Origin: Octopus sinensis
Lineage: Eukaryota
Direction: 5' to 3'
NCBI RefSeq assembly: GCF_006345805.1
Contig: NC_043014.1
Span: 11,780,001-11,844,000, forward strand
Length of the DNA stretch: 64,000 nt
Shown: piece by piece, positions 1 to 64,000 of the stretch
Position numbering within the stretch: the stretch's first letter is position 1
Layout: each line of letters opens with the position of its first letter
Translations under genes and position numbers: made by a program
The notes under the pieces: generated by a model
Databases searched by the model: none
What the model saw: the letters and a program-made list of their open reading frames with translations, nothing else
Told to the model about the DNA's origin: nothing

Positions 1-303
1 GTTACGAATTCAAATCATATTGTGGTTGCTGACTTCACCTGTCATCCCTCTGCCGCCGACAAAATACCAAACCGACAAATACACCCGGTCGATTCTTCCT
101 TCCTGCCTCTTCCTCCTGTCCCTTTCAGAGGTTACACGGTGAGAGAGATGAGATGGGAAGCATTCACGGAAAACCTTTCGTCCAATAAATGTGGTGGAGG
201 GGGCTGGGGGAGGGAGAAGTAAGCCCTTCTCACCTAGAATGTTACACAAAGCCTCCAAAGAAACCAGAGAACATGGTGGGCACAGATGGATTAATTTGCT
301 GCC

Positions 304-600
304 TATCTATATATGTGTGTGTATGTCTATCTATCTATCTATCTATCTATCATCTATCTATCATCTATCTATCATCTATCTATCATCTATCTATCATCTA
401 TCTATCATCTATCTATCTATCATCTATCTATCTATCATCTATCTATCTATCTATCTATCTATCATCTATCATCTATCTATCATCTATCTATCATCTATCT
501 ATCATCTATCTATCATCTATCTATCTATCTATCTATCTATCTCTATCTATCTATCTATCTATCTATCATCTATCTATCTATCTATATATATATATATATA
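304..600. repeat. (TATC)n/(TATCATC) microsatellite
   Basis: Direct inspection. Confidence 0.95.
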
Positions 601-667
601 GGAGAGTATTGTAGTTCGCTTGAAGCCTTGTGTATTGTTTCAAGCGAACTACATTCCTCCCTCCCCC

Positions 668-699
<32 letters not shown>

Positions 700-1253
700 T
701 TATGTGTGTGTGTGTGTATACTCACACACGACGGGCTTTACTCGGCCCTAGGCTGTAATAGTACAAGGCAGTCACCCAAGGTGTCACGCAGTGGTTCTGA
801 ACGCGGAACTACGTGGTTAGAAAGCAAGCTTCTTACCACACAGCCATCCATGCCTGCGCCTATACCTTCATTTTTTTTTTCTGGAAAATAAAGATAAAAG
901 CAGAAAAGTGAAACCGAGAAAATATGAGAAAAAAGAAGGGGAAAAAGAATAAACAGAAAAGGCAGACTTCCCCACCGAAAAAGACGAGGAAGAAAAAGAC
1001 AGAAGAAAGCAAAAGACAAAGCCTTACTTCCGTTAAGACCATTGTTTACTAGGTTTTCAAAACTAAGTGTTTTTTTTCTTTTCTTTTTTTAATAACCTGT
1101 CTAGCGGAAAGTTTCGACAATTAACTCTCGATAAAGGTACATAATAGGCACGAGAGTGGCGGCGCAGAGGAGGTGGGGGGTGGGTGTGGGGGGGGGAGAA
1201 TAAAGAACAAAACAGAATAATAACTCTCACCACTAATAAAATATATACATATA

Positions 1254-1417
1254 GGCGTAGGAGTGGCTGTGTGGTAAGTAGCTTGCTTACGAACCACATG
1301 GTTCCGGGTTCAGTCCCACTGCGTGGCACCTTGGGCAAGTGTCTTCTGCTATAGCCTCAGCCGACCAAAGCCTTGTGAGTGGACTTGGTAGACGGAAACT
1401 GAAAGAAGCCTGTCGTG

Positions 1418-1454
<37 letters not shown>

Positions 1455-1654
1455 ATATGTTTGTGTTTGTCCCCCTAGCATTGCTTGACAACCGATGCTG
1501 GCGTGTTTACATCCCCGTCACTTAGCGGTTCGGCAAAAGAGACCGATAGAATAAGTACTGGGCTTACAAAGAATAAGTCCCGGGGTCGATTTGCTCGACT
1601 AAAGGCGGTGCTCCAGCATGGCCGCAGTCAAATGACTAGAACAAGTAAAAGAGT
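1254..1654 (+). mobile_element. tRNA-derived SINE, family B (CORE-like ccttgggcaagt, internal TA/TG microsatellite, GAGTAAAA tail)
   Basis: Head ggcgtaggagtggctgtgtggtaag...ggttcagtccc. About 20 further copies in the window, for example 17480-17892(-), 21047-21515, 28822-29237, 39128-39551, 43966-44370(-), 49735-50152(-), 50641-51048, 60523-60835, 61208-61578(-), 63478-63810. Confidence 0.9.
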
Positions 1655-1746
1655 ATATAAATAGATAGGCTGTGTGGTAAGGAATTGGCTTCCAAACCAC
1701 ATGGTTCCGGGTTCAGCCCACTACGCGGAAACTTAACTCTAGTGTC

Positions 1747-2146
1747 GGATCTTTTCAGTTTTTTCTAGCGGTGACACATGAAATTGTCACCCATAATTAA
1801 GACCCTAGTATCGATCCATTGCATTTCAATCTGTTTTAGGGTTAGTTAGGGGTGGGGGGAAGGGTATCTTTTTTTTCTTCAGAAATGTAAATAAACCCAA
1901 TCTGTTGCTTAAATGAGGGACATATACGGCACAGAATGTTTTCACCTCAATAGACGTCATGGATTGGCTGAAATTGCAGAAATTGAAGAAAAAAAACAAC
2001 AATTATCTTACAAACCATAGAATTTTCTCAATAAAGCCAAGAGAAAAAGATGTTTTATAAACACATTCTACCAGTATACGAAGTTTAAAAGTGTTTAGTT
2101 ACGTGGAAAATATTTTTAAAAACTGCCGGTCAAACCGAAAAGATCT
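1747..2146. mobile_element. Non-autonomous TIR element (GGATCTTTTC termini), inserted in a family-B SINE
   Basis: Ends ggatcttttc / gaaaagatct with 8-bp TSD ctagtgtc. Reverse-complement homologue of 45567-45976. Confidence 0.85.
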
Positions 2147-2180
2147 CTAGTGTCTTCTACTATAGCCTCGGGCTGACCAA

Positions 2181-2225
<45 letters not shown>

Positions 2226-3833
2226 TGTGTGTGTGACCCCTATCATCGCTTGACAACTGATGTCGGTGTTGGTGTATTTACAACCTCGTATTTTAGCGGT
2301 TCGGTAAAAAGAGAGCGATAGAATTACTACCAGGCTTAAAAAGAAAAAAAAGCCCCAAAAAACTGAGGTTGATTCGTTCGACTAAAATTCTTCAGTATGG
2401 TGCCCCAGCATGGCCACAGTCTAATAGCTGAAACAAGTTAAAAAAATAAATAAATGAGCCATATTTCGTCTGCCGCTACGTTCTGAGTTCAAATTCCGCC
2501 GAGATCGACTTTGCCTTTCATCTTTTCGGGGTCGATAAATTAAGTACCAGTTACGCACTGGGGTCAATATAATCGACTTAATCCGTTTGTCTGTCCTTGC
2601 TTGTCCTCTCTGTGTTTAGCCCCTTATGGGTAGTAAAGAAATAGGTGGCGAGCTGATAAAATCGTTAGCATGTCGGAAAAAATGCTCGACAGTAATTCTT
2701 TCGGCTCTTTTACGTTCAGTTCAAATTCTGCCGGGCTCAACTTTGCCTTTCATCTTTTCGGATTCGATAAACTAAATTATCAGTCAAGTACTGAGGTCAA
2801 TGTAATCGAATTGTCCCTTCCCCTCCTCGAAATTGCTAGCCTGGAACCCTGCAGCGGACTTGCGTCCCGTTCAGGGGAAATGCTTTGATTTCGGTTACTT
2901 AAGCGCTATGGAAACTGGTTTCAAATTCCGCCGTGGTCGACTTTGCCTTTCATTATTTCAGGGTCGATAAATTAAGTACCAGTTGCGTACTGGGGTCAAT
3001 CTAAGCGACTGTCCCTTCCTCCTCCCCCAAAATATTTCGGGCTTTGTGCCTAGAGTAGAAAAGAATATATGACTGTTTCTTAATTTGATCGATTCACAGG
3101 AGGAAGAAAGGCAAAGTTGACTTCGTGCAACAAGAACAACGGCAACAATAACAAAAACAACAACAATATTAATAGCTCTTTCTAATGAAAGATGGCGAGT
3201 TGACCGAATCGTTAGCACGCCGAGCAAAATGCTTAGTGGCATTTCGTCCGTCTTTATGTTCTGGGTTCAAATTCCGCCGAAGTCGACTTTGCTTTTCATC
3301 CTTTCGGAATCGATGAAATAAGTACCAGTTGAACACTGGGGTCGATGTAGTCGACCTACCTTTTCACCCCCAAATTGCTGGCATTGTGCCAAGATGTGAA
3401 AACAATGTTTTTTTTAATAATTTTGGTGTAAGGCCGACAATTTTGAGAGGAGCGGATAGTCGATTACATCAACCTCAGGGCTCAACTCACATTCTATTTT
3501 ATCGACCCACAAGGGTTAAAAGCATACTCGACCTTGTGGCTTCCAGTGAGTAACCCCAGGGAAAACTTTATGGTAACATGAGCGACAGAAGTCTTACAGG
3601 TACATGGGGGTCAATGGACCAGAAAATGTCATCAGCTGGTATCAGTGTAAGAAAAAGGAAAAACTAGAAGATGGAGAAAGCATTTCAAGATGCAGAATCG
3701 CGTGTAAAGCATCTTGGAGCTGGAGAGCATCTTGGCAACTGAAAGGGTGAGCCTGGGATTCTATCCAAAGAGCTTGGTTGCCAAGGACAGAGAGAGAGAG
3801 AGAGAGAGAGAGAAAATCATTCAGAAGATATTA

Positions 3834-4060
3834 GGCGGCGGTTTGGCAGAAACGTTAGCACGCCGGGCGAAATGCTTCGCAGTATTTCGTCTGGCGCTAC
3901 GTTCTGAGTTCAAATTCCGCCGAGGTCGACTTTGCCTTTCATCCTTTCAGGGTCGATAAATTAAGTACCAGTTACGCACTGGGGTCAATGTAATCGAGTT
4001 AATCCCTGTGTCCTTGTTTGTCCTCTCTGTGTTTAGCCCCTTGTGAGTAATAAAGAAATA
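3834..4060 (+). mobile_element. tRNA-derived SINE, family A (core gtcgactttgcctttcatcctttcggggtcgataa..agtaccag, MetaSINE-like; tail ...gccccttgtggg..taaagaaata)
   Basis: A box tggcagaaacgttag, B box gagttcaaattcc. More than 20 full or partial copies across the window, for example 2462-2643, 20509-20700, 26529-26761, 46161-46369, 58523-58753. Confidence 0.9.
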
Positions 4061-4409
4061 TATATCATTCAGAAGACGGTTAGAACAGATGTAAAGGGAG
4101 GCTGAGAGAGCAGAATGGGCGGCTCCGGCAACAGGAAGCACAAGCAAAATTAGAGAGTTTGTAGTAAGAACTATTTGGTCAGGTATCCTGCAGGCGGGTT
4201 TGTATAATGTTCGGTTTCTTATCCAGACTACATAAGCTCATAGCCGAGCACTGTTAATCTTCACATCAAGGGTAAGAGTGGCACATCATTCTTATCGCTC
4301 TGGTCTGAAAGAGAATCCTTAGAACATTTCAGTAGCTACATAAAAGTCCATGGAGAAGACTCCTATTGATGCTCAGGGCAGTTTTTAAGAGCTTATCTAC
4401 TGGGATCAG

Positions 4410-4997
4410 CACAAATAAACAGCGATTTTGTGGGACCGAAGGGAGATCTCATCGGTGACCAAAGGGCGAATATATCAGGCCGTCGTTCGTACAGTATTTC
4501 TATATGGCTGTGAAACGTGGCCTATGCGGGTGGTCGATCAACGAAGGCTGGAAGTCTTCGATAATGACTGCCTCCGGTGCATTCTTTGCTGCCGTCGGGT
4601 GGATCAAGTTCCAACCGCCAATCTCCGACTTCACCTGTCTCTGCGGCCCCTTCCATCTGTCTTTCTGCAACGGCGCTTGCGGTGGTTTGGCCATGCATGT
4701 AGGCGTCCGGTGGGTGAACTGAGCCGTGATGTCCTTCTCCCAACTCCTCTTCTCAACTGGCGAAAACGCGCGGGCGGGCAGCTGAAGACTTGGGCTACGA
4801 CGATCAAGGAGGACCTCTCCGTGCTCACGGGTCCGCAGGTGGTCGGCTTGCGCCGATGGAACCGTGACTGGCTCGCTATCTCCAGTGAACTGGCGCAGCA
4901 CCGTCGTGCGTGGGGTGCCATGGTTCGAGATGCCTCGAGGGTGCTAACAGAGGCGACTCAACCCGCCCAGGGTGAATGTCACTGCAAGTACAAGTAA
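4410..4997 (+). mobile_element. 5'-truncated RTE-clade LINE 3' end
   Basis: ORF 4428-4997 contains RIYQAVVRTVFLYGCETW...LEVFDNDCLR and QRRLRWFGH. Ends in short repeat tail caagtacaagtaa. Confidence 0.88.
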
Positions 4998-5773
4998 CTA
5001 AACCGCACCACGTCTCAAAGAAGTCGGAATCTTGGGGTTAGTAGCCCGCACTCTTAACCACTACACCATATGCCGTGGTTAAGAATAGAATATATGACTT
5101 TCTTAATTTAATCGATTCCCAGGAGGAAGAAAGGCAAAGCTAACTTCGTGCAACAACAACAACGGCAACAAGAAGAACAACAACAACAATATTCAAGAGA
5201 CAGAATCACGTGTATAGCAAAACGAGCTGGAGAGCATTTTAGCAACTGAAAGGGTGAGTCTGGGATTCTATCCGAAGAGCTTAGTTGACAAGGCCCAGGA
5301 CAAATATATATATATATATAGAGAGAGATTATATCATTCAGTAGACGCTTAGAATGCACCATCAAAAATCAAAAGTGGGCCTCCTCTATCTGGTTTCCGA
5401 CTGGTAGCAGCATGTCGATTTGGTTGACAGCCGAAGAACATAGTACCAACAACACTCCAGTCAGATATTATTATCATCTCTGAAGCAACAGAAATTATCG
5501 TACGGGAACATGGAGTGCTGAGAAGAACATAATGAGAAGAAACGTGCGAGTACGAGGAACAGGTGGGAAAGTGTCAGAACAGAGGCTGGGAAAACATATT
5601 ATAAGCCAATGATATTATCAAGAAAATGGAGAGATTTAATGGATATAAATAGATTAATTAATTAATTAAGATAGCCTACAATTATTTCAATTCATACTCA
5701 ATACAAATTACAAGATAGGAAGGATAGGAGAATATTAGATTTATAAGCCCTAAAATTCACTCCATAATTCACT

Positions 5774-5990
5774 CCACGGGTATATGGCGTAGTGGTTAAG
5801 AGCGCGAGCTACTAACCCCAAAATTCCGAGTTCGATACTGGGCAGTGACCTGAATAACAATAATAACATCGAAAATACCTTAGGTTCGAAATTTTCCAAG
5901 ACACCTGATGAAGGCTGAGAACGTTGTGTTAGAAGATGAGGACAAATATCCGTCAAATGTGAATAATGTATGTATATATATATAATATAT
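5774..5990 (+). mobile_element. tRNA-headed element with a hammerhead-like remnant, ending in (TA)n
   Basis: A box tggcgtagtgg, B box gttcgatac, then acac-CTGATGA-aggctg..aacGTT-gtgt at 5901-5929. An inverted partial head lies at ~5030-5078. Confidence 0.6.
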
Positions 5991-6014
5991 ATATATTCAT
6001 ATATAAAGATCCCC

Positions 6015-7512
6015 ATGGGACGAAGATTGCAAATCGCCTAAAAACAACACTGATGGAGATTGAAAAAAGCCTGCAACAATCCTATATGATGGAAAGAGCA
6101 GACAAAGAACCCTGAGTTATTAAAAAAACATTAAGTCAAACCCAAAGGCCTTCTTTCATTACGCCAAAGAAACAGCATCAGTATGCTGCAAGATAGGACC
6201 TCTCTTCCAAAAGGATGGCTCCCTCACAGATAGTCCAACCAGGATCAGTGAGGTACTGAATGACCAGTTCAAAAGTGTCTTTACCACCCCATTGGAACAC
6301 AGACAAGTGAACGAACCAGTGGACTTTGCCGTCTCACCTATAACCAGCGGGGCAGTTACGATGGAATACATTGACATTAGCGAAGAAGATATACTACTAT
6401 CCATAGATGAGGTCCATAGATGAGGTGGACGCAAACTCAACTGCTGGTCCTGATGGTTTCCCAGCAATCCTCCTCAAATCTTGTAAGCGTGCCCTGACAA
6501 AACCCCTCCAGATTCTCTTCCAGAGCTTTCTTGAAAATGGCAGACTGCCAAGCAAGCCGAAGGAGGGAATAATATTCCCAATTTATAAAGGGGAAGCAGA
6601 GCAGATGCTAAAAACTATAGGCCTATCTCTGACTTCACACATCAGCAAAGTTTGACAAATTATGACTGGGTGTTGAGGCAGTTACTCAACAACTCAAACA
6701 TGGATGTAGTATACCTTGATTTTGCAAAAGCTTTCGACAAACTGGATCATGGTATGATATGCCTCAAACTGCGTGATCTCGGCATCGCTGGAAAACTTGG
6801 GGAGTGGTTACATTACTTTCTGAAAGATAGAAGTCGGGCAGTAGTGACCAATGGCGCCACGTCAATGAAAGCACAAGTAGTGAGCGGTGTTCTACAAGGC
6901 ACTGTCTTGAGACCACTGCTTTTCATAGTGGTTCTCTCAGATATACCCTCAACATCCCGGATAGCCACCCTTGCTAGCTACGCAGACGATACGACAGTCT
7001 CGCAGAAAATACAGAACCCCAGCGATGTTGCACATTTGCAGCAGGAGTTGGACTCAATTTACAGATGGGCTGAGGATAATAATATACAGTTTAATGCTGA
7101 AAGATTCCAAGCCCTGCGCTTACCAGCGTCCAAAACTGGATATGAAACTTACAGGGTACACTGGTCCACAGGGAATTACAATCCCAGAGCCTAAATCAGT
7201 GAGGGACCTGGGTATCAACATGAGTGATGATACCTCTTTCCAAGTGCACATCACCAGGATGGCGACAAAGTGCAGACGACTGGCTGGATGGATCCTGAGA
7301 ACATTCAGAACCAGAGATAAGGAAACCATGGTGGTCCTCTTGAGAACATTCGTCCTCAGTCGCCTGGATTACTTCTCCCAGCTATGGTCATCCAACAGTG
7401 TAAAATTAACAGCGGACCTTGAAGCAATCCAGCGAAGCTTTACTAAGAAGATCGTCTCTTTGCAACAGCTCAACTACTGGAAAAGGCTGAAACAGCTAAG
7501 ACTCTACTCTCT
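6015..7512 (+). pseudogene. CR1/Jockey-like LINE reverse transcriptase, frameshifted and internally deleted
   Basis: Motifs AGPDGFPA, VVYLDFAKAFDKLDHG, SGVLQGTVL.PLLF, YADD, RDLG, WILRTF, LEAIQRSFTK spread over several frames. Confidence 0.92.
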
Positions 7513-7749
7513 CGTCGTCGTAACCGACGGAGTGCTCCTTAATTGCTCCAGCATGGCAGCCGTCTGAGAAACAACAATAATAACACAGTATATAAAATAT
7601 ATAACAGATAAAGAATAATACATATGAGAATTTACAAAACTAAGACAACAAAAGCAATAACAAAAAATATAATTATATATTAATGAACAACCCCACCCAT
7701 CCTTTCACAGAAAAGTAGAGACAAAAACATTTTTCTTTTGTTATTTTTC

Positions 7750-7954
7750 CCGGAAGTTGCTTCCCTCTGTCCTGCAAAAGTAAGTGGAAAAGTTTGAGAC
7801 TTATTTATTTACTTAGTTGTTTATTTATATGATCTATTTATTCATTTTATTTGTTTTAAATAAAGCGTCTAGATTTGTCCGAGTCGATTTAGTCGCTAAA
7901 CGGAAGAGTGAAAGGGAAAGACGTGGAAAGTAAAAAACAAAAATAATATCGATA
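7750..7954 (+). promoter_or_regulatory. Candidate promoter or non-coding first exon
   Basis: ETS motif CCGGAAGT (7750-7757), consensus donor GTAAGT (7780-7785) and DRE-like TATCGATA (7947-7954) in a non-repetitive island. The link to IMPA is unproven. Confidence 0.35.
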
Positions 7955-8182
7955 ATCGAACAACAATCTTAAAAATCTATCTCTTCCTCATATGATTTTT
8001 CCTCCACATTAATACATAATAACATAATATAATACATATAACCTTATATATAATACATATATATTATATATATATATATAATATATTATATATATAATAT
8101 AATATAATATTATATTATATTATATTATATATATATTATATATAATATATATACATACATAAAGTCTATCTGCCTCCCTCTC

Positions 8183-8230
<48 letters not shown>

Positions 8231-8484
8231 TACATTTTTTCTTCGTTCATTCAGACGTTTGTTTATTCATTGTCAAAAGAGCTTCGTCGTCGACCTCTGG
8301 ACACACTCACCTCACTCAAGGAATTGATCCTAATCTCAGGTATTTCATATTTTTCTTTGGTAACTCCTGATTTTTGTAACTTTTCTTTGATTATTTCTTC
8401 TTTATGTTTTCTTCAAAATTTTCTTAAACTTCTCTCTTATTTATATATACAGTTTTGTTTATTCTATTTTATATATATATATAT

Positions 8485-8723
8485 GATACAGATAAGGAAA
8501 TAATTTTATTCTCAAACGCAGAATAATGCTAATAATATAGCATGAACAAGATAAACTATCCATATTTTGCAGAAAAATCTGTCGGCGACCAGTCATGAGA
8601 CACGAACTCACATGCCTGGCCGCCGATAGATTTTCCTGCAAAATATGGATAGTTTATCCTGTTCATGCTATATTATTAGCATTATCCTGCGTTTGAGAAT
8701 AAAATTATTTCCTTATCTGTATC
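8485..8723. repeat. Near-perfect ~240-bp palindrome next to (TA)n
   Basis: gatacagataaggaaataatttt... pairs with ...aaaattatttccttatctgtatc over about 110 bp with few mismatches. Confidence 0.9.
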
Positions 8724-8956
8724 TTTCATTACATTTCAACGCTTCTGAAGCAAACTTTGTTGACTTTCAACGTAAGCTGAATTTAATATATATATATATG
8801 TTTAAGTAGTTGAATGAATTATCCTAGTATGGATAATTCGCTTAACCGATACCCGGGTAGCAAATTTACGTCAGAAAGCACGGTTGAAGCTACATGCCAA
8901 GGGCAGAAATCACGTGCTTTCGTGTGGAAATTTGTGTGTTTTTTTACTATAGATAA

Positions 8957-9144
8957 ATGAAAGAATGGAGTCGAACGACGATTTAACAAAATTCCTTTAT
9001 TCTCGACACATGTTTCGAAGACTGCATATTCTTAATTCCGAAGGCATAATGCACCCTTTATTCCTTCGGAATTAAGAATATGCAGTCTTCGAAACATGTG
9101 TCGAGAATAAAGGAATTTTGTTAAATCGTCGTTCGACTCCATTC

Positions 9145-9150
<6 letters not shown>
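8957..9150. repeat. Perfect 88-bp-arm palindrome, probable inverted Penelope-like terminus
   Basis: Arms 8957-9044 and 9063-9150 are exact reverse complements. The right arm has GAAAC-ATGT-GTC (3' half of a hammerhead) and runs into (TA)n. Confidence 0.85.
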
Positions 9151-9212
<62 letters not shown>

Positions 9213-9358
9213 CTTACAAGTAAAATAGAACCACTTTTTGGGAATTCATCTTTGAAGGCTATTCCTATACGATCTAGAAAGGAATATATTTTATATAATT
9301 TTTCTAAATGCTATAATTAAATTTTTCAATATTGAATTGATAAAAGGTGGTTTATTTC

Positions 9359-9425
<67 letters not shown>

Positions 9426-9434
9426 CATATATAT

Positions 9435-9767
9435 AACGTTCCATCTGAAAAGGAAAGTCGGGCTGAAGAGAAGGTGTCTGTCAGAGTGTACGTACAAAAA
9501 AAAATGGATACGTGTTGCCCGGATGCTGGGGAGTGAAAGGCCTTGTGCGAATACGGTGTAAGGACTTCCAAAAGGAGTCAGTTAAAAAGACAAGGCTCGT
9601 GGGGTCGGAGCACACTTGTTTTTTTTAACCTACCTCATATTGTCCTTTTATTGTTTGTATTGTAATTTGTGTTTTATCGGTTTTATAATCATTTTTATAT
9701 ATAATTTTATAACCTCATTCGATGTACATGACCCCTCTATGTTGGCCCTTTATGGGCAATAAAGAAT
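9435..9767 (+). mobile_element. Tx1/L1-like LINE 3' fragment
   Basis: Reads TFHLKRKVGLKRRCLSECTYKKKWIRVARML, then a T-rich 3'UTR ending cccctctatgttggccctttatgggcaataaagaa. Confidence 0.55.
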
Positions 9768-10404
9768 ATATATATATATATATATATAAATAATAAATAT
9801 TAGGGAATAAATCCAAATTTACAGGGAAAAAATCAGATTTAGGATTAAATCCAATTTTATAGTAAAATATTATAAAATATTATTAGAGACAAAACCACTA
9901 TTTTGCAAAACAAACAAGGAAAGACTTAATCAATACATAAAATTTTAATAAATAAAGTAAGGTATCGCAGGATGTTTATTGGCTTGACCGGGCCTAATAC
10001 CGTTTGTTGAATACTTTCTTGTAAACTGTTTTAAACATTTTCTTATTATTATCAAAGAATGTATATATGTATTTTAATGACAACCAGTACTTAACACAAC
10101 AAAGCTTTTACAAAGCTTTACATTTTACTTTTGACAATCTTTTTCTAAAAAAGTGAAACCGTCAAGTGAATAAACATCTTTGAAATTGCATTTTCAAGCC
10201 TTCTTTCATATATATCATATTTATTCAGGCTCTTTGCGATGAGTTCAAATCCCGCCGAGGTCGACTTTGTCTTTCATCACTTCACAGTCGATAAAATAAA
10301 ACAGGCACTCCGTCAGTTACGACGACGAGTGTTCCAGTTGATCCGATCGACAGAACAGCCTGTTAGGGAAATTAACGTGCAAGTGGCTGATTACTCCACG
10401 GACT

Positions 10405-10446
<42 letters not shown>

Positions 10447-10464
10447 CACAAACACACTAGCCTG

Positions 10465-10970
10465 TGGAGGCGCGTGGCTTAGTGGTTAGGATGTCAGCAT
10501 CATGATCGTAAGATTGTGGTTTCATTTCAGGTTGCTCCAGTCCACTCAGCTGGCAAAAATGAGTAACGCTGCGATGGACTGGCGTCCCGTCCAGCTGGGG
10601 AACACATACGCCATAGAAACCGGGAAACCGGGCCCATGAGCCTGGCTAAGGGTTTAAAAAGGGCGCATGGAGGCGCAATGGCCCAGTGGTTAGGACAGTG
10701 GACTAGCGGTCGGAGGATCGTGGTTTCGATTCCCAGACAGGGCACTGTGTGTATTTATTGAGCGAAAACACCTAAAAGCTCCACGAGGCTCCGGCAGGGG
10801 ATGGTGGCGACCCCTGATGTACTCTTTCACCACAACTTTCTCTCTCTTTCTCTTCCTGTTTCTTGAGTAACGCTGCGGTGGACTGTCGTCCCGTCCAGCT
10901 GTGAGGAACACATACGCCACAGAAACCGGGAAACCGGGCCCATGAGCTTGGCTAAGCTTGAAAAGGGTGA
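10465..10970 (+). mobile_element. Nested or fused tRNA-SINEs, families C (gtccttgagcaa..ctccagtccactcagctg) and D (ggaggcgcaatggcccagtggttagg)
   Basis: Pol III A/B boxes. Homologous copies at 23767-24015, 40426-40758, 42030-42421(-), 46407-46740, 52703-53092(-), 62290-62445. Confidence 0.8.
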
Positions 10971-11881
10971 CGTTTATCGTTTTTTATACTAACTTATAAT
11001 AATTTTTTTCAAATCGATTTATACGAGATTTAAGTTAATGAGCTGGCAGAATCCTTTGCTTAGCGACATTTATTCTGGCTCTTTGCGATGAGTTCAAATC
11101 CCGCCGAGGTCGACTTTGTCTTTCATCACTTCACAGTCGATAAAATAAAACAGGCACTCCGTCAGTTACAACGACGAGTGTTCCAGTCGATCCGATCGAC
11201 AGAACAGCCTGCTAGTGAAATTAACGTGCAAGTGGCTGATTACTCCACGGACACGCGTAGCCTTAATGTAGTTCTCAGGGAGATTCAGCGTGAGACAGAA
11301 ATACTGATACAACTCATTTTTGCCAGCTCAGTGTAGTGGAGTAAAGTGAAATAAAGCAACTTGCTCAACGACATAACACACTGCCTGGGATCGAACTAAT
11401 GACCTGAATATCCCAAACTGCTAGCTGAATACCCCTAACCACTAAGCCACAGGCATCCACGGAGTAACACCCGGAATAACAGAAGTCGGCAGGTCCGGTC
11501 ATTAGATGCATAGTAATGACAGACGGTGATAAGATCAGAGAGCACCGACCTGTGAATGTCACGATTTTGTAGGAAAAACCTTAGGAAGAAAGGAATAAAA
11601 TTACATCAGAACAAATTGAGAAATTGGTCAAATCCTGTGGACGGAGATGTGCTGAAGTCATTAAAAATACAGGAATGTACACATCTTATAAATATATCGA
11701 TGTTGATTATAAAAATTCCAGGCAAAATTTTGATTTCTTGAGTTTTACGTCATGCATTCTCTAATTTTGCCCATCTTGTATTTTTCAAATAAACATTTTT
11801 TCTATTATATATAGTAGCATAAGTGGCAACCAGTGATTATGTATAAACGAATTTTGGGTTAGTTAAAAAATATGTTTCTAA

Positions 11882-12239
11882 AGGCAAATGCACAGCAGCT
11901 ACCATGGGGTAAAAAATTCTCTCTTATGGTAGATGTAAAAACACCGTATCTGCCTCTAGCAGATTCCCAGATGTGCGTTTCTGGCTCTTAAGCCTTCCTC
12001 ATTGGTAAATACTGAAGAGAAATAACTATGGGCAGATTCAAAGTCGTAGCTTTAACTAAAGAACAGACAACATTAGTGACTGGTTCTCTCTTCGGTATTT
12101 CCCATTGAAGAAAGCTAAGGAAACGGAAACGTGGGTCTAAGAATCCGCTAGAGGAAAGCACTGGGCAGATATGGTGTTTTTATACCATTTTACCGTTAGG
12201 AAGAATCTTTCCTCCACGGTAGCTGTAGTGAATTTGCCT
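11882..12239. mobile_element. MITE with long imperfect TIRs (possibly PIF/Harbinger-like)
   Basis: aggcaaatgcacagcagctaccatgg...aaaacaccgtatctgcc pairs with ggcagatatggtgtttt...ccacggtagctgtagtgaatttgcct. Confidence 0.6.
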
Positions 12240-12270
12240 TCAGAAATTAAATGTCACAAAACATATTTTA

Positions 12271-12623
12271 AACAAGTGCACTCAGAGAGCGCAACACTAA
12301 CGTCCTCTCAACGATTAGCCGGAGATGATTTTTAAAATGAGAATATCTGAAATAAAAACTTGACTGCTCTCTCACAAACGAGAATGCTAAAAATGAACCC
12401 GACTGCTCTCAAAAATTAATTAAAAAAAACCCCCGGAAAAATAATCCAGAATCTTTGTCCAGTACCGGATCGATCCCAAAATCTAATCAGCTCGTGTCAG
12501 TCACGAGGCCAAACATTACTGAAAGTTTCAGCCGGATCCATCAAGTGGTTCTTGAGATATCCTGTCCAAACAAACAAACACAACTGAAAACAATACCTCT
12601 GCCTTCGCTAAGGCGGAGGTAAT
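12271..12623. mobile_element. Non-autonomous Helentron-type (HINE/DINE-like) element
   Basis: Starts aacaagtgcactcagagag, has internal (CAAA)n, and ends in hairpin acctctgcctt-cgct-aaggcggaggt followed by aat. Confidence 0.55.
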
Positions 12624-13387
12624 AGCCTAAAGTTCGTTTATTCCTAACGATAACTTCAAAATTGAAATCAAAGAAATTGCTGATGGCACGTATGATAGCT
12701 AAAATAAGTAAACATCTGAAAATCTTTTAAACCATGCACTATGAAATAATGCTGGTTATGGAGGACATATATTGAAAGTTTAAAAGTGTTAACAACTTTG
12801 AGAAGTATAATTGATGTTTAGATAAAAGGATACAAAGGGAACGAGTGGAATAAGAGACGGACATTTGAACAACGTAAGAGTTTAGAGCAAATCGACAAAA
12901 ATCCGAAAGGTAATGGATTGAATGTAAACAAGAAAGAATTGACAATAGAAGTTGTACACAATGATACGCTGATAAAAGGAAAAGAAGTAGACTGCTGTTT
13001 CGGGTGATCTGTTTTGAGTAAGAAGCAAGATAAAGGAAACAAGGAAAACGATGCTATAATATATAAAGCATGGGTGGGAGGGGGGTAAAAGAGAGAAAAA
13101 GAGAGAGGAAAATAACGTGAAGATAAGGTCAACAGGTTGTGAGATGGTACCTGCTTTCTCATTAATAATTAACAAAACGAACACATTCGATAAAATATTC
13201 GCTTTGAATTTTATCGGCCCCCGAAAGGAAGAACGTTATACTTTTTAGGAGAAAGGAAATAGGAAATAGCAGTTACTATCCAAGGACAAAAATCGTGTTA
13301 CACAGTGTAATCTTTGATTTCACTGTTCAACACGAGGTACTTAACATAGAGCTATGTGGACTTGGCTGTAGATAGCTGTTTAAGTGA

Positions 13388-13803
13388 AGGCAGCGAGCTG
13401 GCAGAAACGTTAGCACGCCGGGCGAAATGCTTAGCGGTATTTCGTCTGCCGCTACGTTCTGAGTTCAAATTCGCTGAGGTCGACTTTGCCTTTCATCCTT
13501 TCGGGGTCGATAAATTAAGGACCAGTTACGCACTGGGGTCGATATAATCGACATAATCCGTCTGTCTGTCCTTGTTTGTCCCCTCTGTGTTTAGCCCCTT
13601 GTGGGTAGTAAAGAAATAGATATTTCATCTGCCGCTACGTTCTGAGCTCAAATTCCGCCGAGGTCGACTTTGCCTTTCATCCTTTCGGGGTCGATAAATT
13701 AAGTACCAGTTTTGCACTGGGGTCGAAATAATCGACTTAATCCCTTTGTATCTCCTTGTTTGTCCCCTCTATGTTTAGCCCCTTGTGGGCAATAGAGAAA
13801 TAA
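13388..13803 (+). mobile_element. Family-A SINE dimer
   Basis: One head and two body-tail units. TSD agatagctgtttaagtg on both sides. Confidence 0.9.
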
Positions 13804-14774
13804 GATAGCTGTTTAAGTGTACAATAACCATGGATGCACCACAAGCGACGCAATAGAAATGGTGACATGACACAAACCGACGAACCCCCACTTTCGTCTC
13901 TGACGCTAGGACTCTCCTCTGCGTATCATTGCTAATTAATTTGTCGACCCTCTCCTCCGCTGCCGCCACCGCCACCTCACCTGTCATCAATCCAAAATGA
14001 TGGCACGCGTTGTCAATCTCGGTACATTTGAACACAATACATAAAACGAAAGTGAATTAAATTCTGCCCGTCTCTCGTTTTGTTTTACTGCTGTTGTCCC
14101 ATTTAAAACATTTCGAATTATCTATTATATTTTACTCGCTGTCGCTGCTCCTCTCTTTCGTACTGCAATCAAAAGTTGTTGACAAGAACTGTCCAATAAG
14201 CAACCAATTAGCCGAATTTCTTTTAAGAAGCAGTAATTTGACACGTTACATTTTCTTCCTGTTGCATAATTATAGTACGATCGTTAGGTGCCAAGATAGA
14301 AAAAAAAAACAAAAACAAAAAATAAAATATATATAAAAATATAATAAATGGTCGTTTGAAACAAGTTGGCACCTTTTACTTGTAATGTCTTCATAAACTA
14401 TAACCCACCAATCTTTCTCTTTCTCTCCTTCTTTTCTCTTCCCCACTCTCTCTCTCTCTCTCTCTCTCACGCACATACGAACACAGGTACGCAAAGACAA
14501 TAAATAAAGAAAATTTGGTGTTTTATTGTATATTTTGCGAAAACAAAATGCTGTTAAATGAAAGCTTGGTAAAGGAATTAAGTGACGTTGTTGCCAAGAA
14601 TATGTCACACGCTTATTGAAAGATCCACTCTTAAGTAGTGTGAAGATACGGACAATAATTTCTAATATGGGTGCAGAGGCTTTTTTTATTTCGAGAAATG
14701 ACTCAGTCATTTGAGTTTGTATCCCGTGCTTAATTGGTAATTATTTTATTGATACATATGGTGGCGAGCTGGAA

Positions 14775-15369
14775 GGCGGCGAACTGGCAGAAACGTTAGC
14801 GCGCCGGGCGAAATGCTTAACGGCATTTTGCCGTTACGTTCTCAGTTCAAATTCCGCTGAGGTCGACTTTGCCTTTCATCCTTTCGGGGTCGATAAATTA
14901 AGTACCAGTTTCGCACTGGGGTCGATATAATCGACTTAATCCGTTTGTCTGTCCTTGTTTGTCCCCTCTGTATTTAGCCCCTTGTGAATAGTAAAGAAAT
15001 AGGTATTTCATCTGTCGTTACGTTCTGAGTTCAAATTCCGCCGAGATCGACATTGCCTTTCATCCTTTCGGGATCGATAAATTAAGTACCAGTTACGCAC
15101 TGGGGTCGATGTAATCGACTTAATCCGTGTGTCTATCCTTGTTTGTTTTGTCTGTGTTTAGCCCCTTGTGGGTAGTAAAGAAATAGGTATTTCATCTGTC
15201 GTTACGTTCTGAGTTCAAATTCCGCTGAGGTCGACTTTGCCTTTCATCCTTTCGGGGTCGATAAACAAAGTACCAGTTACGCACTGGGGTCGATATAATT
15301 GACTTAATCCGTTTGTCTGTCCTTGTTTGTCCCCTCTATGTTTAGCCCCTTTGTGGGCAGGAAAGAAAT
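14775..15369 (+). mobile_element. Family-A SINE trimer (184-bp repeat units)
   Basis: Junction aagaaatagg|tatttc at ~15001 and ~15185. Confidence 0.9.
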
Positions 15370-15714
15370 ATATGGTGGCGAGCTGGCAGAATCGTTACCC
15401 TTACGGATAAAATGCTTAGCGGACTTTCTTTCAGTTTTGCGTTCCGAGTTCAAATTCCACCAAAGTCGACGTTGTCTTCCATATTTTCGGGGCGAAAAAC
15501 TACGCGTCCTTTCCCTCCGTTGGTCAGTTGAAGCTTAGATAGTGTCACGTGACAGTTAGCTGGTGTTGGCTGCTGGAGCCTACCGGCGAATATTTAAAGG
15601 GAAATTTAGCAGGATGGTCATTCGCCCGCTGACATTCGTTGACGCTCCATCGAAGAAACCAAAGGAAAAAAAGGAGAAAGAAAAATAAAGGAGAAAGGGA
15701 AAACGCACTGAACA

Positions 15715-15870
15715 CCAGAGCTGATGACACCTTCGAAGGTTGGGGGGAAATCGAAAACGGTAGAGGAGGGGCCGAAACCGAACGTGGTTCCTTCTGATGA
15801 TGTTTTTAGCCACTGGATCCTATAAAGGAGCTGTTGAAGTAGCGAACCACGAAACGTGGTTAGAATTCCT
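15715..15870 (+). ncRNA. Cluster of hammerhead core motifs (Penelope-like LTR remnant)
   Basis: CTGATGA at 15721 and 15794, CTGTTGA at 15831, GAAA(C) at 15747, 15774 and 15851. Confidence 0.4.
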
Positions 15871-17068
15871 CAGTGCCAACTGAGCACTGGGACCGATGTA
15901 TTTGGCTAGACCCCTTTCTATAAAATTCAAGTGTTGTGCCTATAGTAGAAAGGATTATATTGATACTTATGATGGCGAGCTGGCAGAATCAAAAGCACGC
16001 CGGAGAAAATGCTTAGCGGCATTTCTTTCGGTTTTATGTTCTGAGTTCAAATTCTGTCGCTGTTTACTTTACCTTTCAACCTTTCGGGGGTTGAAAGCAT
16101 GTCAACGATTCTCCTCCCGCATTGAAACAATCATTAAAACCTTCGGCTTTAATGATTGCTTCAATGAACAACTGCACAAATTTTAATTAATTTTAATTAG
16201 TTTTTTTAATTTTAACTTTTAATTAGTTTGGGTTTTGCAAGACTGGAATCCTCAAATAGTCCGCTGCCCTAATCACTGGGCCATTGCCCCTCCACAAATA
16301 TAAATATATGTATATATATAAACACATACACACATACATATACATATATATATATATTCACGTGTACACACGTACACGCACAACAATTACGTGCACACAC
16401 ACAAGTCAACACTTATACATAACACAGATTTTTTCATATAAAGCATGTATACCTATATATATATGCACACATATATATGTGTGCGTGTCTGCACACACAG
16501 ATAAGGAAACAAATACGCATACATGGATAATACATACATACATACGCAAAATTGTACAATCACCTTCTAAAAAGAATATTAGGTATAGGTTACGTAAAGT
16601 TAAAAAAAAGAAAAATCTGATTATTTAAATATTTTAAAAAATAGATAACGTTCTGTATAATCTAATTAAATCGATCTAACAGAAAAATCTAAGATGTTTT
16701 ACTTCTAAAAGAAAAGACGATTGTATCAATATAAATAGAGCTGAAATTATTTAAGTGCTAAGGTCGCTTGTATATTCAAAAAATATTTCCAGTTAATGTA
16801 TAAGGGGAGGTAAATATAGTAATTATTAAGTAACGTTTAAAGAGTATTAAATTAAGTATTTAGATATATATATATATATATATATATGTTTATATATTTA
16901 TGTAGTTATAACTTAGCATAGACTATCAAGAACAAAGTAATTGAAAAAATAATAAGTATAAAACTTTTTTTATCAATGCAAGCACTAACTGATCTATATA
17001 CACTTATGTGTGCTTATCAAAAGTGCACACGTACTAGTTTATACCTATACCTACATTTACATAGGTTC

Positions 17069-17099
<31 letters not shown>

Positions 17100-17672
17100 A
17101 GGATATGTATTCAACAAGAACCATGCATATGAATTAATAAGTATAAGTATGTGTATATAAGTATGTATATATATATATATGTGTGTGTGTGTGTGAGCGC
17201 GTATGTGTTTACATGTATATATATATATTTATATTTAGATGTGTATATCTATGTGTATGTATATATATATATATATATATATACTTTATTTTAAGCAGCA
17301 GAAAATTCAACAAAATCTGTTTTTCTGCCGCTTAAAATAAAGCATATTACTCTACCACTGGTATTTGAGTACTCTTTTTTCCACCTTGTTTCACATTTAT
17401 GTGTTTACTCCGGTATATATATATATATATATGCACTGAATTAAAAAATGAATGCCTTTTGACCAGTGTTAATATAAGCTTACTCTTTTACTTGTTTCAG
17501 TCATTTGACTGCGGCCATGCTGGAGCACCGCCTTTAGTCGAGCAAATCGACCCCGGGACTTATTCTTTGTAAGCCCAGTACTTATTCTATCGGTCTCTTT
17601 TCCGAACCGCTAAGTGACGGGGACGTAAACACACCAGCATCGGTTGTAAGCAATGCTAGGGGACAAACACCA

Positions 17673-17732
<60 letters not shown>

Positions 17733-17936
17733 TACGACGGGCTTCTTTCAGTTTCCGTCTACCAATCCACTCACAAGGCTTTGGTCGGCCGAGGCTATAG
17801 TAGAAGACATTTGCCAAGGTGCCACGCTGTGGGACTGAACCCGGAACCATGTGGTTAGCAAGCTACTTACCACACAGCCACTCCTGCGCCTATGTATACA
17901 TGTATTTATATTTAGATGTTTATATCTATGTGTATG

Positions 17937-17975
<39 letters not shown>

Positions 17976-18162
17976 GCACTGAATTAAAAAATGAATGCTT
18001 TTTGACCTGTGTTAATATATGTTTATATACTATTTTTATATAAGTTTCCCCCAGCTTTATAAACAATTTACCTAACTATTTATGTTATCTCCTCATTCAT
18101 ACGATACCCTTATTCATTGTAATTTACTATTCAGCTTCTGTTTATTTACCTATTATTACCCT

Positions 18163-18244
18163 ATCCCACCGAAGAAATTTTGCTTGATATAATGATTTTA
18201 TTACTGTTTAATCTATTAAGCCTAATTGAAACAGCTGTAAGGAC
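18163..18244 (+). ncRNA. Minimal type-I hammerhead-like motif, copy 1 (core mutated to CCGAAGA)
   Basis: CCGAAGA 18169-75, stem II, GAAA 18228-31, palindrome CAGCTG, TA, aggac. Confidence 0.55.
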
Positions 18245-18501
18245 CATGTTTGAATCTTGCACATAATGAATTTTTATCAAACGCTGTATCTTCATATTCT
18301 TACTTTCTTTTTATGATAATAAACAATGGTTTATATACTAATTACCTTAATTATATTCACATAATATCCATTACACACTAAAACAACCTATAACCCCTTA
18401 ATCCGGGCATATACCAATATTAGCCATAAAATAATACTCAGTCTGCTGTGATGATTCAAAAATGCAACACTTAAAATCTAACGGTATATATTTTTTCTAT
18501 C

Positions 18502-18582
18502 CCTCTGAAGAAATTTTGCTTAATATAATGATTTTATTTATTTCTATTTAATCTATTAAGCCTAATTGAAACAGCTGTAAGG
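18502..18582 (+). ncRNA. Minimal type-I hammerhead-like motif, copy 2 (intact core)
   Basis: cct-CTGAAGA-aatt..gcttaata...tattaagc..aatt-GAAA-CAGCTG-TA-agg. Confidence 0.65.
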
Positions 18583-18652
18583 ACCATGTTTAATTTTTGC
18601 AGATAATATTTTTTTATTAAATGTTATATCTCCATTTTCATACTTTCCTTTA

Positions 18653-18717
<65 letters not shown>

Positions 18718-18722
<5 letters not shown>

Positions 18723-18990
18723 GGAAAGTGTATATATATATATTTAAAGGAAAGTGTATATATATATATTTAAAGGAAAGTGTATATATATTTAAAGGAA
18801 AGTGTATATATATTTAAAGGAAAGTGTATATATATATTTAAATGAAAGTGTATATATATATTTAAAGGGAAGAGTATATACATATATATTTAAAGGGAAG
18901 TGTATATACATATATATTTAAAGGGAAGTGTATATACATATATATTTAAAGGAAAGTGTATATACATATATATTCAAAGGAAAGTATGTA
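18718..18990. repeat. Minisatellite, 11 units of ~22-28 bp (ttaaaggaaagtg + (TA)n)
   Basis: Direct count of units. Confidence 0.92.
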
Positions 18991-19208
18991 ATATATATAT
19001 ATATATAATGAAACCAAGTTTAGTATGATGGCCGTGCACGCTTTATAACATGTAGTACTATCGAATATCAAATAATTTATTCATTTTCGACGTATACCAA
19101 ATGCATAACTATTTCCTTCTTTTATTTTGCACATTGTAGACGAAGATAACAAAATATATCTTAAGATAACCAAACACAGAAACGAACGCAATAACAAAAA
19201 GCTCAGCC

Positions 19209-19352
19209 ATGGCCGTTGTTGTTGATTGTCAAGTTGGAGAAACCCCAGAGATTCTTTTTGAGAGCCTCAATGATTCTCTCGGATGGGAAATGACTGAATC
19301 GATCGATGACATATTTGTCTTTACACTGGAACTAACTAAAAAAGCCGGAAAG
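19209..19352 (+). CDS. IMPA: Inositol monophosphatase, first coding exon (MAVVVDCQ...EMTESIDDIFVFTLELTKKAGK)
   Basis: ATG in gccATGG context, 48 open codons, phase-0 donor AAG|GTAAAA. The last 21 aa parallel the first coding exon of vertebrate IMPA1 (M...AVTLARQAGE). A polypyrimidine tract plus TAG acceptor ending at 19139 implies an upstream non-coding exon. Confidence 0.85.
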
Positions 19353-19661
19353 GTAAAAAAACGTCACTTTATATAAACGTATTTAACTGATCTTTTCACA
19401 CACACAGACACACACATGTATATAAGAGCTGCTGTTTGAACCTGCTATGAAATGTTCCGAGGGGGTAGTCCGTTAGTCATAGTACGGCACAATTGTATAT
19501 ATGACTCTCTCTTTCTCTCACCTCTGTCTGTCGTCTGTCTCTCTCTCTCTTCTATTTATATATATAATATTATATATAATAATAATTATTATTATTTGAA
19601 GAAAATTAATCCTAACTTACAGGGAAAAAATTCATTTAGAATACTAAATCAATTTCACATA

Positions 19662-19693
<32 letters not shown>

Positions 19694-19826
19694 ATATATA
19701 TATATATAATATATATAAATTAGAAAAAAAACACCTTTTATCATTCAAAAAAAAATTGCAAAAAAATAAAAAAATTTTTTTGCAATTTACTTAATAATTG
19801 GTATTTTATTGTTATTTTAATTTTAA

Positions 19827-19926
19827 NNNNNNNNNNNNNNNNNNNNNNNNNNNNNNNNNNNNNNNNNNNNNNNNNNNNNNNNNNNNNNNNNNNNNNNNNN
19901 NNNNNNNNNNNNNNNNNNNNNNNNNN
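19827..19926. other. Assembly gap (100 N placeholder)
   Basis: Run of exactly 100 N inside the IMPA gene. Confidence 0.99.
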
Positions 19927-20026
19927 GTATAGGTCTACACAATAATCCAAGAGAAACTTTATTCTGCTAAGAAAGGCCAAGGTGCATATTGTAACAGTGA
20001 AGAAATATCAGTATCAGGACAAACAG
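19927..20026 (+). CDS. IMPA: IMPA internal exon, 5' end lost in the gap (VYTIIQEKLYSAKKGQGAYCNSEEISVSGQT)
   Basis: The frame from 19933 matches the IMPase VY...YxAxKGxGAxCNG motif. Donor CAG|GTGAG, phase 1. Confidence 0.92.
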
Positions 20027-20254
20027 GTGAGACACAAGTTCGGGGAATTATTATGTCATGAAATCATGGTGATATCGGTTTGGCAGCTGACGATCGGAAT
20101 GTCCATGTGATATACTTGTTTGTGAATTTTTTATGTCTTGGGGGTCTCATTCATCCTTTCGTGATCTATAAATTAAGTACCAGGGAAACACTGGGGTCGA
20201 TGGAATCAACTTAGCCCCTCTAAAATTTCAGGCCTTGTGCCTTTAGTAGAAAGG

Positions 20255-20324
<70 letters not shown>

Positions 20325-20327
<3 letters not shown>

Positions 20328-20425
20328 TTTAATCTGCGTGTTTGTTCCAATCACTTGCCGAGACACACCCAGTGTTCTCGGGCGAGTGAAGGATAAGAGA
20401 TGTTACAGTATGACTGAAAGTGTAA

Positions 20426-20428
<3 letters not shown>
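20325..20428 (-). mobile_element. Probable R4/Dong-like 3' end embedded in (TAA)n
   Basis: Minus strand has a ccgag...ctcgg hairpin running into (AAT)n. TAA arrays flank both sides, as expected for TAA-targeting elements. Confidence 0.45.
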
Positions 20429-20489
<61 letters not shown>

Positions 20490-20890
20490 AGGCAGCAAGC
20501 TGGCAAAATAGTTAGCACGCTGGACGAAATGTTTAGCAGTATTTCACCCGTCGCTAAGTTCTGAGTTCAAATTCCGCCGAGATCGACTTTGCCTTTCATC
20601 CTTTCGGGGTCGATAAATTAAGTACCAGTGAAACACTGGGGTCTATGTAATCGATTAGACCCCTCTCTCCAATCTTCAGACCTTGTGCCTTTAGTAGAAA
20701 GCATCATCATTATTATCATCATCATCGTATTCATCAACCTAGTCATTTTATCTTGGGATCTGGTGACAACAGATCTCCTCAGATCTCAAGAAATTTTTCT
20801 GATGTTTCTTGCAGGATAGAGTATGGAACTTTTTCTGCCATTCGACAGTGCGAGACTCAATTCTAAATTATTATTTGTATTTTTTTTCAG

Positions 20891-20996
20891 AACTCAAAAA
20901 AGCTTTGGTGTTTTCAGAATTCGGCAGCCATCGTGATCCCAAAAAGCTTGAAATTAAATTTGGCAACATGTATAATATTATTATGAAGAGTCACGG
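20891..20996 (+). CDS. IMPA: IMPA internal exon (ELKKALVFSEFGSHRDPKKLEIKFGNMYNIIMKSHG)
   Basis: ttttcag acceptor and GG|GTAAAT donor. Phases 1 and 2 fit the neighbouring exons. Aligns with IMPA1 DITKSLLVTELGSSR...VHG. Confidence 0.93.
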
Positions 20997-21519
20997 GTAA
21001 ATAATACGAAAATGATTGTAATGTCAATTTTTAATTTGCATGTAGGAGGCGTAGGAGTGGCCGTGTGGTAAGTATCTTGCTTACCAACCACATGGTTCCG
21101 GTTCAGTCCCACTGCGTGGCACCTTGGGCAAGTGTCTTCTACTATAGCCTCGGGCCGACCAAAGCCTTGTGAGTGGATTTGGTAGACGGAAACTGAAAGA
21201 AGCTCGTCGTACATATATATATTATATATATATTATGTTTATATATATATATATATATATATATTATGTATTATGTATGTATGTATGTAGAGTGGGTTAT
21301 GTGTGGTGTGTCTGTGTTTGTCCCCCCAACATCGCTTAACAACCGATGCTGGTGTGTTTACGTCCCCGTAAATTAGGGGCTCGGCAAAAGACACCGATAG
21401 AATAAATATTAAGCTTAAAAAAGAATAGGTCCTGGGGGTCGATTTGCTCGACTAAAGGCGATGCTCCAGTATGGCCGCAATCACATGACTGAAACAAGTA
21501 AAAAAGAATAAAAGAGCAA

Positions 21520-22070
21520 ATGTAATTTCCGTTTGATTGTGGAACAAATTTATGTCGTCAAGAGCGGCGATGATGTTGTCCATCTGGAATGAATAAAAAT
21601 TCTGTTTGAAACATTAGCTGCTCACATTACAGCCTCATTCAGTCACATCACACCTACTCAAGGCAGTTGGCATCCAGCATTTCATAGACTGATGGAACAG
21701 AAATCCCTTCTTATTCAACGAGTCACTGGCAAACATGCATAACACATACATTTAGTATGTCCGGTCGATAAAGTTTACAATAGCAGCGCTGCTTTTTATT
21801 CGCGATTGAATTTAATCTTAAGTCTGCATGGTCGGAGCGCACCAGCAAATGGTTGTTACACTATTTGCATTCGGTCATAGACTGGCGATTCAATCCACCC
21901 CCGGCTCGTGATGTTGATAAGCCACAAGAATGGTGAAATATCGGTAGTCATCACTCCTGAATGGCATTGAAAGTTAGTTGTCTCACCTGTCTATGCCTTT
22001 CAGGTGTTTTAACACCCAGTACTATGATGGAATCATTCCCAGAGCGCTGTTCTCCAGCGAGCAAGCGAAT
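21520..22070 (-). mobile_element. Very decayed RTE-like LINE fragment
   Basis: Broken frames resemble VPSVYEML..QLP(W)VG, corresponding to the RTE QLRWxGHV region. Confidence 0.35.
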
Positions 22071-22414
22071 AAGCAAATCACATATATTGAGCATGTGCGG
22101 TCGATAATATAGGATATATATATATATCTATATATATATATATATATATATATAATATGTATATATATATATATATATATACTATATATATATAAATGTA
22201 GTATGTGACAATTATTCGGTAGCCATGATAAAACTCCGAGTTTCGGATGCCGAGGTGGAAATCCACGCCGCTATCTCTTTAGTTATCCGGCCATCGGAAA
22301 AATGCTACGAAAAAAAAAATAATTGTCTGATATTACATTTACAGATAAATTCCTCTATTTTACATAATATCAAGGTCTCTTTCTTTTTTTTGTTATTTAC
22401 CATTGTTATCAATA

Positions 22415-22484
<70 letters not shown>

Positions 22485-22490
<6 letters not shown>

Positions 22491-22873
22491 TAAAAGTAAG
22501 GTTGTGTGTAGTCTCCTACGATTTAGATTCCTAACTACTCCCACATTTTGTGGTGCAGTATAACCAAAACCGGGTATATTATAGTCGTGATTCATATCGA
22601 GCCCTTCTGGGTATTAGCGCGCGTCTACGATGAGTCTACGATTTAAAAAAAATTTACCATAATTTTTTCCCATTTTAATGCATTTTTCGCTATTATATAA
22701 GGGAAGTAACTCTCTAAAAATGTCTACGATGAGTCACGATTAAAAAAAAATTTACCATAATTTTTTTTCCATTTTTAATGCTTTTTTTTGCTATTTTTTG
22801 GCTATAACTCTCTAAAAATGCTTATATAGTTATTTCCCTTACAAACCCGAGCAACGCCGGGCGATACTGCTAG
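22485..22873 (+). mobile_element. Non-autonomous Helitron (family H1)
   Basis: 3' hairpin cccgagcaacgccggg followed by CTAG|T. Homologous to 27460-27759. Confidence 0.8.
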
Positions 22874-23396
22874 TGTATATATATTGTATGTATGCATATA
22901 TGTATGTATGTATTAATGTGGGTAGGAAGATATATGTTAATCTGCGACTTAATATGTATGTATATATATATTGCTTTATGTACATATCACTTATTTATAT
23001 ATTATTTAAATGTATATCTCCTTATAGATGCACATTCATATGAAAAATGTATCGTCTTTATTCACTGATAATGATGTGCAAATAATGCCATGTAATTAAG
23101 TGTAAGCACACACACACATACACACAGACACTCACACACACACCATTATAATGAAGAATAGCACATCTTAAAATATGAAATGATGGCGACTGGAAATCCC
23201 TTGATTAAATCTCTACTCTATTGATAAAAGCTAACAGGGAGTTAAACTAGAGCAGTTACAAAGACACATAATTTCGACATAAAAATACCGGACGTTTTAT
23301 TGACCAAGATTCTGTGTTGTTCACCTTATACAAATAATCCAAATAATGTTTTCTGAATTTTAAAAATTTCATTTCATCTTTCATTTTATTCCACAG

Positions 23397-23551
23397 AATA
23401 CGGGCTCAGGGCTCAGCGGCTTTAGATTTGTGTGGTGTTGCTTGTGGCCAGGCCGATGCTTTTGTTGAATATGGAATTCACGTATGGGACATCGCTGCTG
23501 GTATACTGATAGCAACCGAAGCCGGAGCCACCGTAATGGACCCAAATAATG
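23397..23551 (+). CDS. IMPA: IMPA exon with the catalytic WDxAAG motif ([51 protein letters not shown])
   Basis: Contains the IMPase signature (GSAALDLC...G.H.WD.AAG..I..EAG). ccacag acceptor, G|GTTAGT donor. Confidence 0.97.
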
Positions 23552-24395
23552 GTTAGTATTTGAAAATAAGCAGACATTCACTCACAGATTCATTGCAATA
23601 CATGTTGACACACACATACGGTAAACCCGCCAGACAGAGAAGTCAAAGCTCTATCAAGGCGCAACCTACCGCCAGAAAAAAAATAGAATGAATATATTGG
23701 AAAATGTAAGGCAACGAGTTAGCACAATTGCTACCAGAGTGTTTTCTCTGACTTTACTTTCTTGGGTGGAGGCGCGTAGCTTAGTGATTAGAGTGTCAGG
23801 ACCATGATCCTAAGATTGTGGTTTCGATTCCTGGACCGGGCAATGCGTTGTGTCCTTGAGCAAAACACTTCATTTCACGTTGCTCCAGTCCACTCAGCTG
23901 GCAAAAGTGAGTAACGCTGATTTGGACTGGCGTCCCGTCCATCTGGGGAACACATACGCCATAGAAACCGGGAAACCGGGCCCATGAGCTTGGCTAGGCT
24001 TTAAAAGGGCGCGTTTATTTATTTTTTACTTTCTTGGCTCAAATTCCACCGAGACTACCTTGCCTATCATCCTTTCAAGGTCGATTAAATATGTACCAGT
24101 TGTGCACTGGGTTCGATGTAATTGACTGGCCTCTTTCCCTTAAACTTTCAGGCTTTGTGCCTATATTAATGAGGATTATTGATAAGGCGGTGAGCTGGCA
24201 GAATCGTTAGCATGCCGGAGAAAAACGCTTAGCGGCATTTCTTCTGGCTTTACGTTCTGAGTTCAAATGAGGTCGATTTTGCCTTTCAAACTTTTCAGGG
24301 GTCGAGGAAATAAGTACCAGTTGAATGTAATCGATTTCCCTTCCCCTCAAAATTTCTGGCCTTCGTCAAAATTTATAAATGTATTATCGTTATTA

Positions 24396-24445
<50 letters not shown>

Positions 24446-24460
24446 TTATTGTTATTATTA

Positions 24461-24999
24461 TTGAGTGAGAGAGCAGTGCATGCCATCAAAGTGACACTGG
24501 GTAAAATATACGAAGCCCAATATACCCATCATAACTACCCGTCTGATAAGGAACATGCATCACAACCACATATGCGCGACATGGTGATCTCATATCAAGA
24601 TAAACAGCACATGACCTTGCAGGTGGGACCCATCTAGAATTTATTTCAGGTCGAGTAGCCCATCCCGCTCAAAAGGTCCCTGAATAAGGGTTGCTTAAGT
24701 TTGTTGAACGAAACTTCCATGTTTCCAGAGGTGAATTATTCAAACCTCAAAGAATCCCTCTCAAAACATGACTATGATGCTCCCCTACTACTTCTGCTCG
24801 TGATGCACATATCGTCGACCACTAATGGACATGCTCAACTGGTTAAGGTCAAACAACTGACAAGCAAATCTGTGGTATTGAGCAGAATATTTGCTGTAGC
24901 CCATCTTTTATACCAAGACAAAACAATATACATGATAACACTTCCAATCAGTTAAAGATCAGAAGCCACGTGAGCCATTGTCTGGTACGGCATCAGGGC
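24461..24999. mobile_element. ~540-bp unclassified interspersed element inserted in (TTA)n
   Basis: Complex sequence sharply bounded by TTA arrays on both sides. No recognisable domain. Confidence 0.4.
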
Positions 25000-25000
25000 C

Positions 25001-25045
<45 letters not shown>

Positions 25046-25297
25046 GTTATTGTTGTTGTTAAGGCAACGAGCTGGCAGAATTGTCAGTACGCAGGACGAA
25101 ATGTTTAGCGGTATTTCGCCCGTCGCTACGTTCTGAGTTCAAATTCCACCGAGGTCGATTTTATCTTTCATCCTTCCGGGGTTGATAAATTAAGTACCAG
25201 TATAGTACTGGGGTGCATATAATCAACTTGCACCCATTCCCTCAATTGCTGGCCTTGTGCTATGATTTGAAGCCCTTATTTCAAGAAAGGATTATTA

Positions 25298-25342
<45 letters not shown>

Positions 25343-25925
25343 GGCGGCGTGCTGGCAGAATCGTTAGCACGCTGGACAAAATTCTTGGTATTTCGCTCGT
25401 CGCTACGTTCTGAGTTCAAATTCGGGCGAAGTCAACTTTGCCCTTCATCCTTTCGGGGTAGATGAATTAAGTACCAGTTGCGTACTGGTGCCCGAACAAA
25501 AACTTTTGGGTCAACAAAAATAAGTACCAGTCAAACACTGGGGGCGATGTAATCGACTTGCACCCATTCCCACAATCGCTGGCCTTGTGCTGTGATTTGA
25601 AACCCTTATTAGTTGGCGCTGGGCTGGCAGAATCATTACCGCGCCGGGCAAAATGCTTATCAGCATTTCGTCCCTCCTTTCGTTCAGAGTTCAAATTCCA
25701 CCGGGGTCCGCTTTGCCTTTTATCCTTTCGGGGTCTATAAAATGAGTAGAAGTTGAACATTGGGATCAAGGTAATCGACTTAGCTTCTTCCCTAAAATTT
25801 CTGGCCTTGGGCTAAAATATGAAATCATTATTATTGTTGTTGAGGATGTTAACGTCCTGTTAAAATATGTACAACGTGTCAAATCTTAAACAATGTCGTT
25901 TTTTATTAAAACTATATTTACTCAG

Positions 25926-26032
25926 GAGGAAAACTGGATATGATGAATCGGCGTATTTTATGTGCTTCTTCCCGAAGTTTGGCCCATCAACTGAGAAGCC
26001 AAATTAAATCTCAAGAATTCATACCCGATTAA
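25926..26032 (+). CDS. IMPA: IMPA last coding exon (GGKLDMMNRRILCASSRSLAHQLRSQIKSQEFIPD*)
   Basis: ctcag acceptor in phase 1. Matches IMPA1 GPFDLMSRRVIAA. TAA stop at 26030-26032. Confidence 0.93.
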
Positions 26033-26217
26033 CAATTTTCACCTTCCGTTCACAAATGAGCCCTTTTTTTTAGTGTTCCCTATTTTAGTGTTCAATTGTG
26101 AATGAAAGGCGAAAACTGTTCTTTTTTTTTTCTTTTTCTTTTTCATTGGAAAAACAAATGTTAAAATATTATTGTTATTATTGAAAAAAAATTACAAAAT
26201 ACAGAAAAAATATCAAA

Positions 26218-26294
26218 AATAAAGAAATCACTTAAAAAATTATAAAAATTTTCAAAATCAATAAAAGACATTGTCAATTTCTTCTCTCAATAAA
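26218..26294 (+). promoter_or_regulatory. Candidate polyadenylation signals of IMPA
   Basis: AATAAA at 26218, 26260 and 26289, about 190-260 bp after the stop codon. Confidence 0.55.
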
Positions 26295-26394
26295 CAGTCA
26301 TTGAAATCCACGCGAGTTATTTCTTCAGCTTACAATTTATAAGACACATACAAACGCATCTATATACCTACATGTACATATTGAGATTTTATAA

Positions 26395-27413
26395 TCTATT
26401 ATATAAAATCCGTTCTGTCTGTCTGTGTGTGTGTGTCTTCTAGGATCTCGGGCAACCTCCATCCGATTGCGTTCAAATTTGATATGTAGAGAGCGACGGT
26501 ATCAGGGTGACGGTATCAGTCTTGAAAAGGCGGCGAGCTGGCAGAAACGTTAGCACGCCGGGCGGAATGCTTAGCTGTATTTCGTCTGCCGTTAGGTTCT
26601 GAGTTCAAATTCCGCCGAGGTCGGCTTTGCCTTTCATCCTTTCGGGGTCGATAAATTAAGTACCAGTTACGCACTGGGGTCGATGTAATCGACTTAATAC
26701 CTATGTCTATCCTTGTTTGTCCCCTCTGTGTTTAGCCCCTTGTGGGTAGTAAAGAAATAGGTATCTATCTTGAAAAAATTACAAAAATCAACTCCAGGTG
26801 AGAATGCGATCGATAAAGCCGTGGGAACGTGCATTTGTAAAATCGTTTTTCTTGGAATAGAAAAAAAAAATCTATCTTTATTTCTTCTTTTGCTGGTGTC
26901 TCAAATTTAGGTTAAGTCAGTGTTTCTCAAAGGGGAGGCCTACGGGACGGTCGGACAAGTTGCCTTTGAAAAAATTTGGTTTAAATGTTTGACAACTCAG
27001 CACCGTCCATTGAACGGGGAGCGTTTTGCTCATCTATTATATAAAATCCGTTCTGTCTGTCTGTCTGTGTGTCGTCTAGGATCTCGGGCATTCTCCATTT
27101 GATTGCGCTCAAATTTGATATGTAGATACCGACGGTATCAGGGCGTGTATAAGTCTTGAAAAAAATTACAAAAATCGATTCCAGGTGAGAATGCGGTCAA
27201 TAAAGCCGTAGGAACGTGCATTTGTAAACTCGTTTTTCTTGGAATAGAAAAAGTCTATCTTTATTTCTTCTTTTGCTGGTGTCTCAAATTTATGTTAAAT
27301 CAGTGTTTCTCAAAGGTGAGGCCTATGGGACGGTCGGACAAGTTGTTTTGAGAACATTTGGTTTAAATGTTTGACAACTCAGCACCGTCCATTGAACGGG
27401 ATCGTTTTGCTCG
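26395..27413 (+). mobile_element. Head-to-tail Helitron dimer (family H2); the first copy carries a SINE
   Basis: A|TC start at 26395, second TC start at 27033, hairpin ccgtccattgaacgg near each end, termini CTCA and CTCG|T. Confidence 0.75.
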
Positions 27414-27459
27414 TTAGACATATACATCAACCTAGAGGCATAAATATATAACACGCATA

Positions 27460-27759
27460 TCTTTATATATAAAAGAGAAGTTGTGTGTCTGTCTCCTACG
27501 ATTTAGATTCCTAACTACTCCCACATTTTGCGGTGCAGTTTAACCAAAATCGGGTATCTTATAGTCGTGATTCATATCGAGCCCTTCTGGGTATTAGCGC
27601 GCGTCTTCGGTGAGTCTACGATTTAAAAAAATAATTTACCATCATTTTTTTCTATTTTAATGCATTTTTTTCGCTATTATATAAGGGAAGTAACTCTCTA
27701 AAAATGGTTATATAGTTATTTCCCTTACAAACCCGAGCAACGCCGGGCGATACTGCTAG
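27460..27759 (+). mobile_element. Non-autonomous Helitron (family H1), complete
   Basis: A|TC...hairpin...CTAG|T, no TSD. Confidence 0.85.
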
Positions 27760-28370
27760 TTCACATATAAACGTGATCATAGCAAATATATTCTTTTAGT
27801 CCTGCGATTTTTATTGTGACGGTATGCGGGTAGGAAGGTTTCAAATAAGTTAAACTATAAGGAGCCAGATTCGAAAATGTTTAGAAACAAACGAGATTAT
27901 CTCCCCTGCTCAAGTGGATCTGTTCTGAATTATCATTTAGCAATTACGATACATCATCCCGAGGCGGAAATAATTTTAATAAACCAAGAAATTATGTTGT
28001 ACGGTATTCCATACACCTGTGATTGTCTAGGCTGTTTAAATGCATTTCACCGGCTACTTTGAGTTGTTTGTCTTATTTCATTTTTGTTTAAATTAAAAAA
28101 GTAAAGTTGGCTGGGTACAAAGCCGTTAGTGAAAATCATGGAATTTTTTGTTTATCTCGGAGTGAGCTGCCTGAAAAGGAGGATGTATATATATATATAT
28201 ATTATATATATATAATAATATGAGGGAATAATTTTCCAACTTATTTGCTCATATACTTAATCATTGTTATATGTTTTATCTTATATTAATCTTTCTATAA
28301 TATGTAATTTTTCTAAATGGTATAATTTTTTTTCATTATTGAATTGATAAAAGGTGTTTTTTTTTTTCTA

Positions 28371-28401
<31 letters not shown>

Positions 28402-28473
28402 AATATATATATATATTATATATATATATTATATATATATAATATATATATATATGTGTGTGTGTGTTTATAT

Positions 28474-28670
28474 ACGAGTCTGATCAATAGTATCCGGACT
28501 GTTGCTATTGTAACGAAGCTAAAACACGCAAAGTAAAACCGCTTGGCACATATTGATTTTGAACTCTGCAGTGATTGTGCACCAAGTTTTAACGTTCTAG
28601 CTCTCTGCCGCTGTTTACCATAGTATTGTGGCCTTCTTTTAGTATACGCAGGTTAAGATACTCCGATCGA
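28474..28670. mobile_element. Truncated mariner-type MITE
   Basis: ta-cgagtctgatcaatagtatccggac left end. The right end is decayed. Confidence 0.4.
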
Positions 28671-29546
28671 TCGATCCATCCACTTGTGTACATGCACATA
28701 TATACAGCATACGTATACGCATACAAACATACATTCAAATATATGTGTAAAATATACGTATATATATATATATATATATATGAGTGTGTGTATGTATGTA
28801 TGAATGTGTGTATATATATATAGGCACAGGAGTGGCTGTGTGGTAAGTAGGCTGCTTACCAACCATATGGTTCCGTGTTCATTCCCACTGCATGGCACCT
28901 TGGGTAAGTGTCTTTTACTATAGCCTCGGGCCGACCAAAGCCTTGTGAGTGGATTTGGTAGACGGAAACTGAAAGAAGCCTGTCGTATATATGTATATAT
29001 ATATGTGTGTGTGTGTGTGTATATGTTTGTGTGTCTGTGTTTGTCCCCCCAACATCGCTTGACAACCGATGCTGGTGTGTTTACGTCCCCGTAACTTAGC
29101 GGTTCGGCAAAAGAGACAGATAGAATAAGTACTTGGCTTACAAATAATAAGTCCTGGAGCCGACTTGCTCGACAAAAGGCAGTGCTCCAGCATGGCCACA
29201 GTGAAATGACTGAAACACGTAAAAGAGTAAAAGAGTATGATATACAGTAATGCAAGGTACGAAAACTTGTCATACAAAACTTGTATTCCTTTACAAAACT
29301 TTTTGATGTTTATATTCCTTTATAATTCTGCGACAAGTAATCAAGGATGTCAATGTATTTCATTAAAATAAAATAAAATTCCTCCATCCAGTATTGACGA
29401 TATTTAAGTTGACGATAAAATGCTATCAAGAATGGCGATAATGAATTTGAGGTTGACGTGGACGAGATTGAAGTTGATAATACAATGTATGCTCCCAGAA
29501 TTTATACGAAGATTGACTGATTAGCAAGTCAGTGCTTATTGAAATA

Positions 29547-30094
29547 TTGGGTTGTCCGGAAAGTTCGAGCCGATTTTTAAAGGAAAGAAAAAGGTTAATA
29601 GATACTTGCCATTACATTTTTAATCAACCATTTTGTTGCACAATGCGTCTCCATCTTTCCTTTAACTTGAAAATACCATCTTCCCAGAATTGAGGTTGTT
29701 TCATGGCAAAGAATTCATCAAGGTATCTTTTTACGTCATCCAAGGAATTGAAATTTTTACCATTAAGACTATCCTGCAGAGACCTGAAGAGTGGAATCCG
29801 AAGAGCAAATCTGGTGAATATGGAGGGTGGGGTAACACATCCCAGCCAGCTGGCAGCAATTTTGTCTGGTTCCCAAGCATCAAGTGCGAAAATGAACTTT
29901 CTTATCTTCCATTTTAAAGGGTTACAGAATTAACACAGGTTATAGGAACATAAACCTTCTTCCACGAAAAGATAGCTTAAACTGCGCTCTAAATTGAGGT
30001 GTAGTGAAATCCTATTTTATGGACTCAAGCATGTTCTAAAATAAGTCGAAAGGTAAGCTGCTCTAAATCGGAACGAACTTTCCGGACAACCCAA
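29547..30094 (-). mobile_element. Internally deleted mariner element
   Basis: TIRs ttgggttgtccggaaagttcg / cgaactttccggacaacccaa with TA TSD. Minus strand retains a decayed HPPYSPDL..SD motif. Confidence 0.9.
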
Positions 30095-30129
30095 TACAAT
30101 TCATTCCATGTAATAGAATCTACCGACAC

Positions 30130-30990
30130 ATTTTTGGGGGGCTTTATCTTGTACGTATCCTTATTAAGAAGTTTAATGTGATGTTCCTCCGTAGTATGTG
30201 GGTTCTCGGTTCCCTACTAGGTGCGATTATGGGGCTTAGCTTAAGTGTAGCCTCATCGCTCCAAGCAAATTTTTGTTGGGAAATCTACATTTACTGCATA
30301 TCATGCCAAGTACCACTCTTTGACCCGGATCAGCATCATTGAAGAATATGAAGCTTTCTTAGAAGGGAACAGCAAGTTTCATTCCATTTCTAGTACTCTT
30401 TCTTGCTTTATGAGGCTTTTTAGGGGTCAGGCGTTTTCTGAAACGTTTCTTGCGCGCATTCTTATTTCTTATTTCTTTACTGCCCACAAGGGACTACACA
30501 CTGAGGGGACAAACAAGGAGAGACAAACGGATTAAGTTGATTACATCGACCCCAGTATGCAACTGGTATTTAATTTATCGACCCCGAAAGGATGAAAGGT
30601 AATGTTGACCTCGGCGGAATTTGAACTCAACGTAACGGCAGACGAAATACCTATTTCTTTACTACCCATAAGGGGCTAAACACAGAGGAGGCAAACAAGG
30701 ACAGACACACGGATTAAGTTGATTATATCGACCCCAGTGCGTAACTGGTACTTATTTAATCGACCCCAAAAGGATGAAAGGCAAAGTCGACCTCGGCGGA
30801 ATTTGAACTCAGAACGTAACGGCAGACGAAATACGGCTACGCATTTCGCCCGGCGTACTAACGTGTCTGCCAGATCGCCTCCTTCTTGTGCGCATTCTGA
30901 ACGGTTCCAACCAGTTCCAGAGAAAAAAAGCAGCTAATCTGTTTCTATGCTCAACGATTATCGTAGCTAAAGAAAAATGGAATTTCTAAT
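30130..30990 (-). pseudogene. Decayed Tc1-like transposase fragment interrupted by a family-A SINE dimer (30463-30882)
   Basis: Minus strand reads WSDEATLKL..HNR...GTENPH..EEHH. SINE TSD ttcttg(c/t)gcgcattct at 30447-62 and 30883-98. Confidence 0.6.
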
Positions 30991-31313
30991 TTGCATAGCG
31001 TAAGTGATAAACATTTGCATTTGATATCAAGGGCCTACGGTCGGGGATGTCAGTTCACATATGAACTCTCATCAGGGGCGTCTACATCATTTTCACCGAT
31101 TCCAACCAACCTGTTTATATTCTCAACAGTTACAGTAAGCTGCAGAACGGGATTCCAATAAAATTCAAAAATCGAATATGGTTGTTCATCATTTTTTTCC
31201 AGTCTTCGGAGAAATAGCTAAATTTTCTATTTCTATATTTTCTATATAAGTTAACACACACACACACACACACACACACGATGTCTTACACACATATACA
31301 TACATACATGCAT

Positions 31314-31344
<31 letters not shown>

Positions 31345-31549
31345 CATGCATACATACATACATACACACACATATATATGTATACATACATATATACACA
31401 CACACACATATTATATATATACATGTATACATACATACACACATACGCACACACATACATATACACATACATGCATACACACACACACACATATATATAC
31501 ATACATACATGCATGCATGCATACATACTCACATACATACATACATACA

Positions 31550-31583
<34 letters not shown>

Positions 31584-32099
31584 CATGATATCTTACGTAT
31601 TTATTCTTAATACGTCCCGGCCAATTCGAAGTGAATATGCTAATCGCTACTGTCACAGAAGAACATCTCCATTGCGACGACTATCTGCTCAGATCACACT
31701 CGACTCATTAGTACAAAGTGCTCTGGGACACCGATCTTTCGACACGTGTCTCGTCAACAAGAAGACCGACTCATCGACATGAACCGATGACTTTATCTAT
31801 AATTTCAGCGAACACCACGGATCAGTGAACAGTTTGCTGTCTGTACTAATCTCTGAACTAATCTTTTGCAATTATCTTTTTCAATTTTCTTGCTTGTAGA
31901 TGTTACCATTTCTGTGGAAGCTTACAATCGATGCCTAGTTCGCGGGTTCAAATATAAATAACGCTGATACTCTTTATATACTAGCCAAGTATCTGAAATG
32001 ATTGTACTATTTACTAATACAGCAAATGTATTGTGGGATACTGTCTTGTTTTGAGAAGAGATCTCTAACCAATATATGTTTGAAGTGTTTATAACATTC

Positions 32100-32290
32100 T
32101 TTCTTCGCAGCATTTATGTAAGGTATGCGTTCGTCAATATCTCAAATATCTTCAGCACTCGTTGTGAAGAATGGTAGAGCCACAGACCATTGATGCAACA
32201 TTTTTCGGTTTGGGATATCTGAACATTTCTTTTGGCCGAATTCCATTCCTATTTCGGTTAAGAATGTTCTTATTAAATCCAGCTGCTTAA
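32100..32290 (-). mobile_element. R4/Dong-like RT fragment
   Basis: Reads QLDLIRTFLTEIGMEFGQ, similar to the F..DIGMEFG..KC motif. Confidence 0.45.
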
Positions 32291-32399
32291 CAAAGTTTTA
32301 AATATTTATTTCTAGTATAGATCTTTACATTGCACGCAAACATTGTCTATCCATATGTCTACTTGTCTGTCTGTCTATCTATCTATCTATCTATCTATC

Positions 32400-32447
<48 letters not shown>

Positions 32448-32832
32448 CCTGTCTATTTATCTATTTGTTTAATCTGTCTGTTTCTCTCTCTCTCTCTCTC
32501 TCTCACTCTCTCTCTCTCTCTACACACACACATATATATATATTTATATGCACACACAAAATATGTATATATATACATATACACATATATATACATATGT
32601 ATCCATATTCATATGTATACATATGCATATATATATATATATATATACATATATATATACATATACATATAATATATCTATATATAGGTGTAATAATATG
32701 TATATATATATGAATATATACATATATATACTATGTATGTATATACTATATAACAATATATATACAATATTTATATATATACATAAATGTATATGCATAT
32801 ACATATATATATATAGTATATTATATATATAC

Positions 32833-32884
<52 letters not shown>

Positions 32885-33762
32885 TATATATAATATATAG
32901 ATATATACATATGTATACACATACATACCTATATAATATATATATATATATATATACACACACAATATATGTACATGTATTAGGTAGCATATATGTACAG
33001 ATGTGTTACCTCTTTAAATCTATTCGCGGCACACTTGTATGGCAATGACCCAACAGCGGAAACGAAGTTAATGAGCTTTAATAAGTTTAACTTTCTTTTA
33101 TGATTTTCTCTGTAAAAGAAATGTTTGTAAAGGAAAGTTATTGTCTGGAATGCAGAGAATGTCATAGTGAATAACAACGATGACTATACTAAAGATGATA
33201 ATGATGATAATGATGATAATGAGGATGAGGATAGTGATGATAATGAGGATTATCGTGAGGAGGATAATGTTGAAAGCGAGGATGATGTCGGTAATAATGG
33301 CTTCGGCTTTTGGTACGAAGCCAATAGTTTTTAGGAGAGGGAATAAAGTCAGTTACATCAGCCCCAGTGCGCAACTGGTACTCATTGTATTGACACCGGA
33401 AGGAGGAAAAGCAATATCGACCTCGGTGAGATTTGAACTCAAAATGTAATAAAAGCCGGAAGAAATGTCGCTAAGTATTTCGTCCGACTCGCTAACGGTT
33501 CTGTCAGCTCACCGCCTTGAATAACGGTTTCTGATTGTGGAGCTATGCCAACAGCTTTTAAGAGAGGGAGTTAGCTAATTGCATCAGCCCCAGTGTTCAA
33601 CTGGTACTTCTTTTGTCGACCCAGAATCGACGAAAGACAAAATCGACGAAAGACAAAATCGACGAAAGACAAAATCGACTTCAGTGAGATTTCAATTCTG
33701 AACGTAAAAAAAAAGCCGGAAGAAATGCCGCTAAATATTTTGTTCGACGCACTAGCGGTTCT

Positions 33763-34290
33763 TATTTCTTTATCACCCACAAGGGGCTAAACACATAGGG
33801 AACAAACAAAGTCAGACAAAGGGGTTAGGTCGATTACATTGACCCCAATGCGTAACTGGTACTTAATTTATCGACCCCGAAAGGATGAAAGGCAAAAGCG
33901 ACCTCGGCAGAATTTGAACCCAGAAATTAGCGGCAGACGAAATACCTATTTCTTTACTACCCACAAGAGGCTACACATAGAGGGGACAAACAAGGACAGA
34001 CAAACGGATTAAGTCGACCTCAGCGGAATTTGAACTCAGAACGCAGCGGCAGACGAAATACCTTTTCTTATTACCCACAAGGGGCTAAACACAGAGGGGA
34101 CAAACAAGGACCAGACATAGGTATTAAGTCGAGTTACATCGACCTCAGTGCGCAACTGGTACTAATTTATCGACCCCGAAGGATGAAAGGCAAAGTTGAC
34201 CTCGGCGGAATTTGAACTCACAACGTAACGCAGACGAAATACCGCTAAGCATTTCGCCCGGCGTGCTAAAGTTTCTACCAGCTCGCCGCC
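33763..34290 (-). mobile_element. Rearranged family-A SINE multimer
   Basis: Three tail units, one with an internal deletion at gtcgac microhomology. Confidence 0.8.
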
Positions 34291-35207
34291 TTCAGTAACG
34301 GCCAATATTTCTGGCACAAGGCCAACAGTTTTTGGGGGCGAGTGTTTGTCAATTACTTAAACCTCAGTGTTCAGCTTGTACTTATTTTATCGACCTGAAA
34401 GGATAAAAGGCTTAGTCGACCTCGGCGGAATTTGAACATTGAATATGAAGAGCCGGAAGAAATGTCAGTATGAACTTACTTCGATGCTCCAACGATTCTG
34501 CCAGCGTGCTGCCTTATGCTAATTTATTCAAATTTTGGCACAAGGCTAGCAATTTTCTGGGAGGCGGTATGTCGATTACACCAGCCCTAGTATACAACTG
34601 GTACATATTCTATCGAGCCCGAAAGAATGATTCCACCTTGGTGGATTGTAAACACAGAACATAAATAACCGGAAGAAATGCCGCTAACCATTTTGCCGAC
34701 GTTCTAACCATCCTGGCAGCTCGCTGCCTTGGAGATGAAGATGGTAATAATAGTTTCAAATTTTGACGCAGGGGCCAGTAATTTTTGAGGGGAGGGGGAA
34801 TTCGATTATATCGACTCCGGTACTTGATTGGTATTCATTTTATCCCCACAAAAGAATGAAAAGTAAAATCGGCCTCCGTGGAATTTGAACAAAGAACATA
34901 AAGACGGACGAAATGCTACAATGCATTTTGTCCGGCGTGCTAATGAATCTGCCAGCTTCCGCCTTAGATGATAATACTCTTTTACTCTTTTACTTGTTTC
35001 AGTCATGTGACTGTGGCTATGCTGGATCACCGCCTTTAGTCGAGCAAATAGACCCCAGGACTTATTCTTTGTAAGCCAATTACTTATTCCATCGGTCTCT
35101 TTTGCCGAACCGCTAAGTTACGGGGACGTAAACACACCAGTATCGGTTGTCAAGCGATGTTGGGGGACACACTCAGACACACAAACATACGCACACACAC
35201 ACACACA

Positions 35208-35269
<62 letters not shown>

Positions 35270-36319
35270 ATCTATGGTTGTATATAGTTATATCTATATA
35301 TATATATCATGTATATATATATATATCTATATATATATATATATATACATGTATATATATATATATACACACACACACATATATATATATAACACATATA
35401 TACATATACATATATACGACGGACTTCTTTCAGTTTTCGTCTACCAAATCCACTTACAAGGCTTTGGTTGCCACGAGGCTATAGTAGAAGACACTTGCCC
35501 ATGGTGCCATGCGGTGGGACTGAACCCGGAACCATGTGGTAGGTAAACAAGCTACTTACCACACAGCCACTGTATAACATATATATATATATATAGATCG
35601 AAATAGGTCTTTCCTTGTAGCCCTGCCAAGTCAAGTGTTATTCAGAACCGCCCGTAATCCTCCGCCAGAAAAGGCTACACTGGTTTTAGTGGTCGATGCT
35701 GACAACATCTTCGAGAATAATTTCATACTCTCTGGTGAATGCCAAAGAGAATAACAACATTCACTCTCTATTTAGGAATCTTTACAAAAGCCACAGCCTC
35801 AAACGCACGCCTGTGCTTCATCGCTAAACCATCTCGAAAATTCTTCGAGAGGGATTTTAAGCAGCAGGTCGTTGTCGTTGTCGCAGTCATCTCCACCGCC
35901 GTCGTCATTACCGCCGCCGCCGCCGCTGCTACCGCCTACACCACCGCTAACGCCACCACCAAACGTGTCTTACCTATGAGTGCATCTTAAGCGCCTGGCT
36001 CATCTGACATTCTCGCTGCTTCAATTTATGCTGTTGTCCTCTTTCTCCCCCGCCCCTCTCTCACATATACACTCACACATACAATATACACACGTAGCTC
36101 ACAACATACGCGTACACACACAGGTGCGCATATATATAATATATATATATAATATATATTATAACTAAGAGTACTGAGAAACAGCACCTATATGCCAGAA
36201 ATAGACGTCAAATGACTAAACACCAGTTTAAAATACACTCAATTAGCACAAGGTTGAAAGCGAGGAAATGAATAGAAGAGATTTAGTAAATCTCTTTTAT
36301 TCATTTCCTCGTTCATGTT

Positions 36320-36358
<39 letters not shown>

Positions 36359-36443
36359 TAGAGTTTACGAAAACAATAAAGACATACAGGTGGTGTACAA
36401 AACAAACAGATGTATTAGTATAACGCTCAGGAATAGAAAAAGT

Positions 36444-36479
36444 CTTTTACGTTTCGAGCCTACGCTCTTCTACAGAAGG
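36444..36479 (-). ncRNA. Minimal hammerhead-like motif with CUGUAGA core, in a TA-flanked Penelope-like terminus (36356-36540)
   Basis: Minus strand: cctt-CTGTAGA-A-GAGC gtag GCTC-GAAAC-GTA-aaag. Confidence 0.55.
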
Positions 36480-36617
36480 GACACAGAAAAAACAAGGAGA
36501 GAAAAAAATGCGTGTTGTGGCTAACGATCTATCATGGCGACTATATATATATATATATTATATATATACAGTCATATATATATACACTCATATATATATA
36601 TATATTATATATATATA

Positions 36618-36649
<32 letters not shown>

Positions 36650-37015
36650 ATTATATACACACTCATATTTATATTATATATTCTTTTATTCTTTTACTTG
36701 TTTCAGTCACTTGACTGTGGCACATGCTGGAGCACCGCCTTTAGTCGAGCAAATCGACCCCAGGACTTATTCTTTGTAAGCCTAGTACTTATTCTATCGG
36801 TTTCTTTTGTCGAACCGTTAAGTTACGGGGACGCAAACACACCATGATCGGTTGTCAAGTGATGGTGTGGCGGATAAACACAGACACACAAATACATATA
36901 TATAGAAACGGCTAATTAGTATTATGAGTTCTCGACCCCGAAAGACAAAATTGAAAAAAACATACGCATGTACACATAGGTGCAGGCGTGGCTGTGTGGT
37001 AAGAAGCTTGCTTCC

Positions 37016-38730
37016 TGTATAGCGTTTTGTTTAGTTCGACTGCGGTCTTTGCAAATAACACACGTGTTTTTTTGGTTGTCTTGGCGGTGCGACGTTTTTC
37101 CTCTTGTTTAATGGAGAGGCGTCGGAAGAGGACCTGTGAAGGCCTGAATTGTTCAGAATTTGCAAACTGCCCTTCTTCGAACTTTGTGTCGTCTGAGGAG
37201 GAGATTGTGGAGTGTTTAAAAAGAAGAGAAGAGAAAATGGAGGCAAAAAGTTACGCCGCAGCGGCAGAGGAAAAGAGTGAAGACGTGAGTCTAGAGGATT
37301 TGAGTAAATTTAAAAACATGCTTAAAAGGGAGGGGAACCAAGTGAAAGTGTTCCCCTCCTCCAAAGAAGTTTTAAAGGAGAAAAGAGAAAAAACATAATT
37401 TACAGGGCGTACTCTGAAGCAGCAAAGAGAATTGAAGTTATGTCGACGGTGCAAGTCGAAAAGGTACTTAGACCAATCTGGTAAGGGATTTCCTACATTG
37501 CCAGAGGAAAAAAGTTTGTAACGGTAGAGGTGCAGTTCCGGGAGGTAGCTACCACCAGGCTGCACTCAGCAACACCGCTGAGAACTGATGAAGTGATTCT
37601 TTTACCCGTATACCTTGGGAGACGCGCTTCTAGGATTAGGGTGGAGGAAATACCACGAGAAATGGATGCAGCCTGGCTGGTGACTGCCATACTGTTAAGC
37701 TTGGAGGAGAAGCTGGTGGTCCTGCAGGCCACCAAAACACCCCACTGGAACTGGCAAGGACAGAGCATTGATAAGGTGGTACAATTTGCAGAGGAAGATA
37801 TTGAAAAGATGGTCGAGACCATCACGGTCGGATGTGCAAAATTGAAGGTCAGAGTGGAATGGAGGATTCCGTGGTGCTATAAATGTGGCCTAAAAGCCCA
37901 CATTAGAGCAGATTGTCCTCCACCACTTGAGAAGGCTAAGGAGAGACAAGAGAATGAGAAAGTGACTGGTGCTCCACTACTCGCGAAGGTTGAGGAAAAG
38001 GAGAGTGAAGCGGCACCACAGATAAAGACCAGTACCAGCGTCGAAACAGAGATGGACAACGAATGGGAAACAGCTGGGGAAAAGATAAGAGGGGAAAAAA
38101 GGCACATACTGTAAAGGAGGATCCCCGTCCCACACTCACCCAGCTCCCACTCTACCCCAACCACTCCCTACAGATACTACCCTACCTGACATAAACACAA
38201 GCACACAGGAGCCTCAAATTTTCACACCCTTGTCCTTAGAAAAATATTTCATAATGTTCAGCCGAGACAATGAAGAAGTGTATAACGAAATAGACTCGTG
38301 GGACAGAATCATAAAAGTAGACGTATCAGAAGTAAAAGGGATGCCTTAGTACCTTCGTTGTGTCGTGGCAGACCCAGCATACATATCTAGATTAAAGGAC
38401 TTTGAGGAAAACCATAACTATGAGTGCTGGGTCAAGAAATTGGACACCAGCTCAATGACTAAAAAAGTGTTTATGATATTTTAATGAAACACAATGTAAA
38501 TATCGTTCGGAGGAATGATAACTAGCTGTGGCTAATATTTGTGTTATAAACTAGTGTTTAAAAATAATATTATATTAACAGGTTCAATGAAGTCGCTCGG
38601 AGGTGGGGCCGAACAGCCTCATTTCATCTTTCATTATATTAATTCATTCTTTCAATTCGTTTTGTTTTTTTGTCCCCACTTTGTGTTGTCCCCTGCTATG
38701 TAAGGCCTTCATGGCCAATTTCATGAAATA
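37016..38730 (+). mobile_element. ORF1-only (half-LINE) non-LTR element with a CCHC zinc knuckle
   Basis: 15-bp TSD aagaagcttgcttcc (37001-15 and 38731-45). Disrupted gag-like ORF with SYAAAA and CYKCGLKAHIRADC (37875-37916). No RT or EN found. 3' end ...gaaataaa. Confidence 0.8.
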
Positions 38731-39286
38731 AAGAAGCTTGCTTCCCAGCCACATGGTTCAGAGTTCAGTCCCACTACGTGGCACCTTGGAGAAGTGTCTT
38801 CTACTATAGCCTCGGGCCGACCAAAGCCTTGTAAGTGGATTTGGTAGACGGAAACTGAAAGAAGCCCGTCGTATATATGCATATGTGTGTGTGTGTGTGT
38901 GTGTGTGTCTTCGTGTCTGTGTTTGTCCCACCACCACCGATTGACGACCGGTGTTGGTGTGTTTACGTTCCCTTAACTCAGTGGTTCGGCAAAATTGACC
39001 GATAGAATAAGTACTAGGCTTTAAAAAATATAAATGCTGGGGTCGATTTGTTCGACTAAAACCCTTTAAGGTGGTGCCCCAGCATGGCCGCAGTCAAATG
39101 ATTGAAACAAGTAAAAGGTAAAAGTTTAGGAGTGGCTGTGTGGTAAGTGCTTGCTTACCAACCACATGGTTCCGGGTTCAGTCCCACGGCGTAACACCTT
39201 GGACAAGTGTCTTCTACTATAGCGTCGGGCCGACCAAAGCCTTGTGAGTGGATTTGGTAGTCGGAAACTGAAAGAAGCCCGTCGTA

Positions 39287-39331
<45 letters not shown>

Positions 39332-39581
39332 GTGTGTGTGTGTGTATGCTTATGTATTTGCCCCCCCTCCCAACATCGCTTGACAACCGATACTGGTGTG
39401 TTTACGTTCCCGTAACTTACCGGTTCCGCAAAAGACACCGATAGAATAAGTACTAGGCTTACAAAGAATAAGTCCTGGGGTCGATTTGCTTGACTAAAGG
39501 CGGTGCTCCAGCATGGCCGCAGTCAAATGACTGAAACAAGTAAAAGAGTAAATACCCACCCAAATATACGCACATTCACAT

Positions 39582-39612
<31 letters not shown>

Positions 39613-40341
39613 CACACACACATAGATAGATACAGTGAGAGAGAGAGACGGACACAAAATGTCTCAAGTACAATATTTGAATATTTGAAGCATTTTTATG
39701 TGAGAAAAGGTGAGAAAAAAAAGGTAAGAACGATAACAGATGTTCAGAAAAAATAGAAACGAGAAGACATCATTGTAGCGAATTCCTAAAATTTCTGTCA
39801 TCATTATCTATTATGATAAGAAAAGAAGTGTGGAGGAAGCGATCATCACTTTGGAATGTCAGATTGTTCAGAATGATAGAATAGAATGCTGTTTTCAACT
39901 TCCCACTCATCGTCTTTTTAGTATGTTTTTATATTACTTTCGTTTTAGCACTTGCTTCTTCGAGCCGACGATGGAATGTTTTACTGAATCACTTGTCCGT
40001 CATGCTGAAAATATCACCAAAGTTGAATAAGAATTCGTACGCTCTTTGTGCTTTTATTTATTTTTGTAAAGGTATCGAGTCGGGACGTAGGAGTGGGTGT
40101 GTGGTAAGTAGGTTACTTACGAAGCACATGGTTCTGGGTTCAGTCCCACTGCGTGGCACCTTGGGCAAGTGTCTTCTACTTTAGCCTCGGCCGACCAAAG
40201 CTTTGTGAGTGGATTTGGTAGACGGAAACTGAAAGAAGCCCATCGTGTGTGTATATATATATATAGATGTATATATATATACTATAGTATATATATTAAT
40301 ATATATATATATATATAGATATATAGATATACTATTATATA

Positions 40342-40422
<81 letters not shown>

Positions 40423-42743
40423 TAAGGTGCATGGCTCAGTGTTAGAGCGTCGAGCTCACGATCGTGAGGTGAGCTCGAATCCCGGACCGGGCTGCGTGTT
40501 GTGTTCTTGAGCAAGGCACTTTATTTCACGTTGCTCCAGTTCACTCAGCTGTAGAAATGAGTTGCGACGTCACAGGTGCCAAGCTGTATCGACCTTTGTC
40601 TTTCCCTTGGATAACACTGGTGGTGGGGAGAGGGGAGGCTGGTATGCATGGGCGACTGCTGGTCTTCCATAAACAACCTTGCCCAGACTTGTGTCTCGGA
40701 GGGTAACTTTCTAGGTGCAATCCCATGGTCATTCATGACCGAAGGGGGTCTTTACCCTTATATATATATGTATGTGTGTGTGTTTGTGTGTCTGTGTTTG
40801 TCCCCCCAACATCGCTTGACAACCGATGCTGGTGTGTTTATGTTCCCGTAACTTAGCGTCCGATAGAATAAGTACTAGGCTTACAAAGAATAAGTCCTGG
40901 GGACGATTTGCTCGACTATAGGCGGTGCTCCAGCATGGCCACATTAAAATGACTGAAACAAGTAAAAGAGTAAAGAGTAATGCAAAACATTTTTAATGAT
41001 ATAACCACCAAACAGAGCGGCGAGCTGGCCGAATCGTTAGCACACCGGGCGAAATGCTTAGCGGTATTTCGTCTGCCGTTACTTTCTGAGTTCAAATTCC
41101 GCTGAGGTCAATTTTGCCTTTCATCCTTTCGGGGTCGATTAAATAAGTACCAGTTACGCACTGGGGTCGATATAATCGACTTAATCCGTTTGTCTGTCCT
41201 TGTTTGTCCCCTTTTTATGTAGCCTCTTGTGGGCAGTAAAGAAACAGGTATTTCGTCTGCCTCTACGTTCTGAGTTCAAATTCCACCGAGGTCGACTTTG
41301 CCTATCATCCTTTTGGGGTCGATTAAATAAGAGCCAGTTACGCACTGGGGTCGCTATAATCGACTTAATCCGTTTAGACAGACAGAATGATAGATAGATA
41401 GATAGATATAATGAGCCTCACGTGCTTTAATAGCGCTGCTAGGTTTTTATTTTTACATTTTTCTCGAGCCCTAAGCTCCCTAAAGCCGGTCACTCGGTTT
41501 CCATGGTGTATAAGCAACCAAGATCACACCATTCCTCTGAAGAGGTTGCCGGTGATGAAAAGCAAAGCTGACCTCAGTGAACTCAGAGCATAAAACGCTG
41601 AAAGAAATGTCACTTAGTATTTCGTCCAATGAGCCAACAATTCTACCAGCTTGCCGCCTGATATGGAATGTTACACACATTTGAGATTACCCTGGCTGCC
41701 ATGAAACTTTGCTCTGATACATTCACAGGAACTGAACGGTGATACTATTTCGCTTTAAAACTTCCATTAAAAATCTTATAATTTTGAGTCTCTATGAAAT
41801 AATTCTTTCTACAACGGGAACAAGATCTGAAATTTTTAGTGGAGAAGTGACTAATCAATTATATCGATTTCAGAACTTGACTGGTATTTTATTTTATCGA
41901 CTCCAAATGATGAAAAGACAAAGTTGATCTCGGCAGGATTTGAACTCAGAACGCAAAGACGCAGCAGAAATGCCGCTAAGCATTTTTTCCGACGTACTAA
42001 CTACTTCAGCTAGCTCGCAACTTATGCTTTGTTTGTTTGTTGAGCGAAGCGGTCTTCGTCCCAGAGCTCGCAAGATCGCGCCTCTGTAGTGAGAGAAGTC
42101 CGAAACATTGTCCTTTGCTATACGTAAGACCCGCAGAAGAGAAAGCAGGTCAACCCCCGACACCGAGAGCATCGACGGATGGATGAATGCGCATCCAGGC
42201 TCAGCGGTTGCGTAGGAAGTCGGAGACAAGAAACAGGGAGAAAGAGTGAGAAAAAGTTGGGGCGAAAGAGTACAACAGGGGTCGCCACCACCCCCTGCCG
42301 GAGCCTCGCGGAGCTTTACGTGTTTTCCTTCAATAAACACACACAACGCCCGGTCTGGGAATCGAAACCGCGATCCTCCGACCGCGAGTCCGCTGCCCCA
42401 ACCACTGGGTCATTGCGCCTCCTGCAACTTATGCTCCGTTGGTTACAGAACTAAGATACTGAAGAAATGAAACTATGACGTCATAAAAGCTAGTATGTAA
42501 GAGGTAACAGAGTAAAATGCCAATTCAATGCTATACCACTTGAAAATCCGCATATTTGAGTGAGTAACACAGAAGGAACTGCAGATTAACCAAAGAAACA
42601 ACCAATAAATACGTGCGTTGAAAGTCCTGTTCCATTCGAAATCAAAGCTCATGTTTTCATTCCAGCATTCTAGGATAAAGAAGGCGATTCGTATATGTGA
42701 AAAATCATCTCTCTATTTATTTATCTGTTAAACTGTGTAAACA

Positions 42744-42818
<75 letters not shown>

Positions 42819-42827
42819 GTCTATCTA

Positions 42828-42908
<81 letters not shown>

Positions 42909-42949
42909 ATCTATCTGTCTATCTATCTGTCTGTCTGTCTGTATATACG

Positions 42950-43006
<57 letters not shown>

Positions 43007-43069
43007 GTCTGTCTGTCTGTCTGTCTGTCTCTGTCTGTATATACGTATCTATCATCTATCTGTCTTCTG

Positions 43070-43124
<55 letters not shown>

Positions 43125-43149
43125 GTCTGTCTATCTATCTATCTGTCTG

Positions 43150-43202
<53 letters not shown>

Positions 43203-43245
43203 TTATCTATCTGTCTATCTATCTGTCTGTCTGTCTGTATATACG

Positions 43246-43304
<59 letters not shown>

Positions 43305-43380
43305 TATCTATCTATCTGTCTGTCTGTCGTCTGTCTCTGTCTGTATATACGTATCTATCATCTATCTGTCTTTCTGTCTG

Positions 43381-43451
<71 letters not shown>

Positions 43452-43476
43452 GTCTGTCTATCTATCTATCTGTCTG

Positions 43477-43535
<59 letters not shown>

Positions 43536-43630
43536 ACTGCTTGTCTATTTATCAGTCTACCTGCCTGTCTATGTATATATTCATGTATTTATTTATGTCT
43601 ATCTGTATGTCTATCTGTCTGTTTGTCTAG
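42744..43630. repeat. (TCTA)/(TCTG) microsatellite with higher-order repeats
   Basis: Explains the 313-aa SIYL ORF. The block gtatatacgtatct recurs four times. Confidence 0.95.
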
Positions 43631-43889
43631 CTAGCTAGCTACTTGTCTGTCTGTAACGAAAGAAGCGAAAAATATGTTCACGACCGATAAATATCTAATA
43701 GCAATCCAATAAACAAGGCGGTGGGCAGACAGTTAATGTTAGTACATCGGACAGAATTCTCAGTGCTATTTCTTTCGGCTTTATACTTTGTCTGTTCAAA
43801 TGCCACCGTGACCAACTTTGCCTTTCACCCCTCCGGGGGTCGATAAAGTAAAGTTCGAATCAAGTACTGAGATTTATGTAATACATTTG

Positions 43890-44400
43890 GGCGGAGGTAA
43901 AGAATACGCACGCCACCCGTTTTCGGCGTAATCTAAACCTGAACTTAAACGCCGAAAACGGGTGCTCTTTTACTGTTTCACTTGTTTCAGCCATTTGACT
44001 GTCGCCATGCTGGAGCACCGCCTTTAGTCGAGCAAATCGACCCCAGGACTTATTCTTTGTAAGCCCAGTACTTATTCTATCGGTCTCTTTTGCCGAACCG
44101 CTAAGTTACGGGGGCGTAAACACACCAGCATCGGCTGTCAAGCGATGTTGGGAGGACAAACACAGACACACAAACATATACACACACACATATATATACA
44201 TATATACGACGGGATTCTTTCAGTTTCCGTCTACTAAATCCACTCACAAGGCTTTGGTCTGCCCGAGGCTATAGTAGAAGACACTTGCCCAAGGTGTCAC
44301 GCAGTGGGACTGAACCCGGAACCATGCTGTTCGTAAGCAAGCTACTTACCACACAGCCACTCCTACGCATACGTGATGTACGTATTCTTTACTTTCGCCA
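43890..44400. mobile_element. Small palindromic MITE interrupted by a family-B SINE
   Basis: Outer IR ggcggaggtaaagaatacg / cgtattcttttactttcgcc. Inner 16-bp perfect IR cacccgttttcggcgt / acgccgaaaacgggtg. Confidence 0.6.
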
Positions 44401-44502
44401 TTCATTTGTCCCGTCCCCCAAAAAATTACTGGTCTTTAACCCTGAAACGGGCCAGCGTTCCTTTCAGGAGGAACGTTATGATCTCGGTTACGTATATGCC
44501 GC

Positions 44503-44587
44503 GGAAACCGGGTAACTCGGTAACCGCATAACTGGGTAACCGGGTAACCGAGTAACCGCGTAACTGAGTAATCGGGTAACTGGGTAA
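44503..44587. repeat. 8-bp minisatellite (GGGTAACY)n inside a SINE tail
   Basis: Expands the gaaaccggg repeat seen in family-C SINE tails. Confidence 0.8.
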
Positions 44588-45566
44588 CTGGGTAACCGGG
44601 TAACTCGCCTTATGAGATTTAGGGCTAGAAAAGAAAAAGAATGATCGTGTAAAATACCGCTTTCAAGCAAAGCTTTTGCTCTCGCTGTGAAGGCGCGTGG
44701 TTTAGTGGTTAGGATATATCGGCCCACAATCGTAAGGTCGTGAGTTCGATTCCCAGCGGCGCATCGTGTCCTTGAGCAATACACTTTATCTCATGTTGCT
44801 CCAGTACACTCACCTGGCAAAACTGAACTGTACCTGTAATTCAAAGGCCCGGGCTTGTTACATTCTGTTATTTCTTTATTGTCCACAAGGGGCTAAACAT
44901 AGAGGGGACAAACAAGGACAGACAAACGGATTAAGTCGATTACATCGACCCCAATGCCAGTTTTGCTCTCCCTATTCACTCTTTTTTTTTTATTTTAGGC
45001 TATCAAATGAAATAAGGAAGTAATTCCAGTTTAATTTATTGTATGAGTTTAAAATGGAACGCAAAATAAAAAAAGAAAACTGCTCGCAATGTCGTCCCAC
45101 GGGCAGCCTGCAACTTTTTCTATCGAAAAGGGTTTGTAAACCCACTATATACATGATATTATTTATAGCTTTGGAGGTGCAATGGCCCAGAAGTTAGGGC
45201 AGCAGACTCACGGTCGGAGGATCACGGTTTCGATTCCCAGACCGGACGTTGTGTGTGTTTATTGAGCGACTCCCGTCGTTGAACAGGGTTCGGCAATTTC
45301 TTGCCGAACAACCACACACACACGACGGGCCTCTTTCGGTTTCCATCTACCGAATCCACTCACTAGGCTCTGGTTGGCCCGAGGCTATAGTAGAAAATAC
45401 TTCCCCAAGGTTCCACGCAATGAGACTGAACCCGGAATCTTGTGGTTAAGCAGCAAACTTCTAACCACAGAGCCACGCCTGCGTCTATGTATGTAAAGTA
45501 ACGATTTTTAAAATTATCCCAAGGCCACACATTTCTGAGATGAGTGATTATAGTTGATTACATCAA

Positions 45567-45976
45567 GGATCTTTTCGGTTTGAACGGCAGTTTTTAAAAT
45601 AATATCTACGTAACTAAACACTTTTAAACTTCGTATACTGGTAGAATGTGTTTATAAAACATCTTTTTCTCTTGGCTTTATTGAGAAAATTCTATAGTTT
45701 GTAAAATATTTGTTGTTTTTTTTCTTCAATTTCTGTAATTTCAACCAATCAATGACGTCTATTGAGGTGAAAACATTCTGTGCCGTATGAATATGTCCCT
45801 CGTTTAAGAAACAGATTGGGTTTATTTACATTTGTGAAGAAAAAAAGATACCCTTCCCCCCACCCATAACCCTAAAACAGATTGAAATGCAATAGATCGA
45901 TTCTAGGGTCATAATTATGGGTGACAATTTCATATGACACCGCTAGAAAAAGCTGCCGTTCAAACCGAAAAGATCC
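45567..45976. mobile_element. GGATC-ended TIR element (second copy)
   Basis: TIR ggatcttttcggtttgaacggcag / ctgccgttcaaaccgaaaagatcc. TSD tacatcaa/aacatcaa. Confidence 0.88.
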
Positions 45977-47289
45977 AACATCAACCCCAATAGTTGATTG
46001 GTGTTACATTTTATCGACTTTACAAGGAGAAAATTCCGAAAGTCAAGCTCGTTGGGATTTGAACTCAGAACATAAAGAACCGATTTTTAACATTAGCACA
46101 TGGCCACACATTTCGGAGGGGAGGAGATGTAGACGATTATATCAATTATAGCTGATTAATGCGGCGAGCTGGCAGAAACGTTAGCGCGCCGGACGAAATG
46201 CTTTGCGGTATTACGTCTGCCGTTACCTTCTGAGTTCAAATTCCGCCGAGGTTGACTTTGCCTTTCATCCTTTCGGGGTCGATAAATAAAGTACCAGTTT
46301 CGCACTGGGTCGATGTAATCGACTTAATCCGTCTGTCTATGTTTAGCCCCTTGTGGGTAGTAAAGAAATATATATCAATTATAGCTGATTGGCGCTACAT
46401 TTTGTGAAGACGCATGGCTTAGTGGTTAGAGCGTAGAGCTTACGATCGTGAGGTTGTGAGTTCGATTCTCGGACCGGGTTGTGTGTTGTGTTCTTAAGCA
46501 AGACACTTTATTTCACGTTGCTCCAATTCACTCAGCGTTAGAAATGAGTTGCGACATCACTGGTGCCAGGTTGCATCGGCCTTTGCCTTTCGCTTGGATA
46601 ACATCAGTGGTGTGCAGAGGGGAGGCCGGTATGCATGGACGACAGCTGGTCTTTCATAAACAACCTTGCCCGGACTTGTGCCTCGCAGAGTAACTTTCTA
46701 GGTGCAATCCCATGGTCATTCATGACCGAAGGGGGTCTCCTCCTAGGTGCTACATTTTGTCGACCCCACAAGAATGAAATTGCGAAAGTCAGACTCATTG
46801 GGATTTGAACTCAAAACATAAAGAACCGATTTTTAACATTAGCACATGACCACACATTTCGGAAGGAGCGGGGGGATAAGACGATTTGTGTTACATTTTA
46901 TCGACCCCAGAAGAAAGAAATTACGAAAATCAAGCTTAGTAGTATTTGAACTCGGAGCGTAAAATGACGTAAATGAATAAATCAAAGCTGCTTGGCATTT
47001 TTATCATTCCTGCCACCCAACCTGCATAAATATAAATATACAAATACCCCTCATGGCATAACATCGTTTGCACCCGATTAGATGACTAAGTTGATGAGTA
47101 CGATGTAACATTTATATTACGTAGTTATTATTTTGTTTACTTAACACAGTATGGCTTCCAAATAAATGATACGGCGTATAAACCGCATGTTGGTCTACGT
47201 TGCTCTAAATAGTCTGACTATGTATTTGGCTCAGGCATGGTTGTGTGGTTAAGCAGCTCACTTTGTAACCCTGTGGTTCCGGGTTCAGT

Positions 47290-48053
47290 GGATCTTTTCC
47301 TTTTGAACGGCAGTTTTCAACACAATTTCTAGTTAACTAAACACTTTTAAACTTCGTTTACTGGTAGAATGTGTCAAAATAAAACATTTTTTTCTCTTGG
47401 CTTTCTTGAGAAAATTGTAATTTGTAAGTTTAACGTTGTTTAATTTTTCGAATTTTAACAAATCGATGGCCTCTATTTAGCTAAAATCATTTGCTGCGTC
47501 TAAAACTGAGACAACATCCTTTCACTGACCCTAACCCTAACCCTAACCCCAACCCTAACCCTAACCCTAACCCTAAATTTTAGCCTTTCGTTTTTTTCTT
47601 AATTGTTAAATTAATTTAATTGTTACGCGCGTGTCTAAAATTATTCGTTTTTTTTTTGTTTTGAGATACACGTGTATTGTTTAAACTATTTTCCATTGCT
47701 TAAGAAGAAAAAAAAAACGAAAGGCTAAAACGAAAGCAATGGAAAATAATTTAAACAATTAACAAACAAAATAATTCCATAATTTTATACACACGCTTTC
47801 CGAACGTAAACATAACAGTGACAGGATGTTGTCTCAGTTTTAGACGCAGCAAATGATTTTAGCTAAATAGAGGCTATTGATTGGTTAAAATTCGAAAAAT
47901 TAAATTACATTAAACTTACAAATTGCAATTTTCTCAAGAAAGCCAAGAGAAAAAAATGTTTTATTTTGACACATTCTACCAGTATACGAAGTTTAAAAGT
48001 ATTTAGTTAACTAGAAATTGTGTTGAAAACTGCCGTTCAAAAGGAAAAGATCC
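47290..48053. mobile_element. Foldback element with ~238-bp TIRs and an internal (CCCTAA)8 array
   Basis: 9-bp TSD gggttcagt, GGATC termini, telomere-type repeat at 47529-47576. Confidence 0.92.
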
Positions 48054-49546
48054 GGGTTCAGTTCCACTACGCGACACTTTGGTCAAGTGTTTTTTTACGA
48101 TAACCCTGGACTGACCAATGCCTTGTGGGTAAATTTGGCAGATGAAGATTGTGTGGAAGTCCTTCTTATTTAGGTTTGTGTGTGCCTTCGAGTGTGTCTC
48201 CGTATTTGTTCTTCATCGCCGCTTGACGACCGATGTTGGTTTGTTTACGCTTTCATAACTTAGTGGTTCGGCAAAAGACCGGTAGAATAAGTATTGACTT
48301 AAAAGAACAAACGAACTTAAGTACTGAGGTTGATTTGTTTGACAAAAACCCTTCCAGGCAGTGCTCTAACATGGCCGCAGTCCAATGACTGTGAAAAGTA
48401 AGAGGATGGTAGTCTTTAAATTAATTAATTATTCAGTCACCCTCATTCATTTCAGAAAATAGCAACAAAACAATTTTAGAAGATAACTATTTTAGTTCTA
48501 AACAAACTAAAAAAGAAAAACTAAATCAGATTTTTGAAGAATTTCGAAGTCTGAGATGATGGTATTCCCGAGAGATCATCGTGCATTTGTTGCTTATTTC
48601 AGTCATTAAACTGCGACCATGCTGGGGCACAGCCTTGAAGACTTTTAGTCGAATGAATAGACACTGGTACTTATTTTATTTTTAATCCTGGTACATATTT
48701 TTTGCCGAACCGTAAACACACCAGCACCGATTGTCAAGCGGTGGTGGGGGAAAAACACAGACACAAACACACACACACAGATGTATAAAATATGAGAGAA
48801 AGAAAATGGAATTCACGAGACTTTATTATTCACTACGATCGTTTCGACCCATCATGCACCGGAGCCCCACGAGTGAGACGCTATACAAATAGTTTGGTGC
48901 ATCATAGGTGGAGATGGGTGACTTCTTAAAAGATACCTCGCTTTTTAATCTCCGCTTCGCTTATTTCGATTGGAATACATTTTTTTTGCAGTTGTCGTTC
49001 ACTACTCGTATTCAGAGACACTTATGTCATAATGAAGAACACTTCTCGGATAAGTAATAAAGTGACTTACAAAGAATAAAAAATAAAATAAATATGAAAA
49101 TAAACAAGAGAATCAAATAATATGCTTTATAATAATAATGAAAAACGTTAAATCAAGCCATAAAACAACCATGGATAGAACGAAAAACAAAACACAAAAC
49201 ACAACCGGACATTCAAACTGAGCCTAAGCGATCTTAACGTTTTCACGAAGCAAAAATTTATATATATACCCACGCATAGACATATGCACATAAAAAGATA
49301 TTCACTTATTAGCATTTTCAGTTTACAAAGACATCTGTTGATAAGCCAGTGTTTGTGTCCACACACACATACCAGGCGTTAAATGTGCGTCGTTTACCAT
49401 TCTGATATTTTAACCACTCCTTTGATTCAGTCTTCGACGGCGTCAGTCTGATTTCATCCTGTAGATAGTTAGACTTGGTTGCTTTATAGTCACATATCAA
49501 CACAGATTCATACATACTCAAATTCGTTCACATTTATGCATATACA

Positions 49547-49661
49547 TTGGCTCTGACGAAAGTAGCATTAATTCTTTTTTAGGTCGTTCTATTTTTTCTC
49601 AGCTGATTAATTGACCAATTGAGTAAACCTATAATGCTTACTGGAAACAGCTGTAAGCCAA
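49547..49661 (+). ncRNA. Type-I hammerhead-like ribozyme motif with an extended stem II
   Basis: ttggct-CTGACGA-a-agtagcatta...taatgcttact-g-GAAA-CAGCTG-TA-agccaa. Stem I is a perfect 6 bp. Confidence 0.7.
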
Positions 49662-49950
49662 ATTTGCTCAAATAAAGGAAAAAATATGTAATAACAATTA
49701 TTTATTCCTTGTTTTATATATACATATACTCATTAACTTGTTTCAGTCATTTAACTGCAGTCATGCTGAAGCACCGCCTTCAGCCGAGCAAATCGACCCC
49801 AAGACTTATCCTTTGTAAGCCTAGTACTTATTCTATCGGTCCTTTTTTGCTGAACCGCTAAGTTACGGGGACCTAAACACACCAGCATTGGTTGTCAAGC
49901 GATGTTGGAGGGACAAACACAGACGCAGAAACACACACACACACACACAC

Positions 49951-49990
<40 letters not shown>

Positions 49991-51131
49991 GACGGGCTTC
50001 TTTCAGTTTCCGTCTACCAAATCCATTCACAAGCTTTGGTCGGCCCGAAGCTGTAGTAGAAGACACTTGCCCAAGGTGCCACGCAGTGGGACTGAGCCCG
50101 GAACCATGTAGTTGGTAATTAACCTTCTTACCACACAGCCACTCCTACGCCTATGTATATATATATATAACAATATAAATAATAAGGATTGCTACGAAGC
50201 TGCACAGCATTACCTTTAATTCGTTTACTATATACAGTTTTAAATAGACCAACACATGTTTCAATTCCATCGATTAATAACCATTGCAATTGCAACCCTA
50301 CTATAAAACCGTTGTAGTTTCTCAACTGACTTTGCTTGACATCCTTCGATTTGACTGTTTAAAGATTTTCGTTTATCTACCCTGTGTTGTATAATGTAGA
50401 GTTGTCCGTTAAGTTAGACGCGCACAGTCTACCGGGCACAGCCAGATCACCAGTGATTTCACATTTACATTAATGAACTACAGGGGCTCTTACCGGCGTC
50501 CTGGGTTAAACTCAACTCGCCTTGTCAGTTTATAAGATCACCGTAGAAATCATATGCTGATTTCATAAATGGTAAGAGTGTAAATCATAAATAATAAAGG
50601 TGGATTGTTGGCAATTTTTCAACCTAAAAGCAAAAATTTATGGCTGTGTGGTAAGTAGCTTGCTAACCAACCACATGGTTCCGGGTTCAGTCCCACTGCG
50701 TGGCATCATGGGCAAGTGTCTTCTGCTATAGCCCCAAGCCGACCAATGCCTTGTGAGTGGATTTGGTAGACGGAAACTGAAAGAAGCTTGTCGTATATAT
50801 GTATATATATGTGTATGTATGTGTATGTGTTTGTGTGTCAGTGTTTGTACCCCTAGCAATGCTTGACAACCGATGCTGGTGTGTTTACGTCCCCGTAACT
50901 TAGCGGTTCGACAAAAGAAACCGATAGAATAAGTACTGGGCTTACAAAGAATAAGTCTCGGGGTCGAGTTGCTCGACTAAAGGCGGTGCTCCAGCATGGC
51001 CGCAGTCAAATGACTGAAACATGTAAAAGAGTAAAAGAGTAAAGAGTACTAAAGCGACTAAGGGCGCTATTCAGCACCAGTATTGGTAGAAATAAGAGTG
51101 TGTGTGTGTAAGTGTATGTGTGTAAGTGTGT

Positions 51132-51192
<61 letters not shown>

Positions 51193-51732
51193 GAACTTTA
51201 TCATCTGGTGTTGTATTTCATGCTGGACACTGATGAAGTAAAGTGCAAGAGAGCATAATTGTCTTCACAATTGTTATGTAATTATTTCGGCTTTTTTTCA
51301 TGAGACGCTTTATCTTCAGTAAAGCACTGAATACCATACCCCCTTTTCTGCTTATAAACGCCACAGACTTGCACACACATACACAAACACACACATACAC
51401 ACACACGCACACACACACACATGCTCATGCACACATACATACATATATGTATGTATTTTTCTTTTATTTTTAAGGGACTCCTTTTAACAAATTTGTTCAA
51501 TTTAGCTTAGCTTAATTAATTTGTGTCTGGAGTTATGCTGTGAAAAGGAGAATGAAATAGTACTATACACGGCGACCAACGACTAAAATCATTAAGAACT
51601 TTGTTTTATATAAGAGAAAAAAATTAAGAATTAAAAATTAGAAATGGAATGCGTTTGTTCTTCAAATGAACTCAGGTCACCTTGAAGAAATTCTCTCGCC
51701 TTTGAAAGTAAATCACCAGAAGCAACTACGTG

Positions 51733-51784
<52 letters not shown>

Positions 51785-51807
51785 TATATATAATATATAT
51801 ATATATA

Positions 51808-51838
<31 letters not shown>

Positions 51839-51859
51839 CATACATACATACATACATAC

Positions 51860-51936
<77 letters not shown>

Positions 51937-52237
51937 CATATATATACATATATATATACGTATATATATATACATATATATAGCAAAAGCAATTAAGATT
52001 CAAGCGAATTCCAATGAATTCAAATGAATGCGGTACTTAACTTAGATGCACCAGAATTGTTTATGGTATTAACCATAAAATAATGTGGGGTGATTATAAC
52101 CAAGAAAAAGGCAACAAGAATGGATTAGTAGTTTAGTACAATTGTTTCATACTAAATAAAATTGCTCTTAGTATGAAACAATTGTACTAAACTACTAATC
52201 CATTCTTGTTGCTTTTTACTTGGTTATACATACATAC

Positions 52238-52298
<61 letters not shown>

Positions 52299-52309
52299 GT
52301 ATGTATACA

Positions 52310-53600
52310 TGATGATTGCTTCATCTTCAGATATGATAGCCGTCCCTTCAACATACACTCCACACCCCACAACACAGCACAATTACTCCGTTGATGAGCT
52401 CGTAGATGACTCTTAAGACCAGCTGCTGACTGACAGGCTTCAAAACACAAGTGACACATATTATCAAGTGTCTTCTATATCTTTGCTGTTTGGAATCTGA
52501 TCCTGAAGGAATGTTTTTGTGAACTAGCATATATGTCTATTAAGTCCAGATATTGTCTTACAAGTTTTTTGACATATGACACAAGTCGTCAGAGGTGGTT
52601 TGTGTCCAAGATCATTACCTATCTGGGCATTACGATTTTCATGTGACTTCATGATTCACGTATTCTGCTTTTGACAACAGAACACGGTCACATATTATTA
52701 GTGGTGGAAGCACTCCGTCGGTTACGACGACGACGGTTCCGGTTGATCCGAATCAACGGAACAGCCTGCTCGTGAAATTAACGTGTAAGTGGCTGAGCAC
52801 TCCACAGACACGTGTACCCTTAACGTAGTTCTCGGGGATATTCAGCGTGACACAGAGAGTGACAAGGCCGGCCCCTTGAAATACAATACAGGTGCAACAG
52901 AAACAGGAAGTAAGAGTGAGAGAAAGTTGTGGTGAAAGAGTACAGCAGGGATCACCACCATCCCCTGCCGGAGCCTGGTGGAGAGCTTTTAGGTGTTTTC
53001 GCTCAATAAACACTCACAACGCCCGGTCTGGGAATCGAAACCGCGATCCTATGACCGCGAGTCCGCTGCCCTAACCACTGGGCCATTGCGCCTCACATAT
53101 TATTACATATCCAATGTTCATTGTTGATTACAGTTCCAGTTGTTCCTTTGCGACAGGCCCTTTTAAGTTCAGAGTGCTGAATCATCTTTTCCTCCCAGGC
53201 ATTGCAACCAGTCCTAACAGCACCTCTCCACTTGTTCCGATCAAGAGCATCATTTCCCCAATCACTACTGTCCATATTTAGTTTAATCAGGTTTTCTTTT
53301 ACAGTCTTTATACTTTTTCCTCGGCTTATGTTGTGGTCGCTTACCAGAGTTGAGCTCACCATAAATAAGACGCTTTGGCAAACGCTCGTCTTTCATTCTA
53401 ATATTTCCAGGCCATCTCATCATTTGAGCCAAGATAACATGTTGTTCAGTTGAGCTGCAACGTGCCATGAGCAGAACCTCTGTATCTGGTATGAAACATT
53501 CCCACTTGACTCCTAAAATACGTCTGAGGCACTTTTGATGAAAACTCTCCACCATTTTTATGTGACGCTTGTAAATGGTCCATGTCCCACTTGAATAAAG
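52310..53600 (-). mobile_element. RTE-clade LINE 3' part with three C-terminal C2H2 fingers, split by a SINE (52703-53092)
   Basis: Reads [52 protein letters not shown] tcacatattatta. Confidence 0.82.
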
Positions 53601-53619
53601 ATGTTCAAACAATACACAT

Positions 53620-53660
<41 letters not shown>

Positions 53661-53673
53661 TGTGTGTGTGTGT

Positions 53674-53728
<55 letters not shown>

Positions 53729-54339
53729 ATGTGTGTGTGTGTGTTTGTATGTGTGTGTGTATGTATATATATATATATCTATATATGTGTTTATATGTAT
53801 ATATATATATATGCATATATTTATATATGGATATATGTATATATATACATATATATATATGTATGTATCTATGTATGTTTGTGTGTGTATATATATGTAT
53901 CTATGTACTTGTGTGTGTGTGTGTGTGTGCGCGTGTGTATTATATTTCTAAAAAAGTTGAGAGTTACCCTTCGACATTTTCTCTCCCAAAAGGTTTTTCA
54001 GTCCAATATTTATAATTAATAGCTTTAGGTGTATGCTTCAAGATTAGTTCACGTTCTCTCGAAAGTTTAAAACTAATTCTCCTGAAATCAACAACATATA
54101 CATATATATATATATATGGGGGTAGAGAGCACGTGTGTATGCATTTATGTATGGATGGATGCATGCATGCTTGCTTGAATGTTATCTGTCTGTCTGTATA
54201 TATGTGTGGCGGTGTGTGTATGTTAATTAGCAAACAATTGGTAACATAATATGGAAGCTTAGTTGAAATTCTTTTGGCAGAAATTTTAAAATATTCTTTG
54301 CGTCAAAGACTTAATCCCCATCTCCTGCAACTACTCCCT

Positions 54340-54830
54340 TCCTCCACTCTCTCTCTCTCTTTGTCTCTTTTTATACAACTCTTCCCGCTCCCCATCTTTA
54401 TATCTATTCCATTCTTTCTTTCTTTCTTTCTTCCTCACTCTCTCCGACATCACTTTTCATCGTCTCATTTCTTCCACTCCTTCCCCCTCCCCCTCCCTCA
54501 CTCTCTCTATGTCTGTCATTCCTTCTCTCCCTGTTTCTATCTCTCTCTCTCTTCCTCACTTTCTGTCTGTCGCTCCGTCTCTCACTGTCTTTCACTGTCT
54601 CTATGTCTGTCACTCCTTCTCTCTCTCTCTCTCTCTCTCTCTCATTGTCCTCTATGTCTGTCACTCTTCGTCTCTCTCTGTCTCTCACTGTCTCTCACTG
54701 TCTCTAAGTCTGTCGCTCCTCCTCTCTCTCTCTCTTTCTGCCTCTATCTGTTTCTATGTCTGTTGCTCCTTCTCTTTCTCTCTCTCCATCACAGTCTATG
54801 TCTGGCGCTCTCCCCACCCCACCCCACTTC
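54340..54830. repeat. CT-rich low-complexity tract
   Basis: Direct inspection. Confidence 0.9.
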
Positions 54831-56304
54831 CTTCATCTTGCCGTCTCATTCCGACTTAGAAAGGTCACAGAACAAAACTGTAACATTAAATCAAGCACGG
54901 GCAACCTTTATGAAGAAAACGGGCCGCATGAGACAAGGCTCATCATCAGGCATACTACACTACTTCAAAAAGCTACGCGGGCCGCAGTTTACCCACGACC
55001 GCATGAAACTGAATTGATGTCCTGTTGTTCTTTAGTTCCAGGTCAGATCCAGATCTAAAATAAAAACCGTTCTAATATCAAAACCATTCCACAATCATCC
55101 TGTTTTTCTTGGTGTGTAGGAGCAGGCAGCATGCTTATGGAGTAAGATCTCACTTCCCACCCACGGAGTTTCGAATTCAGTTCCACTGTGCAGTACCTTA
55201 GGCAAGACTCTTTCACTATTGCCCCGAGAAGGCGGCGGGCTGGCAGAAACGGTAGCACACCGGGCGAAATGCTTAGCGGTATTTCGTCTACCGCTACGTT
55301 CTGAGTTTAAATTCGCCGAGGTCGACTTTACCTTTCTTCCTTTCGGGGTCGATTAAGTAAGTACCAGTTACGCACTGGGGTCGATGTAATCGACTTAATC
55401 CGTTTGTCTGTCCTTGTTTGTCCTCTATGTGTTTAGCCCCTTGTGGCTAGTAAAGAAATAGATATTTCGTCCGTCGCTACGTTCTGAGATCAAATTCCGC
55501 CGAGGTTGACTTTGCCCTTCATCCTTCCGGGGTCGATTAGTACCAGTTACGCACTCGGGTCGATGTAATCGACTTAATCCGTGTGTCTGTCCTGGTTTGT
55601 CTCCTCTATGTTTAGCCCCTTGTGGGCAATAAAGAAATAAATATTGCCTCGAGTAAACCAAAGACTTTCGAGTGGATTTGGTAGATTTGATGAACTAAAA
55701 GCGGCCCTTCGTATATGAATGAGCGTGCATCCATCCATCCATCCATCCATCCATCCATCCATCCATCCATCCATACATACATACATACATACATACATAT
55801 CAATCTTGAGGAATTAGGTTTCTCATTAGGTTTCCGGGTTCAGTGTCACTATATCCTCGGGCTGACCAAAGCTTTGCGAGTGGATTTGGTAGACAGAAAC
55901 TGAAAGAAGCCCGCCGTATATATAAGACACACATACATACAGACACAAATACATACACACACATATATATGTATGTATGTGTGTCGTGTTTTTGAGTTCG
56001 TGTGCTTACGTTCCTGTAACTTAACGGTTCGGCAAAAGGTTCCGATAGAACAAGTACTGGGCTTACAAAGTACAAGTCCTTAGGTCGATTTCTTTGATGA
56101 AAACCCTTTAAGGTGATGCTCCAGCATGGCTAAAGTCAAATGACTGAAGAAGGTAAAGGAATAAAAGAACATACTTGTACGTATGCTTTTCATTATATAT
56201 ATATATATATATATTTTTAATTGTTTTTCAGTGCAAATATTTTTTTAACTTTTTATTATAATCTATAGTTTGTAGTCCTGTCTCTGTCTATTTGTCTGTC
56301 TATA

Positions 56305-57479
56305 TTAGGTTGTCAAGAAAGTTCTTGCGGTTTTTAACCGTTAAATTCAGATGCACATATCTCGGCTCAAACAAAACTTTATTAATTGAAGTAAACACCA
56401 TCAGAATCAACACACTTTTGCCAACGCGAAACAAGTTTATTTATGCCAGCAGCATAAAAATCCTGCGTTCTGGTGGCGATGAAGTCGTTGAAGCCGTGTT
56501 TGGCATCGTCTTGGTTTTTGAAGCATTTTTTATGCAGGAAGTTGTCAAGATGCTTGAAAAAGTGGTAGTCGGTAGGTGAGCGGTCTGGTGAGTATGGCGG
56601 ATGAGGCAGAGTTCTGTAGCCCAATTCGTTCAACTTCTGCAGGGTCAGTTGTGCGACGTGCGGCCGAGCGTTGTCCTGGAGAAGAACTGGTCCCTTTCTA
56701 TTGACCAATGCTGGCTGTTGTCGGAGTTTCTTATGCATTTCATCAATTTCCTGACAGTGCTGTGGAGCTTCGTCGGTGTCCAAGCATTATGCTGAGTGTC
56801 GCCGGTTGTCGTAAAGAATCCACTTTTCATCGCAAGTCACAATCCGGTCGAGAAACGGGTCGTTCTTGTTGCGTAAAAGAAGGGAAGACGACACTTCAGA
56901 ACGGCGTTTTTCTTTTTTTTGGTTGTCGTTCGATTCGTGCGGCACACATTTCTCAAATATTTTTGTTTTTCCAATCTCTTTCAAATGGTTGGAAATTGTC
57001 GTACACGTTACGTCTAATTCAGAAGCAAGCCCTCGAACAGTTGTGCATGGATTGGCTTCGACTAAGGCTCTTCGTTGATTGTTGTCAACATCCGAAGGCC
57101 GACCACTACGCTTATCCTCTTCAAGACCCTCGTCACCGCTACGAAATTTCTTGAACCACCATTGGCCTGTACGTTCATTAGTGGTTCCTGGGCCAAACGC
57201 ATCGTTGATATCGCGAGCTATTTCAACAGCTTTTCGGCCTAGCTTGAACTGGAATAAGAAAATTATGTGCGAATTTGCTTTTTGTACATGTTGTATTCAA
57301 CGTTCCGGAAAAAAATTGTCTAATCATTCAAAAAGAAAAAGGGTAACCCGATTAGATAGAGCGAAAAATGGGCTTTAGAATGATATATAAAGTCTAAGTA
57401 ATTTAACGAAAATGAATTTGAAAATACATCATTTAAATCTCAAATTAAAAATTCCGCAAGAGCTTTCTTGACAACCAAA
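56305..57479 (-). mobile_element. Hsmar1-like (cecropia-type) mariner, non-functional
   Basis: TIR ttaggttgtcaagaaagttcttgcgg at both ends. Transposase remnants FLDRIVTCDEKWILYDN, DNARPH, HPPYSPD.SPTDYHFFKHLDNFL, with frameshifts and an internal deletion. Confidence 0.95.
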
Positions 57480-57624
57480 TGTGTGTGTATGTGTGTGTGT
57501 GTGTGTGTGTGTCTTTATGCATTATATATATTTTAAAAACAGCGTCCTTGTTTTTAAACTATATATATCGCAGAAACGGAGTCTGACAGATTGCTTTAAG
57601 ATACGAAATTTTATAAATACACAC

Positions 57625-57699
<75 letters not shown>

Positions 57700-57761
57700 C
57701 GCACGCGCGCACACACACACACACGCACACACGCACACACACACACACATACGCACACACA

Positions 57762-57792
<31 letters not shown>

Positions 57793-57849
57793 CTCACAGA
57801 TAATCAGACAGACACACAGAGACATACATACACACACACTGGTGAATTT

Positions 57850-60250
57850 GAGTCAGAATTGGCCCAGGCCATAACTACGTAATTATGTATGTTTCACATT
57901 CTCTGTAGAACTGCTTCCAGTATTTCACTGTCTATTTCCTGTTGCTTTCGCTGAACATGCCTTCAGTAGTCCTGCTACAGTTTTTTAAGCCATACAGTTC
58001 ATTTGTTGAATTAATCATGTTTCCCATACAATTCTCCAGTTTTTATGGGGGTGTCTTTTACAAAGATTGAGCCTTTCGCATTGAAGCAGCGATAAACTGG
58101 CAAAGAATATTTTTAGCATTTACTGTTGTTATGGGAGTTTAATTCTCAAAAAGGGGAGATGTTATGGGAGAATCTTGTACACCCTCACGTGACTGAAAGT
58201 AGACCAACGGATTTCAATAAGGAAGTGTGTGAACTGTCAGGGCCAATTGACAGTTGTTGGTCGACCATGTTTAAGGTGTTGAGCTGGCAGAAACGTTAGC
58301 ACGCCGTCGAAATTCTTAGCGGTATTTCGTCAGTCTTTACGTTCTGAGTTCAAATTCCGTCGAGGTCGACTTTGCCTTTCATCCTTTCAGGGTCGATTAA
58401 ATAAGTACCAGTTACGCACTGAGGTCGATGTAATCGACTTAATCCGTTTGTCTGTCCTTGTTTGTCCTCTCTGTGTTTAGCCCCTTGTGGGTAGTAAAGA
58501 AAAAGGTATTTCGACTGTTTGATGGCGGCGAGCTGGCAGAAACTTTAGCACGCCGGGCGAAATGCTTAGCAGTATTTCGTCTGCCGCTACGTTCTGAGTT
58601 CAAATTCCGCCGAGGTCGACTTTGCCTTTCATCCTTTTGGGGTCGATTAAATAAGTACCAGTTACACACTGGTATCGATATAATCGATTCAATCCGTTTG
58701 TTGTCCTTGTTCGTCCCCTCTGTGTATAGCTCCTAGTGGGTAGTAAAGAAATACATATTGGTTACTGTGTTAGTGCGACGTGTCTGGGTTTAATATCGTA
58801 CCTACGTTCGAGTGGTACGGAACGCATTCTGTGTGAACATAATAACTCTGCGATAGGTTATTCTACATAACCACATCAAAATATTTATTTGGTTAATATT
58901 TTATACCCGACGTGTACACCACCCGTCATAACAACCGTTTATATATTGTAGATTTAGATTTTGGTTTTTCAGCTGTTGCTCGGTGTTGTTGTTTCAGCTG
59001 ATGCAATTTGGAGTTTAGATTTTTAAATCCTGTATCACCAAATCACCTCTCTCATTTTGGGTTTTTTTTATTATTATTATTTTCTGAGATCTTCCTCATG
59101 TCGTGTGAAGTTGTTTTCTGTGTTATATTTCTATTTCTTTACTATACACAAGGGGCTAAACACAGATAGGACAAACAAGGACAGACAAACGGATTAAGTC
59201 GATTATATCGACCCCAGTGCGTAACTGGTATTTATTTAATCGACCCCGAAAGGATGAAAGGCAAAGTCGACCTCGGCGGAATTTGAACTCAGAACGTAAC
59301 GACAGACGAAATACCTATTTCTTTATTACCCACAAGGGGCTAAACACAGAGGGGACAAACAAGGATAGACAAAGGGATTAAGTCGATTATATCGACCCCA
59401 GTGCGTAACTGGTACTTATTTAATCGACCCCGAAAGGATGAAAGGCAAAGTCGACTTCGGCGGAATTTGAACTCAGAACGTAACGACAGACGAAATACCT
59501 ATTTCTTTATTACCCACAAGGGGCTAAACACAGAGGGGACAAACAAGGATAGACAAAGGGATTAAGTCGATTACATCGACCTCAGCGCGTAACTGGTACT
59601 TAATTTATCGACCCCGAAAGGATGAAAGGCAAAGTCGACTTCGGCGGAATTTGAACTCAGAACATAACGGCAGACGAAATACCGCTACGCATTTCGCCCG
59701 GCGTGCTAACGTTTCTGCCAGCTCGCCGCCTTTTTCTGTTTTATATTTCATAATTACAGCGATCTGTGAGATATTCTTTCGTAGGAATACAATTTTATAT
59801 TTTAAACTACCATGCTGGTTCAGGCTTTAAACTGCTGTAATCTCAATTGCGTGGCTTCAGTTCTCTGGCGATGCGCTAGTAATGTAATAGCTAAGACATA
59901 CATCAAAAGGTTAATGGTTTTGTAGATTGTTTTCATATCTCGAGACTGTGTGGTCTTCAGATATGTGTTTGCCATTTCGTTTCCGCCTTTCATTCTAATT
60001 TACTGGGCTCTTTACTTATTCTGTATGGCATGTCATTCAAATTAAGCATCTCGGATCACTTGTAAGACGTTTTTGGTATTCCTCTGTTTGTACAGCATAG
60101 ATATGAATTTCAGCTAATTGGAGTGTTGTTTACCGCTAGCCTTAGCTAACTATTCTGTCTGTCCTTCAGTGGAAGTGGGGTGATAATCTTCAACGGTTGG
60201 TTTCTTAATGCCAGCCTGCTTTGAATCAGATATGTCCGTTAGTTGTATCA
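57850..60250 (-). mobile_element. Possible very old R4/Dong-like LINE fragments with inserted SINEs
   Basis: Broken frames such as WRIVWE...WLKKL...IDSEILEAVLQRM and LHQLKQQ. Confidence 0.3.
59133..59730 (-). mobile_element. Young family-A SINE trimer
   Basis: Near-identical 184-bp units. Flanks share ttttctgt(g/t)ttatatttc (TSD). Confidence 0.92.
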
Positions 60251-61313
60251 ATTTACATCTAACGATACGTTTGCTGGTCATTTAAATGTCTTTTTTTTTT
60301 TGGAAGGGGTGGAATCTGGCGCCATGTAACCCCTCATAACTTATTTATTTTTTGGAACTTCCAGAAAATTTTTTTACGAGTTTGCGTTCTACACACGGGA
60401 ATTCAGTGGAAATTTTGAAGTTTAGTAGAAGGTTTTTAAATTTGGTGTGTTGATGTAATTTTCCACGCTGAATCTCAGGGGCTGATTCACTTTTCCCCAA
60501 AACATTTTTGAAAAAAGTTACATGTGCAGGAGTGGCTGTGTTGTTTGTGAGTGGATTTGGTAGGCGGAAACTGAAAGAAACCCGTCGTATATATGTATAT
60601 ATATGTGTGTGTGTATGTGTGTGTTTTTGTGTCTTTGTCCCCCAAAATCGCTTGACAACCGATGGTGGTGTGTTTACGCCTCCGTAACTTAGCGGTTCGA
60701 CAAAAGAGACCGATAGAATAAGTACTAGGCTTACAAAGAATAAGTCCTGGGATCGATTTGCTCGACTAAAGGCGGTGCTCCAGCATGGCCGCAGTCAAAT
60801 GACTGAAACAAGTAAAAGAATAAAGGAATAAAGAAGTTTGGAGTTTGTTCATTTCTATCCAGTCAGAAAACAGGATTTGGTAGTTCCCATCTTGTGCGTG
60901 ACTGCACGTGTTATCAATTGTAGACAAATGAAATATTGGTAGAATCCTGCTTTACACACGCCATATAACCCCTCATTACCTCTTTATCTTTTGGAATTTT
61001 CAGAAACATTTTGCGAATTTTCATTCTACACACGGGAATTCATACGATTATGCAAATTTAATTTTTTTTTATTGGTGCATGATTAAAGATCTATTTAGCT
61101 AGTATTTTTAGCACATCCCATGACCACCTGCGTTTTAAGCATTTAATAAGCGAAAAATGACCACGTGAGTAAGCAACTCCGTAACAGTTTGGCTTGTTAC
61201 TATGGAAAGCCTAGTACTTATTCTATCAGTCTTTTGCCGAAACGCTAAGTTACGGGGACGTAAACAACAGCATCGGCTGTCAAGCGATGTTGGAGAGGAA
61301 AAATACAGACACA

Positions 61314-61382
<69 letters not shown>

Positions 61383-61855
61383 ACACACAAATATATATAC
61401 ATATACATATATACGACGGGCTTCTTTGAGTTTCTGTCTACCAAATCCACTCACAAAGCTTTGGTCGGCCCGAGGCAATAGTAGAAGACACTTGCCCAAG
61501 GTACCACGCAGTGGGACTGAACGCGGAACCATGTGGTTGGTAAGCAAGCTACTAACCACACAGTCACTCCTGCGTCTATAAAGCCACTCCTGGGCCTAGA
61601 TAATGATCTTTAAAAGTTTCAACTAAGTTCTGTCTGAATCAAATTTAGTTGTTCACAGCTTGCGCAAGGTTTCCAATCAGGTAATTTGTAATTCTACAAC
61701 TGTATTTAGACATACATATTGAACGGGTCATTTTTTTTGTTTTTCGTGAATTGCTTTCAAGAGTTACCTGACTTACTTCTTTACGTGTGTATCTTTACAG
61801 CACTGTGTTTACGTATATATGTTAAGATGCATCTTTTGTTTATATAGATTTGCTG

Positions 61856-61915
<60 letters not shown>

Positions 61916-62012
61916 ACGGGAAGCTTTATGAAAATAAACAAAAGACGAAGGCAGGTGGAATACAAACAAACAATTGTATTTGTATGGCACTCAGGAATAG
62001 AAATAAAACAAG

Positions 62013-62050
62013 TCTTTTACGTTTCGAGCCTACGCTCTTCAACAGAAAGA
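62013..62050 (-). ncRNA. Minimal hammerhead-like motif with CUGUUGA core, in a TA-flanked Penelope-like terminus (61915-62097)
   Basis: Minus strand: tcttt-CTGTTGA-A-GAGC gtag GCTC-GAAAC-GTA-aaaga. Confidence 0.6.
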
Positions 62051-62095
62051 TACACAGAAAAGAAACACGGAAAGAAACAAGGAGAAAAAAAATGC

Positions 62096-62132
<37 letters not shown>

Positions 62133-62447
62133 GTTTAAAACACTTATGTGGAAATATTCGTATGTCATCTTTTGCAGCTTAACTTTTCTAATATTTGGCA
62201 TGTTGCCTTCATATGAACAGTAACAACACACGTCTGAATATCGGACCAATCATAACGCTCATGTTTTTATGTATAAATATATGTCAAAACGGGTCGCTCA
62301 GTGGTTAGAGTGTCGGGTTCTCAATCGTGAGGTTGTGAGTTCGAATCCCAGACCGGGCCGCATGTTGTGTTCTTGAGCAAGACACTTTATTTCACGTTGC
62401 TCCAGTTCACTCACCTGTAGAAATGATTTGCGACGTCACAGTGCTGA

Positions 62448-62990
62448 CCACACCACTGCCGCCATCACCATCATCACCATCACCAACAACAATTTTACCA
62501 CTAACATCACCACCACCACCACCACTACTACTACCACTACCACCAGCAACAGCATCACCAATACCACTACCACCACCACTACCAACATCACCATCATCAT
62601 TTCCAACACTATCACCAACAATGACAATACAACTACCACAGCCGCCGCCACCGCCACAGCCAGCACCGACTCCACAGCCGCCAACGCCACTAACAACAAT
62701 ACAATCACCACTACCACCACCACCACCACCATCACCACCACCACCACCACCACCACCAGCATCGTCATCAATAATAACAACAACAACACCAAGCAGCAGA
62801 AACAAAATCGCCACCATCTCCATTCACATCACCCCCCCACCACCAAGAAAACTAACACTTTTCTGCACCACCACCACCACCATTATCACTTTTACCACCG
62901 CCATTTTCACCACCACCACCTCCACCATTTCAATCATCGCCATTATTTCCACCACCACCTGCATCTCTACCAAGTACGACAACATCCTCA
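62448..62990. repeat. Degenerate (CAC/CAA/CAT)n trinucleotide tract
   Basis: Open in several frames on both strands and begins directly at a truncated SINE. Confidence 0.9.
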
Positions 62991-63391
62991 TAACTTCTTG
63001 GTAAAATCTGAATCGTAAGCCTATTATACGAAGCCAAATGTAGCGTTATGTAAATTATTTATATAGCGAAATCCGGAATTCAAGAACAGTCGATGATGGT
63101 GATGGTGGTTGTGGTGGAGCCAGCATGGTTAGCGATAAATCAAAGAAGAGAATGAGGAATGCTGAATAAATTAAATTGCCATATGGAGGAATAGAAAGGG
63201 TGATGCTATGGGCTCCATGAAGAATTTCCAGCAAGACGAGGGAATTAGACTGGGATGGTGGTGTGTCTAATAGTATAGTGAATGTCTAATTGTGTATGTC
63301 GGATGCCATTTCTGTCTTCGTCTGTCGCTTGCTTTTTTTTTCATTCTGTCTATCGATTAGACACGCGTGCACATGCACACACACATGCATG

Positions 63392-63422
<31 letters not shown>

Positions 63423-64000
63423 ACACATAAACATGCAGAAACTCGCATATATAAGGTTAACACATATGGCGTATAATATGTCTTCTACTATAGCCTCGGG
63501 CCGACCAAAGCTTTGTGAGTGGATTTGGTAGACGGAAACTGAAAGAAGCCCGTCGTATATATAAGTATATGTATATATATGTATGTGCGTGTATATGTTT
63601 GTGTGTCTGTGTTTGTCCCCCCAACTTCGCTTGTCAACCGATGGTGGTGTGTTTAGGTCCCCGTAACTTAGCGGTTCGGTAAAAGAGACCGATAGAATAA
63701 GTACTAGGCTTCCAAAGAATAAGTCCTGGGGTCGATTTGTTCGACTAAAAAGCGATGTTCCAGCATGGCCACAGTCAAATGACTGAAACAAGTAAAAGAG
63801 TAAAAAGAGTGAGTAGTCGCAATGAGGATATTCAAATCTCTTATAGGGATATTTATCCAAGATACATTGGTTTAATATATTAAATTTTGAAGAGATAATT
63901 CTTCAGTGAATATATTATATAGAATATCGTAAGCTATCAAACATTTTGATTGAGTTAGAAAACAGAGATGGATATAAATTATTTTGTTAATTAACTAGCA

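What the first reader, a model, noticed from the sequence alone, without database searches (positions are those of the whole stretch)
18163..18650. Tandem hammerhead pair upstream of the first IMPA coding exon, on the sense strand
Seen: two direct repeats 340 bp apart, each with core, stem II, GAAA, CAGCTG and TA. Copy 2 has an intact CTGAAGA but only a 3-bp stem I; copy 1 has CCGAAGA. Known: minimal PLE hammerheads with a palindromic stem III cleave as dimers. Inference: a cis pair in the likely first intron could dimerise through CAGCUG and cut the pre-mRNA about 560 nt before the acceptor, or release a ~340-nt retrozyme-like unit. The mutations may reflect selection against cleavage.
Basis: partly seen in the sequence, partly recalled or inferred. 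Interest (0 to 1): 0.75.

Follow-up and report, generated by a model that had tools for sequence, protein, structure and literature searches.

The report
Worn retrotransposon hammerhead pair in intron
Two damaged copies of a small self-cutting RNA motif sit 340 bases apart in an intron of the inositol monophosphatase gene; they are part of a common repeat, likely a dead Penelope-like jumping gene that duplicated its own end, and are predicted to manage at most one slow cut that would likely not matter to the gene.

Summary
Two type-I hammerhead motifs with an ACAGCUGU palindromic stem III lie on the sense strand of a 10.8-kb IMPA 5'-UTR intron (8340-19139), shown by a spliced RNA contig. They belong to a dispersed repeat family of several hundred copies, about 10% diverged, with one hammerhead per element. 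Its anatomy is Penelope-like (5' truncation, 23 of 63 sampled places as inverted pairs, microsatellite ends), but no linked ORF was found. Copy 1 is an extra 177-nt piece (18164-18340) set inside the element between 9-nt duplicates. It shares 8 non-majority states with copy 2, so it is likely a same-source duplication and not a retrozyme unit. In a cis dimer each core cuts the other copy's site. Copy 2's intact core could cut after A18239 through a 3-bp stem I. Copy 1's core (U4C, A·A closing pair) is unlikely to cut after 18579, so release of a 340-nt unit is unlikely. Mutations are not enriched in catalytic positions (2 of 14; 0 of 9), and IMPA mRNA is spliced across the pair. The scan has already reported decayed Penelope-type hammerheads in introns of other genomes. 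Ordinary; cleavage is untested.

The parts
8255..8339 (+). IMPA 5'-UTR exon (3' end shown; 5' end inferred from a candidate acceptor at 8253-8254)
   Evidence: The loose end of RNA contig X4 before 19138 matches window 8308-8337 (sequence)
8340..19139 (+). 10.8-kb GT..AG intron of the IMPA pre-mRNA holding the element
   Evidence: Splice junction in the X4 contig; GT and AG read directly
16297..17099 (-). Inverted 5' part of the same repeat element
   Evidence: Reverse match to the upstream part of family loci L054/L092, L055 and L091, 68-73%
17055..18163 (+). Body of the element upstream of the insertion point, interrupted by a hairpin insert (about 17283-17413), a SINE-like repeat (about 17480-17895) and a local duplication
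   Evidence: BLAST to family loci; repeats D1 and D11
18155..18163 (+). Left 9-nt duplicate (ATTACCCTA); its last 3 nt are a microhomology with the start of the inserted piece
   Evidence: Window against uninterrupted family copies L005 and L008
18164..18340 (+). Extra 177-nt piece of the element's 3' end (copy 1 plus tail), nested in the element
   Evidence: Family copies join 18163 directly to 18330-18341 (DNA joints)
18164..18243 (+). Hammerhead copy 1: U4C core, A·A at the stem I closing pair, intact helix II, palindrome and GUA site (after 18239)
18341..18349 (+). Right 9-nt duplicate (ATTACCTTA, 1 mismatch)
18341..18651 (+). Remaining 3' part of the host element, ending in (TA)n
18500..18583 (+). 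Hammerhead copy 2: intact core, 3-bp stem I, helix II, palindrome, GUA site (after 18579)
19140..19352 (+). First coding exon of the IMPA-like gene (ATG at 19209)
   Evidence: In RNA contigs of 4 of 4 runs; a downstream exon at 23347-23562 matches Pfam Inositol_P, E 2.2e-15

Best explanation
The pair is a worn copy of a dispersed repeat, likely the non-coding 3' end of a Penelope-like retrotransposon, that sits sense in an IMPA 5'-UTR intron and holds a nested 177-nt duplicate of its own hammerhead end; it is likely neutral and predicted to make at most one slow cut, after A18239. Shown: the family, the one-hammerhead layout, the nested insertion with 9-nt duplicates, the intron and the lesions. 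Inferred: the family is PLE-derived; the duplicate came from the same source element at or soon after insertion (template jump during reverse transcription, or a local repair event); the lesions are ordinary decay. Predicted: in nascent RNA the two ACAGCUGU palindromes can pair into an 8-bp stem III, so that copy 2's core can act on copy 1's site through a 3-bp stem I, while copy 1's core is crippled. A slow intronic hammerhead cut is expected to be tolerated by splicing.
For: Dispersed family: 46 matches from 40 scored of 585 candidates, 78-91% identity among the main hits; 561 candidates for the downstream tail; 470 exact hits of a 17-mer across the site against 0 for the control, sister families included. 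One hammerhead per element; other copies join 18163 to 18330-18341. Of 63 distinct places: 38 solo, 23 inverted pairs (22 plus L011, which the script misfiled), 2 direct (this one and a 1.4-kb whole-locus duplication). Sister hammerheads with the same or a 1-off palindrome lie 1.1-1.3 kb downstream of a GIY-YIG-like frame in 3 of 30 loci. Copies 1 and 2 share 8 non-majority states, the second-highest of 496 pairs. None of 57 other copies has all of them (best 6 of 9 columns, one of them a poly-T gap). Divergence from the family majority is 5-13% across the element. No enrichment of lesions in functional sites. Spliced IMPA contigs in 4 of 4 RNA-like runs. PLE min-HHRs are slow even as dimers (PMC4209133, parts 1-2 of 4 read). 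Splicing survived intronic cleavage by a hammerhead but not by the faster HDV ribozyme (PMC2995048, passages citing Dye 2006 and Fong 2009).
Against: No autonomous element or ORF was tied to this exact family: PLE ORF fragments appear in 2 of 86 family-search loci (L050, L056) and none in the window, and they may be separate insertions. The tree does not resolve copies 1 and 2 as sisters. Copy 1 carries 26 nt of family tail that copy 2 lacks, so a plain copy of today's copy 2 is excluded. Copy 2 has 0 of 9 private changes in functional sites, which is also compatible with constraint (p 0.22). The copy-2-core on copy-1-site ribozyme costs 2.85 kcal/mol in a trans-dimer model, better than the family median of 5.7 and within the range 0.7-11.9 of 24 scorable homodimers, so it is not clearly dead. 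No diverged species could be compared.
Confidence: 0.8

Rival explanations
1. The nested duplicate made a working cis double hammerhead by chance. Copy 2's core cuts after A18239 in nascent IMPA pre-mRNA often enough to lower or tune mRNA output, and the arrangement may be kept for that.
For: Sense strand of a transcribed intron. The palindromes pair in cis in the minimum-energy fold of 18150-18660 with P about 0.92. Copy 2's core, helix II and both palindromes are intact. The 2.85 kcal/mol cost ranks joint seventh against 24 family homodimers. U4C can keep some activity in vivo in a viroid (PMC3088659, passage).
Against: In cis the active fold costs about 5 kcal/mol at 37 C and 7-11 at 20 C. 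Palindrome pairing falls to 0.05 with 17900-18900 as context and is as good with shuffled spacers (median 0.98, 22 of 30 at 0.9 or more), so the spacer is not tuned. Stem I is 3 bp against 4 bp in 15 of 28 intact family copies. mRNA is spliced across it. Slow hammerhead cuts did not block splicing (PMC2995048, passages).
Confidence: 0.08
2. The pair is a two-hammerhead non-LTR retrozyme that releases and circularises a 340-nt RNA from the intron.
For: The spacing (340 nt) and low GC fit the 150-450 bp retrozyme range (PMC7229834, passages), and there are 9-nt duplicates.
Against: The 340-nt stretch is a chimera of tail (18240-18340) and element body (18341-18579). Sequence upstream of copy 1 does not repeat the sequence upstream of copy 2. 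2 of 63 places are direct repeats and none is an array. The cut after 18579 depends on the crippled core.
Confidence: 0.04
3. The pair was once active and harmful to IMPA, and host selection fixed the inactivating changes (U4C, A·A closing pair, shortened stem I).
For: Both functional-site private changes of copy 1 hit the one ribozyme half, and the shared deletion shortens stem I.
Against: 2 of 14 is what 34 of 156 sites predicts (p 0.75). 19 of 45 unselected family copies have a core change anyway. The palindromes, where one change would stop dimerisation, are intact.
Confidence: 0.08

Closest known systems
Hammerheads in pseudo-LTRs of metazoan Penelope-like elements, variant with a small palindromic helix III (Cervera and de la Pena 2014, PMC4209133; parts 1-2 of 4 read: abstract, results, discussion, start of methods)
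   Same: Type-I topology, short helix I, long helix II, palindromic helix III/loop 3, mostly solo or close opposite-strand pairs from truncated elements, high sequence heterogeneity, dimer-dependent design.
   Different: No G10.1-C11.1 pair (A-U here; G-U in 44 of 57 family copies), no extra base after A9 in my register, 3-bp stem I, U4C in copy 1, and no RT/GIY-YIG ORF tied to this family.
EN+ PLE insertions with 5' truncation, partial tandems, inverted 5' copies and (TA)n targets (Craig et al. 2021, PMC8557442; passages)
   Same: 5'-truncated copies, inverted 5' junctions in 23 of 63 places, microsatellite ends, hammerhead near the 3' end; the window's element has an inverted 5' part.
   Different: The extra copy lies inside the element between 9-nt duplicates, not upstream of it as a pseudo-LTR.
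Metazoan non-LTR retrozymes (Cervera and de la Pena 2020, PMC7229834; abstract and passages)
   Same: Type-I hammerheads a few hundred bases apart, low GC.
   Different: No head-to-tail units or arrays, a non-canonical hammerhead, one core crippled, no circRNA evidence.
Conserved intronic hammerheads of amniotes, RECK and C10orf118 (PMC3088659 and PMC6765202; passages)
   Same: A repeat-derived hammerhead in an intron.
   Different: Those are single, canonical, active in vitro (C10) and conserved across mammals; this pair is decayed, multi-copy and shows no tested conservation.

Membership tests
PLE-associated palindromic type-I hammerhead | Core C3 U4 G5 A6 N7 G8 A9 / G12 A13 A14, A15.1-U16.1, H17 (copy 2) | tested here: met
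   all 12 positions match; 34 of 57 family copies are also intact
PLE-associated palindromic type-I hammerhead | Same core (copy 1) | tested here: not met
   U4C
PLE-associated palindromic type-I hammerhead | Palindromic helix III/loop 3 able to form a dimer helix | tested here: met
   ACAGCTGT in both copies; cis pairing P 0.002-0.93 over the contexts and temperatures tried
PLE-associated palindromic type-I hammerhead | Long helix II | tested here: met
   4 bp + 8 bp; the 8-bp part has P 0.94-0.99 in both copies; covariation at the one variable pair tested is not significant (p 0.31)
PLE-associated palindromic type-I hammerhead | Helix I of 4-5 bp | tested here: not met
   3 bp with copy 2's 5' strand, no closing pair with copy 1's; 4 bp or more in 19 of 28 intact family copies
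PLE-associated palindromic type-I hammerhead | G10.1-C11.1 pair and an extra base after position 9 | tested here: not met
   A-U in both copies; family G-U 44, A-U 6, G-C 5 of 57; no extra base in this register
PLE-associated palindromic type-I hammerhead | Self-cleavage as a dimer | not testable with these tools
   Only contigs were available; no raw reads, no bench data
Penelope-like element insertion | 5' truncation, inverted 5' copies, microsatellite targets, hammerhead near the 3' end | tested here: met
Penelope-like element insertion | RT plus GIY-YIG ORF in the same element | tested here: inconclusive
ORF fragments in 2 of 86 loci may be separate insertions. Sister hammerhead families follow a GIY-YIG-like frame in 3 of 30 loci (Pfam GIY-YIG E 0.026, below the cut-off)
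Metazoan non-LTR retrozyme | Head-to-tail tandem units of 150-450 bp, each with a hammerhead | tested here: not met
   2 of 63 places direct, none an array; the spacer is a chimera
Metazoan non-LTR retrozyme | Two active ribozymes that release a monomer | tested here: inconclusive
   Predicted not: copy 1's core has U4C and no closing pair; activity itself is untested
Metazoan non-LTR retrozyme | Abundant linear or circular monomer RNA | not testable with these tools
   Contigs cannot show this
Exapted intronic hammerhead (RECK/C10orf118 type) | Conservation of the motif across diverged species | not testable with these tools
   No relative genomes held; the 3 DNA-size runs are identical to the window over copy 1, so they give no divergence

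The most novel reading that the evidence does not exclude
A chance nested duplication in a dead retroelement built a complementing cis double hammerhead, in which one copy gives the catalytic core and the other the cleavage site. It cuts the IMPA pre-mRNA once, after A18239, and so tunes inositol monophosphatase output: a host-gene rheostat born from a PLE ribozyme that elsewhere lacks a partner.
Probability: 0.05. Interest if true: 0.7.

Novelty: new member of a known kind. Interest (0 to 1): 0.2.

Why it matters
As it stands this is one more family of Penelope-type hammerheads, which are already known in their thousands in animal genomes. The only unusual point is the geometry: a short, direct, sense-strand pair (the only such case among 63 places sampled) gives the dimer-dependent ribozyme a partner in cis inside a host pre-mRNA. 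That makes it a cheap natural test of whether PLE hammerheads can cut host transcripts. If the cut were fast enough to change IMPA mRNA, it would be a rare example of a dimer-type PLE ribozyme acting on a host gene. The evidence here does not point that way.

Tried and rejected
Rfam scans of the window and of 18100-18660 gave no hammerhead family; the long helix II and dimer-type stem III probably escape the models, so this was not counted against the motif. Walking the family 5'-wards for an ORF ended in non-coding sequence. A maximum-likelihood tree of 32 copies had 25 of 29 inner branches open and did not place copies 1 and 2. The test for extra conservation of the core across 45 unselected copies was not significant (28 of 536 = 5.2% against 245 of 3415 = 7.2% in flank columns after dropping columns with over 20% minority states; p 0.10), nor was covariation in helix II. 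A same-strand triple of the 17-mer at C3:68.51 Mb is a 99.6% identical 884-bp triplication holding another hammerhead family, not an array of this one. No run holding the stretch is on record as RNA. RNA contigs show no locus-specific cover of the pair, which is no evidence either way. Two short X4 contigs with 3 differences each end at 18239 and 18579, but DNA contigs break nearby too (18236, 18573-18582) and contigs cannot show RNA ends; not used. The PDB and Pfam searches with the 48-aa first exon found nothing; the gene identity rests on the downstream exon. Lunse et al. 2017 is not held and is known only through the review PMC6765202 (passages). No supplements were read; those of PMC4209133 may already list this family. 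Five paper searches showed no report of this locus or family.

Full report
Observation. The two motifs are present as described. Each reads stem I strand, C(U/C)GAAGA, a long helix II, GAAA, palindrome ACAGCUGU, A, stem I strand: a type-I hammerhead whose monomeric stem III is 2 bp. The predicted cut sites follow A18239 and A18579. The shared 12-mer occurs 3 times in the window against 0.28 expected; the third belongs to another hammerhead family at about 49550-49660. Helix II forms in both single-copy folds, but the overall energies are ordinary (z -0.63 and -1.06) and Rfam gives no hammerhead hit. Contigs of three DNA-size runs from two studies match copy 1 and its right junction without a difference, so the tandem is in the DNA; one run may be the source sample.

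Gene context. The exon 19140-19352 lies in 1.2-1.4 kb contigs of 4 of 4 RNA-like runs (RNA status is the tool's guess, but the contigs skip introns). In run X4 the 30 letters before it match window 8308-8337, which defines a GT..AG intron 8340-19139. The pair is therefore on the sense strand of a transcribed 5'-UTR intron. X4 has 163 nt upstream, while a candidate acceptor at 8253-8254 would account for only 83, so this may be the second intron (inference). A downstream exon at 23347-23562 matches Pfam Inositol_P at E 2.2e-15, which confirms the IMPA identity.

The repeat family. Searching the own genome with 18140-18660 gave 46 matches from 40 scored of 585 candidates. The tail found beyond the match in other copies gave 561 candidates. 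A 17-mer across the cleavage site has 470 exact hits against 0 for its control, sister families included. Other copies carry one hammerhead and run from the equivalent of 18163 straight into 18330-18341. They are variably 5'-truncated, end 70-220 nt past the hammerhead, usually in a microsatellite, and often come as inverted pairs joined at their 5' ends. Among 84 loci with a hit, merged into 63 places, 38 are solo, 23 inverted (the script gave 22 and misfiled L011) and 2 direct: this one and a 1.4-kb duplication of a whole locus. These loci are the best-scoring hits of my searches, not a random sample. The window's element also has an inverted 5' part at 16297-17099. This anatomy matches published PLE insertions (PMC8557442, passages; PMC4209133, parts 1-2 of 4). 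A direct link to an ORF was not found: PLE ORF fragments lie in 2 of 86 family-search loci and may be separate insertions. Sister hammerheads with the same or a 1-off palindrome lie 1.1-1.3 kb downstream of a GIY-YIG-like frame in 3 of 30 loci fetched with that frame; the Neptune-like label of that frame is my recall, and its Pfam GIY-YIG match is below the cut-off (E 0.026).

How the pair arose. Copy 1 is an extra piece, 18164-18340, set inside the element and flanked by ATTACCCTA and ATTACCTTA, a 9-nt duplication of the insertion point with a 3-nt microhomology at the left join. Copies 1 and 2 share 8 states that differ from the family majority, among them a 1-nt deletion that shortens stem I; that is the second-highest count among 496 pairs, and none of 57 other copies has the whole set. 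Against this, the tree does not resolve them as sisters, five of the shared states are common subfamily markers, and copy 1 keeps a 26-nt tail that copy 2 lacks. The copies now differ at 13% of aligned sites, about as much as each differs from the majority (13% and 10%). I infer a same-source duplication at or soon after insertion, followed by independent decay.

Can it cut? In a double hammerhead each core acts on the other copy's site. The palindromes pair in cis with P 0.92 in 18150-18660, but 0.05-0.72 in the other contexts at 37 C, and as well with shuffled spacers (median 0.98), so the pairing needs no special spacer. Copy 2's core with copy 1's site has an intact core and a 3-bp stem I. 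Its active fold costs about 5 kcal/mol in cis at 37 C (7-11 at 20 C) and 2.85 kcal/mol in a trans-dimer model, where 24 scorable family homodimers range from 0.7 to 11.9 with median 5.7 (4 of 28 could not be scored). These nearest-neighbour figures ignore Mg2+ and tertiary contacts. Copy 1's core with copy 2's site has U4C and an A·A mismatch at the closing pair; U4C is reported to lower activity considerably in vitro while leaving enough for viroid infectivity (PMC3088659, passage), and that paper rejects candidates with a mispair next to the core. One slow cut after A18239 is thus plausible; the cut after 18579 and release of a 340-nt unit are not. PLE min-hammerheads were slow even as dimers (PMC4209133), and an intron cut by a hammerhead was still spliced, whereas a fast HDV ribozyme blocked splicing (PMC2995048, passages citing other work).

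Selection. Private substitutions fall in the 34 core, palindrome and core-adjacent stem positions (of 156) in 2 of 14 cases for copy 1 (p 0.75) and 0 of 9 for copy 2 (p 0.22). Of 45 family copies not picked by a core pattern, 26 have an intact core and 19 do not, and the core is not significantly better kept than flanks (5.2% against 7.2%, p 0.10). There is no signal for or against cleavage, though power is low, and no diverged species could be compared.

Comparison and verdict. The motif works like, and by design belongs with, the PLE-associated palindromic type-I hammerheads, though these two copies fail the helix I and G10.1-C11.1 features and copy 1 fails the core. It is not a retrozyme unit by the tandem-array test. 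Earlier notes of this scan describe similar decayed Penelope-type hammerheads in introns of two other genomes (unchecked); none matched this sequence. The finding is a new member of a known kind, interest 0.2. The remaining bold reading, a complementing cis dimer that tunes IMPA, I put at 5%.

Noticed in passing
window 49549-49661 (+): A third type-I hammerhead of an unrelated family: GGCT/AGCC stem I, CTGACGA core, long helix II and the same ACAGCTGT palindrome.
   Followed up: partly
window 16297-17099 (-): Inverted 5' part of the same element, overlapping the forward part by about 200 nt of element sequence, as in PLE 5' inversions.
   Followed up: partly
window 17199-17482 and 17886-18025: A second local duplication in the same element, with a 130-nt hairpin-like repeat (17283-17413; near-identical copies in L051 and L089) and a SINE-like repeat between the parts.
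   Followed up: partly
window 19827-20026: A 100-N gap hides what should be several IMPA exons; the exon after it starts with an in-frame TAG or an extra base at the gap edge, possibly an assembly error.
   Followed up: no
L033-L040: A young family (about 24 near-identical hits) with GAAACAGCTGTA but no canonical CTGANGA at the usual place upstream; it may be one of the split-core hammerheads noted in earlier findings of this genome.
   Followed up: no
L113:1500-3170, L117, L120: GIY-YIG-like frame, then a long TG/TA-rich 3' region, then a compact hammerhead with the same or a 1-off palindrome: sister PLE families with the layout inferred for this one.
   Followed up: partly
L146 (G000:C3:68513-68516 kb): An 884-bp unit repeated three times at 99.6% identity, each holding a U4C hammerhead of another family on the same strand; recent triplication or assembly artefact.
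   Followed up: partly
G000:C3:125072240-125087891 (-): A second multi-exon Inositol_P gene in the genome.
   Followed up: no
window 18210-18239 and 18546-18579: Two very short contigs of RNA-like run X4, from other family copies (3 differences each), end exactly at the predicted cut position; likely graph branch points, but raw reads could test it.
   Followed up: no

Follow-up and report, generated by a model that had tools for sequence, protein, structure and literature searches.

An ORF1-only retroelement family of Octopus sinensis specific for one site in a SINE head and probably mobilized by Tx1-like LINEs

Introduction

In eel UnaL2, a stem-loop lies in the 3′ tail that is shared by LINE and SINE. 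Among LINE-SINE pairs with a shared tail, a short 3′ hairpin is common to the LINE and its clients (PMC4494074; PMC5786205). ORF1-only derivatives of LINEs are known from L1, Jockey and CR1, and several origins have been reported for HAL1; HAL1 of mammals, Ag-Sponge and HeT-A are non-autonomous, encode ORF1p only and have a LINE-like 3′ end (PMC5753468; PMC5786205). Tx1 elements with other transposons as targets and SINEs as clients are described in PMC4494074, where the target-specific members of the Tx1 clade include Tx1 in Tx1D, Tx1-Mar in Mariner-N4_AMi with SINEU clients, Keno, Kibi and Koshi. At Drosophila telomeres, an ORF1-only element and its RT-bearing partners (HeT-A, TART and TAHRE) make up mixed arrays, head to tail and in one orientation (PMC5537684).

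The octopus element described below shares the listed properties of HAL1, Ag-Sponge and HeT-A, but differs from them in its derivation from a probably Tx1-like lineage, in an ORF1p with the predicted order RRM-RRM-CCHC, in the use of one SINE site and in its occurrence in mixed stacks (PMC5753468; PMC5786205). As in the target-specific Tx1 elements, its candidate helper has an APE-RT-zinc finger ORF2, the preference for one repeat lies far above the 20% criterion, and clients share the target; the known Tx1 targets, by contrast, are a DNA transposon, an LTR element, an RNA gene and a microsatellite, whereas the target here is a SINE head and the client is a protein-coding half-LINE rather than a SINE, with a specificity near 100% at one base (PMC4494074). 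The likeness to the Drosophila telomere arrays lies in the head-to-tail association of ORF1-only and RT-bearing partners; the octopus arrays, however, are short, internal and apparently held by a regenerated endonuclease target, and a host function is not evident (PMC5537684). Unlike in LINE-SINE pairs, the hairpin is clade-wide and accompanies many targets, and it is the variant of the hairpin rather than its presence that follows the helper (PMC4494074; PMC5786205). In the available text of PMC13282606 and PMC8967140, octopus L1-Tx1 elements are listed without detail of a site or a half-LINE, and the literature covered contains no ORF1-only Tx1 derivative and no cephalopod Tx1 element targeting a SINE head; Repbase, Dfam and subscription journals lay outside this scope, and the families may already be catalogued. 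What appears to be new within this scope is the combination of an ORF1-only retroelement and target-specific Tx1 at a single SINE-head base, each being separately known.

Results

The insertion and its host SINE

The window analyzed here is a stretch of 64,000 nucleotides of the O. sinensis genome (NC_043014.1, positions 11,780,001 to 11,844,000), the features of which are collected in Table 1. The term half-LINE family denotes copies related to the element in the window, and the site is the 15-bp target in the head of the family-B SINE. A 1.7-kb insertion with a 15-bp target-site duplication inside a SINE head had been described in the first-pass annotation, and its coordinates and duplication hold to the base: the flanks of the element share no exact match longer than the 15-bp AAGAAGCTTGCTTCC, and they are the two halves of a single SINE head. 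The window contains 14 heads of the family-B type. Half-LINE copies begin at a single point directly after the target, mostly with GGTA or GGTT. Self-comparison of the window revealed neither a second copy of the element nor terminal repeats. ORF2-like matches occur in the window only at 6407-7122 and 9439-9516, with none inside the element; the former is the remnant of a more distant RT from another LINE clade, 30% identical to the ORF2 of the two-ORF LINE L061.

Table 1. Positions of the element, its host SINE and related repeats in the window.
Feature	Positions	Strand	Basis
Host SINE head (family B), 5′ part; A-box-like motif at ~36989-36999	36979..37000	+	
Left target-site duplication (15-bp target), AAGAAGCTTGCTTCC	37001..37015	+	exact match
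ORF1-only non-LTR retroelement, full length, 1715 bp	37016..38730	+	sequence and copy alignment
5′ UTR; T-runs at 37025, 37067, 37095	37016..37110	+	
Broken ORF1, ATG at 37111; probably ~450 codons originally	37111..38475	+	third-position excess in all parts
ORF1 N-part	37111-37395	+	
ORF1 further frame	about 37371-37466	+	
ORF1 core	37485-38111	+	
Single CCHC zinc knuckle	37875..37916	+	sequence
ORF1 C-terminal coding remnant, absent from the first-pass annotation	38206-38472	+	
3′ UTR and tail	38476..38730	+	
Tail hairpin GGCC-TTCAT-GGCC, 4-bp stem, 5-nt loop	38704..38716	+	covariation
Right target-site duplication, AAGAAGCTTGCTTCC	38731..38745	+	exact match
Host SINE remainder: B-box-like motif at ~38763-38771, body, microsatellite, tail	38746..39125	+	
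5′-truncated 3′ end of a related two-ORF LINE, generic tail, not helper	9436..9766	+	
Two family-A SINE tail units, generic tail (2/23 in window)	13569..13801	+	
Tandem family-A body-plus-tail units	13569-13801, 14955-15369, 55414-55638, 59549-59133, 34108-33764, 30699-30471		

The A- and B-box-like motifs of the host SINE head were recognized by eye, and from these motifs the head may be tRNA-derived; ARAGORN reported 0 tRNA genes in the head, and Rfam gave no tRNA match, only microsatellite stretches being matched. In 18 element copies, the left and right copies of the target duplication share no private change (0 shared of 13 and 28 deviations), and the data therefore fit a true duplication and an element-borne target sequence alike. 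In four contig sets, no locus-specific joint representing an empty orthologous site was found, the comparison being swamped by SINE copies; half-LINE family members at 85-95% likeness are present in all four. A-to-G hyper-editing of the window copy was considered and rejected (6/318 A against 4/176 T>C). Elsewhere in the window, family-A SINE copies often have two or three tandem body-plus-tail units, and two long, near-perfect inverted repeats seen by eye at 8560-8650 and 8970-9150 are of a foldback or MITE-like kind.

A family of copies that lack ORF2

A search of the 2.72-Gb genome with the element gave at least 64 matches of 69-100% identity from the best 40 of 547 candidates; the searches, which score the best 40 or 150 candidates, favor full-length copies. 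Thirty loci were fetched, and the removal of two identical duplicates left 28 distinct loci, in 18 of which both ends of the copy are present (lengths of 1552-2154 bp, with a median of 1713). None of these 18 copies has a tblastn match to the full ORF2 at E<=1, and no ORF2 lies within 1.5 kb downstream of the best 30 ORF1 matches. The first-pass annotation had placed the element in an ORF1-only class comparable to HAL1 and HeT-A and had named ORF2 in other copies as the contrary outcome; absence of ORF2 in 18/18 full copies and 30/30 best ORF1 matches bears out that class. The constant length of ~1.7 kb that had been expected holds for the median only: in a search with the 3′ end (last 169 nt), 7/30 copies are shorter (834-1558 bp) with both ends intact, and the length of the half-LINE is thus modal, not constant. 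Seven copies with internal deletions keep both ends and the duplication (L252, L260, L255, L269, L272, L275 and L256; L numbers denote loci), and the similar deletions of L252 and L260 (1335 and 1331 bp) may mark a non-coding subfamily.

The expectation of an intact ORF under selection was likewise borne out in part. No unbroken ORF1 was found among the 18 copies, the longest frame being 293 aa. From the core to the knuckle in 44 copies, however, variants present in at least three copies are synonymous and other in a ratio of 136 : 128, as against 48 : 257 for singletons (p 2e-19), and the omega-like ratio is 0.31 for shared variants vs 1.75 for singletons; that the ratio for singletons exceeds 1 is probably artefactual, because synonymous sites are already occupied by shared alleles. 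The same synonymous enrichment is found in the N-part, the linker and the C-part (p 2e-4, 4e-3 and 2e-4). ORF1 in the source lineages of the half-LINE was under purifying selection. The window copy deviates at 55/907 conserved columns and is roughly 17 million years old at the rate of 0.0036 quoted in PMC13282606. That the window element is a dead copy of a genuine ORF1-only family is well supported.

The predicted ORF1 protein

The N-part and the core of ORF1 in the window are separated by frameshifts and stops. The core is 43% identical to the ORF1 of L061, an intact two-ORF LINE (E 1e-46); the knuckle matches Pfam zf-CCHC at E 0.15 in the window copy, and zf-CCHC was matched in 11/16 aligned relatives. 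Structure was predicted for an intact natural ORF1-only relative of 441 aa (L217:2342-3664; L217 = G000:C2:169361500-169371400), which is 35% identical in the core and stands in for the window copy. In its AlphaFold model (mean pLDDT 67, core blocks 71-93), a pair of beta-alpha domains with tandem-RRM matches in Foldseek (best E 5e-6) precedes the knuckle, after which a disordered linker and a small domain follow. On this model, the product of ORF1 in the window is predicted to be a type I LINE ORF1p with two RRMs and one CCHC knuckle, type I being defined by RRM and CCHC (PMC5203782). From the protein family, an RNA chaperone function may be expected. The small alpha/beta C-terminal domain after the linker (L217 residues 358-439) is under selection and kept in relatives; its single-sequence model has a pLDDT of 56 (best VIA Z 3.9). 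Among database proteins of 242-772 aa, the L217 ORF1 has one homolog, a 242-aa O. sinensis protein.

The disrupted protein with a single CCHC knuckle was thus seen correctly at the outset; the term "gag-like" used for it was not, as the RRM-type structure matches read as type I LINE ORF1p. An LTR retroelement or retrovirus was rejected, given the 15-bp duplication, the LINE-type tail and the lack of a terminal repeat in the self-comparison; the Foldseek matches listed for the L217 model are RRM proteins, and sequence matches to retroviral proteins cover the knuckle only. HAL1 proper, an L1 derivative whose ORF1p is of type II (with a coiled coil, one RRM and a CTD), was also rejected, because the CCHC knuckle and two predicted RRMs are those of type I; no Transposase_22 match was found in 16 aligned members.

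Specificity for one site

Among the 28 distinct loci, all 22 readable 3′ ends and 24/25 5′ ends lie at the site, for which the chance of a match is 0.4% per 23-mer, and the query contained just 5 target bases. When the search was made by the 3′ end alone, 29/30 ends were at the site, the exception having a degenerate target; this search added 20 new loci, 20/20 of them at the site. The half-LINE family is site-specific for a single 15-bp SINE site, a property missed in the first-pass annotation. The genome contains 27,103 exact matches to a 33-mer pattern of the empty host head, and exact tail-target junctions number 165 and 389 for two target variants, which are represented by 88 vs 6 host SINEs, with 6 mixed, in the first 100 exact matches. 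The half-LINE family is mostly on the rarer, apparently older target variant (49/55), and B2 LINEs (see below) and a far-diverged ORF1-only family occupy both variants; drift of the target tracked by the endonuclease is possible. This far-diverged family (L167-L196 and L221-L250; ~25% core identity) is the commonest occupant of the site, with 18/30 older-variant junctions. Truncated inserts of site users, of 37, 58, 147 and 296 nt, lie between two target copies and point to independent priming events.

A covarying hairpin in the tail

In plain alignment, the element tail scores 42, 37 and 36 with family-A SINEs (44920-, 13756+ and 55597+) and 35 with the LINE end at 9729+, as compared with 26-34 in a control of 20 shuffled tails. 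The likeness to the family-A SINE and the ~9730 LINE noted in the first-pass annotation is modest by this measure and firm as a covarying hairpin. Common to all tail classes are CTnTGT, a hairpin of 4-bp stem and 5-nt loop, and an end rich in A. In 70 distinct tails, the stem cells are paired at 87.7%, 68 with a change on both sides, counts that are inflated by kinship of the tails and obtained with the register anchored on the last base of the loop; 0/500 shuffles are as high, and slid controls give 20-46%. The fifth stem position is unpaired (pairs in 2/62 site users and 3/88 generic tails). The hairpin is likely to be the RT recognition signal.

The classes differ in the variant of the hairpin. 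Stem pair 3 is G-C in 55/62 site users and C-G in 69/88 generic tails, and site users carry about ten extra bases between the hairpin tail and the target. Identity of the last 36 nt to the half-LINE is 0.75 for the LINE subfamily B1, 0.76 for B2, 0.61 for the 9730 family and 0.58 for family A; with 0.75 against 0.76, tail identity singles out neither helper. The aligned 3′ ends are thus homologous, as had been anticipated, but those of the 9730 LINE and the family-A SINE carry another variant. Since the hairpin is clade-wide, the element, the 9730 LINE and the family-A SINE are relatives and likely not clients of one enzyme; the latter two bear the generic hairpin and probably depend on other clade members.

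LINEs at the site

A LINE end upstream of one half-LINE copy (L011) led to 30 LINE 3′ ends, all of which are at the site. Full-length two-ORF LINEs with the target duplication are L162, L166 and L308, the last being a B1 element of 5356 bp. Subfamily B1 was first met downstream of half-LINE copies, and 20/22 of its 5′ ends lie at the site. In an ORF2 tree of 28 rows, from which two proteins were left out for short coverage, B1 and B2 make up a single clade (100/100, 13 rows) with the 9730 family outside. The ORF2 of L061 (1131 aa) contains Exo_endo_phos, RVT_1 and zf-RVT, and the B-lineage copies align along it; no unbroken ORF2 was found among 32 stretches of B-lineage LINEs, but L166 has an open endonuclease frame. 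The helper or source LINEs would accordingly be classed as Tx1-like from their two ORFs, an APE-RT-zinc finger ORF2, a predicted type I ORF1p and a target preference, which in site users exceeds the 20% of flanks in one repeat used in PMC4494074. Among 120 listed RT matches is one named "Transposon TX1 uncharacterized 149 kDa protein" (39%), which is of short coverage and outside the ORF2 tree. The nearest named proteins are from Argonauta hians for the RT (63%) and from O. sinensis for ORF1.

Longer copies of the 9730 LINE family carry ORF2. None of 20 ends of this family is at the site (25 examined, 5 without a readable tail; 2 of the 20 motif matches look spurious), and neither is any of 23 family-A SINE tails. 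Other related two-ORF LINEs have fixed sites of their own: L062, L064, L066 and L220 in another repeat, with the same flank in four loci, and L065 and L074 inside another RT-bearing retroelement.

Descent of ORF1 and of the tail

Following a quick preliminary tree, 44 of 101 rows were retained for the ORF1 tree; L068, L083 and L076 were omitted, their adjoining tail being that of a SINE. The half-LINE family (100/97) lies with 12 generic-tail elements and the L072 group in a branch of 27 rows that is ORF1-only (94/98, not starred). Groups defined by tail and target, picked after the first tree and compared under the simpler LG+G4 model, were examined by AU tests, which rejected the union of the family with the L072 group, which uses the same site (p-AU 4e-5), with the B1 ORF1 (p-AU 2e-5), and of the three site-using ORF1-only groups as one clade (p-AU 6e-55); union with all six B-lineage LINE ORF1 rows was not rejected at 5% (p-AU 0.055). 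In the core, the half-LINE shares 50-54% identity with ORF1-only elements of generic tail, 46-48% with generic LINEs and 36-44% with LINEs of the B lineage, and at the nucleotide level it resembles the latter LINEs over the final 47 nt only, bar two short weak matches. Exchange of tails among ORF1-only lineages, direction aside, appears likely in view of the AU rejections.

Stacks of half-LINE and B1

Elements are stacked head to tail, with a single target copy between units. With the query left out, B1 5′ ends lie directly after a half-LINE tail in 10/21 cases (8 found by script and 2 by eye) and directly after another ORF1-only family in 1/21, whereas in pattern-sampled junctions the half-LINE accounts for 1/30 (script) to 3/30 (eye) and the other ORF1-only family for 18/30; the difference for the half-LINE is significant (Fisher p 1e-7 to 3e-6). 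The B1 3′ ends are followed by the host SINE in 6/6 cases, a small number. A single master composite as the source of the B1 pairs was rejected, as the paired half-LINE tails are not a cluster (0.74 alike, n 12, vs 0.77 for others). The pairing may reflect coupled integration by template jump or re-priming, preferential use of the site that is regenerated ahead of B1, or several co-transcribed composites. The first of these is weakly favored because B1 heads are capped more often than half-LINE heads (11/21 vs 5/24, p 0.03); the other two remain.

Discussion

The element in the window is very probably a dead copy of an ORF1-only family that inserts at a 15-bp site in a SINE head and is mobilized in trans by Tx1-like LINEs sharing that site. 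Copying and insertion in trans by the ORF2p of these LINEs is likely from the shared site, tail and stacking, and the most likely helper is the subfamily B1, which often has the half-LINE family directly upstream. The following steps are read from sequence comparison. The half-LINE would be transcribed from its own 5′ end, and its RNA packaged by its own RRM-RRM-CCHC protein. The helper ORF2p would bind the tail hairpin and the A-rich extension typical of site users, nick the SINE head and prime reverse transcription, with the RNA end AAUAAAGAA able to base-pair at the beginning of the target. Duplication of the 15 bp would recreate the site, so that later elements could stack head to tail.

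The first-pass annotation identified the class of the element correctly and misassigned its partners. It proposed that the RT of the 9730-type LINE serves both the half-LINE and the family-A SINE through one tail, and the homology of the hairpin in all three accords with that view, as do generic-tail ORF1-only relatives in the same ORF1 clade, some of which stack with a generic-tail LINE in the family-A head. Such young stacks, at a fixed site and with up to six ORF1-only units behind the LINE, are seen in L063, L070, L217 and L218, and a trio of the proposed kind therefore likely exists in the genome with other members. For the element studied here the proposal is improbable: neither partner was found at the site in the samples above, their last 36 nt are less like the half-LINE than those of the site-sharing LINEs, their stem pair 3 is the opposite one, and the 9730 family stands apart from the ORF2 clade of those LINEs. 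Still less credit can be given to hitch-hiking, in which a single SINE was invaded once and was amplified thereafter as a unit with the element, mimicking specificity. The 5′ end is complete in nearly every copy, as such amplification would have it, and occupied host SINE bodies and element UTRs diverge to a similar degree (0.79 vs 0.76), so that divergence alone is compatible with co-amplification. Against this, the site is common to two LINE subfamilies and to three ORF1-only groups that are not one clade; mixed tandem stacks keep one target copy between units; short truncated inserts are flanked by both target copies; distances among elements and among hosts do not match significantly (Mantel rho 0.19, p 0.14, n 15); and similarity among occupied hosts is 0.79, as against 0.84 between them and empty SINEs. 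Pol III terminates at T-runs, and the early T-runs of the element would stop a Pol III transcript of the SINE. An isolated internal deletion in a LINE at the locus can be set aside almost with certainty, since dozens of copies of similar length are without ORF2 and the shared ORF1 variants bear the mark of selection, although internally deleted LINEs with both ends do occur at the site (L106, L178 and L186).

As to origin, the family may simply be a deletion derivative of the SINE-B-targeting LINE lineage that inherited tail and target without any swap. The compatibility of the family with the six B-lineage ORF1 rows at 5% would allow this, and ORF1 evolves fast, the rows are broken copies and the ORF1-only branch falls short of a star; but the rejected unions with the B1 ORF1 and the L072 group, a core closer to generic-tail ORF1-only elements than to B-lineage LINEs, and nucleotide similarity to the latter that is nearly confined to the tail make such a descent unlikely. 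Beyond mobilization in trans by site-sharing LINEs, a more far-reaching and somewhat doubtful reading can be given: the ORF1-only elements would be old, self-standing parasites of LINEs that switch helper and target by swapping their last 50 bases, and the half-LINE would be integrated together with B1, always upstream, by an RT jump or re-priming from the finished 5′ end of the helper onto half-LINE RNA in a mixed ORF1p particle. If true, SINE landing pad, LINE and half-LINE would make up a three-layer system that builds internal arrays like those of HeT-A and TART.

Part of the L1-Tx1 load of the octopus is hidden within SINEs, and automated repeat annotation would split or mislabel such copies. 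The family also offers a natural test set for two questions, namely why an element retains its ORF1p while needing the ORF2p of another, and by what means a short hairpin at the 3′ end allots clients to one of several closely related RTs. Concrete swaps to assay are provided by the variants of the hairpin, by the two variants of the SINE target and by the stacking specific to one helper.
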